DNA of 64,000 nt from Dimorphilus gyrociliatus (GCA_904063045.1 CAJFCJ010000007.1:2177404-2241403), one strand, 5' to 3'. Counted from the first letter of the stretch, positions 1-64,000 are shown. Numbers and translations: made by a program. Notes: generated by a model from the sequence alone, not told the origin.

Positions 1-515
1 CAGAAGCTGAAAGTGGGTACGAATACTGTCTAAACTGTTTAACAAAACGTCGAGACTCGGATGATGGGCTAGATGAAGACGGACAGGCTCTTTTGGGATT
101 AACATTAGACTCTTATGCCAGATATTATATGGAACTGTCAAGATATGATAAAGCTGTGTCTTTTATTAAGGATAGTCTTAAAATTGCTAGACAAGTGTTT
201 GGGGATAGCCACGAGCAAGTTGCATCTTTATATAACGATTTAGCAGCCATAGAATGTGAATTAAGAAATTTTGATGAAGCCAAGAGTAATTGTCTAAAAG
301 CCATAGAAATAAGCGAAAATCTAATTGATAAAAAGTATGAAACAACTTTATATAAGTTAAATCTTGCAGAAGTTCTTTGGCAGGTAGGTGAACTGCCAGA
401 GGCTTTATTGTATTTGAAGCAAGTAATTAGCACTTCTAAAGCATATGATTACTCCGATCTGTTTGAAAAGGCTGTTAAATTGTACAAAGAACTGAATAAG
501 AAGTTAAAAATTTAG
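1..515 (+). CDS. TTC19: 3' end of TPR-repeat protein, TTC19-like (5' part outside window)
   Basis: Frame is open from the window start (AEAESGYEYCL...ALLGLTLDSYARYY...VASLYNDLAA...YKLNLAEVL). Helical TPR repeats and the LLG.xLDSYARY segment resemble the TTC19 C-terminus. Confidence 0.6.
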   Translation, partial: EAESGYEYCLNCLTKRRDSDDGLDEDGQALLGLTLDSYARYYMELSRYDKAVSFIKDSLKIARQVFGDSHEQVASLYNDLAAIECELRNFDEAKSNCLKAIEISENLIDKKYETTLYKLNLAEVLWQVGELPEALLYLKQVISTSKAYDYSDLFEKAVKLYKELNKKLKI

Positions 516-1532
516 AGTTTAGAAAAGACAGGCTTCTCCTTTGACATTACTGCTGTAGCTGCCTCAACAACATCATGGCTTTGTAACATTGCACTGTTCA
601 TTGTTGCCTGTTTGATAATATAGTTTTAAATTGATTTAGAATAAACTACTTAAAGTATTGTTTCTTACAATATGATTTAGTCCGTCTTGAACTGAATGAT
701 CTCTTGAGTAATTCATGCTCAATTTACTTGTTTGGACTGCAATAGGACTTAGTTCAGATATTTGTGTGGCCATTTCCAAAGCTCCTTTCATCATGGCTTC
801 TTTAGTCGGGAAAACTTTATTAACGAGGCCGGCCTGGAGTGCTTCATCCGAATGCATTTGTCGACCAGAATAAACTAATTCTCTCACCAAGCTGTTGTTT
901 CCAATGACTTTGGGTAGTCTCTGTAAAGTTCCTATATCGGCTGCTAAACCGACTTTAACCTCCTTAATCTCAAAGAATGCATCTTGTGTGCAATAGCGTA
1001 TATCGCATGCAGTAACCATGTCTACTCCACCGCCTATGCAACCATTATGAATTGCGGCAATTACAGGCTTGCGACATTTTTCAATAACATTAAAACTCTC
1101 TTGCAATTTAGGAATGACCTTTGTGAGCATGAAGCTCTTTCTTCCAACATCTTCAATATCAGCTCCGTCTTGTCCAAGCGCCATGAGAGTTTGTAAATCT
1201 ATACCGCCTGAGAACATCTTACCAGCTCCACTCAAAACGATGACCCGACAATCGGGATCGAAAGACAAAGTGTTGAAACAGTCGATCATTTCACTAGAGA
1301 TAATAAACAGAAATTTAGTACTTATAAAAAGATTTTAGTTTTTAGCTCACTTAAAAAAATCCATGTTCATAGCGTTCCTTTTTTCCGGTCTATTAACTTC
1401 AACATGTTTAACAAATTCACTATGTTGGGTAACATTCAAAGCCTTATAGTTTGCCATTGTTGACATTTTATTTGAAAGGAGAGTTGATGACAGAATTCTT
1501 GGACTGAAAGCGGAGATAACGTGCTTGAACAT
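512..1532 (-). CDS. ECH1: Delta(3,5)-delta(2,4)-dienoyl-CoA isomerase (crotonase family), 3 exons
   Basis: NRPEKRNAM, VLSGAGKMFSGGIDL, KPVIAAIHNGCIGGGVD, EVKVGLAADIGTLQRLPKVIGN. Last exon read manually: ATMNSAMLQSHDVVEAATAVMSKEKPVFSKL* (PTS1 SKL). N-terminus looks like a mitochondrial presequence. Confidence 0.93.
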
Positions 1533-2151
1533 TCGAATTGTTTATAGACTTCGTACAGTGCAAAAACTAGGATCCCAATAGATCTATATAAAAGAGTGAG
1601 CGAAATTAGGGAATTTTAAATTAATATATTAGTTGAGGAAAATAAAAGAAATATTCTTAATTACAAACCTAATTACTTTGAACAAGAGAGAAAAACACAC
1701 CTTTTTATTAAAGTTGTATTTATAATTTACACTAAAGACCCTGGTGTGTATCATTAGTGAGAGAAATCGGTAATTGCTATATAAATCTTTTAAATAGTCT
1801 TTCAACCGAAAGCCTCTTTTAGCAATAAGCCATACAAGAGAAATATTCATTTATATTTATATTAATAACATGAAAACTTTAATAATCTATCAGTAATTTG
1901 ATATATAGAATTATGAAATTAATTTATGTAATCCTATTTCTCTTACTTATTAAAGAATAATCAGAGATATATATATATCTAAAGTCAGTTTCTGTAAGGT
2001 TATTTTAAGTATGATATACAGTATTTCGGTTAATGAATCAATTAAACTACAAATGTATTACCTCTCAAACTTCTTGTTTATAATTAAATCTCTAATTTTG
2101 TGTACGTTCTCTTTTTTAATATGGCAGGTGGTGTCACCTACAGTTCAGTTT

Positions 2152-3491
2152 ATGAGCAGAGGTTACACCAAAATGTCGACAAAAACAGAACTTTATGGTG
2201 AAATTACACCATTTAACGATGGCTTCCTGAAAGTTTCAGAAATTCATTCAGTCTATTATGAAGAAAGTGGAAATCCTAAAGGAAATCCGGTTATATTCCT
2301 GTAATAATTTCATTGTTTAAATTTCAGATTTTAATGTAATATTCACGTAGCAGTTGATAAGCAGATAGATAAGAAGATTTTCTTTTACAGTTGAGCTTAC
2401 CGTTATTAAAAAAACGAATAGGGCTTTTCATCAATAGAGCCGACTTAATATTTATCTTTACTAAACAAATGTATAACAAGCGTCAGTGCATTTTATTACG
2501 CATTATTCTGTTTCGGTTCAATAGCAAAATCCTACAACTTTTACCATGTTTTTATTATCTGATGCATTAGTTATCAAGTGTTAAAACGTCATCAATGTTT
2601 TAGGCATGGAGGTCCAGGAGGCGGAACATCGCCAAGAGACCGTCGATACTTCGATCCAGCAGTTTATAGGATTGTTCTTATGGACCAAAGAGGAGCGGGA
2701 AAATCGAAACCAGCTGCTGAACTACGTGAAAACACGCCTAAGCACCTGATTTCAGATATTGAAACCCTAAGAAATCATCTGGGTATTGACAAATGGGTTG
2801 TTTTTGGCGGATCGTGGGGCTCGACTTTGTCTCTTTTGTATGCAGAAGCCCATCCAGACAGAGTTAAGGCTCTTATTCTTAGAGGAATATTTACTCTAAG
2901 GAGAAAAGAAATTTTATGGCTATATCAAGAAGGAGCTAGCTTTGTTTACCCCGATCACTACGAAGAATATATTTCCGTAATACCGGAAGTAGAAAGACAC
3001 GATTTGGTGTCGGCTTATTATCGTCGTCTAACTGGACCTGACAAAGAAGAGCGACTTAAATGTGCGAGAGCTTGGAGTAAATGGGAATTAGCAACATCGC
3101 GCTTGTTTATTGACGAAGAACTACTTAGCAAAGTTGATAATGATGAATGGGCATTACAATTTGCCCGAATCGAATGTACCTATTTTGTTAAAGGCGGATT
3201 CTTTGACACAGAAAACCAAATATTCGATAACGCTTATAAAATTAAGCATATTCCAACGACAATTGTACAAGGTCGCTATGATATGGTTTGTCCAATGATA
3301 TCTGCTTGGGAATTGCATAAGGTTAAAGAGATTAAACTTTTATTTCTTAAATATTATAATTAATCGTTTTTTCATTATAGCAACTGCCGAATGCGGAATT
3401 TTTTATCATTCCCGATTCAGGTCATTCCACAAAAGAAGTAGGAACTTACAGAAAATTAGTTGAAACGGCTGAAAAGTATAAAAATCTTTGA
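2152..3491 (+). CDS. pip: Proline iminopeptidase (peptidase S33, alpha/beta hydrolase); exons ~2152-2300, 2604-3321, 3381-3491
   Basis: Spliced FL|HGGPGGG, DQRGAGKS, GGSWGS nucleophile, GRYDMVCP (Asp) and DSGHS (His) complete the triad. Start codon uncertain. Confidence 0.9.
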
Positions 3492-3652
3492 CAAACATAG
3501 CCTTTTTATTGCAAGTTGATTTCTAATTTTAATATCAAACACGCTCGTCTCTTAAATAAATCATAGTTGGTAAGCATTTCGTAATCTTTTACGTCAATAG
3601 TAATAGCCGAGTTTTGTCTAATCTCGTTTTTCTTTTTTTGTCCCCAATTCTG

Positions 3653-3677
3653 TCTCTCTCTCTCTCTCTCTCTCTCT
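3653..3677 (+). repeat. (CT)n microsatellite
   Basis: Uninterrupted TC dinucleotide run. Confidence 0.9.
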
Positions 3678-4083
3678 TTCCAACTTAATTAAGAACGAAG
3701 TTTCTAGTAAATAACTAAAAATAAACCTACTATTGTAATTTGATAAGATTATCTTGAGTTATAAAATTATGCTAAAAAATATTGCTTTTCCTTGACTTAT
3801 GATCCATTTACGGAACAATTATAGGCTGACTAATCAAGCAGAAAAGTAGAAGTATACGTGCGTAAAATTTGAATTAAAATAAGAACGATAGATATAAAAG
3901 TTTAGAGATTGATTATTGGTTGTATTGACAAAGCCGACGATATTGCAAGTGCGGTACAATGGAATATTTTATCCACTTTCGCGTTAAGTACTTAATGAAT
4001 TCAGCGGAGGTCGAGAGGGGGTAAACGAAAATCTCGAAGTATATAATATGCAGAAGAATAACGGTTAATACTGATTCATACAT

Positions 4084-5130
4084 TTAATTCTCCACTTCGG
4101 TTAAAACTCCAATGTATGGACTATGGCGAATTCCCATTGTAACAGCAGGAGAAGCTTTTTTATGTACCCAAAACTGTTGAAAAAATAAAAACAAGTGAAT
4201 CAAGTGGATTTGAAAGCTCCCTTTTATTATTGAACAAGGTATCAAGTATGTATAAGAGTGGAGAGGTCATTACCTTTTCGGGCGAATGAGCTCCTGGACC
4301 AGGCTTCCGAGTAGCGTCCGACGGTAATTGATTGCGCGCCGTAATGCTTTTGGTATTACAAATTTGTAACATTAAAAGGATTCGATAAGTAGCATTTCCT
4401 CACCTGTAAACAGGTCCGCGATATTTATATAGATCGGGATCCGTAATTTTATAAGCGCCCGGACCTGGTGCCTTAGACAAATCCTCATGAAAGCCCCCTC
4501 TATGATTACGTCCAGTAAGACTGTAAATTGGTGCCTTAGATTTGGTGCTTTCTACGCCTCCCCCTAATTGGGTTGGTAAGCTATAGTGATTCGGACCAGG
4601 AATATCGTCCGTTCGCCTTCCCCTATGTCTCAAACCAAAGCTATAAGCAGGGGGGGCACGCTGCGTTGTCTGTCCAGAATGTTCAGGAGAATAGGCACCA
4701 GGGCCGGGTACAGTATAGCCTCTCCTATCACTTGGTCTCCCGTACAAACTGTATTGTGGTGACCCGTCGCGACCATTTCGATCTATTTTTGGATCTGGAT
4801 AATAGGCAGGGCCAGGTCCGGAGTCGTCTCTCCATTTACCGTGTCTTACACCGAAGGAGTACGCGGGTCCCCTGAAGTGGGAGCCTGTAGATATAAATTT
4901 TAGTCTAGGCACTTTATTGAAAAGAAAAGCGATAGAGGATAAAGTGGACAAAAGTATGAAAAAGTGAAAGTGAGAGTTAAGCGGCTAAGGATTAGAGATG
5001 ATATATTCTTTTACGTACTCCTAGGATCGTGATCGTAATTTCCGACCAAACTTTTCAGGGCATAGATAGGACCAGGACTGCTGTATTCGGCTGCAATTGG
5101 TCCTCGACGTTTCGTTGTATTATAAGACAT
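4084..5130 (-). CDS. ODF3: ODF3/CIMAP1-like SHIPPO-repeat (PGPGAY) ciliary protein, multi-exon
   Basis: First exon MSYNTTKRRGPIAAEYSSPGPIY...HDPRS, repeated PGPGAYSPE / PAYSFG / PIYSLTGR, last exon VTMGIRHSPYIGVLTEVEN*. Confidence 0.88.
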
Positions 5131-5347
5131 ACTTTCAAACTGTGAAATGAATGGGTCGAAACGGTGAAAGCGAATCACTAAGCAACCGCTCTCACTGCTG
5201 TTGACAGAGACACCTGCTGCTATACGACATATATATTTACATAAATATATATATATTTTAATATATATATATTTATATATATAATATAGATCTTTCTTAG
5301 TTGATTGACTGACTATAGGCAGGCAAAAAAAGTTCTTTCAGGTTAGT

Positions 5348-6539
5348 TTATTCAGTTTGAGTTAAATTTTTAAAACAGTATGGCATATCCTTTTCACCTT
5401 GGCATCTAATACCGTCTATGATTTCTTGCACAATTTGAATAAAAGAAATTATCATGACAAATAGTCCGAAACAGAATACTATTGCAGGTAGAATATGATT
5501 TTTGCTCAGAAGTTGGTGTCCAGAAGATTTTACGTACGCCAAAGTTGGCAAAAGAAATATGAGCGGTATAGCCGCAAGACAACCATCGATTTCGAGCACG
5601 ATCTTTAGACATCCGGTTGTTAATGAAAGAGCAAAGGCCGAAATAACGATTAACGATGTGATGATAAGGTGACGCAAAAGAGGAGTTTTTGCATCAGAAG
5701 GTATCTTAAAAAATCTTCTAATTAGTATTTCCGCAACTTCTCTAGTCACAAAGCATTCAATTGGATAGGTTAAACCGACAACTAAGGTGAAAACCACTCT
5801 TGCGGTATTAGCAAAATCATCCGAATAACAATAATTATTTAAGAGATCTCCTTCCGTAAACCCTTTGAACGTGCAATATCCGAATATGGACAAGGACAGC
5901 ATACAAAATACGGAAATAATAACGCTAAGATGAACGACCAAAGACCACCTAGCTGTTCCAGGCTCCTTCATTGAATTAAATACAAGCAACGCATTATGAT
6001 GACACATAAAAGCATGGGACATAATCGTTATAGCTTTTAAGGCCTCTACTTTGGCAAACGTCCAATCGTCACTTGCAGACGGTCTAAGAAAGAAAACAAA
6101 CATTTGTATAAAAACTAAAGAAAAGGGAGAAATGAGTAATTAAATAAATTCTTATTTGCTGTTTTTTTTACATGATTGAGTTCATAGTTCCGAGACGAAT
6201 TGCAGTAAATATGCATAAAAATACAATAAATAAGTTTGATATAGCTGACCACTGTAAAGAATAAAAGAAAAATTAGTTGAAAAGTAAACAATCAAAGAAT
6301 ATAATACGCAATATATACAAATATTTTGAACAAAAAACGCAATAAACATGTTTATACGATCATTTAATGGCAAAATATTTGGAATATTTGTTTTCTTTCT
6401 TTTTAATACCTTGCCTAATTTATGAATATTTCTGTATGAAGATAAGGGTAACGTTAAGAATATCGTTCCTAAGAAGATAACAAACTCTCTTCTTGTGATG
6501 ACGGTATTGGCAACAGCAGCTAGAAAAAATAGAGGATTA

Positions 6540-6570
<31 letters not shown>

Positions 6571-7310
6571 TTTATTATATTATATGAATAAAATAGTTAA
6601 ATTAGTAAGACAACCTCCTCCTATCCTGCTCACCAAACGAGTGATAGTATCTCCAATAATTACATTATAAGATATCATAGCGAAAAACGGCTGAAAAAAT
6701 TGCTGAATTGTTGTTAACCACCAACCAAATTTACCATATGTAGAAAACATTAAATCTTGATATGAGGTAACTTTGGAATTTTGAGCAGCAATTATAAGAA
6801 GATTTAACGTATAATCTATAGAAATATCACAATTTTATAGATAAATTATGTATTAATTAACGTGTTGAAAGCATATGCGTTTGAGAAATTTATAGTACCG
6901 GTTACGACTCCCATGATCAAAATAAAGATGATGCCTAATCCTATTCCTGCTTCCTTTAACGTATATGGCATTCCAATAATCCCACTTCCTAAAATCGAAT
7001 TAATCATATTCATAGAAGCTAAAGCGTTATTGCTCTTTTCCGTGTTATCCGTTGTCTTTAATAATTGCAATGATATTAGGTAAACGGGGTATAAAAACTT
7101 ATTGTATGAATAAAAAAGCAGTAACATTCGATTACAGACATACTAACTACAAAAACGCAATATATACAGTAAAAAAGCTGATTTACTAACGTCGTTCGTT
7201 TTCTCTTCATCTCGTTCTTCTGGACTTGAACCGTATTTACTCTCGGATATATTGTACTTTTCACCATCCAATATCTGTAGCTCTTCTCCTTCCATTGAAT
7301 CCGACATCAT
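5348..7310 (-). CDS. SLC38A11: Amino acid transporter, SLC38A11-like (APC/AAAP family), multi-exon
   Basis: ASMNMINSILGSGIIGMPY, AITIMSHAFMCHHNALLVF, GYCTFKGFTEGDLLNNYC, TYPIECFVTREV and multiple TM helices. Start MMSDSMEGEE at 7310. Confidence 0.88.
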
Positions 7311-7683
7311 GTTTTTAATATAAGCTCAAGTTGGCATTTAAAAGCTCAAAAAATAACTGATGATAAGTCTCAATAGTGTATGACATCTGTTACCACTGAC
7401 CGTATGAAAGTCGATAGTGCAATCATACATTCAATAATTGCTCTAAATTTTACTGAATTGAAAGCCTATAGTCAACATATTATCAATTAGAACTGCTATA
7501 ATTGCAATTTACTTCCTTATTTCAGTCACTTTTAACAATATTTAATTAGAGTCATTACGATGACGTGTATAAGCCAATTTCAAATTACAATAATTATAAC
7601 AATATTAAAAAAAATCTCTTCAAAACATATATAATTAATAGAATTATGCTAAAAGACTAAAAATAAATATTATACGTTCAGAT

Positions 7684-8004
7684 ATGGGTTGTTGTTTCAC
7701 AAAGAAAAAGACTAAAGAAACTGCTGAGAGCGGTAATAAATCGCCCAAACCCCTTAAGCCTATAATTGTTAAGGAAAAGGAGAATAAGGATCCTAGTAAA
7801 ACCGATGATAAAAAAGAGAATAATCAAGAAAATACGATAATAGTAAACACTTACGAAAACGATGAGCCTGATAAAGTAAATTTGAGTGTTCTAGTATCGG
7901 AAGAGAGCGAATTAAAGACTGAACAGACGACTACTATATTAGATGAAGACGATGACAGATATAAGACTATGGGAAAAGTAGGGTCTAGGGAATCTATCGT
8001 CTAA
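7684..8004 (+). CDS. Small single-exon protein with MGCC N-myristoylation/palmitoylation motif, unknown function
   Basis: 106-aa ATG ORF: MGCCFTKKK, a charged disordered body, and C-terminal SRESIV. Confidence 0.7.
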   Translation: MGCCFTKKKTKETAESGNKSPKPLKPIIVKEKENKDPSKTDDKKENNQENTIIVNTYENDEPDKVNLSVLVSEESELKTEQTTTILDEDDDRYKTMGKVGSRESIV

Positions 8005-8079
8005 TTAACAGATCTTGATACGGCTTATATAGCCTAAAATATTTACATAACAGGTATTTGTGTATAAAACAAAAGCAAT

Positions 8080-9648
8080 TTATTGTTTCTGATAAGCCGA
8101 AGTACTTTCATATAAATGACTTGAGCCGCCGCTACTCTGCCGACTATACGAACCGACTGGCGCGACAATAAAGTTTGCTCCGGGATAGGTTTCAGGCAAT
8201 TTCATTATTCCGAATTTGTTTTCAAATCGTTCCTTTTCTTTCTTTATCATTCTGACTCGAAGAATCGTCAAAATAATAAAAGGTACGAAGAAGGCAATAA
8301 AGCATCCCAAAATTGTTGCTCCCAGGATAGCCTTGCCTTTCCTAGATTCTAAGAAAGACTCTTCTACCCTTATATTATAAATCTTCAATTTACAAGTAGT
8401 AATCGGATAAACCCAGCGTTGATCTTTGCATGTTAAAGGCCAAGTTTCGTCCGAACCGTGACATCCGGTCACGAAACTTCCGTCCGTCTCGCTCCGTATC
8501 CATCCATTTTCTGGAGGTTCATTTGGCTCTGGACAGCCCAATACCGTTATTTCTAATAGAAATCGCATTTCTTTTATCTCGTTTAATCGTATTTCCACTG
8601 AATTGGTTGTCGTCTTTAGAACATGATTCCGTCTCTTATTACTCGAGCATACGGCTCGCTCTTTCTCACTTTAATAGAGCATAATTAAAGAAAGCACTAA
8701 AGTATTGTAATTAGAATACTTGGTAATTATTTTCGCGTATTCAATACACGTATCATCCGGGTTACGTTGTTCAGTGAAGAAATCGTGCAGTGTGATGTTA
8801 AAAGTGTAGCCTTGTGCAGCCCGTATCTTGTAATTATGACAAGTAGCTGAAGAAAAAGAAGACATACTCGCTAAATAACGCGTTTCGTCTAGACCCAACT
8901 GGATAATTGACGAATCGCAATTGGAAAATCTATTAGAGACCCCGCGGCAAACGTAATCCGCCTCGAAGTAAGTTCTGAGCGCTGCATTGCACGGGTTCAA
9001 ATCATCGAAAATCGTTACCGGAAGGAATTCACATCTCTTTAAACGACCTGAACAGTGTCTGTCAGCTAGAAAAGAGATGAAAATTCAGTTTAAAATCTCG
9101 ACTATATATACATTACCGTATTCTAGGAAATATATTAGGCCTATACTTTTATTATATGTATTTAATTTTAACCTCTTTGTATAACGTTTTTTGAGCATCC
9201 TACAGCCCAGTCTTCTGTTTGTTTTATGCAAGAACCAAGTTTCATAATACCATAAAATGCGTGACTCATTACAACAATTTCATTTGTACCGCATTCCGCC
9301 TTAAATGTGTTACCAATGCAATAGTCTTTGAACGCTAAAAATATTACATGCATATTTTAGAGAAAAAGTAAACAATTGCTATTTGTCTCTAATACATCCC
9401 ATTCTCTATACGTATATAGCAATTTCATACTGTAAAATGCAAACTCACGTTTCCATTCTCCCTCCCTTTTGTGACATTTTCAAGCGATAGTTTGCCAATA
9501 GAAATGTCACCGAAAATAGGCGTTGGCAAACAAAAGTACAGTATCCTCTCCCGAAAAACAGTAATAATTTCTACTTACCATAAACAATAATATTCAAGTT
9601 GATTGTAATTATCGTTAATATGAGAAAATTTAAGTTTAAGTAGACCAT
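8080..9648 (-). CDS. Type I membrane receptor paralog A: signal peptide + SUEL/Gal-lectin + CUB-like + sushi-like + TM + Tyr tail; exons 9648-9579, 9334-9173, 9065-8720, 8668-8080
   Basis: Phase-consistent splicing gives MVYLNLNFLILTIITINLNIIVY|AFKDYCIGNTFKAEC...YGIMKLGSC...ADRHCSGR...YFEADYVC (SUEL), YKIRAAQGYTFNITLHDF...TTNSVEIRL (CUB), GCPEPNEPPENGW...LTCKDQRW (sushi), then a TM helix. Confidence 0.82.
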
Positions 9649-10242
9649 TGTTAATTCTTTATTTGATTATCTTGAACTTTTTACTTTCTTTTCAAATAGG
9701 CCTGTTGATCTGTACAAAAGAAAGGTTTGTAACAAAATAAATAAGAAGGAAGGGGAGGGGGGTGAGAGGCGCTGGCAGAAAGATATAAAGCGTGCCGGTG
9801 GGGGGAAGACGGGAATCGAGAGAGAGAGAGAGAGAGAAAGACGAAAAGAAAGAAAGAAAGAGGCAAATATACAAACAAACAAACATACAAACATAATAAA
9901 ATAAAGTAAAATCGAAAGAAAGAGATGGAATAAAGATAATAGGAAAAGAATAGAAATAAAAATGTACATCCCCTATTCATTATTATATAAATTAGTTGAT
10001 AGAAAATCTAAGTGGAACTTACCAGGATTATTTTCGCTTCCTTCTTTTTCCGGTGCTTAATAAGTTTTATTTAGGTATACTTTCATTTATATATGTATAT
10101 ATTTATATATTTAGGCGTTTATGAGAAATAAAAAGTAATAAATAATTCTTGAGGTTTTATAGAACTTCCTGCGCTCTAAAAACACAAGCAATTTGCGCTC
10201 TTCACGTTAAATACAACCGTTTGCATAGAGGAGGAGAATGCA

Positions 10243-10584
10243 ATTGGCGGGGTCGCATATAATTAGGAGGGGAGGGGAGAAGGTGGGGGAATTTTATATT
10301 TCGATATAGAAAATGAGCAATAGATGGCGTACGAACTGCCGTATTTTATTTTATTTTCTGGGAGCATTTAATCAAATAAATTGGCCACTAAAATGCTATC
10401 CAATCATCGGCTATTGATTATTCAAAGCACTGATCAGCGCTTAGTGTAAAAAAAGGGTTTAGAAAAAAAGAGCGTTCACGATATCACCTTTTAAGGATAA
10501 AGTATTTTATTGAAAAATCGTTTTGAACTAAAACACGGATGGTCGATAAACGAACAATTAAATCAATCTGTAGAGAATCATTGG
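10243..10584. promoter_or_regulatory. Candidate bidirectional promoter between receptor paralogs A and B
   Basis: ATTGG/CCAAT at 10243, 10380, 10400 and 10580, plus GGCGGG at 10246. It lies between inferred 5'UTR exons: a minus-strand GTAAGT donor near 10023 and a plus-strand donor near 10798. Confidence 0.4.
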
Positions 10585-11860
10585 CCGGAAAAAATTTTCA
10601 GTTCGATTACCAAGGCCAGGCTTCTCTCTCTCTTTTCTATCTCTCTTTTCTCTTTCTCTCCTTTCCTTAACCCCAGAGCTCTCAACTAATAACGACTGTC
10701 GAGAAAAGGGACGCATGAATATTTCAAGGCATTTGGGATGGGATAGTGTGTTATTTTCGGTCTAAAAGAAAAACAACATCTGGAAAGGAAAAAAAGAGTA
10801 ACGTTATCACCTCAACATTAAACGCTTATACTAACGTAATGCAAACGCATTTAAGTGCAAATGAGGTTTCAGACGCCCGAGAATAACTGTCATTGCTTGA
10901 TTGCCAAAAATTGTTGCTTATCTTTTACCGATCTGACTTGGTTCAATCTACTTACTCGACTGAATGCTCCTTTCCTTCAATAAACTTTTGGATTATTCAT
11001 GTCTTGACGACTTGACATATCCAAATTTTCAATATTTACATGCGTATGTTATGTAGATGCATTTTATATTTAACTAAACTAATTAGCAATATTTATCTAT
11101 TTATTCCACTATATATATATATATATAATATGTACTGTATCTGTTTGGGGGAATGAAAGGAAGAGACGCTACTAAAGCTTAATCGTTAATGCGCTTGAAT
11201 ACTGATATATTTTGCAATAAATATCAAGTTTTGTTTAATTAATTATGGAAAATAGTATAATAGGTTAGTCATGTAACTTTTATTCGTTCATTCATTGCGT
11301 TTTACAACGCTTTGACATTTCTCCTTTAGAGTAACGTCAACTTTTAAAAAACAACTGTCACAATTCACGCATATATAGTGGTGTATATACTGTTAATACA
11401 CAGTAAATCTATTCTGATATATATATATATATATATACCTATCGAACGACAATAAACATTTTTGAATATTCAATATGCAGTAGATATGGGCGACATGCCG
11501 TCCTTATGCGACGGATTAATATAGAAATTAGCCTCCCGCCGACTAAAAACGCGAATGAAAACAAGCCGGAAAGGCATATTAATAGCTTTATTGAACTTGG
11601 AGTGTAGTTTAACCTTAAAAAAAAAGGTATAGAAAAGAAATTATATTACTCTATTGAAAAATCTTGCATTTTAATTAGTAAATAGAGTTGGATGTAAAGA
11701 AAGAAAAAATAAAGAGACGGTAGAAACTTCCCAAGTGCAACCCAACCAAGACTCTCGTACAAACAAAGGTCAGTCGTTCGTTCAACATTTTACCGCCAGA
11801 GTGCACAAAGAACGAAGCAGTAATCGTGTTGCTGTTTTCCAGATTTTTTTGTTATAAGAG

Positions 11861-14800
11861 ATGAAGTTTAGCGGATTAGCCGTTGTCCTTTCATTCTTTA
11901 CAAGTTCCGTGGTCGATAGTGAGAAACTAGGTAAATATGCAAGAGCACGCTTGAAGGGTATTCGTCATACAAAAAATTTCATGCTTACTATAAATCATTC
12001 GTATATATGAGTATTTATATAAATATAACGTATCTGTCTATATACTTTTACGTTTGTAAGCATAAGTATAAATCTAATATAGATATGTATTCTATGTATT
12101 TATGTATACTATATACAGTATATATATAATGTAGATGGTGTGATTGTATTTAATAAATATCATCTATAAATTGTACAACATGCGCATACGTGCCATTCTA
12201 TTATAATTGTAACGGCTTATATGTACACTACATGAATGATATGTGAGCGAGTATAGGACTACTGTGTTTATACGTATACAAGAATCTAACAGTTTATCAC
12301 TGTGTCCGTTAACCTGTGATTTTAAGCGTAAAATTAATATAATTGTTTATGTATAACTATCTTCTGTGTTTATTGAATATGTATAATGATAATTACATAT
12401 ACATAGGGTCTTCGGCGCAAGTATATATTGTATTAGCACTTTTTGTACTACCAAACGACTCCTTTATTGTTCGATTGTACTGAGTTTGTAAGGTGACGTG
12501 TCAGGTGACTATTTACCGTTAGACGCTTGTTCTATTCTATTCCCATCTCGTCTTCCGTCCTGCTCCTTATTGATATATATATTTGGTAGTAAATTATAGG
12601 TTTATTGGCGGTTTTTTATATTTGACCGCTGCCGCACGAGTTTAATTTATAGAATCGATAAATTACCTGCTTTTAGTAGAATAATATACGACCGTTCAAT
12701 ACGACAAACAAATGCCGCGGCGTCGTTTGTAAAACGATTTAAAGAGCCGAAAAAAAGTTTTCTTTTCATCCCTTTTTCGCTTTTTATTTACACTCTATCA
12801 TTTGGCGGTTTATGAAACGGAATAGGAGAAAGAGGCAGAAGAGCAAAGAGAGTAGAATGATAGAAAGACAAAAAAAAAGAAAAAAAGAGGCGGTGAGTTG
12901 GCAAGAAAAAACGCCTTGTATGCGTATAGTACATGCACTATAAGCATATGTATATACAACAGTATGTGTGTATGTGCCTATGTGTGCGTGTATATATGTG
13001 TGTGTGTGTCTGTATATATGAGTATTTATGCATAAATAGACACAAGGATGTAAAATGAATCACGCCTCTTTATACGTGTTATTTTAATAATTTTTGACTA
13101 TTACCCTTTTCTTGAAGATCGCTAAAAGGCCTAATCTAACCGGAAACCTATAAAATAGAATGAGTTACGTCCTCTTATACACTTAACTAATCTGATTACT
13201 ATGCCGCAGGTGAAATCCCAGGTGTAAAATCTGATTACTTCTACACATGTGTCTTGACGCCGTTTCGTGAGAGCAGATCATATAATAATAACTAACGAAC
13301 AAAAGAAAACGCCAATCCACCGCTGTAAAAAACAATAGTTCAAACAGAAAAGCTGCCGCGTTCCACATCGATTAACTATATAGACGCGCGTTTTATGTAT
13401 ATAGAGACGTTTACATGAATTATAACTCCTTCTAACTATTAAAAGATTCCAGGAACGGATAAGTAAAACGATAAAAACAAAAATATAGTAGTAAGTTAAA
13501 AGAAATTAACCTAGATAAAAAAAGGGGACAGCTAAGGACAAAAAAAAACAGCTAGAAGTAGTAGATAGGACATAATGGAAAATTGTTGGACGTGGCAATG
13601 ATTTTTCGATCCGACACTAATTACTATACTCACTCGGTCATTTCGATTTTTTTTTCGTACGTAACTATGCATATAGTTTATATATATATATATATATATT
13701 ATAGACTAAATCGCAGCATTTTCTTTCCCTCTCTCCCACTCCCTCCTTCTCGCTCCTTCCCCATCTCCTTCTCCTCCTTTATTTTCTAATCTTTACATAG
13801 TTTATAATGTTCGATGTGTCCTTTATAATCTGTATTTAGTGCAAAAAAAATTTGATACGACTTACGTGCTTTGTAAAGTATAAACTATTAAACTATGCTC
13901 GATATAGTTGGAACAAAGAACCCTGACTATTGGTGTTAACGAGCTAAACATTTCATGCATATGTACTGTTATGATATTATAGAAGGGGAAAATGTAAATG
14001 CTTTTATCCGTACAATATTGAAGTAACAGGTGTTTACCTTTTAATTCATTTTTGTTTTTTTTTCTCTCTCTCTCTTTATTCAACTCTTCATTTCTTCCCT
14101 AGCCTGCCTGTCTCTTATGGCTATTTTATTATTAGTTTTTTGTTTGCTCTTTGCTATTTTCTTTTTTCTTTCTTTCTTTCTTTTTGTTTTGCTGCGCCAT
14201 TACGTCTTGTCTTGCCAAAGTCCCTGTATCCTTTTAAAATGACTTTTCCCAGATCTCCCAAAATGCGAACTTTGCGTGCGATTAAAAGATGGAAAAAGAG
14301 AAGAGGAAGTTAATTAAGATATTTACTTCTTTCGTGCTTTACTAGTTGCCTTAGAAGAGAAAAAAAATCTAGGAAAAAGTGTCTTGTCTGTGACAGCGTT
14401 TCGCTCTTTTTCTCCTCGTATTGCACTTATATGTCGTCTTCTTATAAATGCGACGGGGCCCCAAATAGCGGAATGACGAGAAAATTGGTACGCGACCTAT
14501 AAAAAGATTGCTGTGGTTAATAAGTGTTAAATGCCAGACGTTGGAAACGTATCTAAAATGAATTCTTTAAGCCGTCTTATGTAGGAAGGAAATGATGTGT
14601 CGTGGCGCGTTAGAGAGATGCAGAGCAGAAACGTGACCGGAGGCCTTAATCAACTGGTGGTAGTAGGGGGTAGTTGAGCCAAAGGGTTGGGAGGAAGGGG
14701 ATACGAGGGCAAGTTTTGATAAAATTTATTTAAAAACCACCAGTCTCCTGTCACTAGCCAAATAAAATATATACAGCGACAAACTAATTACTAATTCACT

Positions 14801-16924
14801 TATCATTATTATTTATTATATTATTCTGTTTATATATATATTTTCTTTTTCTCTCTTTATTTATAAAGAAGAAATTTGTGCACTCGACCAGTCGAGAATC
14901 GAGTGCGGCAACGCAATCATCCTTATCGAACGAGCGCAAATCGGCATAATTCGATCGGGAAAATGCAAAACTGAAAGGCACGACGTTAACTGCATCAGAA
15001 ACATTACGGATAGTCTTCAAAGCCGTTGTTCCGGTAGAAAACATTGCAGAGATCAGATCGATATGACTGAGTTGGTAGGGCGCGGTTTGCCCCGAAATTG
15101 TGTTACGGATCCTAAAATTAAGAGGGAAATGGTGCTAAGTGTTCGCTACCGATGCTTGCCGGTCGAAGCGGATTGCAACTCCTATTTGCCTTATAAGGAT
15201 TTATATTTCGAAAAAGGCGAAAGTAGGACTATTTCTTCCCTCAACTCCAAATGCAAATGGCGTTTACATTCTAGCAGCGATCGTGGTATATTAGTAACCA
15301 TACGAGCTTTTCCCAGAGAAGTTGGAGGAAAGGTTGGCTGTGGTACAGTAAAGGCCGAAGAAGCTGACTGGTTGGTAGAAGCTTGTGAAGAGAAATCTAA
15401 ACTTTTCTTCGATCAACAACTAACGCTCTCCATTTCCGATCCGAATAAACGGGCTTTCATACTTTTTATTAACGGTTTAGTATTACTTTTCTTATGTTTT
15501 CTTACAAAAAAAAACAATTACTTTAGTAGGAAAATAACAATTCATTTGTACTTGTTTTAAAAAAAAAATGTAAATAAAGGGGAAAATAATAAAAGGGGAA
15601 TAAAGGGCTAAAGAAGAGAGAGAGAGAATACGCGCAGACAATATAAGGGAATTAAAAGAAAAACTATTAAAAATGTATATAGGGAAGAGAGAGAGAGAGA
15701 GGGGGGAGCGAGAGGAGAGCGTAATTTACTAACCGCTTGCGCCATCTTTCAGATTCGTGCCCTAAGCCGGTGGCGCCGAAGAACGGGTGGATTATACACG
15801 AGAAGCAGAGACCGGATGTTGTTTGGTACAGATGTAACTCATCCAGCACAATATCTTGGAGAATGGACTGCAAAGACGGTAAATGGATTAATCCGGATGG
15901 TAAAAGGGTCGAATGCCCAAAAAATGAACGTTAGTAATTGCCATCTTTCTAGACTAGCATTGCAGTTTGCTGATTTGCTATGCATACAAATATATATATA
16001 TATAGAAATATATATTCTATGCAATGTACGAATATATATACGGTATATATAATTATATATGGTGTGCCATGGATATTCCCTCGTCCCTTTAAAAATTGAT
16101 TACTTCTAATATTTATTTAGCATAAATACAGTGAAAATTATCTGAAAATTTTGTATTTATAGATTCCGCAGAAGATTTAACGGACGAAGATATTTGGTCA
16201 TATCTACCTCATGGCATTTGGATAGCCATCATACTAGGCTCTGCACTTATCATATCTGTCACCATCTTAACAGTTGGACTAGTCATGCTCAGAAGGTTTT
16301 ATATTTATTTATAACAGCTATTTACATATTCTTTCGCCTTTTTACTCCGATTAATCTTAAGTATGTTATTAACGTTCTTGATCCTCTTATTTTACCTTCA
16401 GACAAAGAGAGAAGGCGGAATTATTGAGGAGACAATTACAAATGAGAGATTTACCGTCCCTCCCTCCACCTGGGCACGTTCACAAAGCCTTAGGTGTTCA
16501 CACCCTATCAAAACATAAACATAGGAGAGAGGATGCTGAAGCAACTCAGCCTCTTTACACACATCCTCCCCAGCAAATGGTACTACGGAAATTACCAACG
16601 CCACCTACAACTAATCAACGTCGGCAGCTGCTCTCCCAATACAATAGAGATAAATCGGCTAACGATAACACCTGCTACTTTGAATTAGAACCAAAACAAG
16701 TGCGAACCTTGCCTCTAAAACATTCAAAGAAAACTGAGGTGGTCAGGGATATACAAGAGGCGGAAGACGTGGATACAGATTACGAGCAATCGACTTGCTC
16801 TTCGCTAGAAATATGCGGTTGTGACAGGGGTCAATGGGGAACTGACTGCTGTATGCAGAGAGACAAAAACTTTGCTTTAGAGAAGCATATGCGATCAGCT
16901 AGGGAAAACAAATACAGTGAATAG
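11861..16924 (+). CDS. Type I membrane receptor paralog B (SUEL-CUB-sushi-TM); exons 11861-11930, 14869-15474, 15753-15929, 16163-16295, 16402-16924
   Basis: Leader MKFSGLAVVLSFFTSSVVDSEKL joins in phase to EEICALDQSRIECGNAIILIERAQIG...LQSRCSGRKHC...VRYRCL. Sushi-like SCPKPVAPKNGW...DCKDGKW, TM LPHGIWIAIILGSALIISVTILTVGLVML, tail with YFELEP. Confidence 0.82.
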
Positions 16925-17212
16925 TGTATAGAATTTATACATATAAACACTGTATGCTTATACATATATACATGTATATACTGTATGTACATATATATAT
17001 ATATATATACTATTAATTACGAACATTTGTAATTATGGATTGACTGATAATTTAGTAATTTTGCATAATGTACTCTATTGTACATAAATAATCATATCAC
17101 GACTCAATTTGCTCATTTTTACGCCTTTCATCATTCATCTATCATATGGTTCATACATTCATATCACTGTTGGATAATTGTAAAAATAATATGCTCTGTA
17201 CAAAAAAAACAA

Positions 17213-17233
17213 ATATATATATATATATGTATA

Positions 17234-17267
<34 letters not shown>
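17213..17267 (+). repeat. Imperfect (TA)n microsatellite
   Basis: Long TA run with few interruptions, in the paralog B/C intergenic region. Confidence 0.9.
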
Positions 17268-17270
<3 letters not shown>

Positions 17271-18568
17271 TATATAGATAAATATGATATATACAGTAGA
17301 TACTGTATATACTGTATATATTTATACTGTATATAGTGAAACATTCCCTCGATATAGATTAAATTCATCGAATCTATTTAAAGCCTTAAATTCGTTAAAT
17401 GCTTACTATATATCTTTGGCTAAGATTATAGAGAGAAGGAAGAAAAGTTTGTCACCTGTAATTAGATTTTTCTATAAACTTTGTTCTATAATTTATTATA
17501 TAATTACTTGTTAATGTTGAAAATTAATGAGATAAAAAGAAACGTTTTTATAAAGGATATGTATTGTTGTAGACCTAAATAATTAAATAGTTGGTAGCTG
17601 TTTTAGAAAATGAAAAAAATGAGTCACTTAAAAAAAGTCCTCTTCCTTTTTCCCTGTTTCTTTTATACTTCTTTCTTTCTTTCTCTCTCTCCCTCTCTCT
17701 CTCTCCCCCCCCTCTCTCTCTCTCTCTTCTTTTCTTTTCTTTTTTTTCCCACTCAGATCGACTCGCCATATTCTTTTTTTGCTCTTGTGCCAAATTGTTG
17801 AATAGGAAAGTCTATTTATTTGTAAATAAATTAAAGGGGAAGTTTGCACGAAAATTCAAGATCAATTAGGTGTTTAAAGACTCATTAGTTTTTTCGGCTT
17901 AATTTCTTTTTGTTAGCAACTGTAATAATCCAATAAAATACTTATTTTTCAAGCTGTTTTTATGTTTATCTGGATAAATTCATTTACAAATATTCACAAT
18001 ATCTATTATTAATAACATTAACAGAATGAACTTGTTGAAAGTATGAATGGCGCTGATTTATAGTGTAATAGTAGGATTACGTAAAAATGTATAGTGTGTA
18101 TGTACAGTAAACTGTCAGCAGTAAATACTATTTAAGATTACGACCTTATTCAATATTAATATAACATTGTACAGGTTAATAAATAACACTGTTTTCTAAA
18201 GCTAAATGAATGAATTTTTGAAATTCTTTGAAAGAAAAGAAGGTTAAAAGATTGAGGCTAATAAACAAGTTTATTGTAATAGGAAATGAAGCAAGGACAT
18301 AGTAGGAGAATTTTGCAGTAGAAGCACGCATGCGCATTGCCCGTCGAATCATTGATCGTTTTCGGTTGTGCTGTGTGCACGAGCTTGTTAGAATTCTGCT
18401 AGCACCGCATAAACTTGGCCTTTCGCACCAACTGCTTACAGCGGATACGATATGCGAAAGTACATTTCTTAACTACTTCCGTTCTTTTTTTCATCTACTT
18501 TTCCGGACATTCCCCTCCTCCCTTCCCACTCCGCAAAAACATTCACAAACGGACGCCATGCTATCATT

Positions 18569-19458
18569 ATGATTCTTCAATGCATCTTCCTGGCAATCTT
18601 CAGCCGAACGTTTGCAACCGATTCATCAATAGAAAAAGGTAAAAATTAGACCATATTCAATCGGTGACCGCCTGATATGTCACGTGTTTTATGTGGATAA
18701 ATCTACCCTGAGAATGAATGGGAATGTGACGGCAAAGACTAAGAATATGAGTAAAAGAAAAAAGGCTACATACAATGAGCAGGGAGAGAGAGAGAGAGAG
18801 AGAGAGAATGGAAGAATAAGAAAAAGGTTGAAAGGGTGGGTATGAAAGATAGAGGAGTAAGAAAAGGACAGAGTAGGATAGAGAGAATATGTCTGTACTA
18901 ACAAAAAGAGGGAGTATGAGTGAAAGAGTGAAAGAAAGAGTAAAGAGAAACGATCTCTTCTGACGACTTATTACTTTATATTGTAGACTATATATATAAG
19001 ATATATAAGAAATTATTGATTTTTTTTACCGGTGCGGGAAAATTTGTTTCCACAGTGTAAATTCTAAAATATACCTTATAAACACATATAAAACTGTCAT
19101 CGAACAAACAAATAATAATTCCCCCCCACCCTTTTTTCCAACCCCCTTCCCCCCTCCCGACAGACTAGGCCATGTCTGCATGCTACAGCAAATTGATTGC
19201 AGTTTTTTCCTCTCTGCATCAATCGAGTAAGCGCGCCCGATTATATATCGGATCGATCCGAATGAACTTTAAGAAAAAGCAACGGTGTTTTCAATTTAAA
19301 TGCCATTAGTTCGGCAAGCTAATTCGAGATTTAAGCTTTTCCATACGTCGATATTCAATACAAGGTCCGATGGGCGATTGTATATGTGTACATACTTATA
19401 TACATACATACACACATGCATACATGCTTTCGTCTATACATATACACTATATATACAG

Positions 19459-19491
<33 letters not shown>

Positions 19492-19689
19492 TCTATACCT
19501 GTTTTTGCAAGCGTATTTGTACCGCCAACAGGCATTAACATACAAAAGAATACATACGAATTTATTTCACAAAAGCATATATAGTAAACTCATTTATATT
19601 TGTTTATCTGTATACACTGTATAAATCTTTATATATGTAGACAAAAAGCTACAGAGTAATATCATAAAAGACTGAAAGAAAGTGAGAAA

Positions 19690-19724
<35 letters not shown>

Positions 19725-22292
19725 AGGGGGAAGGGAAGGGAGGAAAGGAGAAAGAGAGTTATATAATACTATGTAAATAATAATACAGTAGCGTGCTAAA
19801 TAAATTACAGTACCTCTGTCTTTTTTTTTGGGGCAGAAAAAGCTTGCCTTTTGAATTCTAGAACAAGAAAATTATTGTTTTGCTATTCTGAGATTTATAG
19901 AGAGTATAATAGAGGAAAATCTTTATAGACTATTGAGACAATAATTGTCTTATACCGATATTAAGCTTATTAGCAAATTATGGCTTGATAAATTAGACAT
20001 TGACCCTTCTTAGTCATACCATATAATAGCATAATATCTTTTATTACACATAGTTGTTTTTGCTTGTTCTTTTTATACGTGTAATATATACATATGTATA
20101 TGTATATATACTGTATATATACGACTTGAGGTGTATACTGTATATAGTCGATTATGCTATTTATACATATATGGTTCACAAGATTGTTAGTAAATTAAAT
20201 ATAGATAATTCTATTTAAAGTATTCAGTTATATAGTATATATATACATTTTTTTCTTATAAAACAATTTGCTTCTCCTACCGATATACGGCTTATCAGCG
20301 ATTCGATCAAATCGTGCCGATAATACGAGAAAGAACACACCATTACGCCAGATAAACAAACTTTTTCCGGGTGCAATTTTATACGAAATATAAAAAGCTT
20401 ACGAAATTTATAAACTTTAGTCGAATTTAATGTAAATAGTTGTAAAAAAGAGAGAGAGAGAGAGAGAAAAGAGCGAATGAATGAGAAAAAAGAGCTTATC
20501 TCTGTCAAATATAGATAAAATGACATGCATAATTTGTTTGGTGTGCAGTCTTGTATAATAACCATAATTGTATAAGTTACATAGGCATTTATTGTCGACA
20601 TAAAAAAGGCGTTCAATAATCGATTGAGCGTTCATTCAATCTCAGCACGATCGACAAATTGCCATCATAAAAATCATGCCTTTTTTCTTATCGAACAGGC
20701 TTGTTTTGTCAAGCAGAAAAACTAAAAATAGGCTGCCCAAAAGGAACAGTTATCATCGTCGAAAGAGCAAGATATGGAAGATTTCCGCAATACCATGAGA
20801 ATGAAAAATGCATAGGGAAAACTAATGTTCCATGTACCTCTGATGAACGTTATCGTGTTGATATTCTTAAAAAGATAACAGTGACTTGTACGGGTAATCG
20901 AACATGTGAAAACTTTGTTTCCTACTTTACTGAAGATGTTAAAGGTGGAGGACCTTGTGGAGTAGGCTATTCCCATGTTCTCTATGTATGGTGGAGGTGC
21001 GTTCCGGAGAGGAATGAAAGATGCGGTGCGGAGAAGGTTGGACATTTGGAAGTACCCGGTTATTTAGTATTTGGAAAGTCAAGACATCAACGTGACGCGT
21101 GTAAGAAATGGATAATTGAAGCACCAAGCAAGAAGATTAATTTTACTTTATATACTGGATTTGAACCTAAATTCGACCGTGATTCCTGTATTAACTTTAT
21201 GAAATTCTCTGAAGCCCATAGTAAATCTGTTATTAGTAGGAAAGAGGCTGAGCAGGTTCGCCTCTGCCAAAACGACGTCGAAAAGCCAGATAGATACCCC
21301 ATCTGGTCTAATATTTATAAATCCGATTCAAATAGGGTCGAAGTGGAATTAGAAAGAGACAGCAAGTTTATACTACGCTTTACTAGCTATGGCTGTGGTA
21401 AATTGAAAGCACCAGATGGCGTTTGGGTTCAATACGGAGTTGGTGGAGATGACGATTCAGCGCAAGCGGGATGTGACCGTGAGCAAAAAAGTCCCAGATG
21501 GTTTCTCATGTGTTCGAAGGACGGTGAATGGTCAGGTGCAATTGGTAAGTGTGTCGATACGCCAGACACATTGGAAAGTAAACTTCATGATATATTCGAT
21601 TCGCTGCCGGACGGCATTTGGATATCGATTATCCTTGGAGCAGCTATAGTTATATCGGCTATTATACTTACGATCGGCTTAGTTTGCCTTAAGAGGTTAG
21701 TATTGAACATTTTCCTTTAAAATATCCTCTATTGTAGTTAAAGATAAACACAAACGTCTCTAATACCTTCTTCAAACGTAGGCAAAAACTCCAAATGCCA
21801 AATGGAGTGTACGCCGATGGTCAAGTTTATTATGAAGCTGCTCCAAAAGCTGGAGGACAAAATGCTGAGCAGTACAATAGAAGCCAAGGTTCAGGGTCTG
21901 TAGAAAATGAATACAGCTGCGTCCACGATGCCATTCCCCCTGGCTCTACTTACTGCACTCCTCGCGATAGCATAGCACCAAAACAAGGCTACTATGCAAT
22001 GCAACATAGACCCTATTACGGACCACCTCGTAGGGTTTCCACTCATTTCCAACCTGATTATGATTCAACAGCTCCGCAATACTTTGAACTCGACCCGAAT
22101 CTTGTGCAATCGGGAACTACGAGTAGATCTACTTGTCCAGCCTGCCAAACAGGCACTCTTCCAACAAGACCGCGTACGAAACACAGGAGAAATTCTACCG
22201 GTCGAAAATCTGCAAGACCAGCTAGTCCAATACCACCAGAAGCTGTTGGAGACGGAACTGGAGCAGATTTAAATCAATCATCATCGGCTTGA
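18569..22292 (+). CDS. Type I membrane receptor paralog C (SUEL-CUB-sushi-TM); exons 18569-18638, 20699-21695, 21782-22292
   Basis: Leader MILQCIFLAIFSRTFATDSSIEK joins in phase to GLFCQAEKLKIGC...IVERARYGR...CTGNRTC...WWRCV (SUEL), CKKWIIEAPSKKINFTL...YKSDSNRVEVEL (CUB) and GCGKLKAPDGVW...CSKDGEWSG (sushi). TM LPDGIWISIILGAAIVISAIILTIGLVCL, tail YFELDP. Confidence 0.85.
19692..19745 (+). repeat. (GA)n microsatellite followed by G-runs (potential G-quadruplex)
   Basis: AGAGAG... then G11-A-G5-AA-G3-AA-G3. Confidence 0.75.
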
Positions 22293-24765
22293 CTTTCGTT
22301 AAGAGATAATTTCTATTTTTTATATGCATTAAAAAAATTCAACAAAAATAAGAAATTCAAACATTTAGATTTCAATGAAAACAGAAAACTTTCTTTCATA
22401 TAAAATGATTTTTATTCAAGACGGAACAAGCAAAAAGATTAATATATATATATATAACATTGCTGTTTCTTTTTTTTATTAAAAAAAAACAAAATCTTTT
22501 GTACTGAAAAAAAAATAAAACAAATAAATTAATTTTAAATAGACGTATATAGAAGGAAGCTAGGAAGAGAGAGAGAGAGAGAGAAAGAGAGAGAAAGAGA
22601 GAAAAAAAGAAAGAAAGAAAGAATGGGAATAAGAGTGGGAGAGACAGAGACAGAGAGAAAGAAATATGAGAGAGGAGTAAAAAAAATGCAAATTGAGGAA
22701 AAAGTCGTACTAAGGAAATCAATTAATTAAAGATAAACATGTTTTTTAAAGTTAATATTTTGAAAAATGAAAGAAAAAAAAAGGATTCCTAAAGAACTAA
22801 TTATCCTGGAAAATTAAGAGATAAAATTTATCTTTTCTATTAAAGTATGATAAAATACGGGTTTAAGAGAAGCTTAACTCTAAATTCAAAAAGATTGATT
22901 AATTAGGATAAAATGCTATAGACATACGTCTGAAAGAATGTAAACACTACAAGTTTCTGTAGTCAGGAATATATATATATATATATATATACTTTGTTTC
23001 TGATATTTTTCATGTCAAACTCTTGCAAATGGTGCGTATAGAATTGTTTACAGCTGTTACGTATTTAAACTAAAAAAGAAACTGATCATATACAAATATA
23101 AATTATAGTATACTTTCTTTTATTTATATAGATATGGATACGCAAAATATTGTAGGCGTATATACATTTATCCCTATGAACTATATACATTTACATACTA
23201 TATATATATATATATATACGGTATATTGTATATTCATTCATTCAATTCTGTTTTATATAATAATAGTAACACATTGACAATATCTACAAATATGAAAGCT
23301 AGTTGTGGAGGATTAACAGTAAAATAATAATTTTTATTGAACTTGGTGAAAAATTACCTTTCCGCATGAAAGAATAATAAATATACGACTGGGATTAGCT
23401 ACCATAGTAATGAAGAGCAGCCATATAAATGCCTAAAAGAGAAATGTTTTTGACCCTACCAATTCCCAATACCCACCATCTCCCGCCCCCTTTACTCTCC
23501 CGCTTCACCGCTTTCAATTCTCTATACGCTTTCTTTATATCTATATTCTCAATCTCTATCCCACCTACTCCCAGTCTTTTATCCTCTCTTTTCAGACATG
23601 CTCTCCATCAACTACACTTTATAGTTTGTAAATTTTATCATAGTTCTTAACGCCATCTACCGGTTGAATACACTGTATAAAGTTCTTTTTTGGAATTATT
23701 ATTCATTTTAATATGATTTAATTATTGTCTGCCTTATAAACGAAAAAAAAGTATGCTTATCAAGCGTCACCTGAATGACCACATTCAACAAGACTCTATT
23801 GAGAAAGATTTCAAGATAAGCTTGAGAATATTTTATGAGCATTTTGTAAATATTCATATACACGTTCCGAAAGAGTTAGAGTTTCCTGCCAATGCTTTTT
23901 ATTATGATCATCTTATGCCTAATGAGTCCTTTTTAATCATAACTGTAATGAAACTTTTAGGCTTGCCATTGCAAAAGTTCGTAATTACTTATCAATGAAA
24001 TCTTCATTCTTATAGTGAGGCGAATCTAACTTTATATATACAGAATTGTACACATAAAGAGTAAATATGATACTTAACAATTGAAAAGAAGGGTATCAGT
24101 TGTCCTTTTAACCGACTTTGTAAAGGTTATCAAAAGCGAATGTTGTAGTTTGCAATTTGAGTTCTTCTTCTCCCCTTGTCACAATAACAAGAGGAAGAAA
24201 GCGTTTTTGTAAGTTAACAATTCTTTCTTCGAAATTTTCTGCTAAATATTTTTTATTCATTCTTAAAAATATTTTCATTACAAAAGAGCAGGAAACTCCA
24301 TAAATTTTGGATAGATGACAATCAACATAAGATTAGGAGAATGTACAATGATAAGCAAGTAACAATCAAAAGATAACAAACAAAAACAATCCTTTCTTCT
24401 TTGTTTTTTGTTCCAGTTGAATTTATAAATTATTACAAATGTATTGAGCAAATATTTTAACAATAAAGCATTTACAAGTCTTCAATATTGGACTAATTTT
24501 TTGACTTTTTATTCCATCCTTCGAATATTTTTTGGTTGTCAGTTGTATTCATCAACAGGATGACGACATATATCGTAAAGTGATATTGATATTATCCTTT
24601 TTATCTACTTGAAATATTAACGTTGGAAAGTTCATTTTCAGATTAAAATTATTAATTTTTAAAATATTTAGCCCAAATTCGAAAGAGGCCAACACAAAAG
24701 AAGGTTACTAGACATTCTGTCTAATTTATATCGGCTTCTTGCTTTCCTCTCACTTTTTATTTCTC

Positions 24766-27700
24766 CTAAAACCGAGTAGTTTTAGGTGTAGACAAGCTCT
24801 CCTGAAAAATAGAACAAGAAAAAGACATAAATAACACACATACGTATATTTTTAGAACTAGTCATTGGTTGATTGTAAATTTTTGATATTTACGATTTTT
24901 ATTGTCACTTAACGGACGTCGTTCCAGCTACCATACGAGCTAGATAGTCGGTAGATACTTCCAGATCTTTCATTGCGTCTTCAAAATTTGAAATTAAACT
25001 ATTCGATCTGTCAATATTTTAATATTTATAAATATTATTATAAGTGTTAATAATCATAAAAAGCAGAAAGCTAACTCAATTTTTTCGGTTGTGAACTGTT
25101 CAACTACTTTGAATTTTCTACTATTAACCAATTCTGTTTCTGGTGAATTGGAGGATTTATTATCGGTGTCGAATTCAATATTTTCAGCAGGCTAAAAAAT
25201 AAAAAAAGTAGTAAATATTTTTTAAATTTCTATTTATAGATTAAAACCAAACCGTTTGATTTTCTCTAATTACAGTTGTCATCAATTCTTGTGTCTCCTT
25301 TATTAAGTTTTCAATTTCACATGTCTGATATATGACTTTTCTATAAATATCTCTGAAATTAAAAAAAGAAACCACGTATTATTGCGTTAAAATAAAATAT
25401 AGTATCTAACATACCTGTACCATTTGTGATTCTTTTCGGATAAAGATTTCCACGATTTATAACATACGTCCATTAATATTGAATAACTTAATGCGCAATA
25501 TTCAGCCAATTTATTCCTTTCGAACTTGTGTATTTGTTCTTCGTTATACGTTAATTTTCCTTTAGTTTTATTAGCTTTAAATATAAAAAGAGATTTTTCA
25601 CCGTGAAAAACATGAACGGATATTTTCTCTTTACTAAAAAATGAAAAAGACAGTTTATCAAATTATTCTATAGAATAGGATAGTTCGTTTAAATACCACG
25701 AATCCGTGTCTTGACAACGACTAGAAAGATAAGGTTTCTTATCAATATCTCTGCTTAATTTCAAATTAATATCCTTAATGGAGTCTATCTAAAATTAGAT
25801 AAGTGAAATTTATAAATAAAAAGAGCATTCGTTTATTCCTAAGTACCTTATTTTGTATCGAACGTCGTAGACCTGGAGATACTCTTATGTAGTTTAACAG
25901 CTGTTCATTAATTGAAAGATGTTCAACTTTTCCTTGTATAGTTGTTACGTATTTCCTACTCATAGCTGTCAAATGACTACAGCAATCTAAAAAACGAATA
26001 TATAGTTCAATAATCCATTATTATACTTGAATAAATTATACCTGCTAAAATATTCATACAATGATGTAATTCCTTACTCCTTCTCAAAAAGAAATGTAGC
26101 ATACCGCAAATCCTTTTTGAAACGTTTAAATCATCTTCACAATTTATACCAGGTTGAAATAGAGGTAATACAATGTCAAGTTTAAAATTTTGCATTTCAC
26201 TTTCGATAAAATTTTTTGGAATGACCATTATAGGCTTATCCTTGGTTGTTGCAGGAATACTCGTTAAATGAGTTATACTTTCGCCGTTAAATATTAAACG
26301 CTTATCATGTAATACGTCTTCGTTATCTTCGTAAATCTTTTTTTTTAAATTTTCAATAGTAAAACTATTTCAAAAGCAAATCATAAAACTCATTTAGATT
26401 TATAAGAAATTGAATAATCTTAAATAGCTTACTTGCTCTCTTCAACGAAAATATGACATATACTACAGGATTCGAAAAGGAAAACATATACGATTTTCTT
26501 TTCTACAAGATCTTTAACGGCTCTGAAATAGTCTCCACATTCCCAAGGTCTTCTAACGCTTAATAGACCACGTAAAATTTTTGTAATTTCACGTTTTCCG
26601 CCTCTAAATTAAAGAAAAACAACAATAACTAATTTATATCTTAAGGAACAATAACTAATAAGAAAATTACTTAGATAATCGAATATCATTCGGTAATTCG
26701 GTAAAATATGAAATTTTTTTGTTTACTGGATCTTGTACAGCCGAAAGAGCATCATCAGGTTTCTTTGTTATAATTTTATATAGAGACTCTCTATCTTTTC
26801 TTCCTTCGTGAGCTTTAAAAGGAAGTCTACCAGTAGCTATGTGATAAATTGTGCACCCAATGCTCCATAAATCCGTATTATATTTAAAATGTCTCTCTGA
26901 TCCCCTATATTGCCTTGGTGCAAGGGCTTCCTTAAATATTTCAGGATGTAAAAATTCTTCCGTACCATACAGAGATTTAAAACCTTCATCTTGCTCTGAT
27001 AAAATTTTCGCAGCACCAAAATCGGCAAGTTTAAAAATTTCTCTACCATCTTCTGTGAATGTTCTAGTAAAGAGAGAGAGAGAGAGAGAAAGAGGGGAAA
27101 AAAAGATATAAAACTCTCCAATTAATAAACTAAAAACGAACATTTCAATATTTAAAAGAAAGCTTATCTAAAATAGATTTTAATACAAATATAGAATAAA
27201 TTAATGAAAAATAGATTAGCTTTATTTATCCCAGTTCGTTAATAAAGAAATTGTGCGAAAATAAATACCATATTTACTTTAATTAAAGATAATTTTACAC
27301 AGTAGTTTCATTTATCTTTCAATAAGAATAATTTCTATTCAGGTGAATCTTATGTGCCTAATCTGTTTGGGATTATCTCTTCTACTGTATAAGAAATCAT
27401 AGTACTTTCTTATTTATAAAAATATCCCTTTAATGTTCTTCTAAGGAATTAAATCTAAACGTTACTACCTTCAATAATTTTTCCTTTTTTTTCTACTATT
27501 TTATATTTCCGGGAAAATACTCATTTTGACCTTTGTTGTTCGTAATCTGATAAGCTAGCTTTATATACCTAAAAGCTTTGACTACGTTTATTAATTGATT
27601 ACCTTAGAATGTTTCCTGGTTTAATGTCTCTGTGAACAATGTTATTAGAGAAAAGATATTCAACTGCATCTTTCAAGTGCTTTAGCACCAACAACACTCT

Positions 27701-28102
27701 CTTCTCGCTTAAGCCACATAAATTTTCCGGTTGTTCTATCAAACTATGTAGGTTTGAACCAGAGCAATATTCTAATATAGCGATATCATCTTGTGTTACT
27801 GTTTCCTTCTCTTGTCCAAAAAATTGTACAATATTTTCATGTTTAACAGTTTGTAAGAGTTCAAATTCCCTTAATTTTATAATTAGTGGTCGTGCGTCTG
27901 CTTTTTGAAAAAATACTTTCAAAGCATATTTCTCTCCAGTCTTTTTATGTCTGCCTAAGAAGACAGTTGCTGTTGCTCCAGCTCCAAGTTTATCGTTTGA
28001 GTAGAATATATAGTTTTCAGTTCCTCTTAAAGACACTTTTTGAGTACTACTCGTTGCTCCAGACTCCGCAGGAACTTTCTTTGAACCATCTTTGGTGTTC
28101 AT
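24766..28102 (-). CDS. TBK1: TBK1/IKK-epsilon-like Ser/Thr kinase, multi-exon (3' end approximate)
   Basis: LGAGATATVFLGRHKKTGE, HRDIKPGNILR|TFTEDGREIFKLADFGAA, FKSLYGTEEFLHP (activation-loop Ser retained), DLWSIGCTIYHIATGRLPF, followed by ULD- and coiled-coil-like exons. Confidence 0.88.
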
Positions 28103-28542
28103 CTCAGATCATGAGACGGTATGATTTAGAATAGGAAGATATTAAATCAAACATACAAAATATTATACCTAAATTGCAGTCAATACTATAGCAAAATTGA
28201 TGAAACAATACGATTTCATATATAATTTATCCATACAATACATTTGAATTGTACAGCTCTGATAAGAAAGGTTTTAATGTAGCAAGAAGAATTTGATGAA
28301 TATGCTTGATGTAACCAGGTAATAATAACCATTTAACCACACATACAATATGTCAATACTCGCTGTGTATTATATTGATAAAAACAAAAACACTAGCTTT
28401 TACAGTTGAATAGCTCTAGTAAGCGATTAAAAAAAAGCATTTTTTAAATGTATAACATAACAATTAGTGTTTTTGATGATTTTGGAAAAATTGGACTAAA
28501 ACATGTAAAAGTATTTAAAAAATAAAAAGTAAAATAAAGTTA

Positions 28543-29851
28543 TCAAAAAATTCTTTCTTTCGGTTTTGGTAGTATAAGGATTTTGGAAATATCAAACTTT
28601 TGTTTGGCATCCAAAATTCCAAAAGGATCGTTTCTTCTACCGGCCCAAGTGTGAGTCCAATGATGATCTATATAATGATATAGAAATCATTATCGGTAAG
28701 TTAATGACTGTTGTGAACAAACCTGTATAGACTTTTGGTTTATCAGAGAAGTTTCTTCGACTCCTTGGTTTTAAAATCTTGTCGCATAATCTTGCCTGGC
28801 GTTCTTCGAAGTTTCTTGATGGGAATTCGTGACCTTGACTTTGAATGCAAACTTGTCTTATTTTATCAACCATTGACTCGTCCATTCTTGGGTGAAAGCT
28901 AACAGCGTCAGCTAAAAATAAGTCTGATGGGGCTTCTTTGAACCAGCTACCAGCTGTGTATGATCTATAGACCTCGGTCACAACGTATGGTCCTGTTGCG
29001 TGTAATACATCATTCCAATATAACAACCCGGCAGCCGATGACAACTTTTGTAACAAACTTTTAAAGAAAGGATGCTTCTTTCGACAACCCATTAGCGCGT
29101 TCGATACTAAGGGAGGCGAATGAAGATCGCTCAAAAAGTGAGCGTGTTCCTCAGGTTCTTGAGATAAAATGCAGTCTTTCTCCAAGAATACCTCATCAAC
29201 ATTGTTGATGGCCTCCATATCTAAGTCGGCGTATAAACCTCCGTCATGATATAGCAGAATGTATCTAAATGCATCGTTTCTATACGCTTGATGTGGATAA
29301 GAATCATACAACTTTAGAAGATCGGGACTATTTATTTTCACATAGAGTCGCATTTCTTCATCCGTCCAGAACTTGTATTCCCATTCAGGATGTTTTTCCA
29401 ACCAACTGAAATAGTCTTTCGTTAGTTTTATGTTGAAATCTTTAACTGGTATATTAGAATATCTTAAATCATCTGTCATTGGTTTTTCAACTACTTTCCT
29501 CTTATAAAAGTATCTAAATGTATTATTAGCGACAGAATCGTTTAGAAAAAGATTTGATAATATTTTATATAATCTAAAATTTGCGTGCCTTAATATCCAA
29601 AAACGTAAAGCTTCTGGTACACTTAAAGATTTCCATGTTTGATGAATTACTCGCGGTATTTTCAAGTTGGATGCAGATCGTTCACGTGGTTTTATAACAA
29701 CCGTTGGAATGTAAGGATAAACCTCGTAGTTATTACTATATGCAAAATATCTCAGAAGACAAAAAATAACTGTTATAGCTATAACAGTAACAGCTCCAAT
29801 TTTTTGACGCCGATTTAGAGTTCTAGTAAGATTAAAGATAAAAAGCGTCAT
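28543..29851 (-). CDS. GT32-family (DXD, OCH1/SUR1-like) glycosyltransferase, type II membrane
   Basis: N-terminal TM, IPRVIHQTWKS, WEYKFWTD, RNDAFRYILLYHDGGLYADLD (DXD), SNALMG, ATGP. The last exon (after an intron near 28675-28727) supplies VYT|DHHWTHTW...ERIF*. Start could be further upstream. Confidence 0.88.
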
Positions 29852-32083
29852 TTTATTTTTGTACGATTTAAGTGAACTACGCGAATTAAATACAATTCGC
29901 AGAGTTCGTTGGAAAACAACATTAAATTTTCTGAAATTATCCGAAGCAATCATATATGCTTTGGATATTTCTTCTTTTATTTCGATGTCAATAGACAAGC
30001 ATCACTTTAATGGTAATTTTTCATCATCTTATTTCATAAGTATGATAAAACCACAATTTATATTCAAAACCATATCGAAACCTGATCCAAAGACAACATT
30101 GACAATGTCCACAATAGTTTATAGGAAAGAACTATTAGTAAAATTACTAGCTCAACCGCTGATGATCCCTGGTTCAATTTTTTTTTGTCAACGTTTTCAT
30201 TTGTTTGCCACCATTTCAATTGTCAATGATAATCCAATATACTTTCTATCAAATATGAATGGTACGATGCGTAATAAAATAGGGTAGAAATACACTGTTT
30301 ATTGAAATAAGAATTTATAATGTTCGCTTTGAAAGTTAAACTTTTTTGTTAAATTTCTAGTGAAACGTGAATCTACGTCTTTTGTCTTTCGCCCTACAGT
30401 ATTTCATGTTTAAATAAAAACATCCGGCTTTGACTAGAAAGATAGAGTAATAAAAAAAAGCTTTTATTCGCATTTGGCAAAAAGGTTTTTTTTTTTAAAT
30501 TATAGGTCGTGGAATGAAAGACTAATGAATCCTTTCATCTTACATATTTATTTTATGTGAAGAAACAATAGATTTTAAGGAATCACTGTTTACCTATAAA
30601 AGTGTGAAATTTTTTGTCACTTGAGTGGACAACAAAGTGAAGCTGCGTAAAAGGTAAACACTGTACGTCAGTGGAAAACGCCATTAGATGGTCTAATAAA
30701 TCACCCGAAAATTTTGTCATGTGGAAAATGCTATGGAAAGAACCAATTATACAGGAATCCAAAATGTAACGAAGAATTAGGGTGGAAGAACGAAATAGTC
30801 ACCTTTTATTATAATTTATTATCGATGATTAGATAAGAGTTTTAAGGATTCATATAAATCTTGCGATTAATTGAACAAGATTAAGTTTACGCTTTTTATT
30901 TAATAGTATATATTTTATCGCTAGACGTTGTAAATTGAACATATGGAACCCTTCAAAAATGATCTTACATAAAGAAAAATTGCATATTAACAAATTGGGC
31001 TCTTTGTATAATTAGAAATATCAGTTTTTTTTCTAAATTCTCTTTAGTAATAATTAAAAGCTCTTTTTAACGTAATTATAAGTATAATAAGGCCCAGGAA
31101 ATATTTTACAACTTATTACCGCTCTATTCTTCATTCTATCCCATAATTTAGGATTTCGAAGAAACGTGGAAGAAGAAAAAAAAGAGAAAGAATTAAATCG
31201 TAACTATTTTCAGATAATCCCCTCCCTCCTCTCTCCTCCCTCAATAAGATTTTCTCTTCAATCTCCCAAATCAAATTCAGGATAAATTTATCGATGATTG
31301 TATTATCAAGGATAATTCATAACTTAGATCTTGAGAAATGTAATAAGGATAAAAGAAAAAAAAACATCATTATTGTTTTCCTAAAGCAGATAGCATTAAC
31401 AGTAATTGTCATTGGACAGTAATTCTATTAGATTAGTATATTGTAAAATAAAATAAAAAGCATTAAAAAAAAAGGGAGGGGGAGATGAGTGAATAATATC
31501 GAAAGAGAATAGAGTTAATTCATCATCCAATGAACTATATACAACGAATGACCGTCGTATAGCTGGCTTTGACAGAATCGTCACTAATGGATCATTTTAA
31601 TGGCTCTTTTGTGAAAGGTTTTATATAATACAAATAATTATATAAAAATATGTCAACTGAATAACAATTTAAGCCTACACAAAATATTTTTTTTTCATTT
31701 AAAAGTGAAATATAAATGATAAATTATATTTCCAAATAATTCCCTAAATCTAATTAAAATTGTATATTTAAATGAGACGCTACGTGTTTAGCATCCATAT
31801 TCTGATATGGTGTTTTTCTAATTATTGAATTTTTTTTTGTACATGTTTAGCATCGGTGGTTTTCTATTAAAAAGATAACCCAAATAGAGATTTACACTTT
31901 TCTCTTTTATATTTTCACATAATATAATATAGGATTAATATTTGAAAAAAAAATAAAAAGCATTGTTTTGAATGTGACCAGCATACAAGCTTAATTATCC
32001 TTGGACGGATGTGTGACCAAATAAAAACAAGAACAGATTGAAAAGATTGAGAAAGACAAACTGCACGAAATTGATTATAATAT

Positions 32084-32835
32084 TTAGCGAAGAGCTTGTA
32101 AAGTTATTTGTGAACGTTTTTGTGCTTCTTTACTATTTGCCAAGACATCACCGTCTTGAGCAACACCCAAAGCGGCATTTCCATCTCCTGTCGGTAGTTC
32201 GCACTGTCTATCAGCCATTTTTATACCACTGGTCAGAGCTTTAGGTAAATCGTGACTATCGTTGTCTGACTGCGTAAAATAAGAACGTGTTTTATGCGAG
32301 ATAAAGTAAAAGATCAGAGAGTTCTTACCTTTATGATACCCAATTTCATCAACTTACTTCGAGGTGTCGGTTTGAAATTAAGTGCTGCGAACAGCGGCCA
32401 TATTTTCGGTGAGATAGAAGCAAAATCTTTTGCTGTTCGACCCTCGCTGTCGGGTAATTCCGGTTGCGCTCCCTTGTTTAATAACACCATCACGATCTGT
32501 CGTATGTTACAAATTACAAAAGCAAGTGTATTGTAAACAATCACTCTTGCAATGTCAGCACTTACGGGGCCGTGTTCCTGGAAGCAGGCAGCGTGCAGAG
32601 GTGTCCACAGAGTTCCTTTGTTCTGATTGTCAATGTTAACTAACGAATAACAATTAAACTTTTAGAATTATTTGACAATTATTAGATTTATGAAGAATAT
32701 TATACCATTCTTAGCGATTACAGCTTCAACAATTTGCTTAAAACCCCAAAAGCAAGCTATATAGAGCTGGCTAGAAAGTGCTTCAAAGTCCGATGTCGGT
32801 ATAGAGAGGCTTTCACGGATAAATTTTTCAACAAA
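32084..32835 (-). CDS. Ankyrin-repeat protein (5' exon(s) unresolved)
   Basis: Spliced LYIACFWGFKQIVEAVI...NKGTLWTPLHAACFQEHGP|IVMVLLNKGAQPELPDSEGRTAKDFA...|SDNDSH...QDGDVLAN...LQALR*. Confidence 0.75.
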
Positions 32836-34651
32836 CTGCGAGAAAAAATAGGCTATAAGAAGATTTTAGGATTCAACTGTGTGTTAGAAGATGTTGTGCC
32901 AAAACTATTAATGAGAAAATTTTCTGAAATAAATCCTATTGTGAAATAATAAAACGCTTTAGCGTTATATTAGACGGATTGTTCATTACGATAGTATTAT
33001 TCCAATATTTAATTCAAAAATTCCCCATATTCTTTATCTCCTCGCATTAGACCAATTGGAATAATGTACATACCACTTAAAAGCACGTTGCATAAATAGT
33101 ACTTATTACACAGTGGTTGATTGGGTTAAAGGCTCTTTACTTTAGGAAAAGTTCAACCATTTATAATCTCCGAAACAAATCTATATTTTAATTTATTTTC
33201 TTTAGTAAAGAAAAATATCTTCTATCATCAATAATTACTTAGACCTTCGTTTTTTTGTTGCTTTCAACTTAATGATATATTTTTCTCTTTCGGCTCCAAT
33301 CCTTCTAAATTTTCTGTATCAATTTCCGGAATTAAACTAGCTAACCCATAATAATTGTTTTCTTAAATAACCTCAGTAGAACTACATTTCTTTTTTATAT
33401 AAAAAATCATTTTGGTTTAATTTTTTATCTACTCCGTTTCTTTATAAAATAGCTTTGAAAATCTGTATTATGTTGATAAATCAAGCATAAAAAATAAGTA
33501 CTTAAAGTCTGTTTTTAGTCTTATAATTAAAAAATAATTGTTACATGCAAAAAAAAGACCGCAGCGTACAATATTTAATAATATTGCGAAAACAGACCAT
33601 TATAAATAAAATTTAATGGAAAATATGAAAAAAAGCGATATTAAAAATGAATTATTAGTAACTTTAACTTGAGAGTAATAAATGTTTGAAGAACCTATTT
33701 AAAAGTCGTGTATTCTATTGGTTGATATTGTGATCGTAACTAAACGCCTCATTTTAATTAGCGTTAGTTAGCCCATTACTCTGCAAGATATAAATAAACA
33801 AAAACATTTTTTTTAACATTTAAGTAATACATATATATATACTAAAATATATATATAAAAGGAAATATACATATATATGTATTATATGTCTAAGCATACC
33901 GTAGTAAACCTGTAACATGGGTAAATATGAAATTCAAACACAATAATAATGATAATAAAAACAATGTACGTAATTGTGGCTACATGCACTAAATGAAGCT
34001 GAAATAAAAATGAACTAGATATCCTATATGATCGATAGATTAGGTTGACGTGAACAACATTGCCTTATATAAATTTATAGATAATGTACCTGTACCAAAA
34101 ATATCTATAGATCAAGTTTAATACCTTACAATCTTCAAAACTCAACCAAATCTAGAAATAAAAACGGCGAAATTATTACCCGTAGTCCGCGAAATTATGG
34201 GACATAACGAAAATAAGAATGAAATTAAAATGATCAGGAAGGTAAATTATACAGTAGTGAACCTATTTAGAGAGATGATAACGTTCTACCTTTTCATCTC
34301 CTTGTTGAGCGAGCGTTGACAGGGCCTTGACGTCGACCTTGGCCTTTTTTAATTGTACTTTTAAATCTGAAAGAATGGTATCAGAATTCTTCAGAGACGC
34401 CATATTTGGCTAGGTTCTTAAATTACTTAATTAAAAAGATCACTTTTTACTTCTAACTTGTTTTTTTTAAGGAAAATAAATAACCTATTTAAGTCTAAAG
34501 AGAAAAAAAAACTTTTAATTATGAATTGCAGATGATCCAGTCAGCATTCAGTGGGGTACATAACTATCAGCCATTTGATGGGCGTGTCTATGTAAGGCGC
34601 ACCTGAAACTTGGCAAACAAGCCGACAAAAGGGCATTAAAAATAATAGAAC

Positions 34652-35679
34652 ATGGGTGATGCCATTTGCGAGAGCGCCGAAGCGGATAGTTCCATCTCGA
34701 CGCCCAAACTCAAATCGTATGCAAAATTGTTGCTGAACACTTCAAAGCTGTCCGAGGACCACGGAAGCATGGAAGAGACTGAACAGAAGGAAACTGAGTC
34801 GGATATTAACGCTAATCAAGAAGACTTACCTCCGCCTCCACCGGAAAATGAAGCAGAGAAATGCCAAGAAAACTCAGCAGAATGTGAAAAAGATGGTGAA
34901 AACGAAAGTGTTGACGAGACAAAAGTTGAAGTTGAAGCTAATGTTGAAGTTGAAGAGAACGAAGAGCAGCAAGACAACGAAAACGCTGAAGAAAGTAAAC
35001 TTGAGCAGGAAAATGAAGCGAATGAAAACAACGAACCTGAAGATGAGCAACAGTCCGGAGATGTTGCTGAAGACAAAGTAGAAGTTGAAAAAGACAACGA
35101 ATCAGATAACAAAGAAGAAAAAGATGAAAATACAGACGAAACAGATCCAATCGAAGAAGAAAAGACCATTGATGATAAGGAAGATGAAGGCGAGGAAAAG
35201 AAGATAAACGGCGAATTAAAGAATGAATTAGACGATAAAGAAAACAAAACCGAAGAAGATGAAGAAGAGAAAGACAACGAACCAGAAAGAAATGGCAAAA
35301 AATTGGAAAGAAAGGGTGGCAGTAGGAAAATTGTTCGTAATCAACCTGCAACAGAAAATGAGAATGATAAACCATCCGAGTTGGAGATAAAGAATGATAT
35401 TTGTCCAGAATGTAAGGTAAAGTTTTTACTAATTTCAATAATATACAGTATTCGATTTATTTTAAAGTTCGATTTTAAAATATTCAAAACAAGTACCAGA
35501 TAAGGTACAAAATAAGTATTTACAATTTATTAATTAATTCGTAAAAATAGAAAGGTGAGTTGGTGGAAAGACGCAAAAGAAGTTGCCTGATTCCCGCGGT
35601 GATTTGTTGCCCTTGCGGAACTATTGGATATCTCATGTCAAGAGAGAAGTTTTGTAACGCATGCAAGAAAGTATTCTAA
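34652..35679 (+). CDS. Acidic low-complexity protein with C-terminal BRI3/DUF2367-like Cys-rich domain; intron ~35417-35550
   Basis: About 250 aa of E/D/N/K-rich sequence, then spliced DICPECK|KGELVERRKRSCLIPAVICCPCGTIGYLMSREKFCNACKKVF*, matching the BRI3 pattern CPxC-x-G...hydrophobic hairpin...CxxC-x3-F. Confidence 0.72.
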
Positions 35680-35849
35680 ATATTTTCTCTAATTAAAGTT
35701 TAATTAATGGCACAGATATGGAAAGCTTTTGAAAAACAAACAATGATTAATTCTGCATTATCTTCAATGTTGTATTTTTGCTTTTCGTCCACATGGCGTT
35801 TGCGTTTATGTAATCCTCTTTATACTTTATATACAAAGTATATTTATAG

Positions 35850-35887
<38 letters not shown>

Positions 35888-36066
35888 GTATATACTATAT
35901 CTATACGAATACAATCAAAGGCATATTATGTAATATATTCTGAATGTATAGATTTGTATATATTTTATAATATAGATTAACTCAATTTATATTATATATA
36001 AATATATACAGTCATTCGTTGCTCTCAGCTAAGTATGTGATAGAAGAGGCGTGCAATAAAAAATTT

Positions 36067-36381
36067 TTACAAGGCGTTAATGCTTTTCCTCACCATCTCT
36101 TTTAATTCATCGTCAACTGGTGCAGTAGCCAATAAATCTAACTGCAATTGTCTATTTTCAGAACCCCATATTAAAAAATTTCCCGATCCTAAACAGGAGC
36201 AATGACGATCGACGCTCATCAAAAAACCCCCATATCCGCTTCTTTCGATGCCCAAGCTTTTACTACATTTTTTCGCCTTCATTAACCGATTAATTAGTTT
36301 GCTGTGTTGAGTTCTATCCAAAGTCCAAACGGGATCAGAGAGGCCCGAAAAGATAAGCATAGTGACATTAATCCGTTTCAT
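36067..36381 (-). CDS. Orphan 104-aa ORF with globular-looking composition (IFSGxxDPxW...GYxGF...LQLxLL)
   Basis: ATG-initiated, non-low-complexity ORF. It may be the last exon of a larger gene with exons at ~36500-36830. Confidence 0.55.
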   Translation of the reverse strand: MKRINVTMLIFSGLSDPVWTLDRTQHSKLINRLMKAKKCSKSLGIERSGYGGFLMSVDRHCSCLGSGNFLIWGSENRQLQLDLLATAPVDDELKEMVRKSINAL

Positions 36382-37281
36382 TTCTTTTCAACTATCAACC
36401 ATAACTAAGAAGTCTGTTGGTGACGCGGAACGCTTAATAATTAAAGTCAATGAATATAGGTATATTCTCGAAAAATATATATTCATTTTTCCGTCTGTTG
36501 ACTCACCTGTCACCGGTATAAACTTGGCTTCTATTTTCTAAATTAATCCTCGTCGCCTATAATTATGCGTTACTTTTTTCGTTTGTTTGCACTGAGCAAA
36601 AAAATCGATTCTCGTAATTATTCTATATAGTAACGTACCATCTGCGCTGAGGAAGAAGTTTGTCACCGCTATGCCTGACTGACGCCGGCCGTCTGCGGCG
36701 CCCCCATATTTTCCAGACGCTGTCGTAATTTCTTGCTATCCATTCAGCGTTTATGTATATATGTAATTAGCTTAAAATACTCCTACACTTGCAACCTCTA
36801 TCCTTCAGCTTCAGCGGTTGCTTAGAAACAATGCACTTATAAAAATAGGAAGTTGAAAATTAGTTAATGGTCGAGTTTCCTAGGTAGAGTCATTCTTGAT
36901 TGAATATGTTTCATCTGTAATACAGCTGCAATAGAGAAAACAACCTCTCCTCCAATTAAATAGATTCTCAGGTAAAAAACGCCTTTTATACTGGGAAAAG
37001 TCTGTCTGTATATCATTAAAACCTATATGACAGTAGGGGAAAAACCTACTATTGAGTCTATATGTCATTTATAACGTGAATTATTTTATACAATTATAAC
37101 ATGCATAAATGGTATAATGCATTTCATTCTATGAATTGTGCATTATTATCACATTTTCTATAAGTGTGAAAAACAACTTTTTATGACTCTCTGATTCTAA
37201 AACTGATATATTAATTAATTCTTTCTGTAATAAGTTGCACATAAAAAGGTTAGAGAACATTCTATAATGTGAAGAATGTTA

Positions 37282-39296
37282 TTACAGAGCAGGCACTTCG
37301 TTAGTGTTGATTTTCACCTTGATGAATATAGTATCATCCTTTATGTAATCTTTCTCCCATACTTCATTAATTTCGGCGAATCTTGGTATTCCTAAACTTG
37401 GATTGCGAAAATTTTCTGGTCGTCCAAGAAAAGTGAGATTCTCCTGACTCGGATTGGGAGAGAATGTTGCTGTGATATGTTCCTTTTGTTCGTTGTCCGA
37501 CTGATCTATCAGTATAAATTGTAATGGAAATTTGTAGGGCCACGGTAGCAAGGAGTCATGAGATCCTTTCATGATGCAGAAAAAGATACTCATATGTGTT
37601 CCCAGAGCTCTTCCATCACCACAGGGGCAGAGGCTCAACGACATCTTATATCCGTTATTATGTGTCAGAAAAGCAGGACTGAAGATGGCGCCATATGAAA
37701 ACGTGAACGCGTTCCTTTTAATTTACAACCTACCTGTAAAGTATTGTGTTCTCGCCTTTGGCGGACGATATATACTTCTTCCGGAAACCGTCAATTTTCC
37801 AAATCATCTGACTAGAACTAAATATTTTCTGCACGCTTTCCATCTTGTTTTCCAGCTAGAAAAAAAGAGAGAAATATTGAAGGTCGCTTTTTTTTGTGGT
37901 TGCATAAATTGAATAAGATATATTCTTACGTCCTGCAATATGACATTCTGGTCGATGATATCTTCAGAAGTTAATTCCAATCCACTATTAATTTCACGTA
38001 GCATCTTGGCGATTGTTAAAAGCTTCTGTACTTTATCATCTCTGGTAAAATTGTGTATTAAGTGGCTATTACAAGCTAATTTTAAAAATAATAGGCTTAC
38101 GTGGTCGCATATTGCATGTTACCGCTATTTAAGTCCACTTCCATACCCCTTAAAGCTTGTTCAATCGATTCTTCTCCAGAGATATTCGAAGACAATATCA
38201 AGTTAGGATCAAAGCTGTGCTCCCCCAAAAATATCATAAATAAAATTATAAACAAAGAAAAATCTCCTTGACATTTAACTTACTCAAGATTCGATTCCGA
38301 TTTCAAGTTGTTCACTTCATTAGAAGTTAGTGTGTCCGGTTCGGTTGTACCATTGATTGGTGATTTAGTCGATATTTCTTCTGCTTGACTTTCCTCTCTA
38401 TTTTCTTCCTTGCTGGTCCTCTCTTTCTTACTTTCCTCGTCAGCAGCATTTCCTTCTTGTTTTGACTCATTATCATCATTCAAATTCGCAGGATTAGATA
38501 TTTGTTGCGATTCTACCGCTTCTGTTGGTTCTTTCTGAGTCTCTTCAGGAGTAGGGGTCTCTTCTTTGGGTTTCTCTTTCTTTTCCTCCTCCTGGATGGG
38601 TGTTTCGTCAGATTTTTGCATTTCATCTTCTTTCTTCTCTTCTATTTTCTCTTTTTCTTCAGGCTTAGGTTCAGCTTTTGGTTCTTCGTTAGACTCTTCC
38701 TTCGGCTCAGGTTCCTGCTTAGCATCTTCTTTTTGCTGCGGTTCTACAGCTTCTGTTGACTCAATCGGAGCTGAAGTCTCTTCTTTAGGCTTCTTTTTCT
38801 TCTTTTTCTTTTCTTTTTCCTCTGCTGGTGGTTCTTTTGGCTTTTCGTCTTGTTTATCGTCAGCTGTGTCACCTTTGGCCTCTTCGCCTGGTTTAACATT
38901 GGGTTCTTCTGTGGGCTCTTCTTTCTTCTTCTTCTTCTTTTTCTTTTTTTCCTCCACTGGTTGCTCTTTATCAGCTTCCTTATTTTCATCGACTGATGGG
39001 GGTGCTTCTTTCTTTTTCTTCTTCTTTTTTTTCTCTTCTGGTTTCTCTATCGAATCCTCATTACCTTGTTCATCTACTGGGGGAGGATCTTCTTTCTTCT
39101 TTTTTTTCTTTTTTTTAGTTTCTTCTTTGCTTGGCTCCTCTGTATTATCATCATTCGCCTTGTCAGCAGTTGAATCCGGTTTTACAGCTTCTTCTTTGGG
39201 CTCTTCCTTCTTTTTCTTTTTCTTCTTCTTCTTCTCCTCTACAGGCGCAGGTGGATTCTCTTTAGTTTTATCTTCAGATGGGGCAGATTCGGCCAT
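37282..39296 (-). CDS. Atypical TRAF-family protein: poly-Lys/Glu N-terminus + coiled coil + MATH/TRAF-C domain, multi-exon
   Basis: MATH domain: MIWKIDGF...ILYS|PAFLTHNNGYKMSLSLCPCGDGRALGTHMSIFFCIMKGSHDSLLPWP...DYIKDDTIFIKV. The K/E-rich ORF ends at a GA|GTAAGT donor that joins in phase (69-nt intron 38283-38215) to FDPNLIL... Confidence 0.78.
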
Positions 39297-39531
39297 TTTA
39301 AAAGAGAACACTTTATTTATTTACTTAAAAAGCGTTCAACTAATTAAAAACGAAACAGCTTTCATCAAATGTTCTAATGAATGTGTACAGAATTCTGTGT
39401 AAAATATGCAACGTTTATGCTATGTTTATTGACGTCACTATGTATTTCTAATCAATACAATGTCAAACCAATAAAAAGACAATAGCCGCACTGCGACATT
39501 TACTTACAACACAATTAGGCCTAAACAGTGT

Positions 39532-40923
39532 TCAAGTTTTAAATGGTATTCTAATTGAGTCTGGCCTAGTCACTTTTTCACCGGCAGGAAGAGCATCCCC
39601 ACTCCAAGGTTTGGAATACATGCGAGGGATATCATCAAGATTAACGGAGCGTTCAAATGCGCTGATTACAGAACGATTTGACGACGTAGACCCAAAACTG
39701 TACTTCATTGAGCTTACAGTCGACGCTTTCTCCAACATATCTAGAAATTGTTCGGCCGTTTTCGGTTTCATGGTGCACTGTCGTACGGCTTCACCATATT
39801 GGTAACGCCTTCTTGTTTTTTCACTACCATCTCTGAAGTCGGTAAAAGTTCCGCATCTCACAGGCTGTATTAGGACAGGCTTTGGTTGCTGGAACTTCAT
39901 TGGACTTTCGTAAGAATCGGCTGATTGAACTCGACGCTTTCCGAAATCTAGTGCTACATCGTCGTCAAATTGAACTTTACTAATTGTATGTGGAACGCCT
40001 AAGGCGTATAGAAATTTTTCGAAAAATGCCATTGCATCCTTATGCTTGAAACTGCAAACGTTAAAAAATCGACTGGCATCAGGGTTAATATTCAAAGCCA
40101 ATCGATGTTCAGAATCGTCTGATGAGTCAGACATCATATTTCTCTTTTTAAGCGCGCCTTTTAACATTAAAGCGCAAAGATGCTTCGAATCGTACTTCAA
40201 AGCCATATTTATATCTCTTACAGATCTTGAGAATTCATCTTTTGAAGCGTGAACCATTGCTCGAACGCAATAAACATCTGGGTTACAACAGTCTAAAACA
40301 ACTGCTCTTTCAGCATCTTTTAAAGCCGAACGAATGTCATTTAATTTTGCATAAGCTGTAGCTCTCCTAGCATAGAGCGGTGTAATTAAACAAGAATTGG
40401 CACCACAACCAGCCGCACAACCATTCTGTAATTAAAAAATCTCCCGCGATAAGTAAATTGATTAACTTTAATTAACTGCAAACGGCTAACCTTCGGTAAG
40501 AAAATAGCATGAATGGAATTAGTAAAGTGCTTCAAAGATTTTAGGTGCTCTCCTCCATTCTGTAATGCTACTCCAAGATGATATTCACATTCGTAGAGCT
40601 GTTTAGACATATTTCAAGTTATTCATTTTGTCATTAGTTACCATTTATATGAAGTTATTTATTGAGGAAATAACTTTTAAATGAACTTTTCTATTAAATT
40701 TGAAATTAAAATAGTTGAAATAGATTACCAAAGTTTTCATAAAGTCCGGTTGAATTTCAATAGGAATATCATAAAGCATCCTGAGTAGTCGCCTGTAACT
40801 TTGGACGACCTTTTCCCATTTTGAACTTCTTTCATAGATTAGAGCTTGATTTAGAGCCGCGTTTATGGCTCTTTCCATATCTTTCAAACAGCTGAACGGC
40901 ATCTTTCTACGTCTTCTGTACAT
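39532..40923 (-). CDS. TPR-repeat protein of unknown function, 3 exons
   Basis: LYECEYHLGVALQNGGEH, LYARRAVAYAKLNDIRSALKDAERAV, VYCVRAMVHASKDEFSRSVRDINMAL show TPR consensus positions. Low-complexity C-terminus. Confidence 0.72.
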
Positions 40924-41393
40924 TTTCAATTGAACGCGATAGAGAGTTGAATCGATAGCGATAGGCGCAATTCAAAAAAAAGGTTTTAAATTGAATGTAA
41001 ATTGACAGAGCGGTATTCGAAAGCTTTCAGGACAAATGTAGCCTTGACGACGTTTCGTTCTAAACATATCGATTGGTGCCGTTGATAGTCTCGTTGTTAT
41101 ATTATCGCTACTTTATCTTCTCATTATCAAATTAGTTACATTACAAAAATACCGTATTAGAAATTTATATAAATGGTTATAAAATTTATAGATGATAGAA
41201 ATAAGGATTACATTTATTCGCTTATCTTTTGTTAATAAATTTATGATATAACTAGATTAAGATTTAATTATAGGCCTACCCGTATAAAACCCCCTCCTTC
41301 GTCTTTTGTCACAATTGTATTTACATGCGATCAATTCAATCGACTTGCCAAGCTTAAATAAACTAAGCTACTGTGTGTGTACATTCCGATTTC

Positions 41394-41903
41394 ATGCGTT
41401 TATTGGTCTCCTCTTTGCTCTTATTTGTTATCTACTCCAGTGTTGAAGGTGAAAACAATATTCTTTAGATATCAATTGTAACAATCCATTGTTACAATTA
41501 ATTGCCTATTAAATCTGCTTTTTATTGAAAATATAGGACAGATTCGACGGTGTCCGGCGTATTGTAACGACACTGGCTATTATTTCAATGAATTCTTATG
41601 TCCTCTGGAGTCGTTCTGCTGCGGTACAATGACCAGTATGAGGTGCTGCGTGCACTACTTCGATGCCCTTCCGGTTTGGTTTTCCGTTGTTTTATCAATA
41701 TAATACTTCTTCTTAGTAACATTAGTTTCACATAATAGGATCCAGGAAACGACTCGACGGTTCTGGATTGCGAACTCAAAAGGGATCAACTTCGACTTTC
41801 AGCCAAAAATCACGCATCTTTTGAGAATTTCTACCATTTAATGTTTTTGCTTCCAACTCTTTCGTATCTTCTGTTAAATTACTGTTATTCTTCTCTCAAA
41901 TAA
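41394..41903 (+). CDS. Small secreted/GPI-type Cys-rich Shisa-like protein (not in ORF track); exons 41394-41448, 41537-41673, 41739-41903
   Basis: MRLLVSSLLLFVIYSSVE|GQIRRCPAYCNDTGYYFNEFLCPLESFCCGTMTSMRCCVHYFDALP|DPGNDSTVLDCELKRDQLRLSAKNHASFENFYHLMFLLPTLSYLLLNYCYSSLK*. All junctions are GT-AG and phase-compatible. Confidence 0.75.
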
Positions 41904-42064
41904 ATAAATGTAAACTTAACAATGAATCATTCGCTTCAATTTCTTTTTCAAATGGTCTTTTGGCGCGCAAAAATTCTGGTCGTCCGTTTCCGGATATGGA
42001 TTTTTTCGAATAGTGACCTTGACCTCTCCTGTAAACTAAACAATTTTCCATCATTTGAAAAAGA

Positions 42065-44972
42065 ATGGGAGAGAAAGATCTACCCCTTTGCGGAAATTCG
42101 GATGAAATAAGACTGTACCATTACATACTAGATCTTCATTGCATTCCGGATGAAAAGAAATTTACAGGGTCTATCATAATTTTTTTACGATCTCCCTCTC
42201 CCGGTCAAACGGGAAAGGTCTTTTCAGTCAGAGATTGCGTTCTATTTGACTTAAAAAACAAACTAAATTATGCCAAAGATGAATCAATAAACACTCAGGA
42301 AAATTGGGAATTGAAATTAGATTGTCATCAGTTGGAAATTAGTAAAGTTACTGAATTATTGCTGAGCAATAGTCTTATCCAACAATTACAGACTGGTTCC
42401 ACTCATCTCCTAGAACAGATGAGGGATTGTTATTTAGAATGTTCCACTTGTACTTCAGAATCATGTTTAGATTATGTAATTGAGGAATGGTGCTTAAAGA
42501 TTTCAAAAAGAAATTCCTATCGTCCAGACGATTTCCCAACTGTTATTAAAATATACTATTCAACAAAGCCTAACGGCAAATCTCTTAGATGGTGCATTGA
42601 TCAGGATGGAAAGTATGATATGTTAGTTTTCAAATTAAGATAAAATGTATTCTATTTTATATAGCAAATGCGTCTACACTGCTGGCATGTGGATAAACAA
42701 CAGAGCCTTATTCCCTTCCCAAGAATACGCTTGTCTGTCCACATGGCAATCTTTGATCTCTTGTGATAGCGACTACTATCCATTAATGAGTTCGGATTTG
42801 GAGGGTAGTCGAAAGACAAATTCCAAGTTTTATTTTGAAAGTGCAACGCCAGTTCCTAGTTTCACTTTATGCATTGCTGTTGGTAAGTGGGATTCAAAAG
42901 TCTTAGCACCTATATCCGAAAGCTTTTTAAGCAAGAATGCTAAACAATTCGAATGTTTTCACGATACACCTTGCCCAATTACTTACTGTTTGAATGAAGT
43001 ACTTCCTTGTACTATCTACGCACCAACATCGAGATTGCAGCTTGTATATGATAACTTAAAGTTTACTCTTCATCGATGCGTTGATGTCTTAAAAAAATTT
43101 CTTGGCCCTCATCCATTTTACAGAATGGATATTGTTCTCTTTCCTGCATCGTCTCAAGATTTGGCGTTTGCTAATCCGAATATATTATTTCTCTCAGAGT
43201 CATTTCTATCGAATGATTATAGATTTATCTTAAAGTTGGTGCATGAAATAAGCCATTCGTGGTTTGGTCTTTTAATTGGCGCTAAAGATTGGACAGAAGA
43301 ATGGCTAAGCGAAGGATTTGCAACGTTTGTTGAAGATTTATTAATAGAAGAACTTATCGAGGTTGGCTATATATTATTGTTTATTTTTACCCGTAAGCCT
43401 TGAAAGGTAAAGTACTTTGGTAAACTAGAATGAAAATCCAAAAGAAATTAGGGAAATACGATACCGTATGAGATTATCGACACTAAAATCCGAATTGGCC
43501 CATACAGATAAAAATTTGCAAGCTTTAAGGTACAAAAGAAACTACTTAATAAAAGTCTATTAATTATCCTATTAATTGCAAATTAATCTAACTTCTGTTT
43601 TGTTTTCTAGACCAAATAAAGGCGAAGATGTATACGAAAATGAAGAAGTAAAGTTCATTAAAAATGGAATGAATCCTGAAAAGCAATTTACTCAGGTGCA
43701 TTATTTAAAGGTAAAACATTTCTGTCGTGGAATTAATTGTTTAGAGTAAAAAAAAAAAAGATGGATCTTTCTTAAGGGATATTTCCTACTTTCCTATCTC
43801 TACGAATACTCTGGAGCCGAAAGTTTTAAATTATTCTTACGGGAGTACGTTATGCTATACCATGGATCCATGGTTAATTCTAAAGTAAATTTTGTGAATA
43901 AATAAAATATCTCTATAATCTAATAGTAATCATATTTTCCTTCGATTAAAGGATGTCCTTACATTGTTCTTCCGAATGAATCCTCAATTAGAGTTGAGTA
44001 TTTATTTTTAATGAATTATTTAAATATATACATTCATATACAATTGATAAATGGAGAAATATTTTCTGCTGTTCCCCTCCACAGAGATCCAATAAAGTTT
44101 AACGATACATATTTATATAAAGTATGGCTGGATTCAGCAGAACTACCAGAAGTAAGTTATATACATTATATATATATATATATATATATATTAGTATATA
44201 TATTATTTTAACTGTTTAAACTATGAAAACAAAACATATTCAGTGTTTGACCGAGCGACTAGACGAGAACAATACTTTGTATAAACAATGCTTAGAAGCG
44301 GTACGTTTAATATTTCCTTTCATATTTATTATATATCATATAATTATTACGTGGGAAAATTGTCCTGTTTAAAAGGAAAAATTCTGGAAGGGTTTAAAAT
44401 TGAGAAAAAGTCGTAAAAAGAGGAAAATTGACTTTAGTCAAATAAGAAAAGTAAGTTTTTCTTTGTTGTGTTTATTTTTGTAAAATGAAGAAACTTTGTT
44501 AATTTTTTAATGTGTTTTTTTTTATCTTTTTTTCATTTCTCTCTTCCTTTAGATGAATTGTTTTCAATTGGAACTTTTATTAGATTTAATCATTAGGTGG
44601 ACGTCAAAAAGGATGAATACACAGTGCATGAAACATCTAAATGAAGTTTATCGATTCGATGAATGCAATGCCGACGTAAGCAATTTACCCTGTGCCGAAT
44701 TGACTATTTTACAGTTTAACCCTATAATCTTACAGATAAGGCACAGATGGTCAGAATTAGTTATTCGAACCGATTACGCCCCTGCGTTCGACGAACTACG
44801 AAATTTTTTATTAAATAATCAGGCAATGGGCGTCTATCTGTATGGAGAAGCGTCGATCTTAGGAAGTAGACGTTTAAAGTCGTTGGTAATCGAATGCTTT
44901 AGAGCAATCGAAGACGAAATGGAAGAAGGGGCTAGAAAGGCTGTTCGAGTGATGCTGTTTGGCGAAGAGTAA
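42065..44972 (+). CDS. AOPEP: Aminopeptidase O (M1 family zinc metallopeptidase), multi-exon
   Basis: DLPLCGNSDEIRLYHYILDL N-terminus, NNRALFPSQE, HEISHSWFGLLIGAKDWTEEWLSEGFATF (HEXXH-x18-E), C-terminal RHRWSELVI...QAMGVYLYGE. Confidence 0.92.
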
Positions 44973-45596
44973 TAGTAATTATTGTTTGGACACGTCAAAC
45001 ATTTTAAGTATATAATTCGTCCTCGGAACAAGACATGAATCAAAAGAGAATGGAAATAAGATTTTTCTTTTTTCTGCTCTTCTTCATTCCTTTTCGACCT
45101 CTCTTTGGACAATCATTAAAACTTCTTACTTGGAATCTGATATTACTTTAGATTTCTAGATTGTTCAACACAACAACCATTTTACAAACTGAAGAATACT
45201 ATTTATTCTTTATCTGGAGTGATATAATGAAAACTAGCAAAAAATCTTTAAAATTGAATATCGGTTCTCAGGAAGAGAGATGCGTGACTATTTTATTAAG
45301 TATTTAATAATTGACATACTTCTTTTTCTTTTCTTAATCGTCTAAATTTTTTATACGTCTATTATATTTTTACTTTACTTAAATGCTAATAGTTAATAAA
45401 TAGTTTATAACTTAATATCTATTTCGATTTTTATTCAATTTCACTACTTGCCGCAAAAGTAGGTGAGTCGCCACTATCGAAGTTAACCTCTCTTGTTTAT
45501 ATTACTGGTAACCAGTCTTTTTTTATTGCTTGTAATCTCTGACAGAGCATTTTATTTGAAGAAGTTAATTGAAATTCATCATTGCAATTTGTGATA

Positions 45597-46911
45597 ATGT
45601 CCTCCAAAGTAGCTATAGTAAGTTTTTAACAACATGCTATAAAAATACGGGTAATTTTCGTATAAATATGCAATTTGACACGCATGTGCGCTTTCCACAC
45701 TCGTAACAGGTCACTGGAAGTAACAAAGGTGTCGGCTTCGGCATCGTTAGAGGTCTATGTAAGAAATTCGATGGAGATGTATACTTAACCGCAAGGAATC
45801 AGCAGCGGGGTGAAGCAGCAGTCGAGCTGTTGAAGAAGGAGGGTCTGTCTCCCAAATTTCATGTCCTAGATATTGACAACGAAGAAACGATCATGAAAAT
45901 CAGGGACTTTTTGAAGGAGAAATATGGAGGATTGGATTTATTAGTTAATAATGCCGGGATCGCCTATAAAGTAATACCGATACCTTCCTTGTTCTCAATT
46001 CATGACATTACAACTAAAACAATTAGTTAGAGCTCACTTTAAACAATTGATTTTCTAGGGAAATGCCACTGAACCATTCGGAGAACAAGCCGAAGTTACA
46101 TGCAAAACAAATGTATACTCAACCATCCGAGCTTGCGAAATTCTATTTCCTATACTGAAACCGAAAGCGAGGTTTAATACTTAGTTATAAGTTATTGTTC
46201 GATCATCTTCAATAATTTTATTTCTTCTAGAGTGGTTCACTTATCGAGTCTGGTTTGTCTAATGTCTTTCTCGAAGTCTAAACCGAATATTCAATCATCC
46301 TTTCGAAACGCTAAAACGATTGACGACGTGAAGAAGCTGATAAGCGATTTCGTTGAGGCCGCCAAAAGCGGCAATCACCTCGAAAAAGGCTGGCCTAGTT
46401 AGTGTACCAGAAGAAATGACAGAGAAATTTCTTCTGACTTTTTACCTAATTTATTCTTGGATCTGATATTGAAGAAACGTATCGTATACCGTTAAATCTA
46501 TAAATTGAACGCCTTTTATCTCAACTACAGATACGGCTTATGGTGTATCAAAAATGGGTGTAAGCGCCATTACTCACATACAGCAAAAAGAGTTTGATAA
46601 GGATGGCAGACATATTATTGTAAATTCAGTAAGTGAGCGATTTTTCCCAAAATGTCATTCTATACGTCTCTCAAATTGACAGTGCTGCCCGGGATATGTC
46701 GATACTGATATGACTAGCCATAAAGGCGTGAAAACCATAGATGAAGGTAACGCATGTTTTCATCATTTCACGTTCTTCCGATATCAATCTAATTTTTTTT
46801 AAATCAGGCGCACAGACCCCATTATGGCTATCGCTTATGGATGAAAATTCCCAAGTATATCCAAGGGGAGAATTTTGCCAAGAGATGAGAATTTCCAAAT
46901 GGATGGCATAG
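45597..46911 (+). CDS. CBR1: Carbonyl reductase (NADPH) CBR1-like SDR, multi-exon
   Basis: MSSKVAI|VTGSNKGVGFGI, DLLVNNAGIAYK, AYGVSK (YxxxK), CCPGYVDTDMTSHKG, GAQTPLWL, ending KWMA*. Confidence 0.9.
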
Positions 46912-47025
46912 AGTTTTATAATTTAATAATTGAAATTTTCGTCGACAAATAAATTTTGCATAAATATAAAACAATATATGCATATTATGTCCATAATATA
47001 CTGTCTTTATACATTTACAAGGCAT

Positions 47026-47030
47026 ATATA

Positions 47031-47065
<35 letters not shown>
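47026..47065 (+). repeat. (TA)n microsatellite
   Basis: Long TA run. Confidence 0.9.
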
Positions 47066-47070
<5 letters not shown>

Positions 47071-47154
47071 TGTATATATGACACATATACTTATATATCA
47101 GAGTGATAGATATTTCGTTATTCTTGTGTGAGAGAGCGTCACTAGAAAGTCTTC

Positions 47155-48192
47155 CTAGAACTTTTGTAATGTTGTCGAACGACTAAAATTAACTGAAGTC
47201 CGTTTCTTCATTAACGCTACAGTCTGTCTACCAGCACCATCGGCGGGGGCGGACTTCATTCGTAACGCCTTTCTAACATACTGACGAAAGTGGGCGTTAG
47301 ACGCCAGACATACGTACAGATTAACGGAATGATTAAGAAACATAAACATTTCAGCAACAGTCATCGCTAAATTCACTTTTGCGAAAGTCTCTGTATCCTC
47401 AGCAACGGACGGTATTGATAGGGTGATAACGAGTATGCAAACGGGAAGCGTGCAAATTAGACATAGCGTAGCGACGCTAATTAGCATTATGGTTGTCCCT
47501 TGTGATAATTTGGCCAGCGTCGATTTGGCACCACGTCGGTACCGAAAATAACGCTTTTCCTTTATTAGTTTGCACAATATCATTGTCGTACAAATGCATA
47601 CTACAACACTTGGAATACAAGCGTACATAGCCAGATCATACCATGGGTATATATTCCAAGCGTATTCCGTCAAGTACTGATTCCTTCCTTTACATCGGTG
47701 AAATCTATTTGGGTCCGATTCATCACCAGGGATGAGCAATAATAACGGTATCCCCCACAGCATGGCTAAAACTACAACTCCGCAAACAACATACTTGGCG
47801 ACCTTGGTCGTTCGAACACTTTTCGACTTGATTGGAGCATAGATTGCTAGAGCTCTATCAATAGTCACAGCTAGAACCATCCATTCTGATACTTGCCCTG
47901 GAGGAATATGAAGAAAGGTTGGTATTGCGCAACCTAAAGTCACTCTTAAATCAGTTTCATCTCTTGTTTGTCCCGTCCTCATATGCCATATCAATCCAGT
48001 TGTAGCAAAAGTAAAATCCGCCAAAGATAATGCAGACATATAAACATTTGTTGACGTTGCAGGAGCGTATCTAAAAAACACAACAGCACAAAGTATATTT
48101 GAGAGAGGTTCAACAGCCAATAAAAAAGGAGCATAAACGGCTTTTAACTGTAGTGATTTGTCCAAAAGCAACGTTACCGTTGCGTTCTGCAT
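47155..48192 (-). CDS. Intronless rhodopsin-class GPCR, peptide-receptor-like orphan
   Basis: Seven hydrophobic segments with SALSLAD (TM2), VTIDRALAIYAP (TM3), CIPS (TM5), ICTLP (TM6) and NHSVN...FR (TM7/H8). Confidence 0.9.
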   Translation of the reverse strand: MQNATVTLLLDKSLQLKAVYAPFLLAVEPLSNILCAVVFFRYAPATSTNVYMSALSLADFTFATTGLIWHMRTGQTRDETDLRVTLGCAIPTFLHIPPGQVSEWMVLAVTIDRALAIYAPIKSKSVRTTKVAKYVVCGVVVLAMLWGIPLLLLIPGDESDPNRFHRCKGRNQYLTEYAWNIYPWYDLAMYACIPSVVVCICTTMILCKLIKEKRYFRYRRGAKSTLAKLSQGTTIMLISVATLCLICTLPVCILVITLSIPSVAEDTETFAKVNLAMTVAEMFMFLNHSVNLYVCLASNAHFRQYVRKALRMKSAPADGAGRQTVALMKKRTSVNFSRSTTLQKF

Positions 48193-48986
48193 GACGACTA
48201 GGCGAAAACTGCTAGCCAGTCTCTCTTCTTCGATGGTAATTTATTCGCAGCTGTTTTCCTTCTAAAACACCGCAATAATACTGAGAGAAGTTAAGCGGGC
48301 ATAGTCTATGTCGTATTTTTTTATATGAAAAGTAAACCGTCCGTGAATAGTTTGACAAATTCCGTTGTCCGTCTTTTATTTCGATCTTCTCGGGACGTCG
48401 GAAGAGATTATACGAGGCTTAAATGTGATTTCTCGAGTCTATGCGCCCGAAAATTCCGTCATCGTTCTCGCCTTATCTTATTGTCTAAAAATAGAAAAAA
48501 AAAAGTATTGTCGACTAGCATTCTTTTGCAGTCGGCTTATTTTCAAGATAAGACGAAATAGAGTATGTTTACACTGTTTTTTTTTTATCTTTATATTTCA
48601 CAGCAACGCACTTATGGCGCCCAAATAGCACATTTCTATAACAACTATACATGCACAAAGTCATATTATATGTGCATATATAGTGTACGGTAATAAAGAG
48701 CATTTTATATTTCTCTTCCTATAATATAAAATGCACTTATTTTATATAAAAAAGATTAAGATATATACATATATTTTCGTGAATATTTAACTACTATACT
48801 GTACATTCACTGCAATATATGCATACTTATACTGTATATAAATATATGTACAGTATACATAACTGATATAGTTATGGCTATATACTAAAAAATAAAATAA
48901 AATAACTATTCTATACATTTTACAGACAAAACTGCAAACAAAAAAGTTTGAGGTATCAAAAATATCATGTAGATGGCGCCCAATTT

Positions 48987-51089
48987 TCATTTACAAGTGT
49001 AAAACTTTTTATCTTCGTAACAGGTTTCGCATTTAACTTCACAGCACCAATGAAATTTACATTTGCATCTTTTCTTGATCCTTTGAACCGTAACCTTAGC
49101 ACCCCTTCCACAGCAGAGCATCTTACATGAACCCTTTTTCAATGAATCATTAATGCAGCGTCTACCTGTCGTTCCTAGAAATCCCTTTTTCCTATTCTTC
49201 TTGCAGAAATTCGGAGATTTATCAGTATGAACTAATTCTTTCTTTGTGATTGGTATATAATTGACTCGGGAATCTTTTCTTTTTAAATGATTCTTCTTAA
49301 TGTTCACTCTTATAGAACCTTCGTATCTTCTCTTCAGGAACTTTCCAACGTCTATTTTTATTTATTAAAAGGAAATAATTGAATTGATTAAAACGAAAAC
49401 TGAAAAAAAAGAATGCTTACTTGAAAAACGGGGTAACGATTGCCAACAAGTTCTAACCTCGCAAGAACCAGACACTCCGTGACAACGACATTTTCTTTCC
49501 ATCAATCTTTTGACTGTCTGTGAGGCAATAAATAAGGCACATATATATATAAAATTAAAGAAAAGATATTGTCGAACGTTTTCAATGAGGGTCGTAAAGT
49601 TCGCTTTTAATTTCAGCCCAATTGAATCTTTTCAATTGGAGCATTTTTACGCCATACAATTATGCCTTTGAATCAAGTATTCAATCCGCTCTCACGTACT
49701 TGTTATTGTTTTTCTTCTATTTCTAACGAAGAACACACACGCGCAAATAGCCTCGAAAGCTAGTTTATCGATCAAGAAAAATAACTGTGGTCAAAAGACG
49801 AAATGAAATAGATCTATCGCCCTTTCCCACCCCCTTGTCCAATAAAAAGATATACACTGTGTGATATAGATTTAGTAAGCTATATTATTCTTTGTTTTTT
49901 AAGTAAATACATATGTAGAAGATACATTCTTTGTATTAATCCATAATGGAATGCGAACGATGCGAGCCGATGATCGACTCTTATCGGGCGGAGCTCACCT
50001 CTCCGATAACCCTAATCTGTACATGTAATTTCTTCGTCGAGCGTTGAGTGATATATGCTGTTCGACACAGGTGTTAAACACAAAACACGTGCCGCTTCAC
50101 TAATTTTTTCACGTTTCCGATGAGAAGAAACGAGGTTGTTGACGAAACGTGAGGCGGCTATCGTTTCTTACTGGGGCATTAAGTCGTTCTTTAGGCGAGA
50201 GTCAATAAGAATGTACGGGAATTTTGCATATATATTGCTTTTTTTTTTCAACCCTACGTCTACCTATTTAAATATATTTCTTCAAATCGACTAACCTCTC
50301 TTCCAACGTCATTATTATGCAAATTAGCCATCTTCCTAGTTAACAACTTTTTCAATACCTTTTTCGCAGTATGATTTAAATTGGATCCAGGCTCATTTAT
50401 AATTTTTTTTATTGTCTGCTTATTTGACCAGTCAACGAATTTTTTCGTGAAACGTTCCGCAAAACCAACGTTGTCGCTACAACCGGACCAAGAAAACGAA
50501 CCGTCGTAACCAACTTCTCCGTCTCTCGATGTATCACATGAACAGGCTGAAAGATTTCCGGCTGAGCAGGATTTCGTAAGCATATGCACAAGGCTTGCTG
50601 AGGATATTGCTAAAAGAAAGGCATTCTCCTTAGTCCCCTCTTTCCAAGTAGGACCAAATATTGAATAAGATGCGTTCGACGATGTACTACAATTCCATTG
50701 TTCGTATCTAAATTGTCGTTGGCACTCCCTTATCGCTGATTTACCACCCTCTTGAACGCTTCGTATAGCGTTTGGATATTTATCGCATAATTCTAGTTGA
50801 CCAACATTCACTTCTGGTATGGTTCGGCAAAGAGAAACAAGGGAATTTCGTGAAACAGAAGCTGCGCTTGATGCCGACAAAAGCCTAAAGGGGAAGAGAA
50901 TATCATTGAAATTTATCTTATCGCAAAAATAGAAGAAACAGAAGCTCTTTTATAGAACACTCTCCTCCAACTAAATAATATGTCATATAAGATTAAAAAG
51001 ATATAAAGTTGTACTTACAGCCAACTCGGTTGCGAATATCGGAAACAGAGCAATAAAATTAATTCGGTAAGAGGATAGTTTGCCATCAT
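48987..51089 (-). CDS. WNT16: Wnt ligand, most similar to Wnt16; exons 51089-51019, 50884-50296, 49517-49421, 49351-48987
   Basis: [56 protein letters not shown]-x2-RTCW (palmitoleoylated Ser present), [19 protein letters not shown]...TCK*. Subfamily assigned from recalled motifs. Confidence 0.85.
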
Positions 51090-53002
51090 CGTTAAACGGC
51101 GATCTAATGTCGACTTTAGAGGATTTTCTCGTGTTTTTGCTCTATTTCGTATTTGCAAAGCGCACACTAGACTAATCAATTGGGTTTAATCAAGCCAATT
51201 AACTCTGTTATAATGGGTTAAATTAACCGAGTAGTCCAAAGCATTCGGCGGCACTCAGCCAAAAGAAGCCGCTTCTTTAACAAGTTGGTCACTTTGTAAG
51301 CAAACACACCAATATACAGTTTTTTTCGTTTGAGCTATCTATTGAATAAACATTCGGCAATATCGGTCATTCATTGGATAAAAACTTTTGAAGCTCCGCC
51401 CACTAAAAGATTCCAACATTGAAACGCAATGAAAAGCGTTATAATTCGTAGCTTTCTTTGAAAAACCTAACGCCTACAGGCGATAGAATATCTCGATTAA
51501 AGGTAGAATTGATTTTATATTATTTCTGTCCCTGAAGGGTTTTAACTTGTAAAGACGGTCGACAATTACGTAACATTTGACAAAAAAGCCTTTCATTTTT
51601 AGACCACCCGAAGTACCCGATTGCATAGCTGAAAATCTCTCCAGCTGTTAATTAATGACCAGGGCCATTTATTTGATCCGCTAAGGATCTTTTTTAAATA
51701 AACTCATGAAAGATATATACCGAAAAGGAATTTTTTTCTCTTATATATCTTTTAATATAGCCTGTATCAGATTGTAATCACGCCGTACGTGCCCCAAGCG
51801 TATATATTGTATATATTAGATTGATTTTAACAACAGATCAAATCACATAAAAAAATCTTATAAGAAAAAAAACAACAATAATAGAGGGTTATTTAAATTT
51901 TATCACCTCATTCTTATCCCGGAAGTGAAGAGGTGAATAAGATTTTTACATTCTTCTGGATATAAAATAGATCTTATTATAACTTTATTTTTTTTTTAAA
52001 ATGCATTTTTTTATGTTTAATGTTCGTTTAGAACGACTTTTTTTGAAAAGATCTTTTGCTGTTGTTACAAACTTTACTGGAACGTAACAAATTGTAAACA
52101 AAACAAAATTTTACGATGGTCCACTTTTTTTTGAATAACCTAGAAAAAAAGAGGAGTTTTTAAAGAAATACTGTTTATTCAAGTGATAAAAATAGTTTTT
52201 GTTCAGGTTTTTCATTCAATATTTATAAATGGAAAAAAAAGGAAGAGAAAAGAAGAAGAAAAAGAAGAGAGAAAGAGAGAGAGAATTATAATGAAAACTC
52301 ATTTCTATAGCTTTGTTTGTATTCTTTTTTTATAATCCTGTATCAAAATATCAATACCTGTTTTTTTTTTTCATAAAGCTGGCGCGAAAATATAATTAGA
52401 CGCCAGAGACGCTCAGCGTCGAATGCAAATTCAACATGTCCTCTGTCACGTGATTTCGTAGGAGTTTCTTTGCAGAAACACGAATGGCGCCGTATTGACA
52501 ATAGGTAACATCTGTTATCTTAACTTACCTTTCATTGCAATCTGATCAACCTATTCATTAGATTACGTAATATAGACGGCTTTCAATAACCAACGATTTA
52601 GAGTGACTTTTAATTTTTATTCTACCCGAATTAAGTTATCTTATATAATTATGACGGTTATTTTAAGCCGATTATATCTACCTACGTGCTTGCATATATT
52701 ATTCAGATAAAGAATGATGTAGTTTTTAAAAGAGAGAGTATGCATTTTATATTAAGAATATATATGTGTTTAGTAAAATAACATATTCTTTACTGTATCC
52801 ATAGAAACCTCTCTATCATTTATATATATATATATATATTTATATACTGTATATATGTGTTTGTATGTTTGCAAAGGCTATAAATATACAGTTATAGATA
52901 GACATAGACAGCTATATGAATTTCGTAAATTGAATGGTAAATAGGATTAATCATCCTCTTTTTAATGTGATGCTTAGAGAGTACAATATATATATATAGA
53001 TA

Positions 53003-53010
53003 TATTAGTA

Positions 53011-53050
<40 letters not shown>
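53003..53050 (+). repeat. (TA)n microsatellite
   Basis: Long TA run upstream of the neuropeptide-like CDS. Confidence 0.9.
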
Positions 53051-53056
<6 letters not shown>

Positions 53057-53179
53057 ATTTACACATATGCATTCTATATAAATCAGATTGTACTGATGAG
53101 AGTTAGATATTCGCTTTAAGGAGAGTGCAAGTAAATGGATATTTTGTAATTTACACATCTCTTTTGCAGGCTGTCTGGA

Positions 53180-53929
53180 ATGAAAGCAGCCGTTACGTTG
53201 TTCATTTTTTTCGTATTTTTGGCCCTGAATCAAGCCGCTCCGCAGGCTAAAGTTCGCGTAAAACGGGCCCTGGAGCAGCTGGAATATGGAAACCATCAGA
53301 ATAGACCCAGAGTAAAAAAAGCGGATCCGAATGTGCCGCAGAAGCTTATGCCGCCTAATCCCATAGCCACAAAACGACTGGAAGAGACTAAATCGCCGGC
53401 TCCAGTAACAAAAGTGGAGAGTGATAAAGCTGCTAAGTCAGATGTTGCAATCGTACCCAAGGAAAAGACAGTCGAAGAGGATAAGGAATTGAGTGATATC
53501 TATGATTGGCTTATGAAGAGTATGAAGCCGGAAATGAGAACAAATTGGAGAAAGAAAAGGTCTTCGGCAACTGCAGAGGATATGTCAGGCGCCCCCGTAC
53601 AGGCTCGTTCAAAACGCTCTCTCTACTATGATTTGCCAATGGATGTTTACGAAGATGAGATTCCATTCGACGATGACGAGACTTATCCATCGCTCTACGA
53701 TTGGAAAGATCCTTACGAATATTATGAAAACTCTGAATATCCAACCTCTGACAGCCTCATTCCAGAAGACGAGGAAGATATCTCAGAGCTCTATGGATAT
53801 AAATCGGAACCAACGTGGAAACGAGCAGCCCCTTATGGATTATATGATACTGTTAGTGAGAAAAGGAGTAGAGAGGAGGCAATGAATCGTCTCTATGCTT
53901 TGGCTTATAGATTGGGTAAAAAGAAGTAA
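53180..53929 (+). CDS. Secreted neuropeptide/granin-like precursor
   Basis: Signal peptide MKAAVTLFIFFVFLALNQA, multiple convertase sites (RVKR, RVKK, RKKR, RSKR, KR, KR), acidic Tyr-rich spacer, and C-terminal ...YRL-GKKK amidation signal. Single coding exon preceded by an acceptor (TTTTGCAG). Confidence 0.82.
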   Translation: MKAAVTLFIFFVFLALNQAAPQAKVRVKRALEQLEYGNHQNRPRVKKADPNVPQKLMPPNPIATKRLEETKSPAPVTKVESDKAAKSDVAIVPKEKTVEEDKELSDIYDWLMKSMKPEMRTNWRKKRSSATAEDMSGAPVQARSKRSLYYDLPMDVYEDEIPFDDDETYPSLYDWKDPYEYYENSEYPTSDSLIPEDEEDISELYGYKSEPTWKRAAPYGLYDTVSEKRSREEAMNRLYALAYRLGKKK

Positions 53930-54166
53930 ATCTAAAAATAGCTCATTAATTAAAAGAATAGCGAACTCGGAATTCTTAATGAGAATAAAAAAAAAAACGA
54001 CCATCTGAGTATATTAATATGTTTATTTTAAGTGAATAGCTTAGTAAATATCATAATTACTAAGAATATCGAATGAGCAGATATATGTCAGGTCGACCTA
54101 GAACGACATGCATGTATAAGTGTTGTACATTCGACAAGAAATATTGCATTAAAAAACAAAAATAAT

Positions 54167-56079
54167 TTACTGAAAATCTTGGCGGTTTAAATTGAGAAAC
54201 TCTAAAGCGTTTTTGGCGAGCAGTTTATCCTAAAAAATAGGAAAATATCATGTAAGTTACACACCTATAATCATAATAACAATAATAATATTTATTATTA
54301 TTATTATATTACGAGATGATTATTATTTCTAATCTTAAATGTAAATCATTCTTACTTTTATGTCGTCGGAAAATTCGACAATTGATTCGATGGTCTTTCC
54401 CGGTGGCCATTCGGCAAGGGGGAACGGATAATCTGTCCCCAGAAGGACCTTTTTCTAATAGATGGATAAAAAGTATAAATATCACTATTATTATTTCTGC
54501 ATATAAACTTAATAATGCTTTGGCGTATGGATAAATTGTAGGAAGAGAGCATTAGTATGCATGGAGGGGGAGAGTTAATTTATTTCTGTAGAGTTTAAAA
54601 GAAAACTTACTTCTCCCATAACTTCAACCAAATGCATTAACGCCTTACTGTCGTGAACTAATGAGTCAGTATAAAATTTCCCGATAAAGTCACGAGGATT
54701 AGCTTCGCAATCGACTGCGCACAAATCTGGCCTTACATTAAATCCTTTCTCGATTCGGCCTATAGTAAAGGGAAACGCGCCTCCCCCATGAGCGAAACAA
54801 ATTTTTAAATTCGGAAAACGTTCCAATACACCTCCCATTAGAACACTGCAAATTGCAGTAGTTGTTTCGGCTGGCATACCAACTAGCCAAGGTAGAAAAT
54901 ATTTGCTCATTCTACCGCATTGTTCCATATCCCAAGGATGTACGAAAATGCTCATTTCTAATCTCTCCGCTTCCTTAAAAGCAGAATAAAAAGAGTAATT
55001 AGTTTACTAAAGGAAGCGTAGTCCTAACAAACATATAAAGCATAATGCAAAAAGAACATACAGCGAAAAAAGGTTGCAGCTGTTCGGCATCCAAATTCCA
55101 GTCGTTAACGTGTGATCCGATTTGGACTCCTGGGAAGCCTAATTCATTCTTGCATCGTCTTAATTCCTCAATCGCAAGTTTGGGCTCTTGCATCGGCACA
55201 GATCCGAGACCAACAAATCTCTTTGGATATTTTCGAGTATGAGAAGCAATGTTATCGTTGCAGAGCTTACACAAATCCAATGTATCTTCCGGCTTTGCCT
55301 GCACGCCATTTATATTTGTTATTATTACATTACATCTAATATCTATGTATAACTAAGTAACACGTATAGAAAAGGCGCTCTCTTCTGTCCCTTTGAGCTA
55401 TAGACCTATTATTCATGTAGCTCAATTGCTTAGACAATTTAGCAATAAAGAATTATTAATTTTCTCTTGAAATATCTTCTCATATATGAGGTGATCTTAG
55501 CAGTTTTAATAAATAAGCATCTGGACTTCTACTATTGATTGATTTTTTTTTTACATACTGTACAAGTTATATATAGTGTTATGCAGTAAATTTACTGTAA
55601 TTTTTATCTCTCTCTTTTTTTTAACGATCATATTAGCTCTATATGTTTTTCTCTCTTATTATTAACATCTTATATCTTCCATCTACTGATATATTATAGT
55701 TTATAGAGAGAAAAAGTCGTATTTGTCAGATAGTGATAAATGCGCTATTTACCCAATAACTGAACATAACAGGAACGGTCGATAAAGCTTGAATGTCAAT
55801 TCCGTTAGCATTCATTTCCTCTAATCTTTTCTCAATAGACCAACAATTCTCGTCAACGACTCGAAATAATTTATCGTCCATCATCATACGCCCATGATGG
55901 CCGTCGTTATCTTTTTCCAATTGTATCCAACCACCATAGCCATATTTCTTAGAATATTTTAAAACGGTATTAAAGATTTCATAGGTATATATTTTGATAT
56001 TTTTAATATAAAAGATAATTACATCTTTTAGATTTGGCCATGAATCTGGAAGAATATGATTATGTATATCGATTTTCAT
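54167..56079 (-). CDS. ACMSD: 2-amino-3-carboxymuconate-6-semialdehyde decarboxylase, multi-exon
   Basis: [79 protein letters not shown], ending NRQDFQ*. Confidence 0.95.
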
Positions 56080-56278
56080 TCTTCTAGTATAAATTACTAA
56101 ATGCTCTGTAGTACAAATTTAAATAATATAGACGGTAAAAGTGTGGGAAAGAACAACTTCTTACTTCAAACAAGATGTCTTTTTGTAAGTAAGGATATCC
56201 TTCTCTTCCCTTTGTCTTTTACTTTCTCTTGTATTCTTCTCTCCAATCCCACAATGCGAGAATAGACTTAGAAGAGCG

Positions 56279-56285
56279 TATATAC

Positions 56286-56330
<45 letters not shown>
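56279..56330 (+). repeat. (TA)n microsatellite
   Basis: Long TA run between the head-to-head ACMSD and ALKBH5 genes. Confidence 0.9.
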
Positions 56331-56332
<2 letters not shown>

Positions 56333-56419
56333 AAGTATTTATTTAAACTAGAAAAAAGGCACACTCTATATTCTACTATAATTAGAACAAGCGAAAATAT
56401 AGAATTACAAGCCAGATAA

Positions 56420-57587
<1,168 letters not shown>

Positions 57588-58068
57588 TTTTTCCATTTTT
57601 CCAGCAATTAAACTACAGCATGCAAAACTATCAGAGATTATCTTCTAGTCGTTAAGTGTACACAATATCACTTCAAGTTACTCTCTTTGTCCTTCATTGT
57701 TTACCTTAAATCGTCTTATAAAAAGCTGTTATATTTGGTGTGTTATACTTTTTTTTATTATCAACTAACAAACAAACCACTTATGAACTGCGGATAAAAA
57801 TATCATTTTTACGACCTTGAAAGAAGTTTCTTTCAAGGTCCTTCTATAAATTTAATAGATCATATTGCATACGAGAAGAATAAGGACAAAAAATTGCGAA
57901 AATATTTAGATAGGTTTTTTTCATAATACGTTTATCTAGAAAAAACAATATCATTAATTCAATATCTTTGTTGAGCATAAATTTAATATTCGGCGTTCTC
58001 TTACATCAAATAACAAAGAATTTTAGGTTTATTTCATTCTTCTCAATTATTACTGCACAACAGAACAA

Positions 58069-61000
58069 CTAATTCGAAAAAGTGATTTTTTCAAGTTCTT
58101 TCATAATGTAGCAAGCTTTACTTTTCATCGAATCATCCTGCAGGTTAATCCTTTCTAATTCAAGAAACAGCCTTTTGTTTGCACTTCTGAGTTCATAGAT
58201 GGCTGAGGCAACTAACGTTGATTCAATGTTCATTTCTCTGCTGGTATATTCGAATGCCAATAGTTTATTTTCGACACCCTTTCTCTCAAGTTCCAGAAGA
58301 TTTCGAATTCCCACTTGAAGTGCTTTGAGAGTTCTAAGATTATCTTCACTCCAAGGAATAGACTGTCTCGTAAAAATAGTATATATTAATTTTTAGTTAG
58401 TTGTCACTTAAGTATTCACTTACACAGTCTCTCCCTACTTGACGTGGGCTTTCGACAGGCTCAAGTCCGTATTCACATTCGTTTTCATTATTATTCACTT
58501 CGTTGTTTCTATCGTTGTTCTCTTCATCCTGTCTATCGTGGTCAGTTTTAATAATATTTTCGCTACATTTCTCGTTGTTATTTTCGTTATCATTCTCGTT
58601 ATCGTTTTCATCATTTTTCTCGCTATAGTTCTCAACATCATTTCCATTACCATTGTCCTTGTTATTGTTTTTGTTATTGTCATTGTTGTTGTCATTATCA
58701 TTACCATTATTGACTTCGTTTTCGCTTTCGTTTTTAATTTCAAAACGGAAACGATCATTTGGTTCGTGCCTCGGCCGGTTAGAACTACCAGACATTTTAT
58801 GTGTATGATTAAACTCTTTAGGTTTGGATGGATCGCTACGATCTCTGTTTTGCTGAACATCTGGATTTTTTGACGAATAAGGGTCATTTCTCTCATTTCT
58901 GGACTGCTGGGGAGTGTTTACGTCATCATAATCTAAATTTCCAAAGTTATATTGGGGCTGTTGATGCTGCTGTCTTGGTTGAAAGTGCGTACTCCTTGTA
59001 TTATTAGTCGAGTCGGGAGTAACCGCAAACTTTTTTCCAAAGAGTGTAGTTTGACCTCTTTGACTATCAGTCGACGGGCTCTTTCCAAATGCGAGGTCTT
59101 GATTACGGGAGGGGTTATCACTCTGTCGACCAAATAGTCCTTGCTGTTGACGATAGTTCGCTTGAGTTTTAATTCCAAACTCCGGAATAGGTTCTTGGTT
59201 TATATTGGCAACTTCAGGAGCATCGAGATCAACGTGAGGTCTATATCGGGGCTGCAAAATTCAAATTCATCGAGTATATCACAAGTTTTATAGATGTTTT
59301 CTTGTAATTGAAAGAAAAAAGAGTTTAATACTTACGTGCATACCAAAAACAAATTTCCTATTTCGTTCGATTGATGCGTTAGGATTTTCAATTGGGTATT
59401 GAAAATTAAATTGTTTTCTCATGTTTCGAGAAGATTTTAATTTTTCTTGAAAATGTCTGTTGTTATTATTATTGTCAAATCTCCTGTTGTCTCTATTATC
59501 TCTTTCTTTTCGTTTATAAAAATCATGTCGAGCCGGCTCGCTAGATCGTTCATTATCTTTCTTGAAATAATTTCCTCGCAGACTCCTTGTTAAATTTATA
59601 TCTCTAATATCAATTATGCTCTGTCTTTGAAGTGTGTTACCATCATTATCTGTTTTTGTTTCCTTTTCAGTGAAATTTTGCTTAGGTTGAAAACGGTCGA
59701 TGTCCTCAAATTTCTTTCGCTTATAATTTTGCTTTTGATCAGTTTCGCGGCTTTCCCCTAATTGTGATCTCTTTTTTGCAAGTTCCTTATCACCGGAACA
59801 ACTTTTTTCAGTACTTTTCAATTTGTTTCTCTGATCTTGTTTTTCAGTCATCTTTTGTCTTCTTCTCTCTCGAGCGCGGCCTAATATTATATCATCGTTT
59901 ATTATTTATTAATAACACAGAGAACAAAAGTGAATAAATGACTTACGTCTTTTCCAAGCGTCTATCACTTTTCTATCCTCTAAGAAATCCATAACTTCTG
60001 CCAATTTATTAGCTACAACGGCCTTATCTACGTTCTCGATAGCCTAGAAAAATGTGTCTTTTATAAGTATACAATAAGTAATGGACAATAAATAACTAAC
60101 TGAATGATGTGTCGGGGTAGTTAGATGCAGCAAGTATTCTTCCCGAGATTCAAAGTTAATTCTGCATACCTAATTATTGATATGTATATGTTGGCTTAGG
60201 CCACGAATGGACTATTAAAGTGATATAGTTACTTTGCATTTGTGTCCATATTTGGAGGAATAAGAATTTGACTCCAAAAATTGACTAGGATATGTTGACT
60301 TTCCAGTAACTGCTCGTAGTTTCAAAATGTGTAAACTTCCCTTGCAGTGGAACTCAAATGACTGAAGAAGATAATGAAAAGTTTTGGATTAGCAGCACGT
60401 ACTATTCAAAAACTCTTTTAGTTACATTTAGAGAAGTGAAGGTTAAGGTACATAATTTACAATCAAAGGTCATTCTCTGGCCCTCAGCTTCATCACTGTC
60501 GCTCCCTTCCATTAGCACTTCGCATATTTCTTGCTGTTTAACGTCGTATGAAAACTTAAATGTAGAACTTTTTTTTTCTGGAAAAGTATACGTAAGTTCA
60601 AAAATAAAGACTTATTACAATGTTTATAAGCACAGTACGTAGTAACACAAGTGAGTAGTACTCAATTTATGACAAAAAATGTACTCAAATGCAGTTATGT
60701 TTGGCACAATAATTTTACGTATGCTTATCTACAACCTTTCGGGTTTTCCTCTGAATCTATCTTTTCTGTTTTAACAACAGATCCGAATTGATACTGTTGA
60801 CTCTGTGTTTCGCGGAGCTTGCTTCTATCTTCTTCTGTAGTTGAAAAAGAACACTGGATTATTTATTTATAGTACATAATGAGATAAAATTACGGTTATT
60901 ATTGTCAGCGTTTTTTATGTAATCTTCAATAATATCACTGCAATTATCTAGCTCCTCTATATTTTCATCAGATGCGTAAGAAGTGTCTTTTATATTTGCT

Positions 61001-61770
61001 ATTCTGAAAAAATATAAAGTGCTTAATTCGATCTTTTTTTACATGTACATACTTTGTATCAATCTCTTCCATATCTTTCATTATCACTTTGTCCTTTTCT
61101 CGATCAATCTGAAGTAGAAGGAATTGAATACTACAACTGTCTTACCCTAATAAATTTTTATTAACCATTTCGTCGCGTCTTAAACGTTCAAAGTCGTTAT
61201 CAACTGACTGCTCGTCAATAACATAATTGGCTTGAACGGTTGGATCATCATAAGCTTTGATTTTACCACATTTAGTACAACTTTCCTCAGAATGGAAGTT
61301 GAAATTATGACATGACCTAAAAATGTTTAAGAGGAATTATAAGAGTAAAGGAATTAAAAAATTTAAACAAGAAATGTATTAATATACATGCAACTCCAGT
61401 CGCCCTGTTGCCCATAATGCTTTACCCTATTGTCAATAGTATACCCGCAGTGCATGCAAACAGAGTCTTTTAATAAAATAATTGACGTGCAGACCCTGGA
61501 ATACATAAAATTATGTAAAAGTACATCAAATACGAATAGTCGATTTATTTACGGGCATTTCCAGTCTCCACGCTGGATGCCTTCAAACTCCTGGATGGAA
61601 GACATTTTGGGCGAATTAGATTTTGGTAGTTCAACAAGTTTTCCTGTGTTCGGATTGAACCTTTTACACGAATCTGTCATTTTGCTTTCACAAACAACAC
61701 ATTGCAGTGTCGTCCCAAGGTTCCATTCGTCACAGTTAAGGCATAGCCAGTCATTGTCGATATCACTCAT
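58069..61770 (-). CDS. Multi-exon protein with two RanBP2-type zinc fingers, a matrin/U1-type C2H2 finger and N/D/R-rich low-complexity regions
   Basis: WLCLNCDEWNLGTTLQCVVC; GDWKCP|...SCHNFNFHSEESCTKC; spliced HKCK|VCRINFESREEYLLHLTTPTHH. ORFs 59288-59851, 58397-59257 and 58069-58314 link through phase-compatible GT-AG junctions. Confidence 0.68.
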
Positions 61771-62253
61771 GTTTCCACGAGGAAATTACTTCGAGTGAAC
61801 GAAGCCGCCTAAATTGAACAAAACGAAAGTATTAATTCAGAGCATATGTCAATAATAAGATAGCTTTATGGATGAAATATTGAGTACAAAATGAGGCAAA
61901 ATTTTATCTTAAAAACTAAATATATATTTGGTTTATTTATTCAACGCTTGCACAACTTTAAATTACCCTTTGCAAACTACAACTTTTAATAATTAACATA
62001 CAATCACTTTTAGCTCACCAAAGTTACTTTTTCTCTATGAAAAACTCTTTAAATCTGACTGAATGGCTTTGCGCAACTTTTATGAAAACGCGCTGAAACG
62101 GAATTATGGGATACACAAATGAACCGCGTGCCTCCGGTTTCTTGTTGAAAGAATATTTTGCATTTATTACCAGTTTTTCGTAGGAATAATTCTATTTCCT
62201 GTAGTATTTTCGTTTATATTGCGTTTCGAAAACAAGCAGGATCAAACAGCAAA

Positions 62254-62973
62254 ATGGGGAAAGGTTACCATAATTATATGTCAAAAAAGTTCTTTCATCC
62301 TGATAGTGCAGAAAATATTAAAAAAGTATGGATGGCCCGAGAAAAAGATAAGTATGATCGAAAAAAAGAAGAGGATAGTATAAATCAGTATAAACGTGAA
62401 CAAGAACTAATTGAGCATCGAGTTTTACTGGGAGACGAAAAAGCCAAATTAGGTCTATCCTTTATGTACGATGCTCCACCAGGCTTGAAAAAGGAAGAAG
62501 AAGAACTGGAACCTCAAAAAGAATATAAATTCGAATGGCAAAGAAAATATAACGCTCCAAGAGAAGCTTTCGCTAAAAATGATGAAACTATTCTCGATCA
62601 ACCATTTGGTATAGAAGTCAGAAATGTTCGTTGCATAAAATGTCACCAATGGGGTCATATGAATACGGATAACCTATGTCCATTCTTTAAGAAAAATCTT
62701 ACTGCTGAACCACCTCAACCTGGAAAAGAAGAGCAAGAAGAGAAAAAGGAAGAAAACGATGAAGAATTTCAAAGAAAATTAATAATGAAGCCAGACAAAA
62801 GAGATTTGATGCCTAAAAAGGAAAATGAAAAATTAGAATTCGAAGACGACGATACAAATGCATTTTTAAGAACTTTGACCGATAAGCAAAAGAAGAAACT
62901 GCTGAAAAAATTAGAAAAACGTAGTAAGAAGGAGAAAAAGAAGAAGAAACATAAACACCGTCATAGAGATTAA
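62254..62973 (+). CDS. CIR1: CIR1 (corepressor interacting with RBPJ 1)-like, intronless
   Basis: [28 protein letters not shown] (Cir_N), [48 protein letters not shown]. Confidence 0.93.
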
Positions 62974-63300
62974 CATTTCATTATACTGATCTGTGTTGTA
63001 TAACTTTTATTAGAACAATAATTGCTGAAAACAAAAAAGTTATAACAATTTGAACTGTAGTCAAAACGTTTTTATATAATTGCAGGATTTATCTTATGAT
63101 TGTTTCAGCGCATATTTTTTTAACAACAGTAGACATCTCCATTAAAAATACATGTACTTTTTATATTACATATTTGATATGGAATTACAATAATACTCGG
63201 ATTATTTGAAATAAAAATGTAATGGATGCACTTTTTCTAATGACAAAGTAGCACTTAAAAGGTTTAATGGTGTATTATATTAACACTTTTCGCCGTATGG

Positions 63301-64000
63301 GTACAGCCAACCATTATCGATATCATTTAGGTTACCACACGGAAATTACTTAAAGTAAACGAAGCCACTCTAATTGAATAAAATGGAACTGTATATTCAT
63401 AATATACACCGACATTGTAACTATCTCAATAGAATCTCAAGTACAGATGAGACGAAATTTTATCCAGAAAAGGTGGATATGCATTATGTTTATTTATTCT
63501 AAGGCCGTAAAAGTTTTAATTACGTATTACAAACGACAACTTTTAATAATTAACATACTATCATTTTTCAGCTCTTCAAATTATCATTTCTTATCATACA
63601 TTTACTTAAATTAACAAAAGAAACCCTTGGAAAACTCTTGGGAAAAAGCCCTAAAACGGAATTGTGCGAGATACAAATAAAATCTTTGCCTCTGATTTCT
63701 CGTTGAAAGAATATTTTGCATTTATTACCAGTTTTTTTGTAGGAAAAATTCTATTTCCTATTGTTTTTAAGTTTAGTTTGCGTTTCGAAAACAAGCAGGA
63801 TCAAACAGCAAAATGGAGAAAAGTTACCATAATTATATGTCAAAATTCGAAGATGACGATACGTAGTAAGAAGGAGAAAAGAAGAAGTATTATAAACACC
63901 GTCATAGAGATTAATATTTTCTCAAACTGCTCTATATTCTATAATTATTATTAAATAAGACGATGATATTTATGGCAAATTGTTTTAACTTGCAGTGAAT
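63301..64000 (+). pseudogene. Degenerate, internally deleted tandem duplicate of the ZnF-gene 5' end / shared promoter / CIR1
   Basis: Aligns by eye to ~61741-63070, e.g. TTGCGTTTCGAAAACAAGCAGGATCAAACAGCAAAATGG is identical in both copies. The CIR1 copy lacks 62287-62838 and 62856-62920. Confidence 0.9.

Follow-up and report, generated by a model that had tools for sequence, protein, structure and literature searches.

The window analysed here is a stretch of 64,000 nucleotides of the Dimorphilus gyrociliatus genome. Three multi-exon genes that look intact lie between positions 8080 and 22292 (Table 1). Gene A runs on the minus strand, the other two, B and C, on the plus strand. The encoded parts follow the same order in all three. 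A single SUEL-type lectin-like domain precedes a single CUB domain and a single sushi (CCP) module; next come a transmembrane (TM) helix and a tail that is disordered and contains tyrosines. The sushi module is followed in each gene by a hydrophobic stretch of 23-26 residues, then by basic residues and a tail of 60-170 amino acids. All searches were run exon by exon on A, B and C. An independent profile, made from 41 proteins of other annelids (alignment A6 minus P0001), was searched against the 1114 open reading frames (ORFs) of the window. Its matches were confined to the A, B and C exons and were co-linear. This confirms the three genes with the module order, strands and place that had been proposed in a first-pass annotation of this DNA.

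That annotation had also given a signal peptide to each gene. This holds for gene C, as public RNA data revealed a signal-peptide exon 2 kb upstream. The joint between this exon and the next is present in the true RNA library X1 (100% identical) and also in X2, X3 and X4, and the donor was recovered again by the signal-exon scan. For A and B, there are phase-fitting candidate exons only; the peptide predicted for gene B is equal in length, and similar at its end, to the one of the RNA-proven exon of gene C. In other respects A and B look complete, with all exons open, frame-keeping GT..AG junctions and conserved Cys and Trp patterns. The lectin-like domain of gene A is interrupted by an intron.

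Gene C is transcribed and spliced, with contigs in four runs, one of which is a true RNA library; the expression evidence concerns this gene only. No contigs were found on the tail exon of gene B in the four runs, in which contigs indicate presence, not absence. Gene C is also under purifying selection (dN/dS 0.11 over 177 codons, covering the lectin-like domain and the early CUB). Compared with a close relative, it differs at 10 residues in the lectin-like domain, 18 in the CUB (14%) and four in the sushi module.

Table 1. Exons and encoded parts of genes A, B and C, in positions of the window. E-values marked "profile" are those of the independent annelid profile.
Feature	Position	Strand	Basis
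Gene A, candidate exon 1: Met and hydrophobic signal-like peptide	9579-9648	-	Prediction; ATG at 9648, GTAAGT donor after 9579, phase 1, fitting the phase-1 acceptor at 9335/9334
Gene A, exon 2: N-terminal half of SUEL-type lectin-like domain	9173-9334	-	ORF 9171-9356; profile E 1e-16; acceptor and donor
Gene A, exon 3: C-terminal lectin-like half and N-terminal CUB	8720-9065	-	ORF 8674-9084; profile E 2e-19; CUB alignment A2; frame-keeping GT..AG
Gene A, exon 4: CUB end, sushi, stalk and TM, tail, stop codon	8080-8668	-	ORF 8083-8670; profile E 2e-25; sushi alignment A3
Gene A, exon 4, sushi	8374-8541	-	
Gene A, exon 4, stalk and TM	8263-8373	-	
Gene B, candidate exon 1: 23-aa signal-like peptide	11861-11930	+	Prediction; ATG at 11861, GTAAAT donor after 11930, phase 1; compatible with acceptor at 14868/14869
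Gene B, exon 2: lectin-like domain and CUB	14869-15474	+	ORF 14766-15557; Pfam SUEL_Lectin 17.3 bits, E 0.006; profile E 2e-15; alignments A2, A5; junction
Gene B, exon 2, lectin-like (ORF frame)	14853-15164	+	
Gene B, exon 2, CUB (ORF frame)	15165-15476	+	
Gene B, exon 3: sushi (CCP) module	15753-15929	+	ORF 15725-15931; profile E 2e-7; alignment A3; junctions
Gene B, exon 4: stalk and TM helix	16163-16295	+	ORF 16135-16311; profile E 5e-6; gene C TM, E 2e-7 (own-genome search)
Gene B, exon 5: disordered tail with YFELE motif, stop codon	16402-16924	+	ORF 16382-16921; junction
Gene C, exon 1: 5' UTR, ATG at 18569, signal peptide	18363-18638	+	RNA-contig joint 18636>20697 (cut +2, GT..AG)
Gene C, exon 2: lectin-like to TM as single exon	20699-21695	+	ORF 20671-21717; Pfam SUEL 26.4 bits; AlphaFold model; profile E 3e-41; RNA contigs
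Gene C, exon 2, lectin-like	20701-21015	+	
Gene C, exon 2, CUB	21016-21393	+	
Gene C, exon 2, sushi	21388-21582	+	
Gene C, exon 2, stalk and TM	21565-21696	+	
Gene C, exon 3: disordered tail with NEYS and YFELD motifs, stop codon	21782-22292	+	Joint 21693>21780 (cut +2, GT..AG) in X2, X3, X4

Domain folds and the sugar-binding site

The shared architecture is borne out by family profiles and by a structural model of gene C; Pfam by itself recovers little of it. On the exons of the window, Pfam found no CUB and no Sushi, and the lectin family PF02140 stayed below its cut-off of 31.4 bits, with 26.4 bits for gene C (E 9e-6), 17.3 bits for gene B and no match for gene A. Among the relatives, the Pfam CUB passes its cut-off in P0032 (24.4 bits) and falls below it in P0049 (16.9 bits). 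Family profiles compared with PDB sequences do support both domains. The CUB profile (A2) had 33 matches, with cubilin as the best (1.7e-11) and the second CUB of MASP-2 next (4.9e-7); all 33 are CUB-carrying proteins. For the sushi profile (A3), 24 of the 28 rows were CCP proteins, including factor H, DAF, MASP-1 and CSMD1, although the support by sequence is weak here (E about 1e-3, the value for factor H). The AlphaFold model of gene C, of middling confidence (mean pLDDT 61.7), supports all three folds. Its residues 1-103 resemble the lectin domains of latrophilin, SUL-I and CSL3 (Z 8.1-8.9), and residues 107-231 resemble CUB domains (Z 6-7.1). Residues 105-284 match the CUB2-CCP1 pair of C1s (4los) with a Foldseek E of 1.4e-3 and a probability of 0.99 (VIA Z 6.2). 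By eye, the usual acidic residues of the CUB Ca site do not seem to be conserved.

Sugar binding by the RBL domain of Lat-1 requires a Glu at position +1 after the first Cys and a Lys in loop 2, and the substitutions E42Q, E42D and K120R abolish it (PMC2430599). The full signature, i.e., this Glu, the Tyr of YGR and the loop-2 Lys, is absent from A, B and C. In the alignment to Lat-1, gene C has Gln at +1, keeps the Tyr and has Ser instead of the Lys. Gene A has Ile at +1 and keeps the Tyr, with Arg at the Lys position by eye. In gene B, Ala stands at +1, Ile replaces the Tyr and the Arg of YGR is lost too. Across the annelid family, the Glu is kept in 14 of 42 and the Lys in 11 of 42 proteins, and P0035, P0075 and P0124 from other annelids retain both. 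A glycan-reading function of A, B and C is doubtful because the Glu after the first Cys is absent, a judgement extrapolated from the mutagenesis of another RBL domain.

An annelid family with conserved membrane and tail motifs

According to the first-pass annotation, diverged ectodomains are combined in these genes with TM helices that are nearly identical between B and C. The contrast itself stands, as the ectodomains are about 20-25% identical and gene C differs from its close relative at 0 of 44 residues in stalk and TM. The quoted B and C helices are indeed present, but with 18 of 26 residues identical they are better called conserved. Small residues (G, A or S) recur about seven positions apart on one face of the helix, and the TM consensus is common to several species. 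Two motifs stand out in the tails. Of 49 tails, 16 contain Y[FYH][EVDT]L[DEN], for which shuffles predict 0.075, and 15 contain [HP][IVLM]YE[ST][PHT], for which they predict 0.005; the regular expressions were written after viewing the tails, so this significance is somewhat overstated, yet the gap is still large. YFEL[DE] is found in B and C, and in these as in many relatives it frequently has an Asp 3-5 residues upstream. The 60-residue tail of gene A lacks YFEL and carries HLYEST, a HIYESP-type variant, and gene C additionally has NEY. NPxY was not seen in any of the tails listed. Both the TM pattern and the tail motifs are conserved across species.

The family had been taken for an uncharacterised and nameless one, but relatives already bear a name. 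Three GenBank records of Arenicola marina are titled 'Gal-binding and CUB domains containing receptor', i.e., UCK81575.1 (receptor 6), UCK81581.1 (receptor 14) and UCK81578.1 (receptor 15). They are found by profile A5, built from paralogs of the D. gyrociliatus genome, with E-values of 6e-28, 9e-23 and 1e-24, respectively. The independent annelid profile, which includes these records, in turn matches the exons of the three window genes. Homology to the annelid relatives thus holds both ways by profile, and they have the TM pattern and the tail motifs in common with A, B and C. Judged by homology, by the lectin-type domain with a CUB right after it and by the single TM with tail, A, B and C are further members of this already named annelid family. 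The same domain order is seen in the Arenicola members and in homologs from Capitella teleta (ELU10135.1, ELT96203.1), Paralvinella palmiformis, Lamellibrachia satsuma and Helobdella robusta. In all, these five genera hold dozens of relatives, and among the best 150 matches of profile A5 about 49 representatives have the full lectin-CUB-sushi-TM-tail layout. A lophotrochozoan scope, as first suggested, is broader than this evidence allows, since each of the 15 clusters with a named organism is annelid, as is an ESM Atlas cluster of 106 members. Nor do the three genes form the whole set, as about 16 loci in the D. gyrociliatus genome match the family CUB profile. These copies are far more diverged than their annelid relatives, with end branches of 3-6.5 in the tree against a median of 1.0, and the Glu retained by some relatives is missing from A, B and C. 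No one-to-one orthologs of the D. gyrociliatus copies were recognised among the other annelid members. No report on the function of the family was found in the literature searched.

The view that these genes have no one-to-one counterpart among characterised vertebrate or fly receptors is upheld; the systems compared below share only part of the design. Among two-domain structures, the gene C model matches the CUB2-CCP1 pair of C1s, C1r and the MASPs best. Those proteins are arranged as CUB1-EGF-CUB2-CCP1-CCP2-serine protease, whereas A, B and C have only a membrane-anchored CUB-CCP pair, and Pfam found no EGF and no trypsin on the window exons. Latrophilin (ADGRL) provides the closest solved structure to the N-terminal domain (25-28% identity over about 85 residues), and its receptor-attached RBL binds a protein, teneurin; its olfactomedin, HormR, GAIN and 7TM parts are absent from A, B and C. 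In the vertebrate proteins DCBLD1/2, CDCP1, SEZ6 and NETO, an ectodomain with CUB is likewise followed by a single TM and a disordered tail that carries Tyr motifs; the YxxP sites of DCBLD recruit CRK and CRKL. This is an analogy of design only: their LCCL, discoidin, LDLa or repeated CUB-sushi parts are absent here, and no sequence homology is detectable beyond the CUB fold. They are language-model neighbours of a Capitella member, with scores of 0.79-0.86 that serve as leads only. CSMD and SEZ6 have repeated CUB-sushi units, and the SEZ6 tail carries NPxY. Membership of A, B and C in the CSMD/SEZ6 group was rejected, as each gene has one CUB and one sushi.

Possible functions of A, B and C

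The best explanation, to which we assign a probability of roughly 0.6 as a whole, is that A, B and C belong, as three intact paralogs, to a multigene family of annelid type I membrane proteins, which would work as scaffold-type recognition receptors similar in design to DCBLD1/2 or CDCP1, neither enzyme nor channel. Their function is likely ligand recognition combined with tyrosine-motif signalling or sorting. The fast-evolving ectodomain would bind an extracellular ligand. As the sugar-binding Glu is replaced, a protein or non-canonical ligand may be more likely than rhamnose or galactose. The conserved face of the TM helix would allow helix-helix packing, either as self-association or with a partner. 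In the cell, the tail motifs could be read by SH2-type adaptors after Tyr phosphorylation, by the YxxPhi sorting machinery, or by both.

Other readings put the weight elsewhere. Cargo receptors typically carry CUB domains; one of them, cubilin, is the PDB sequence that the CUB profile matches best. A, B and C could be endocytic or scavenger uptake receptors, in which unphosphorylated YFEL[DE] serves as a YxxPhi signal for AP-2 and cargo is delivered rather than a signal given. YFEL does fit YxxPhi, and among the tail motifs it is the one conserved best. Still, the second conserved motif, of HIYESP type (YxxP), is no sorting signal and resembles SH2 docking sites, AP-2 does not need the invariant acidic residue and Pro that follow YFEL, and the lack of YFEL in gene A fits poorly as well; we regard uptake as possible but rather unlikely. 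An unlikely role is also that of immune pattern-recognition receptors, whose SUEL domain would bind microbial rhamnose or galactose and whose expansion and fast evolution would diversify recognition. The family is multigenic and locally duplicated with very long branches in this genome, in which the few expanded families are mostly locally duplicated immune-related genes (PMC7854359), and the relatives that keep both Glu and Lys also fit. In A, B and C themselves, the losses at the sugar site, of the +1 Glu in all three and of the loop-2 Lys in gene C, are of the kind that abolishes binding by Lat-1, and selection on the lectin-like domain and early CUB of gene C is purifying, not diversifying.

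That one or more of the three genes are decaying duplicates of a birth-and-death family is improbable. In its favour, no branch of the tree is longer than that of gene B (6.4 changes per column), which also has a damaged YGR motif and a tail exon free of contigs in the four runs. On the other hand, gene B retains the TM pattern and YFELE, the exons of A and B are open and have frame-keeping junctions, and gene C is expressed and constrained. The proposal that these proteins resemble EVA-1/EVA1C (C21orf63), and would thus be guidance co-receptors for Slit or Netrin, is the least probable and can hardly be maintained. EVA-1 is single-pass and carries receptor-attached SUEL/RBL domains with substituted sugar-binding residues (PMC2430599), and EVA1C is a weak structural neighbour of the Capitella relative P0059 (ESM Atlas, TM 0.24-0.27). 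However, EVA-1 has two tandem SUEL domains and a FAM176 region without CUB or sushi; A, B and C have one lectin-like domain each together with CUB and sushi, and no exon matched FAM176 (PF14851) in Pfam even at E 10. About 16 fast-evolving paralogs are, moreover, unlike a conserved guidance co-receptor.

A further reading draws on hemITAM-type lectin-like receptors, in which a single YxxL preceded by acidic residues signals in dimers via Syk-type kinases. The proteins of A, B and C are type I, with the tail at the C-terminus. By analogy, they may form dimers through the TM face, with ligand-triggered phosphorylation of YFELD and YESP-type motifs that would engage a Syk/Shark-type tandem-SH2 kinase and Crk/Nck/Vav-type adaptors. 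This annelid-specific analogue of hemITAM or scaffold receptors is a speculative proposal that we consider quite unlikely. New for the family are the tail motifs and the small-residue TM pattern conserved across species, along with the lack of the canonical sugar-binding Glu in A, B and C. If the hemITAM-like reading were true, annelids would possess a phosphotyrosine recognition pathway that has not been described before.

Domain composition of genes A, B and C

Genes A, B and C are best read as three new and fast-evolving additions to an annelid receptor family that is already known, and not as a new kind of molecule. Searches and fold prediction used single exons, with the lectin and CUB of gene A analysed as separate exon pieces. 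In Pfam, the SUEL_Lectin family matched single exons of gene C (26.4 bits) and gene B (17.3 bits), both below the cut-off of 31.4. Gene A gave no Pfam lectin match in this exon-wise search, as its lectin is split by an intron, and the exons of the three genes gave no Pfam CUB or Sushi match even at an E-value of 10. Since Pfam yielded only sub-threshold lectin matches on single exons, profiles of the family itself were needed. The strongest non-circular test was a profile from 41 proteins of other annelids, run against all 1114 ORFs of at least 30 aa in the window. It matches exactly the exons of A, B and C, in co-linear order, with E-values of 3e-41 for C, 2e-25, 2e-19 and 1e-16 for A, and 2e-15, 2e-7 and 5e-6 for B. 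These exclusive and co-linear matches show that the observation is real.

The individual domains were identified with alignments of paralogs from the same genome. For the middle domain, A2 (15 aligned rows) was compared as a profile with all PDB sequences and gave 33 matches, all to established CUB-domain proteins. These include cubilin (1.7e-11), the second CUB domain of MASP-2 (4.9e-7), PCPE-1, GPR126, C1r, C1s, enteropeptidase, Neto2, TSG-6, spermadhesins and neuropilins. A3, an 11-row alignment of the module following the CUB, has four invariant or near-invariant cysteines and an invariant tryptophan; its PDB matches are weak, with CCP proteins in 24 of the 28 rows (factor H at 1e-3, DAF, the MASP-1 CCP and CSMD1). 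MAFFT stretched the fragment-rich alignments A1 and A4 and misaligned their CUB region; both were replaced by A5, which consists of nine co-linear rows and gives a profile of 208 positions from which the sushi columns are lost. An AlphaFold model of the gene C ectodomain, built on A5, has a mean pLDDT of 61.7 and a low-confidence insertion within the CUB (residues 156-199). Its best Foldseek matches are the SUL-I lectin, latrophilin lectin domains, MAP-1 and C1s CUB2-CCP1. In VIA-align, residues 1-103 match RBL lectins (Z 8.1-8.9), residues 107-231 match CUB domains (Z 6-7.1), and C1s CUB2-CCP1 aligns over residues 105-284. The reading as a lectin, a reduced CUB and a sushi domain is thus supported, most strongly for lectin and CUB and more weakly for sushi. 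The observation is confirmed, and the lectin/CUB/sushi/transmembrane architecture proposed for the three genes in the first-pass annotation is right.

Gene structures and transcripts

The DNA of the window (G000:C7:2177404-2241403) is eukaryotic and AT-rich, its introns are short, and the assembly it comes from has 77.9 Mb in 349 contigs. Lectin, middle domain, cysteine-rich module and transmembrane helix all lie within one exon of gene C. Gene C has lost introns, since the corresponding span of its paralog B (14869-16295) is interrupted three times. A phase-1 intron 2-4 codons ahead of the first lectin cysteine is common to the three genes. Phase-compatible candidate signal exons are present for A and for B, the latter much like that of gene C, and all remaining introns of A and B have GT..AG junctions available that keep the frame.

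Coordinates of the features (window positions unless a contig is named; G000 is the Dimorphilus assembly, and C7 the contig that holds the window)
Feature	Position	Strand	Basis or remark
Gene A pieces	9171-9356, 8674-9084, 8083-8670	minus	stop-to-stop ORFs
Gene A candidate signal exon	9579-9648		phase-compatible
Gene B pieces	14766-15557, 15725-15931, 16135-16311, 16382-16921	plus	stop-to-stop ORFs
Gene B candidate signal exon	11861-11930		phase-compatible
Gene B introns across the span of the single C exon	15475-15752, 15930-16162, 16296-16401
Gene C pieces	20671-21717, 21738-22289	plus	stop-to-stop ORFs
Gene C exon 1	18363-18638		ATG at 18569
Gene C exon 2	20699-21695		GT..AG joints, public contigs
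Gene C exon 3	start 21782		GT..AG joint, public contigs
Short contigs between B and C	17290-18082		RNA-type runs; one from the true RNA library at 17837-17969
CUB-profile loci, C7	seven loci		A, B, C and four 150-290 kb ahead of the window
CUB-profile loci, C1	five loci
CUB-profile loci, C3	two loci
CUB-profile loci, C30 and C19	one locus each
Lectin beside sushi, no family-type CUB	G000:C23:333244-334208, C7:2514107-2515185, C7:3102738-3103584, C27:517303-520178, C17:504523-506332		SUEL lectin match beside family-type sushi
Single-domain SUEL array (L010)	G000:C7:405-6241	minus	138 aa, 468-bp period
Single-domain SUEL array (L010)	G000:C12:1263-9896	plus	138 aa, 468-bp period

Public contigs were placed on window positions 16300-22299. 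They define two GT..AG joints in gene C, from exon 1 to exon 2 and from exon 2 to exon 3, the first of which is backed by 100% identical contigs in a true RNA-seq library (a coral metatranscriptome). Exon 1 has an ATG in the correct phase and a typical signal peptide; a signal exon with an ATG at 20520 is ruled out, as the RNA contigs place exon 1 elsewhere. Transcript-length contigs of 1.8-2.5 kb cover gene C in three further runs and derive from a close relative, which differs from exon 2 at 71 of 997 bases. Over 177 codons, 27 synonymous and 13 non-synonymous changes give a dN/dS of 0.11, calculated from the 40 differences listed up to position 21231 and assuming that none is missing there. 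The analysis as a whole shows that the three genes are intact and that at least one of them, gene C, is expressed.

The public runs also yielded some side observations. The short contigs between B and C may represent a transcript missing from the annotation, or gene C may extend further at its 5′ end or have an alternative one. The public data contain two different close relatives of D. gyrociliatus over positions 20699-22299: P0001, from run ERR14224705, differs from gene C exon 2 at 32 of 332 residues, and the relative in the three further runs (X2, X3 and X4) has a set of replacements unlike that of P0001, which hints at sibling lineages or cryptic species. Sequence 100% identical to gene C occurs in the true RNA library (X1) and in runs X5-X8, all coral-aquarium or reef metatranscriptomes; evidently, the worm lives in those coral samples.

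The family in Dimorphilus and in other animals

When the gene C exon was compared with its own genome, the conserved transmembrane helix was found at several other loci. The family CUB profile detects 16 loci in the genome, and the module order is identical in the twelve paralogs read in detail. The sushi profile detects 21 loci, some of which adjoin lectin matches without a family-type CUB; the five such loci in the table may belong to this superfamily with a variant architecture. The genome also holds tandem arrays of near-identical single-domain SUEL-lectin ORFs at two contig starts, with at least 20 copies that each score 74.6 bits to PF02140.

An exhaustive search of proteins with the A5 profile returned 4520 matches at an E-value of 1e-3, most of which are lectin or CUB proteins of a generic kind. 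Of the best 150, 49 have one lectin, one CUB and one sushi domain, a transmembrane helix around residue 300-350 and a tail. One word-based protein search returned a single close relative, and another, in which 8000 candidates were scored, returned 12 matches. Of 30 clusters that were looked up, 15 give an organism, and each of these is an annelid (Capitella teleta, Paralvinella palmiformis, Lamellibrachia satsuma, Helobdella robusta and Arenicola marina). In the ESM Atlas, the cluster of the Capitella member P0059 counts 106 members, and wherever their phylum is known it is Annelida; a rotifer cluster, at a score of 0.87, is a lead only. Three GenBank records of Arenicola, within UCK81575-UCK81581, bear the title 'Gal-binding and CUB domains containing receptor', with the numbers 6, 14 and 15. 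The literature searched yielded neither a publication behind these names nor a reported function of the family. The family has therefore already been recognised and named by others and, on present evidence, is restricted to annelids. The earlier proposal of an unnamed family therefore fails, and the lophotrochozoan range given to it was too wide. In a quick tree, the end branches of this genome's copies measure 3-6.5 changes per column, compared to a median of 1.0; with branches so long and unresolved, no one-to-one orthology is claimed.

Membrane helix, tail motifs, sugar site and likely role

Gene C and its close relative P0001 differ at 9.6% of lectin residues, 14.2% of CUB residues and 7.0% of sushi residues, and at 0 of 44 residues in stalk and transmembrane helix. 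Between B and C, the helix is identical at 18 of 26 residues, compared to an ectodomain identity of about 22%. The initial impression of proteins diverged outside and conserved in the membrane is thereby borne out. Different species share the helix consensus, in which small residues are spaced about seven positions apart, a pattern that would form a helix-packing face. The tails are otherwise unalignable, yet species have short motifs in common: 16 of 49 tails carry a YFELD-type motif (0.075 expected from shuffling) and 15 of 49 a HIYESP-type motif (0.005 expected). Gene B carries YFELE, gene C YFELD and NEYS, and gene A HLYEST. SH2 domains classically dock on YxxP and YxxL motifs, and YxxPhi serves as a sorting signal for AP-2 as well.

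Mutagenesis of the latrophilin-1 RBL domain showed that rhamnose/galactose binding needs a Glu at +1 after the first cysteine and a Lys in loop 2, with E42Q, E42D and K120R each abolishing binding (PMC2430599). At the Glu position, gene C has Gln, gene A Ile and gene B Ala; gene C has Ser at the Lys position, and gene B has lost the Tyr of YGR as well. In the family at large, the Glu is kept in 14 of 42 proteins and the Lys in 11 of 42. Judged by these residues, canonical sugar binding is unlikely for A, B and C, and their lectin-like domain may be used for proteins, by analogy with EVA-1 and latrophilin. As a guide to function, the EVA-1 comparison made at first is weak, because neither the two lectin domains nor the FAM176 region of EVA-1 is present in A, B and C.

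The putative packing face, the tail motifs and the loss of sugar-binding residues suggest a receptor that recognises a ligand and has a phosphotyrosine or sorting output; most likely, A, B and C act as ligand-recognition scaffolds with a tyrosine-motif output. Rival explanations are that they are plain endocytic receptors or immune receptors that read glycans. Alternatively, gene B could be decaying. Its tail exon has no contigs in the four runs, but contigs attest presence only, so their absence is no proof of silence or of decay.

Cell-surface recognition in annelids is poorly known. The analysis places three unannotated-looking genes in a family that numbers dozens of annelid proteins or more, and three features were not found in the literature searched: the two cross-species tyrosine motifs of the tail, the putative conserved packing face of the membrane helix, and the loss of the canonical sugar-binding residues in A, B and C. 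The worth of the analysis lies in a solid family assignment and a few new testable features, and Dimorphilus, whose small genome holds about 16 copies, would be a compact system for testing the receptor reading.
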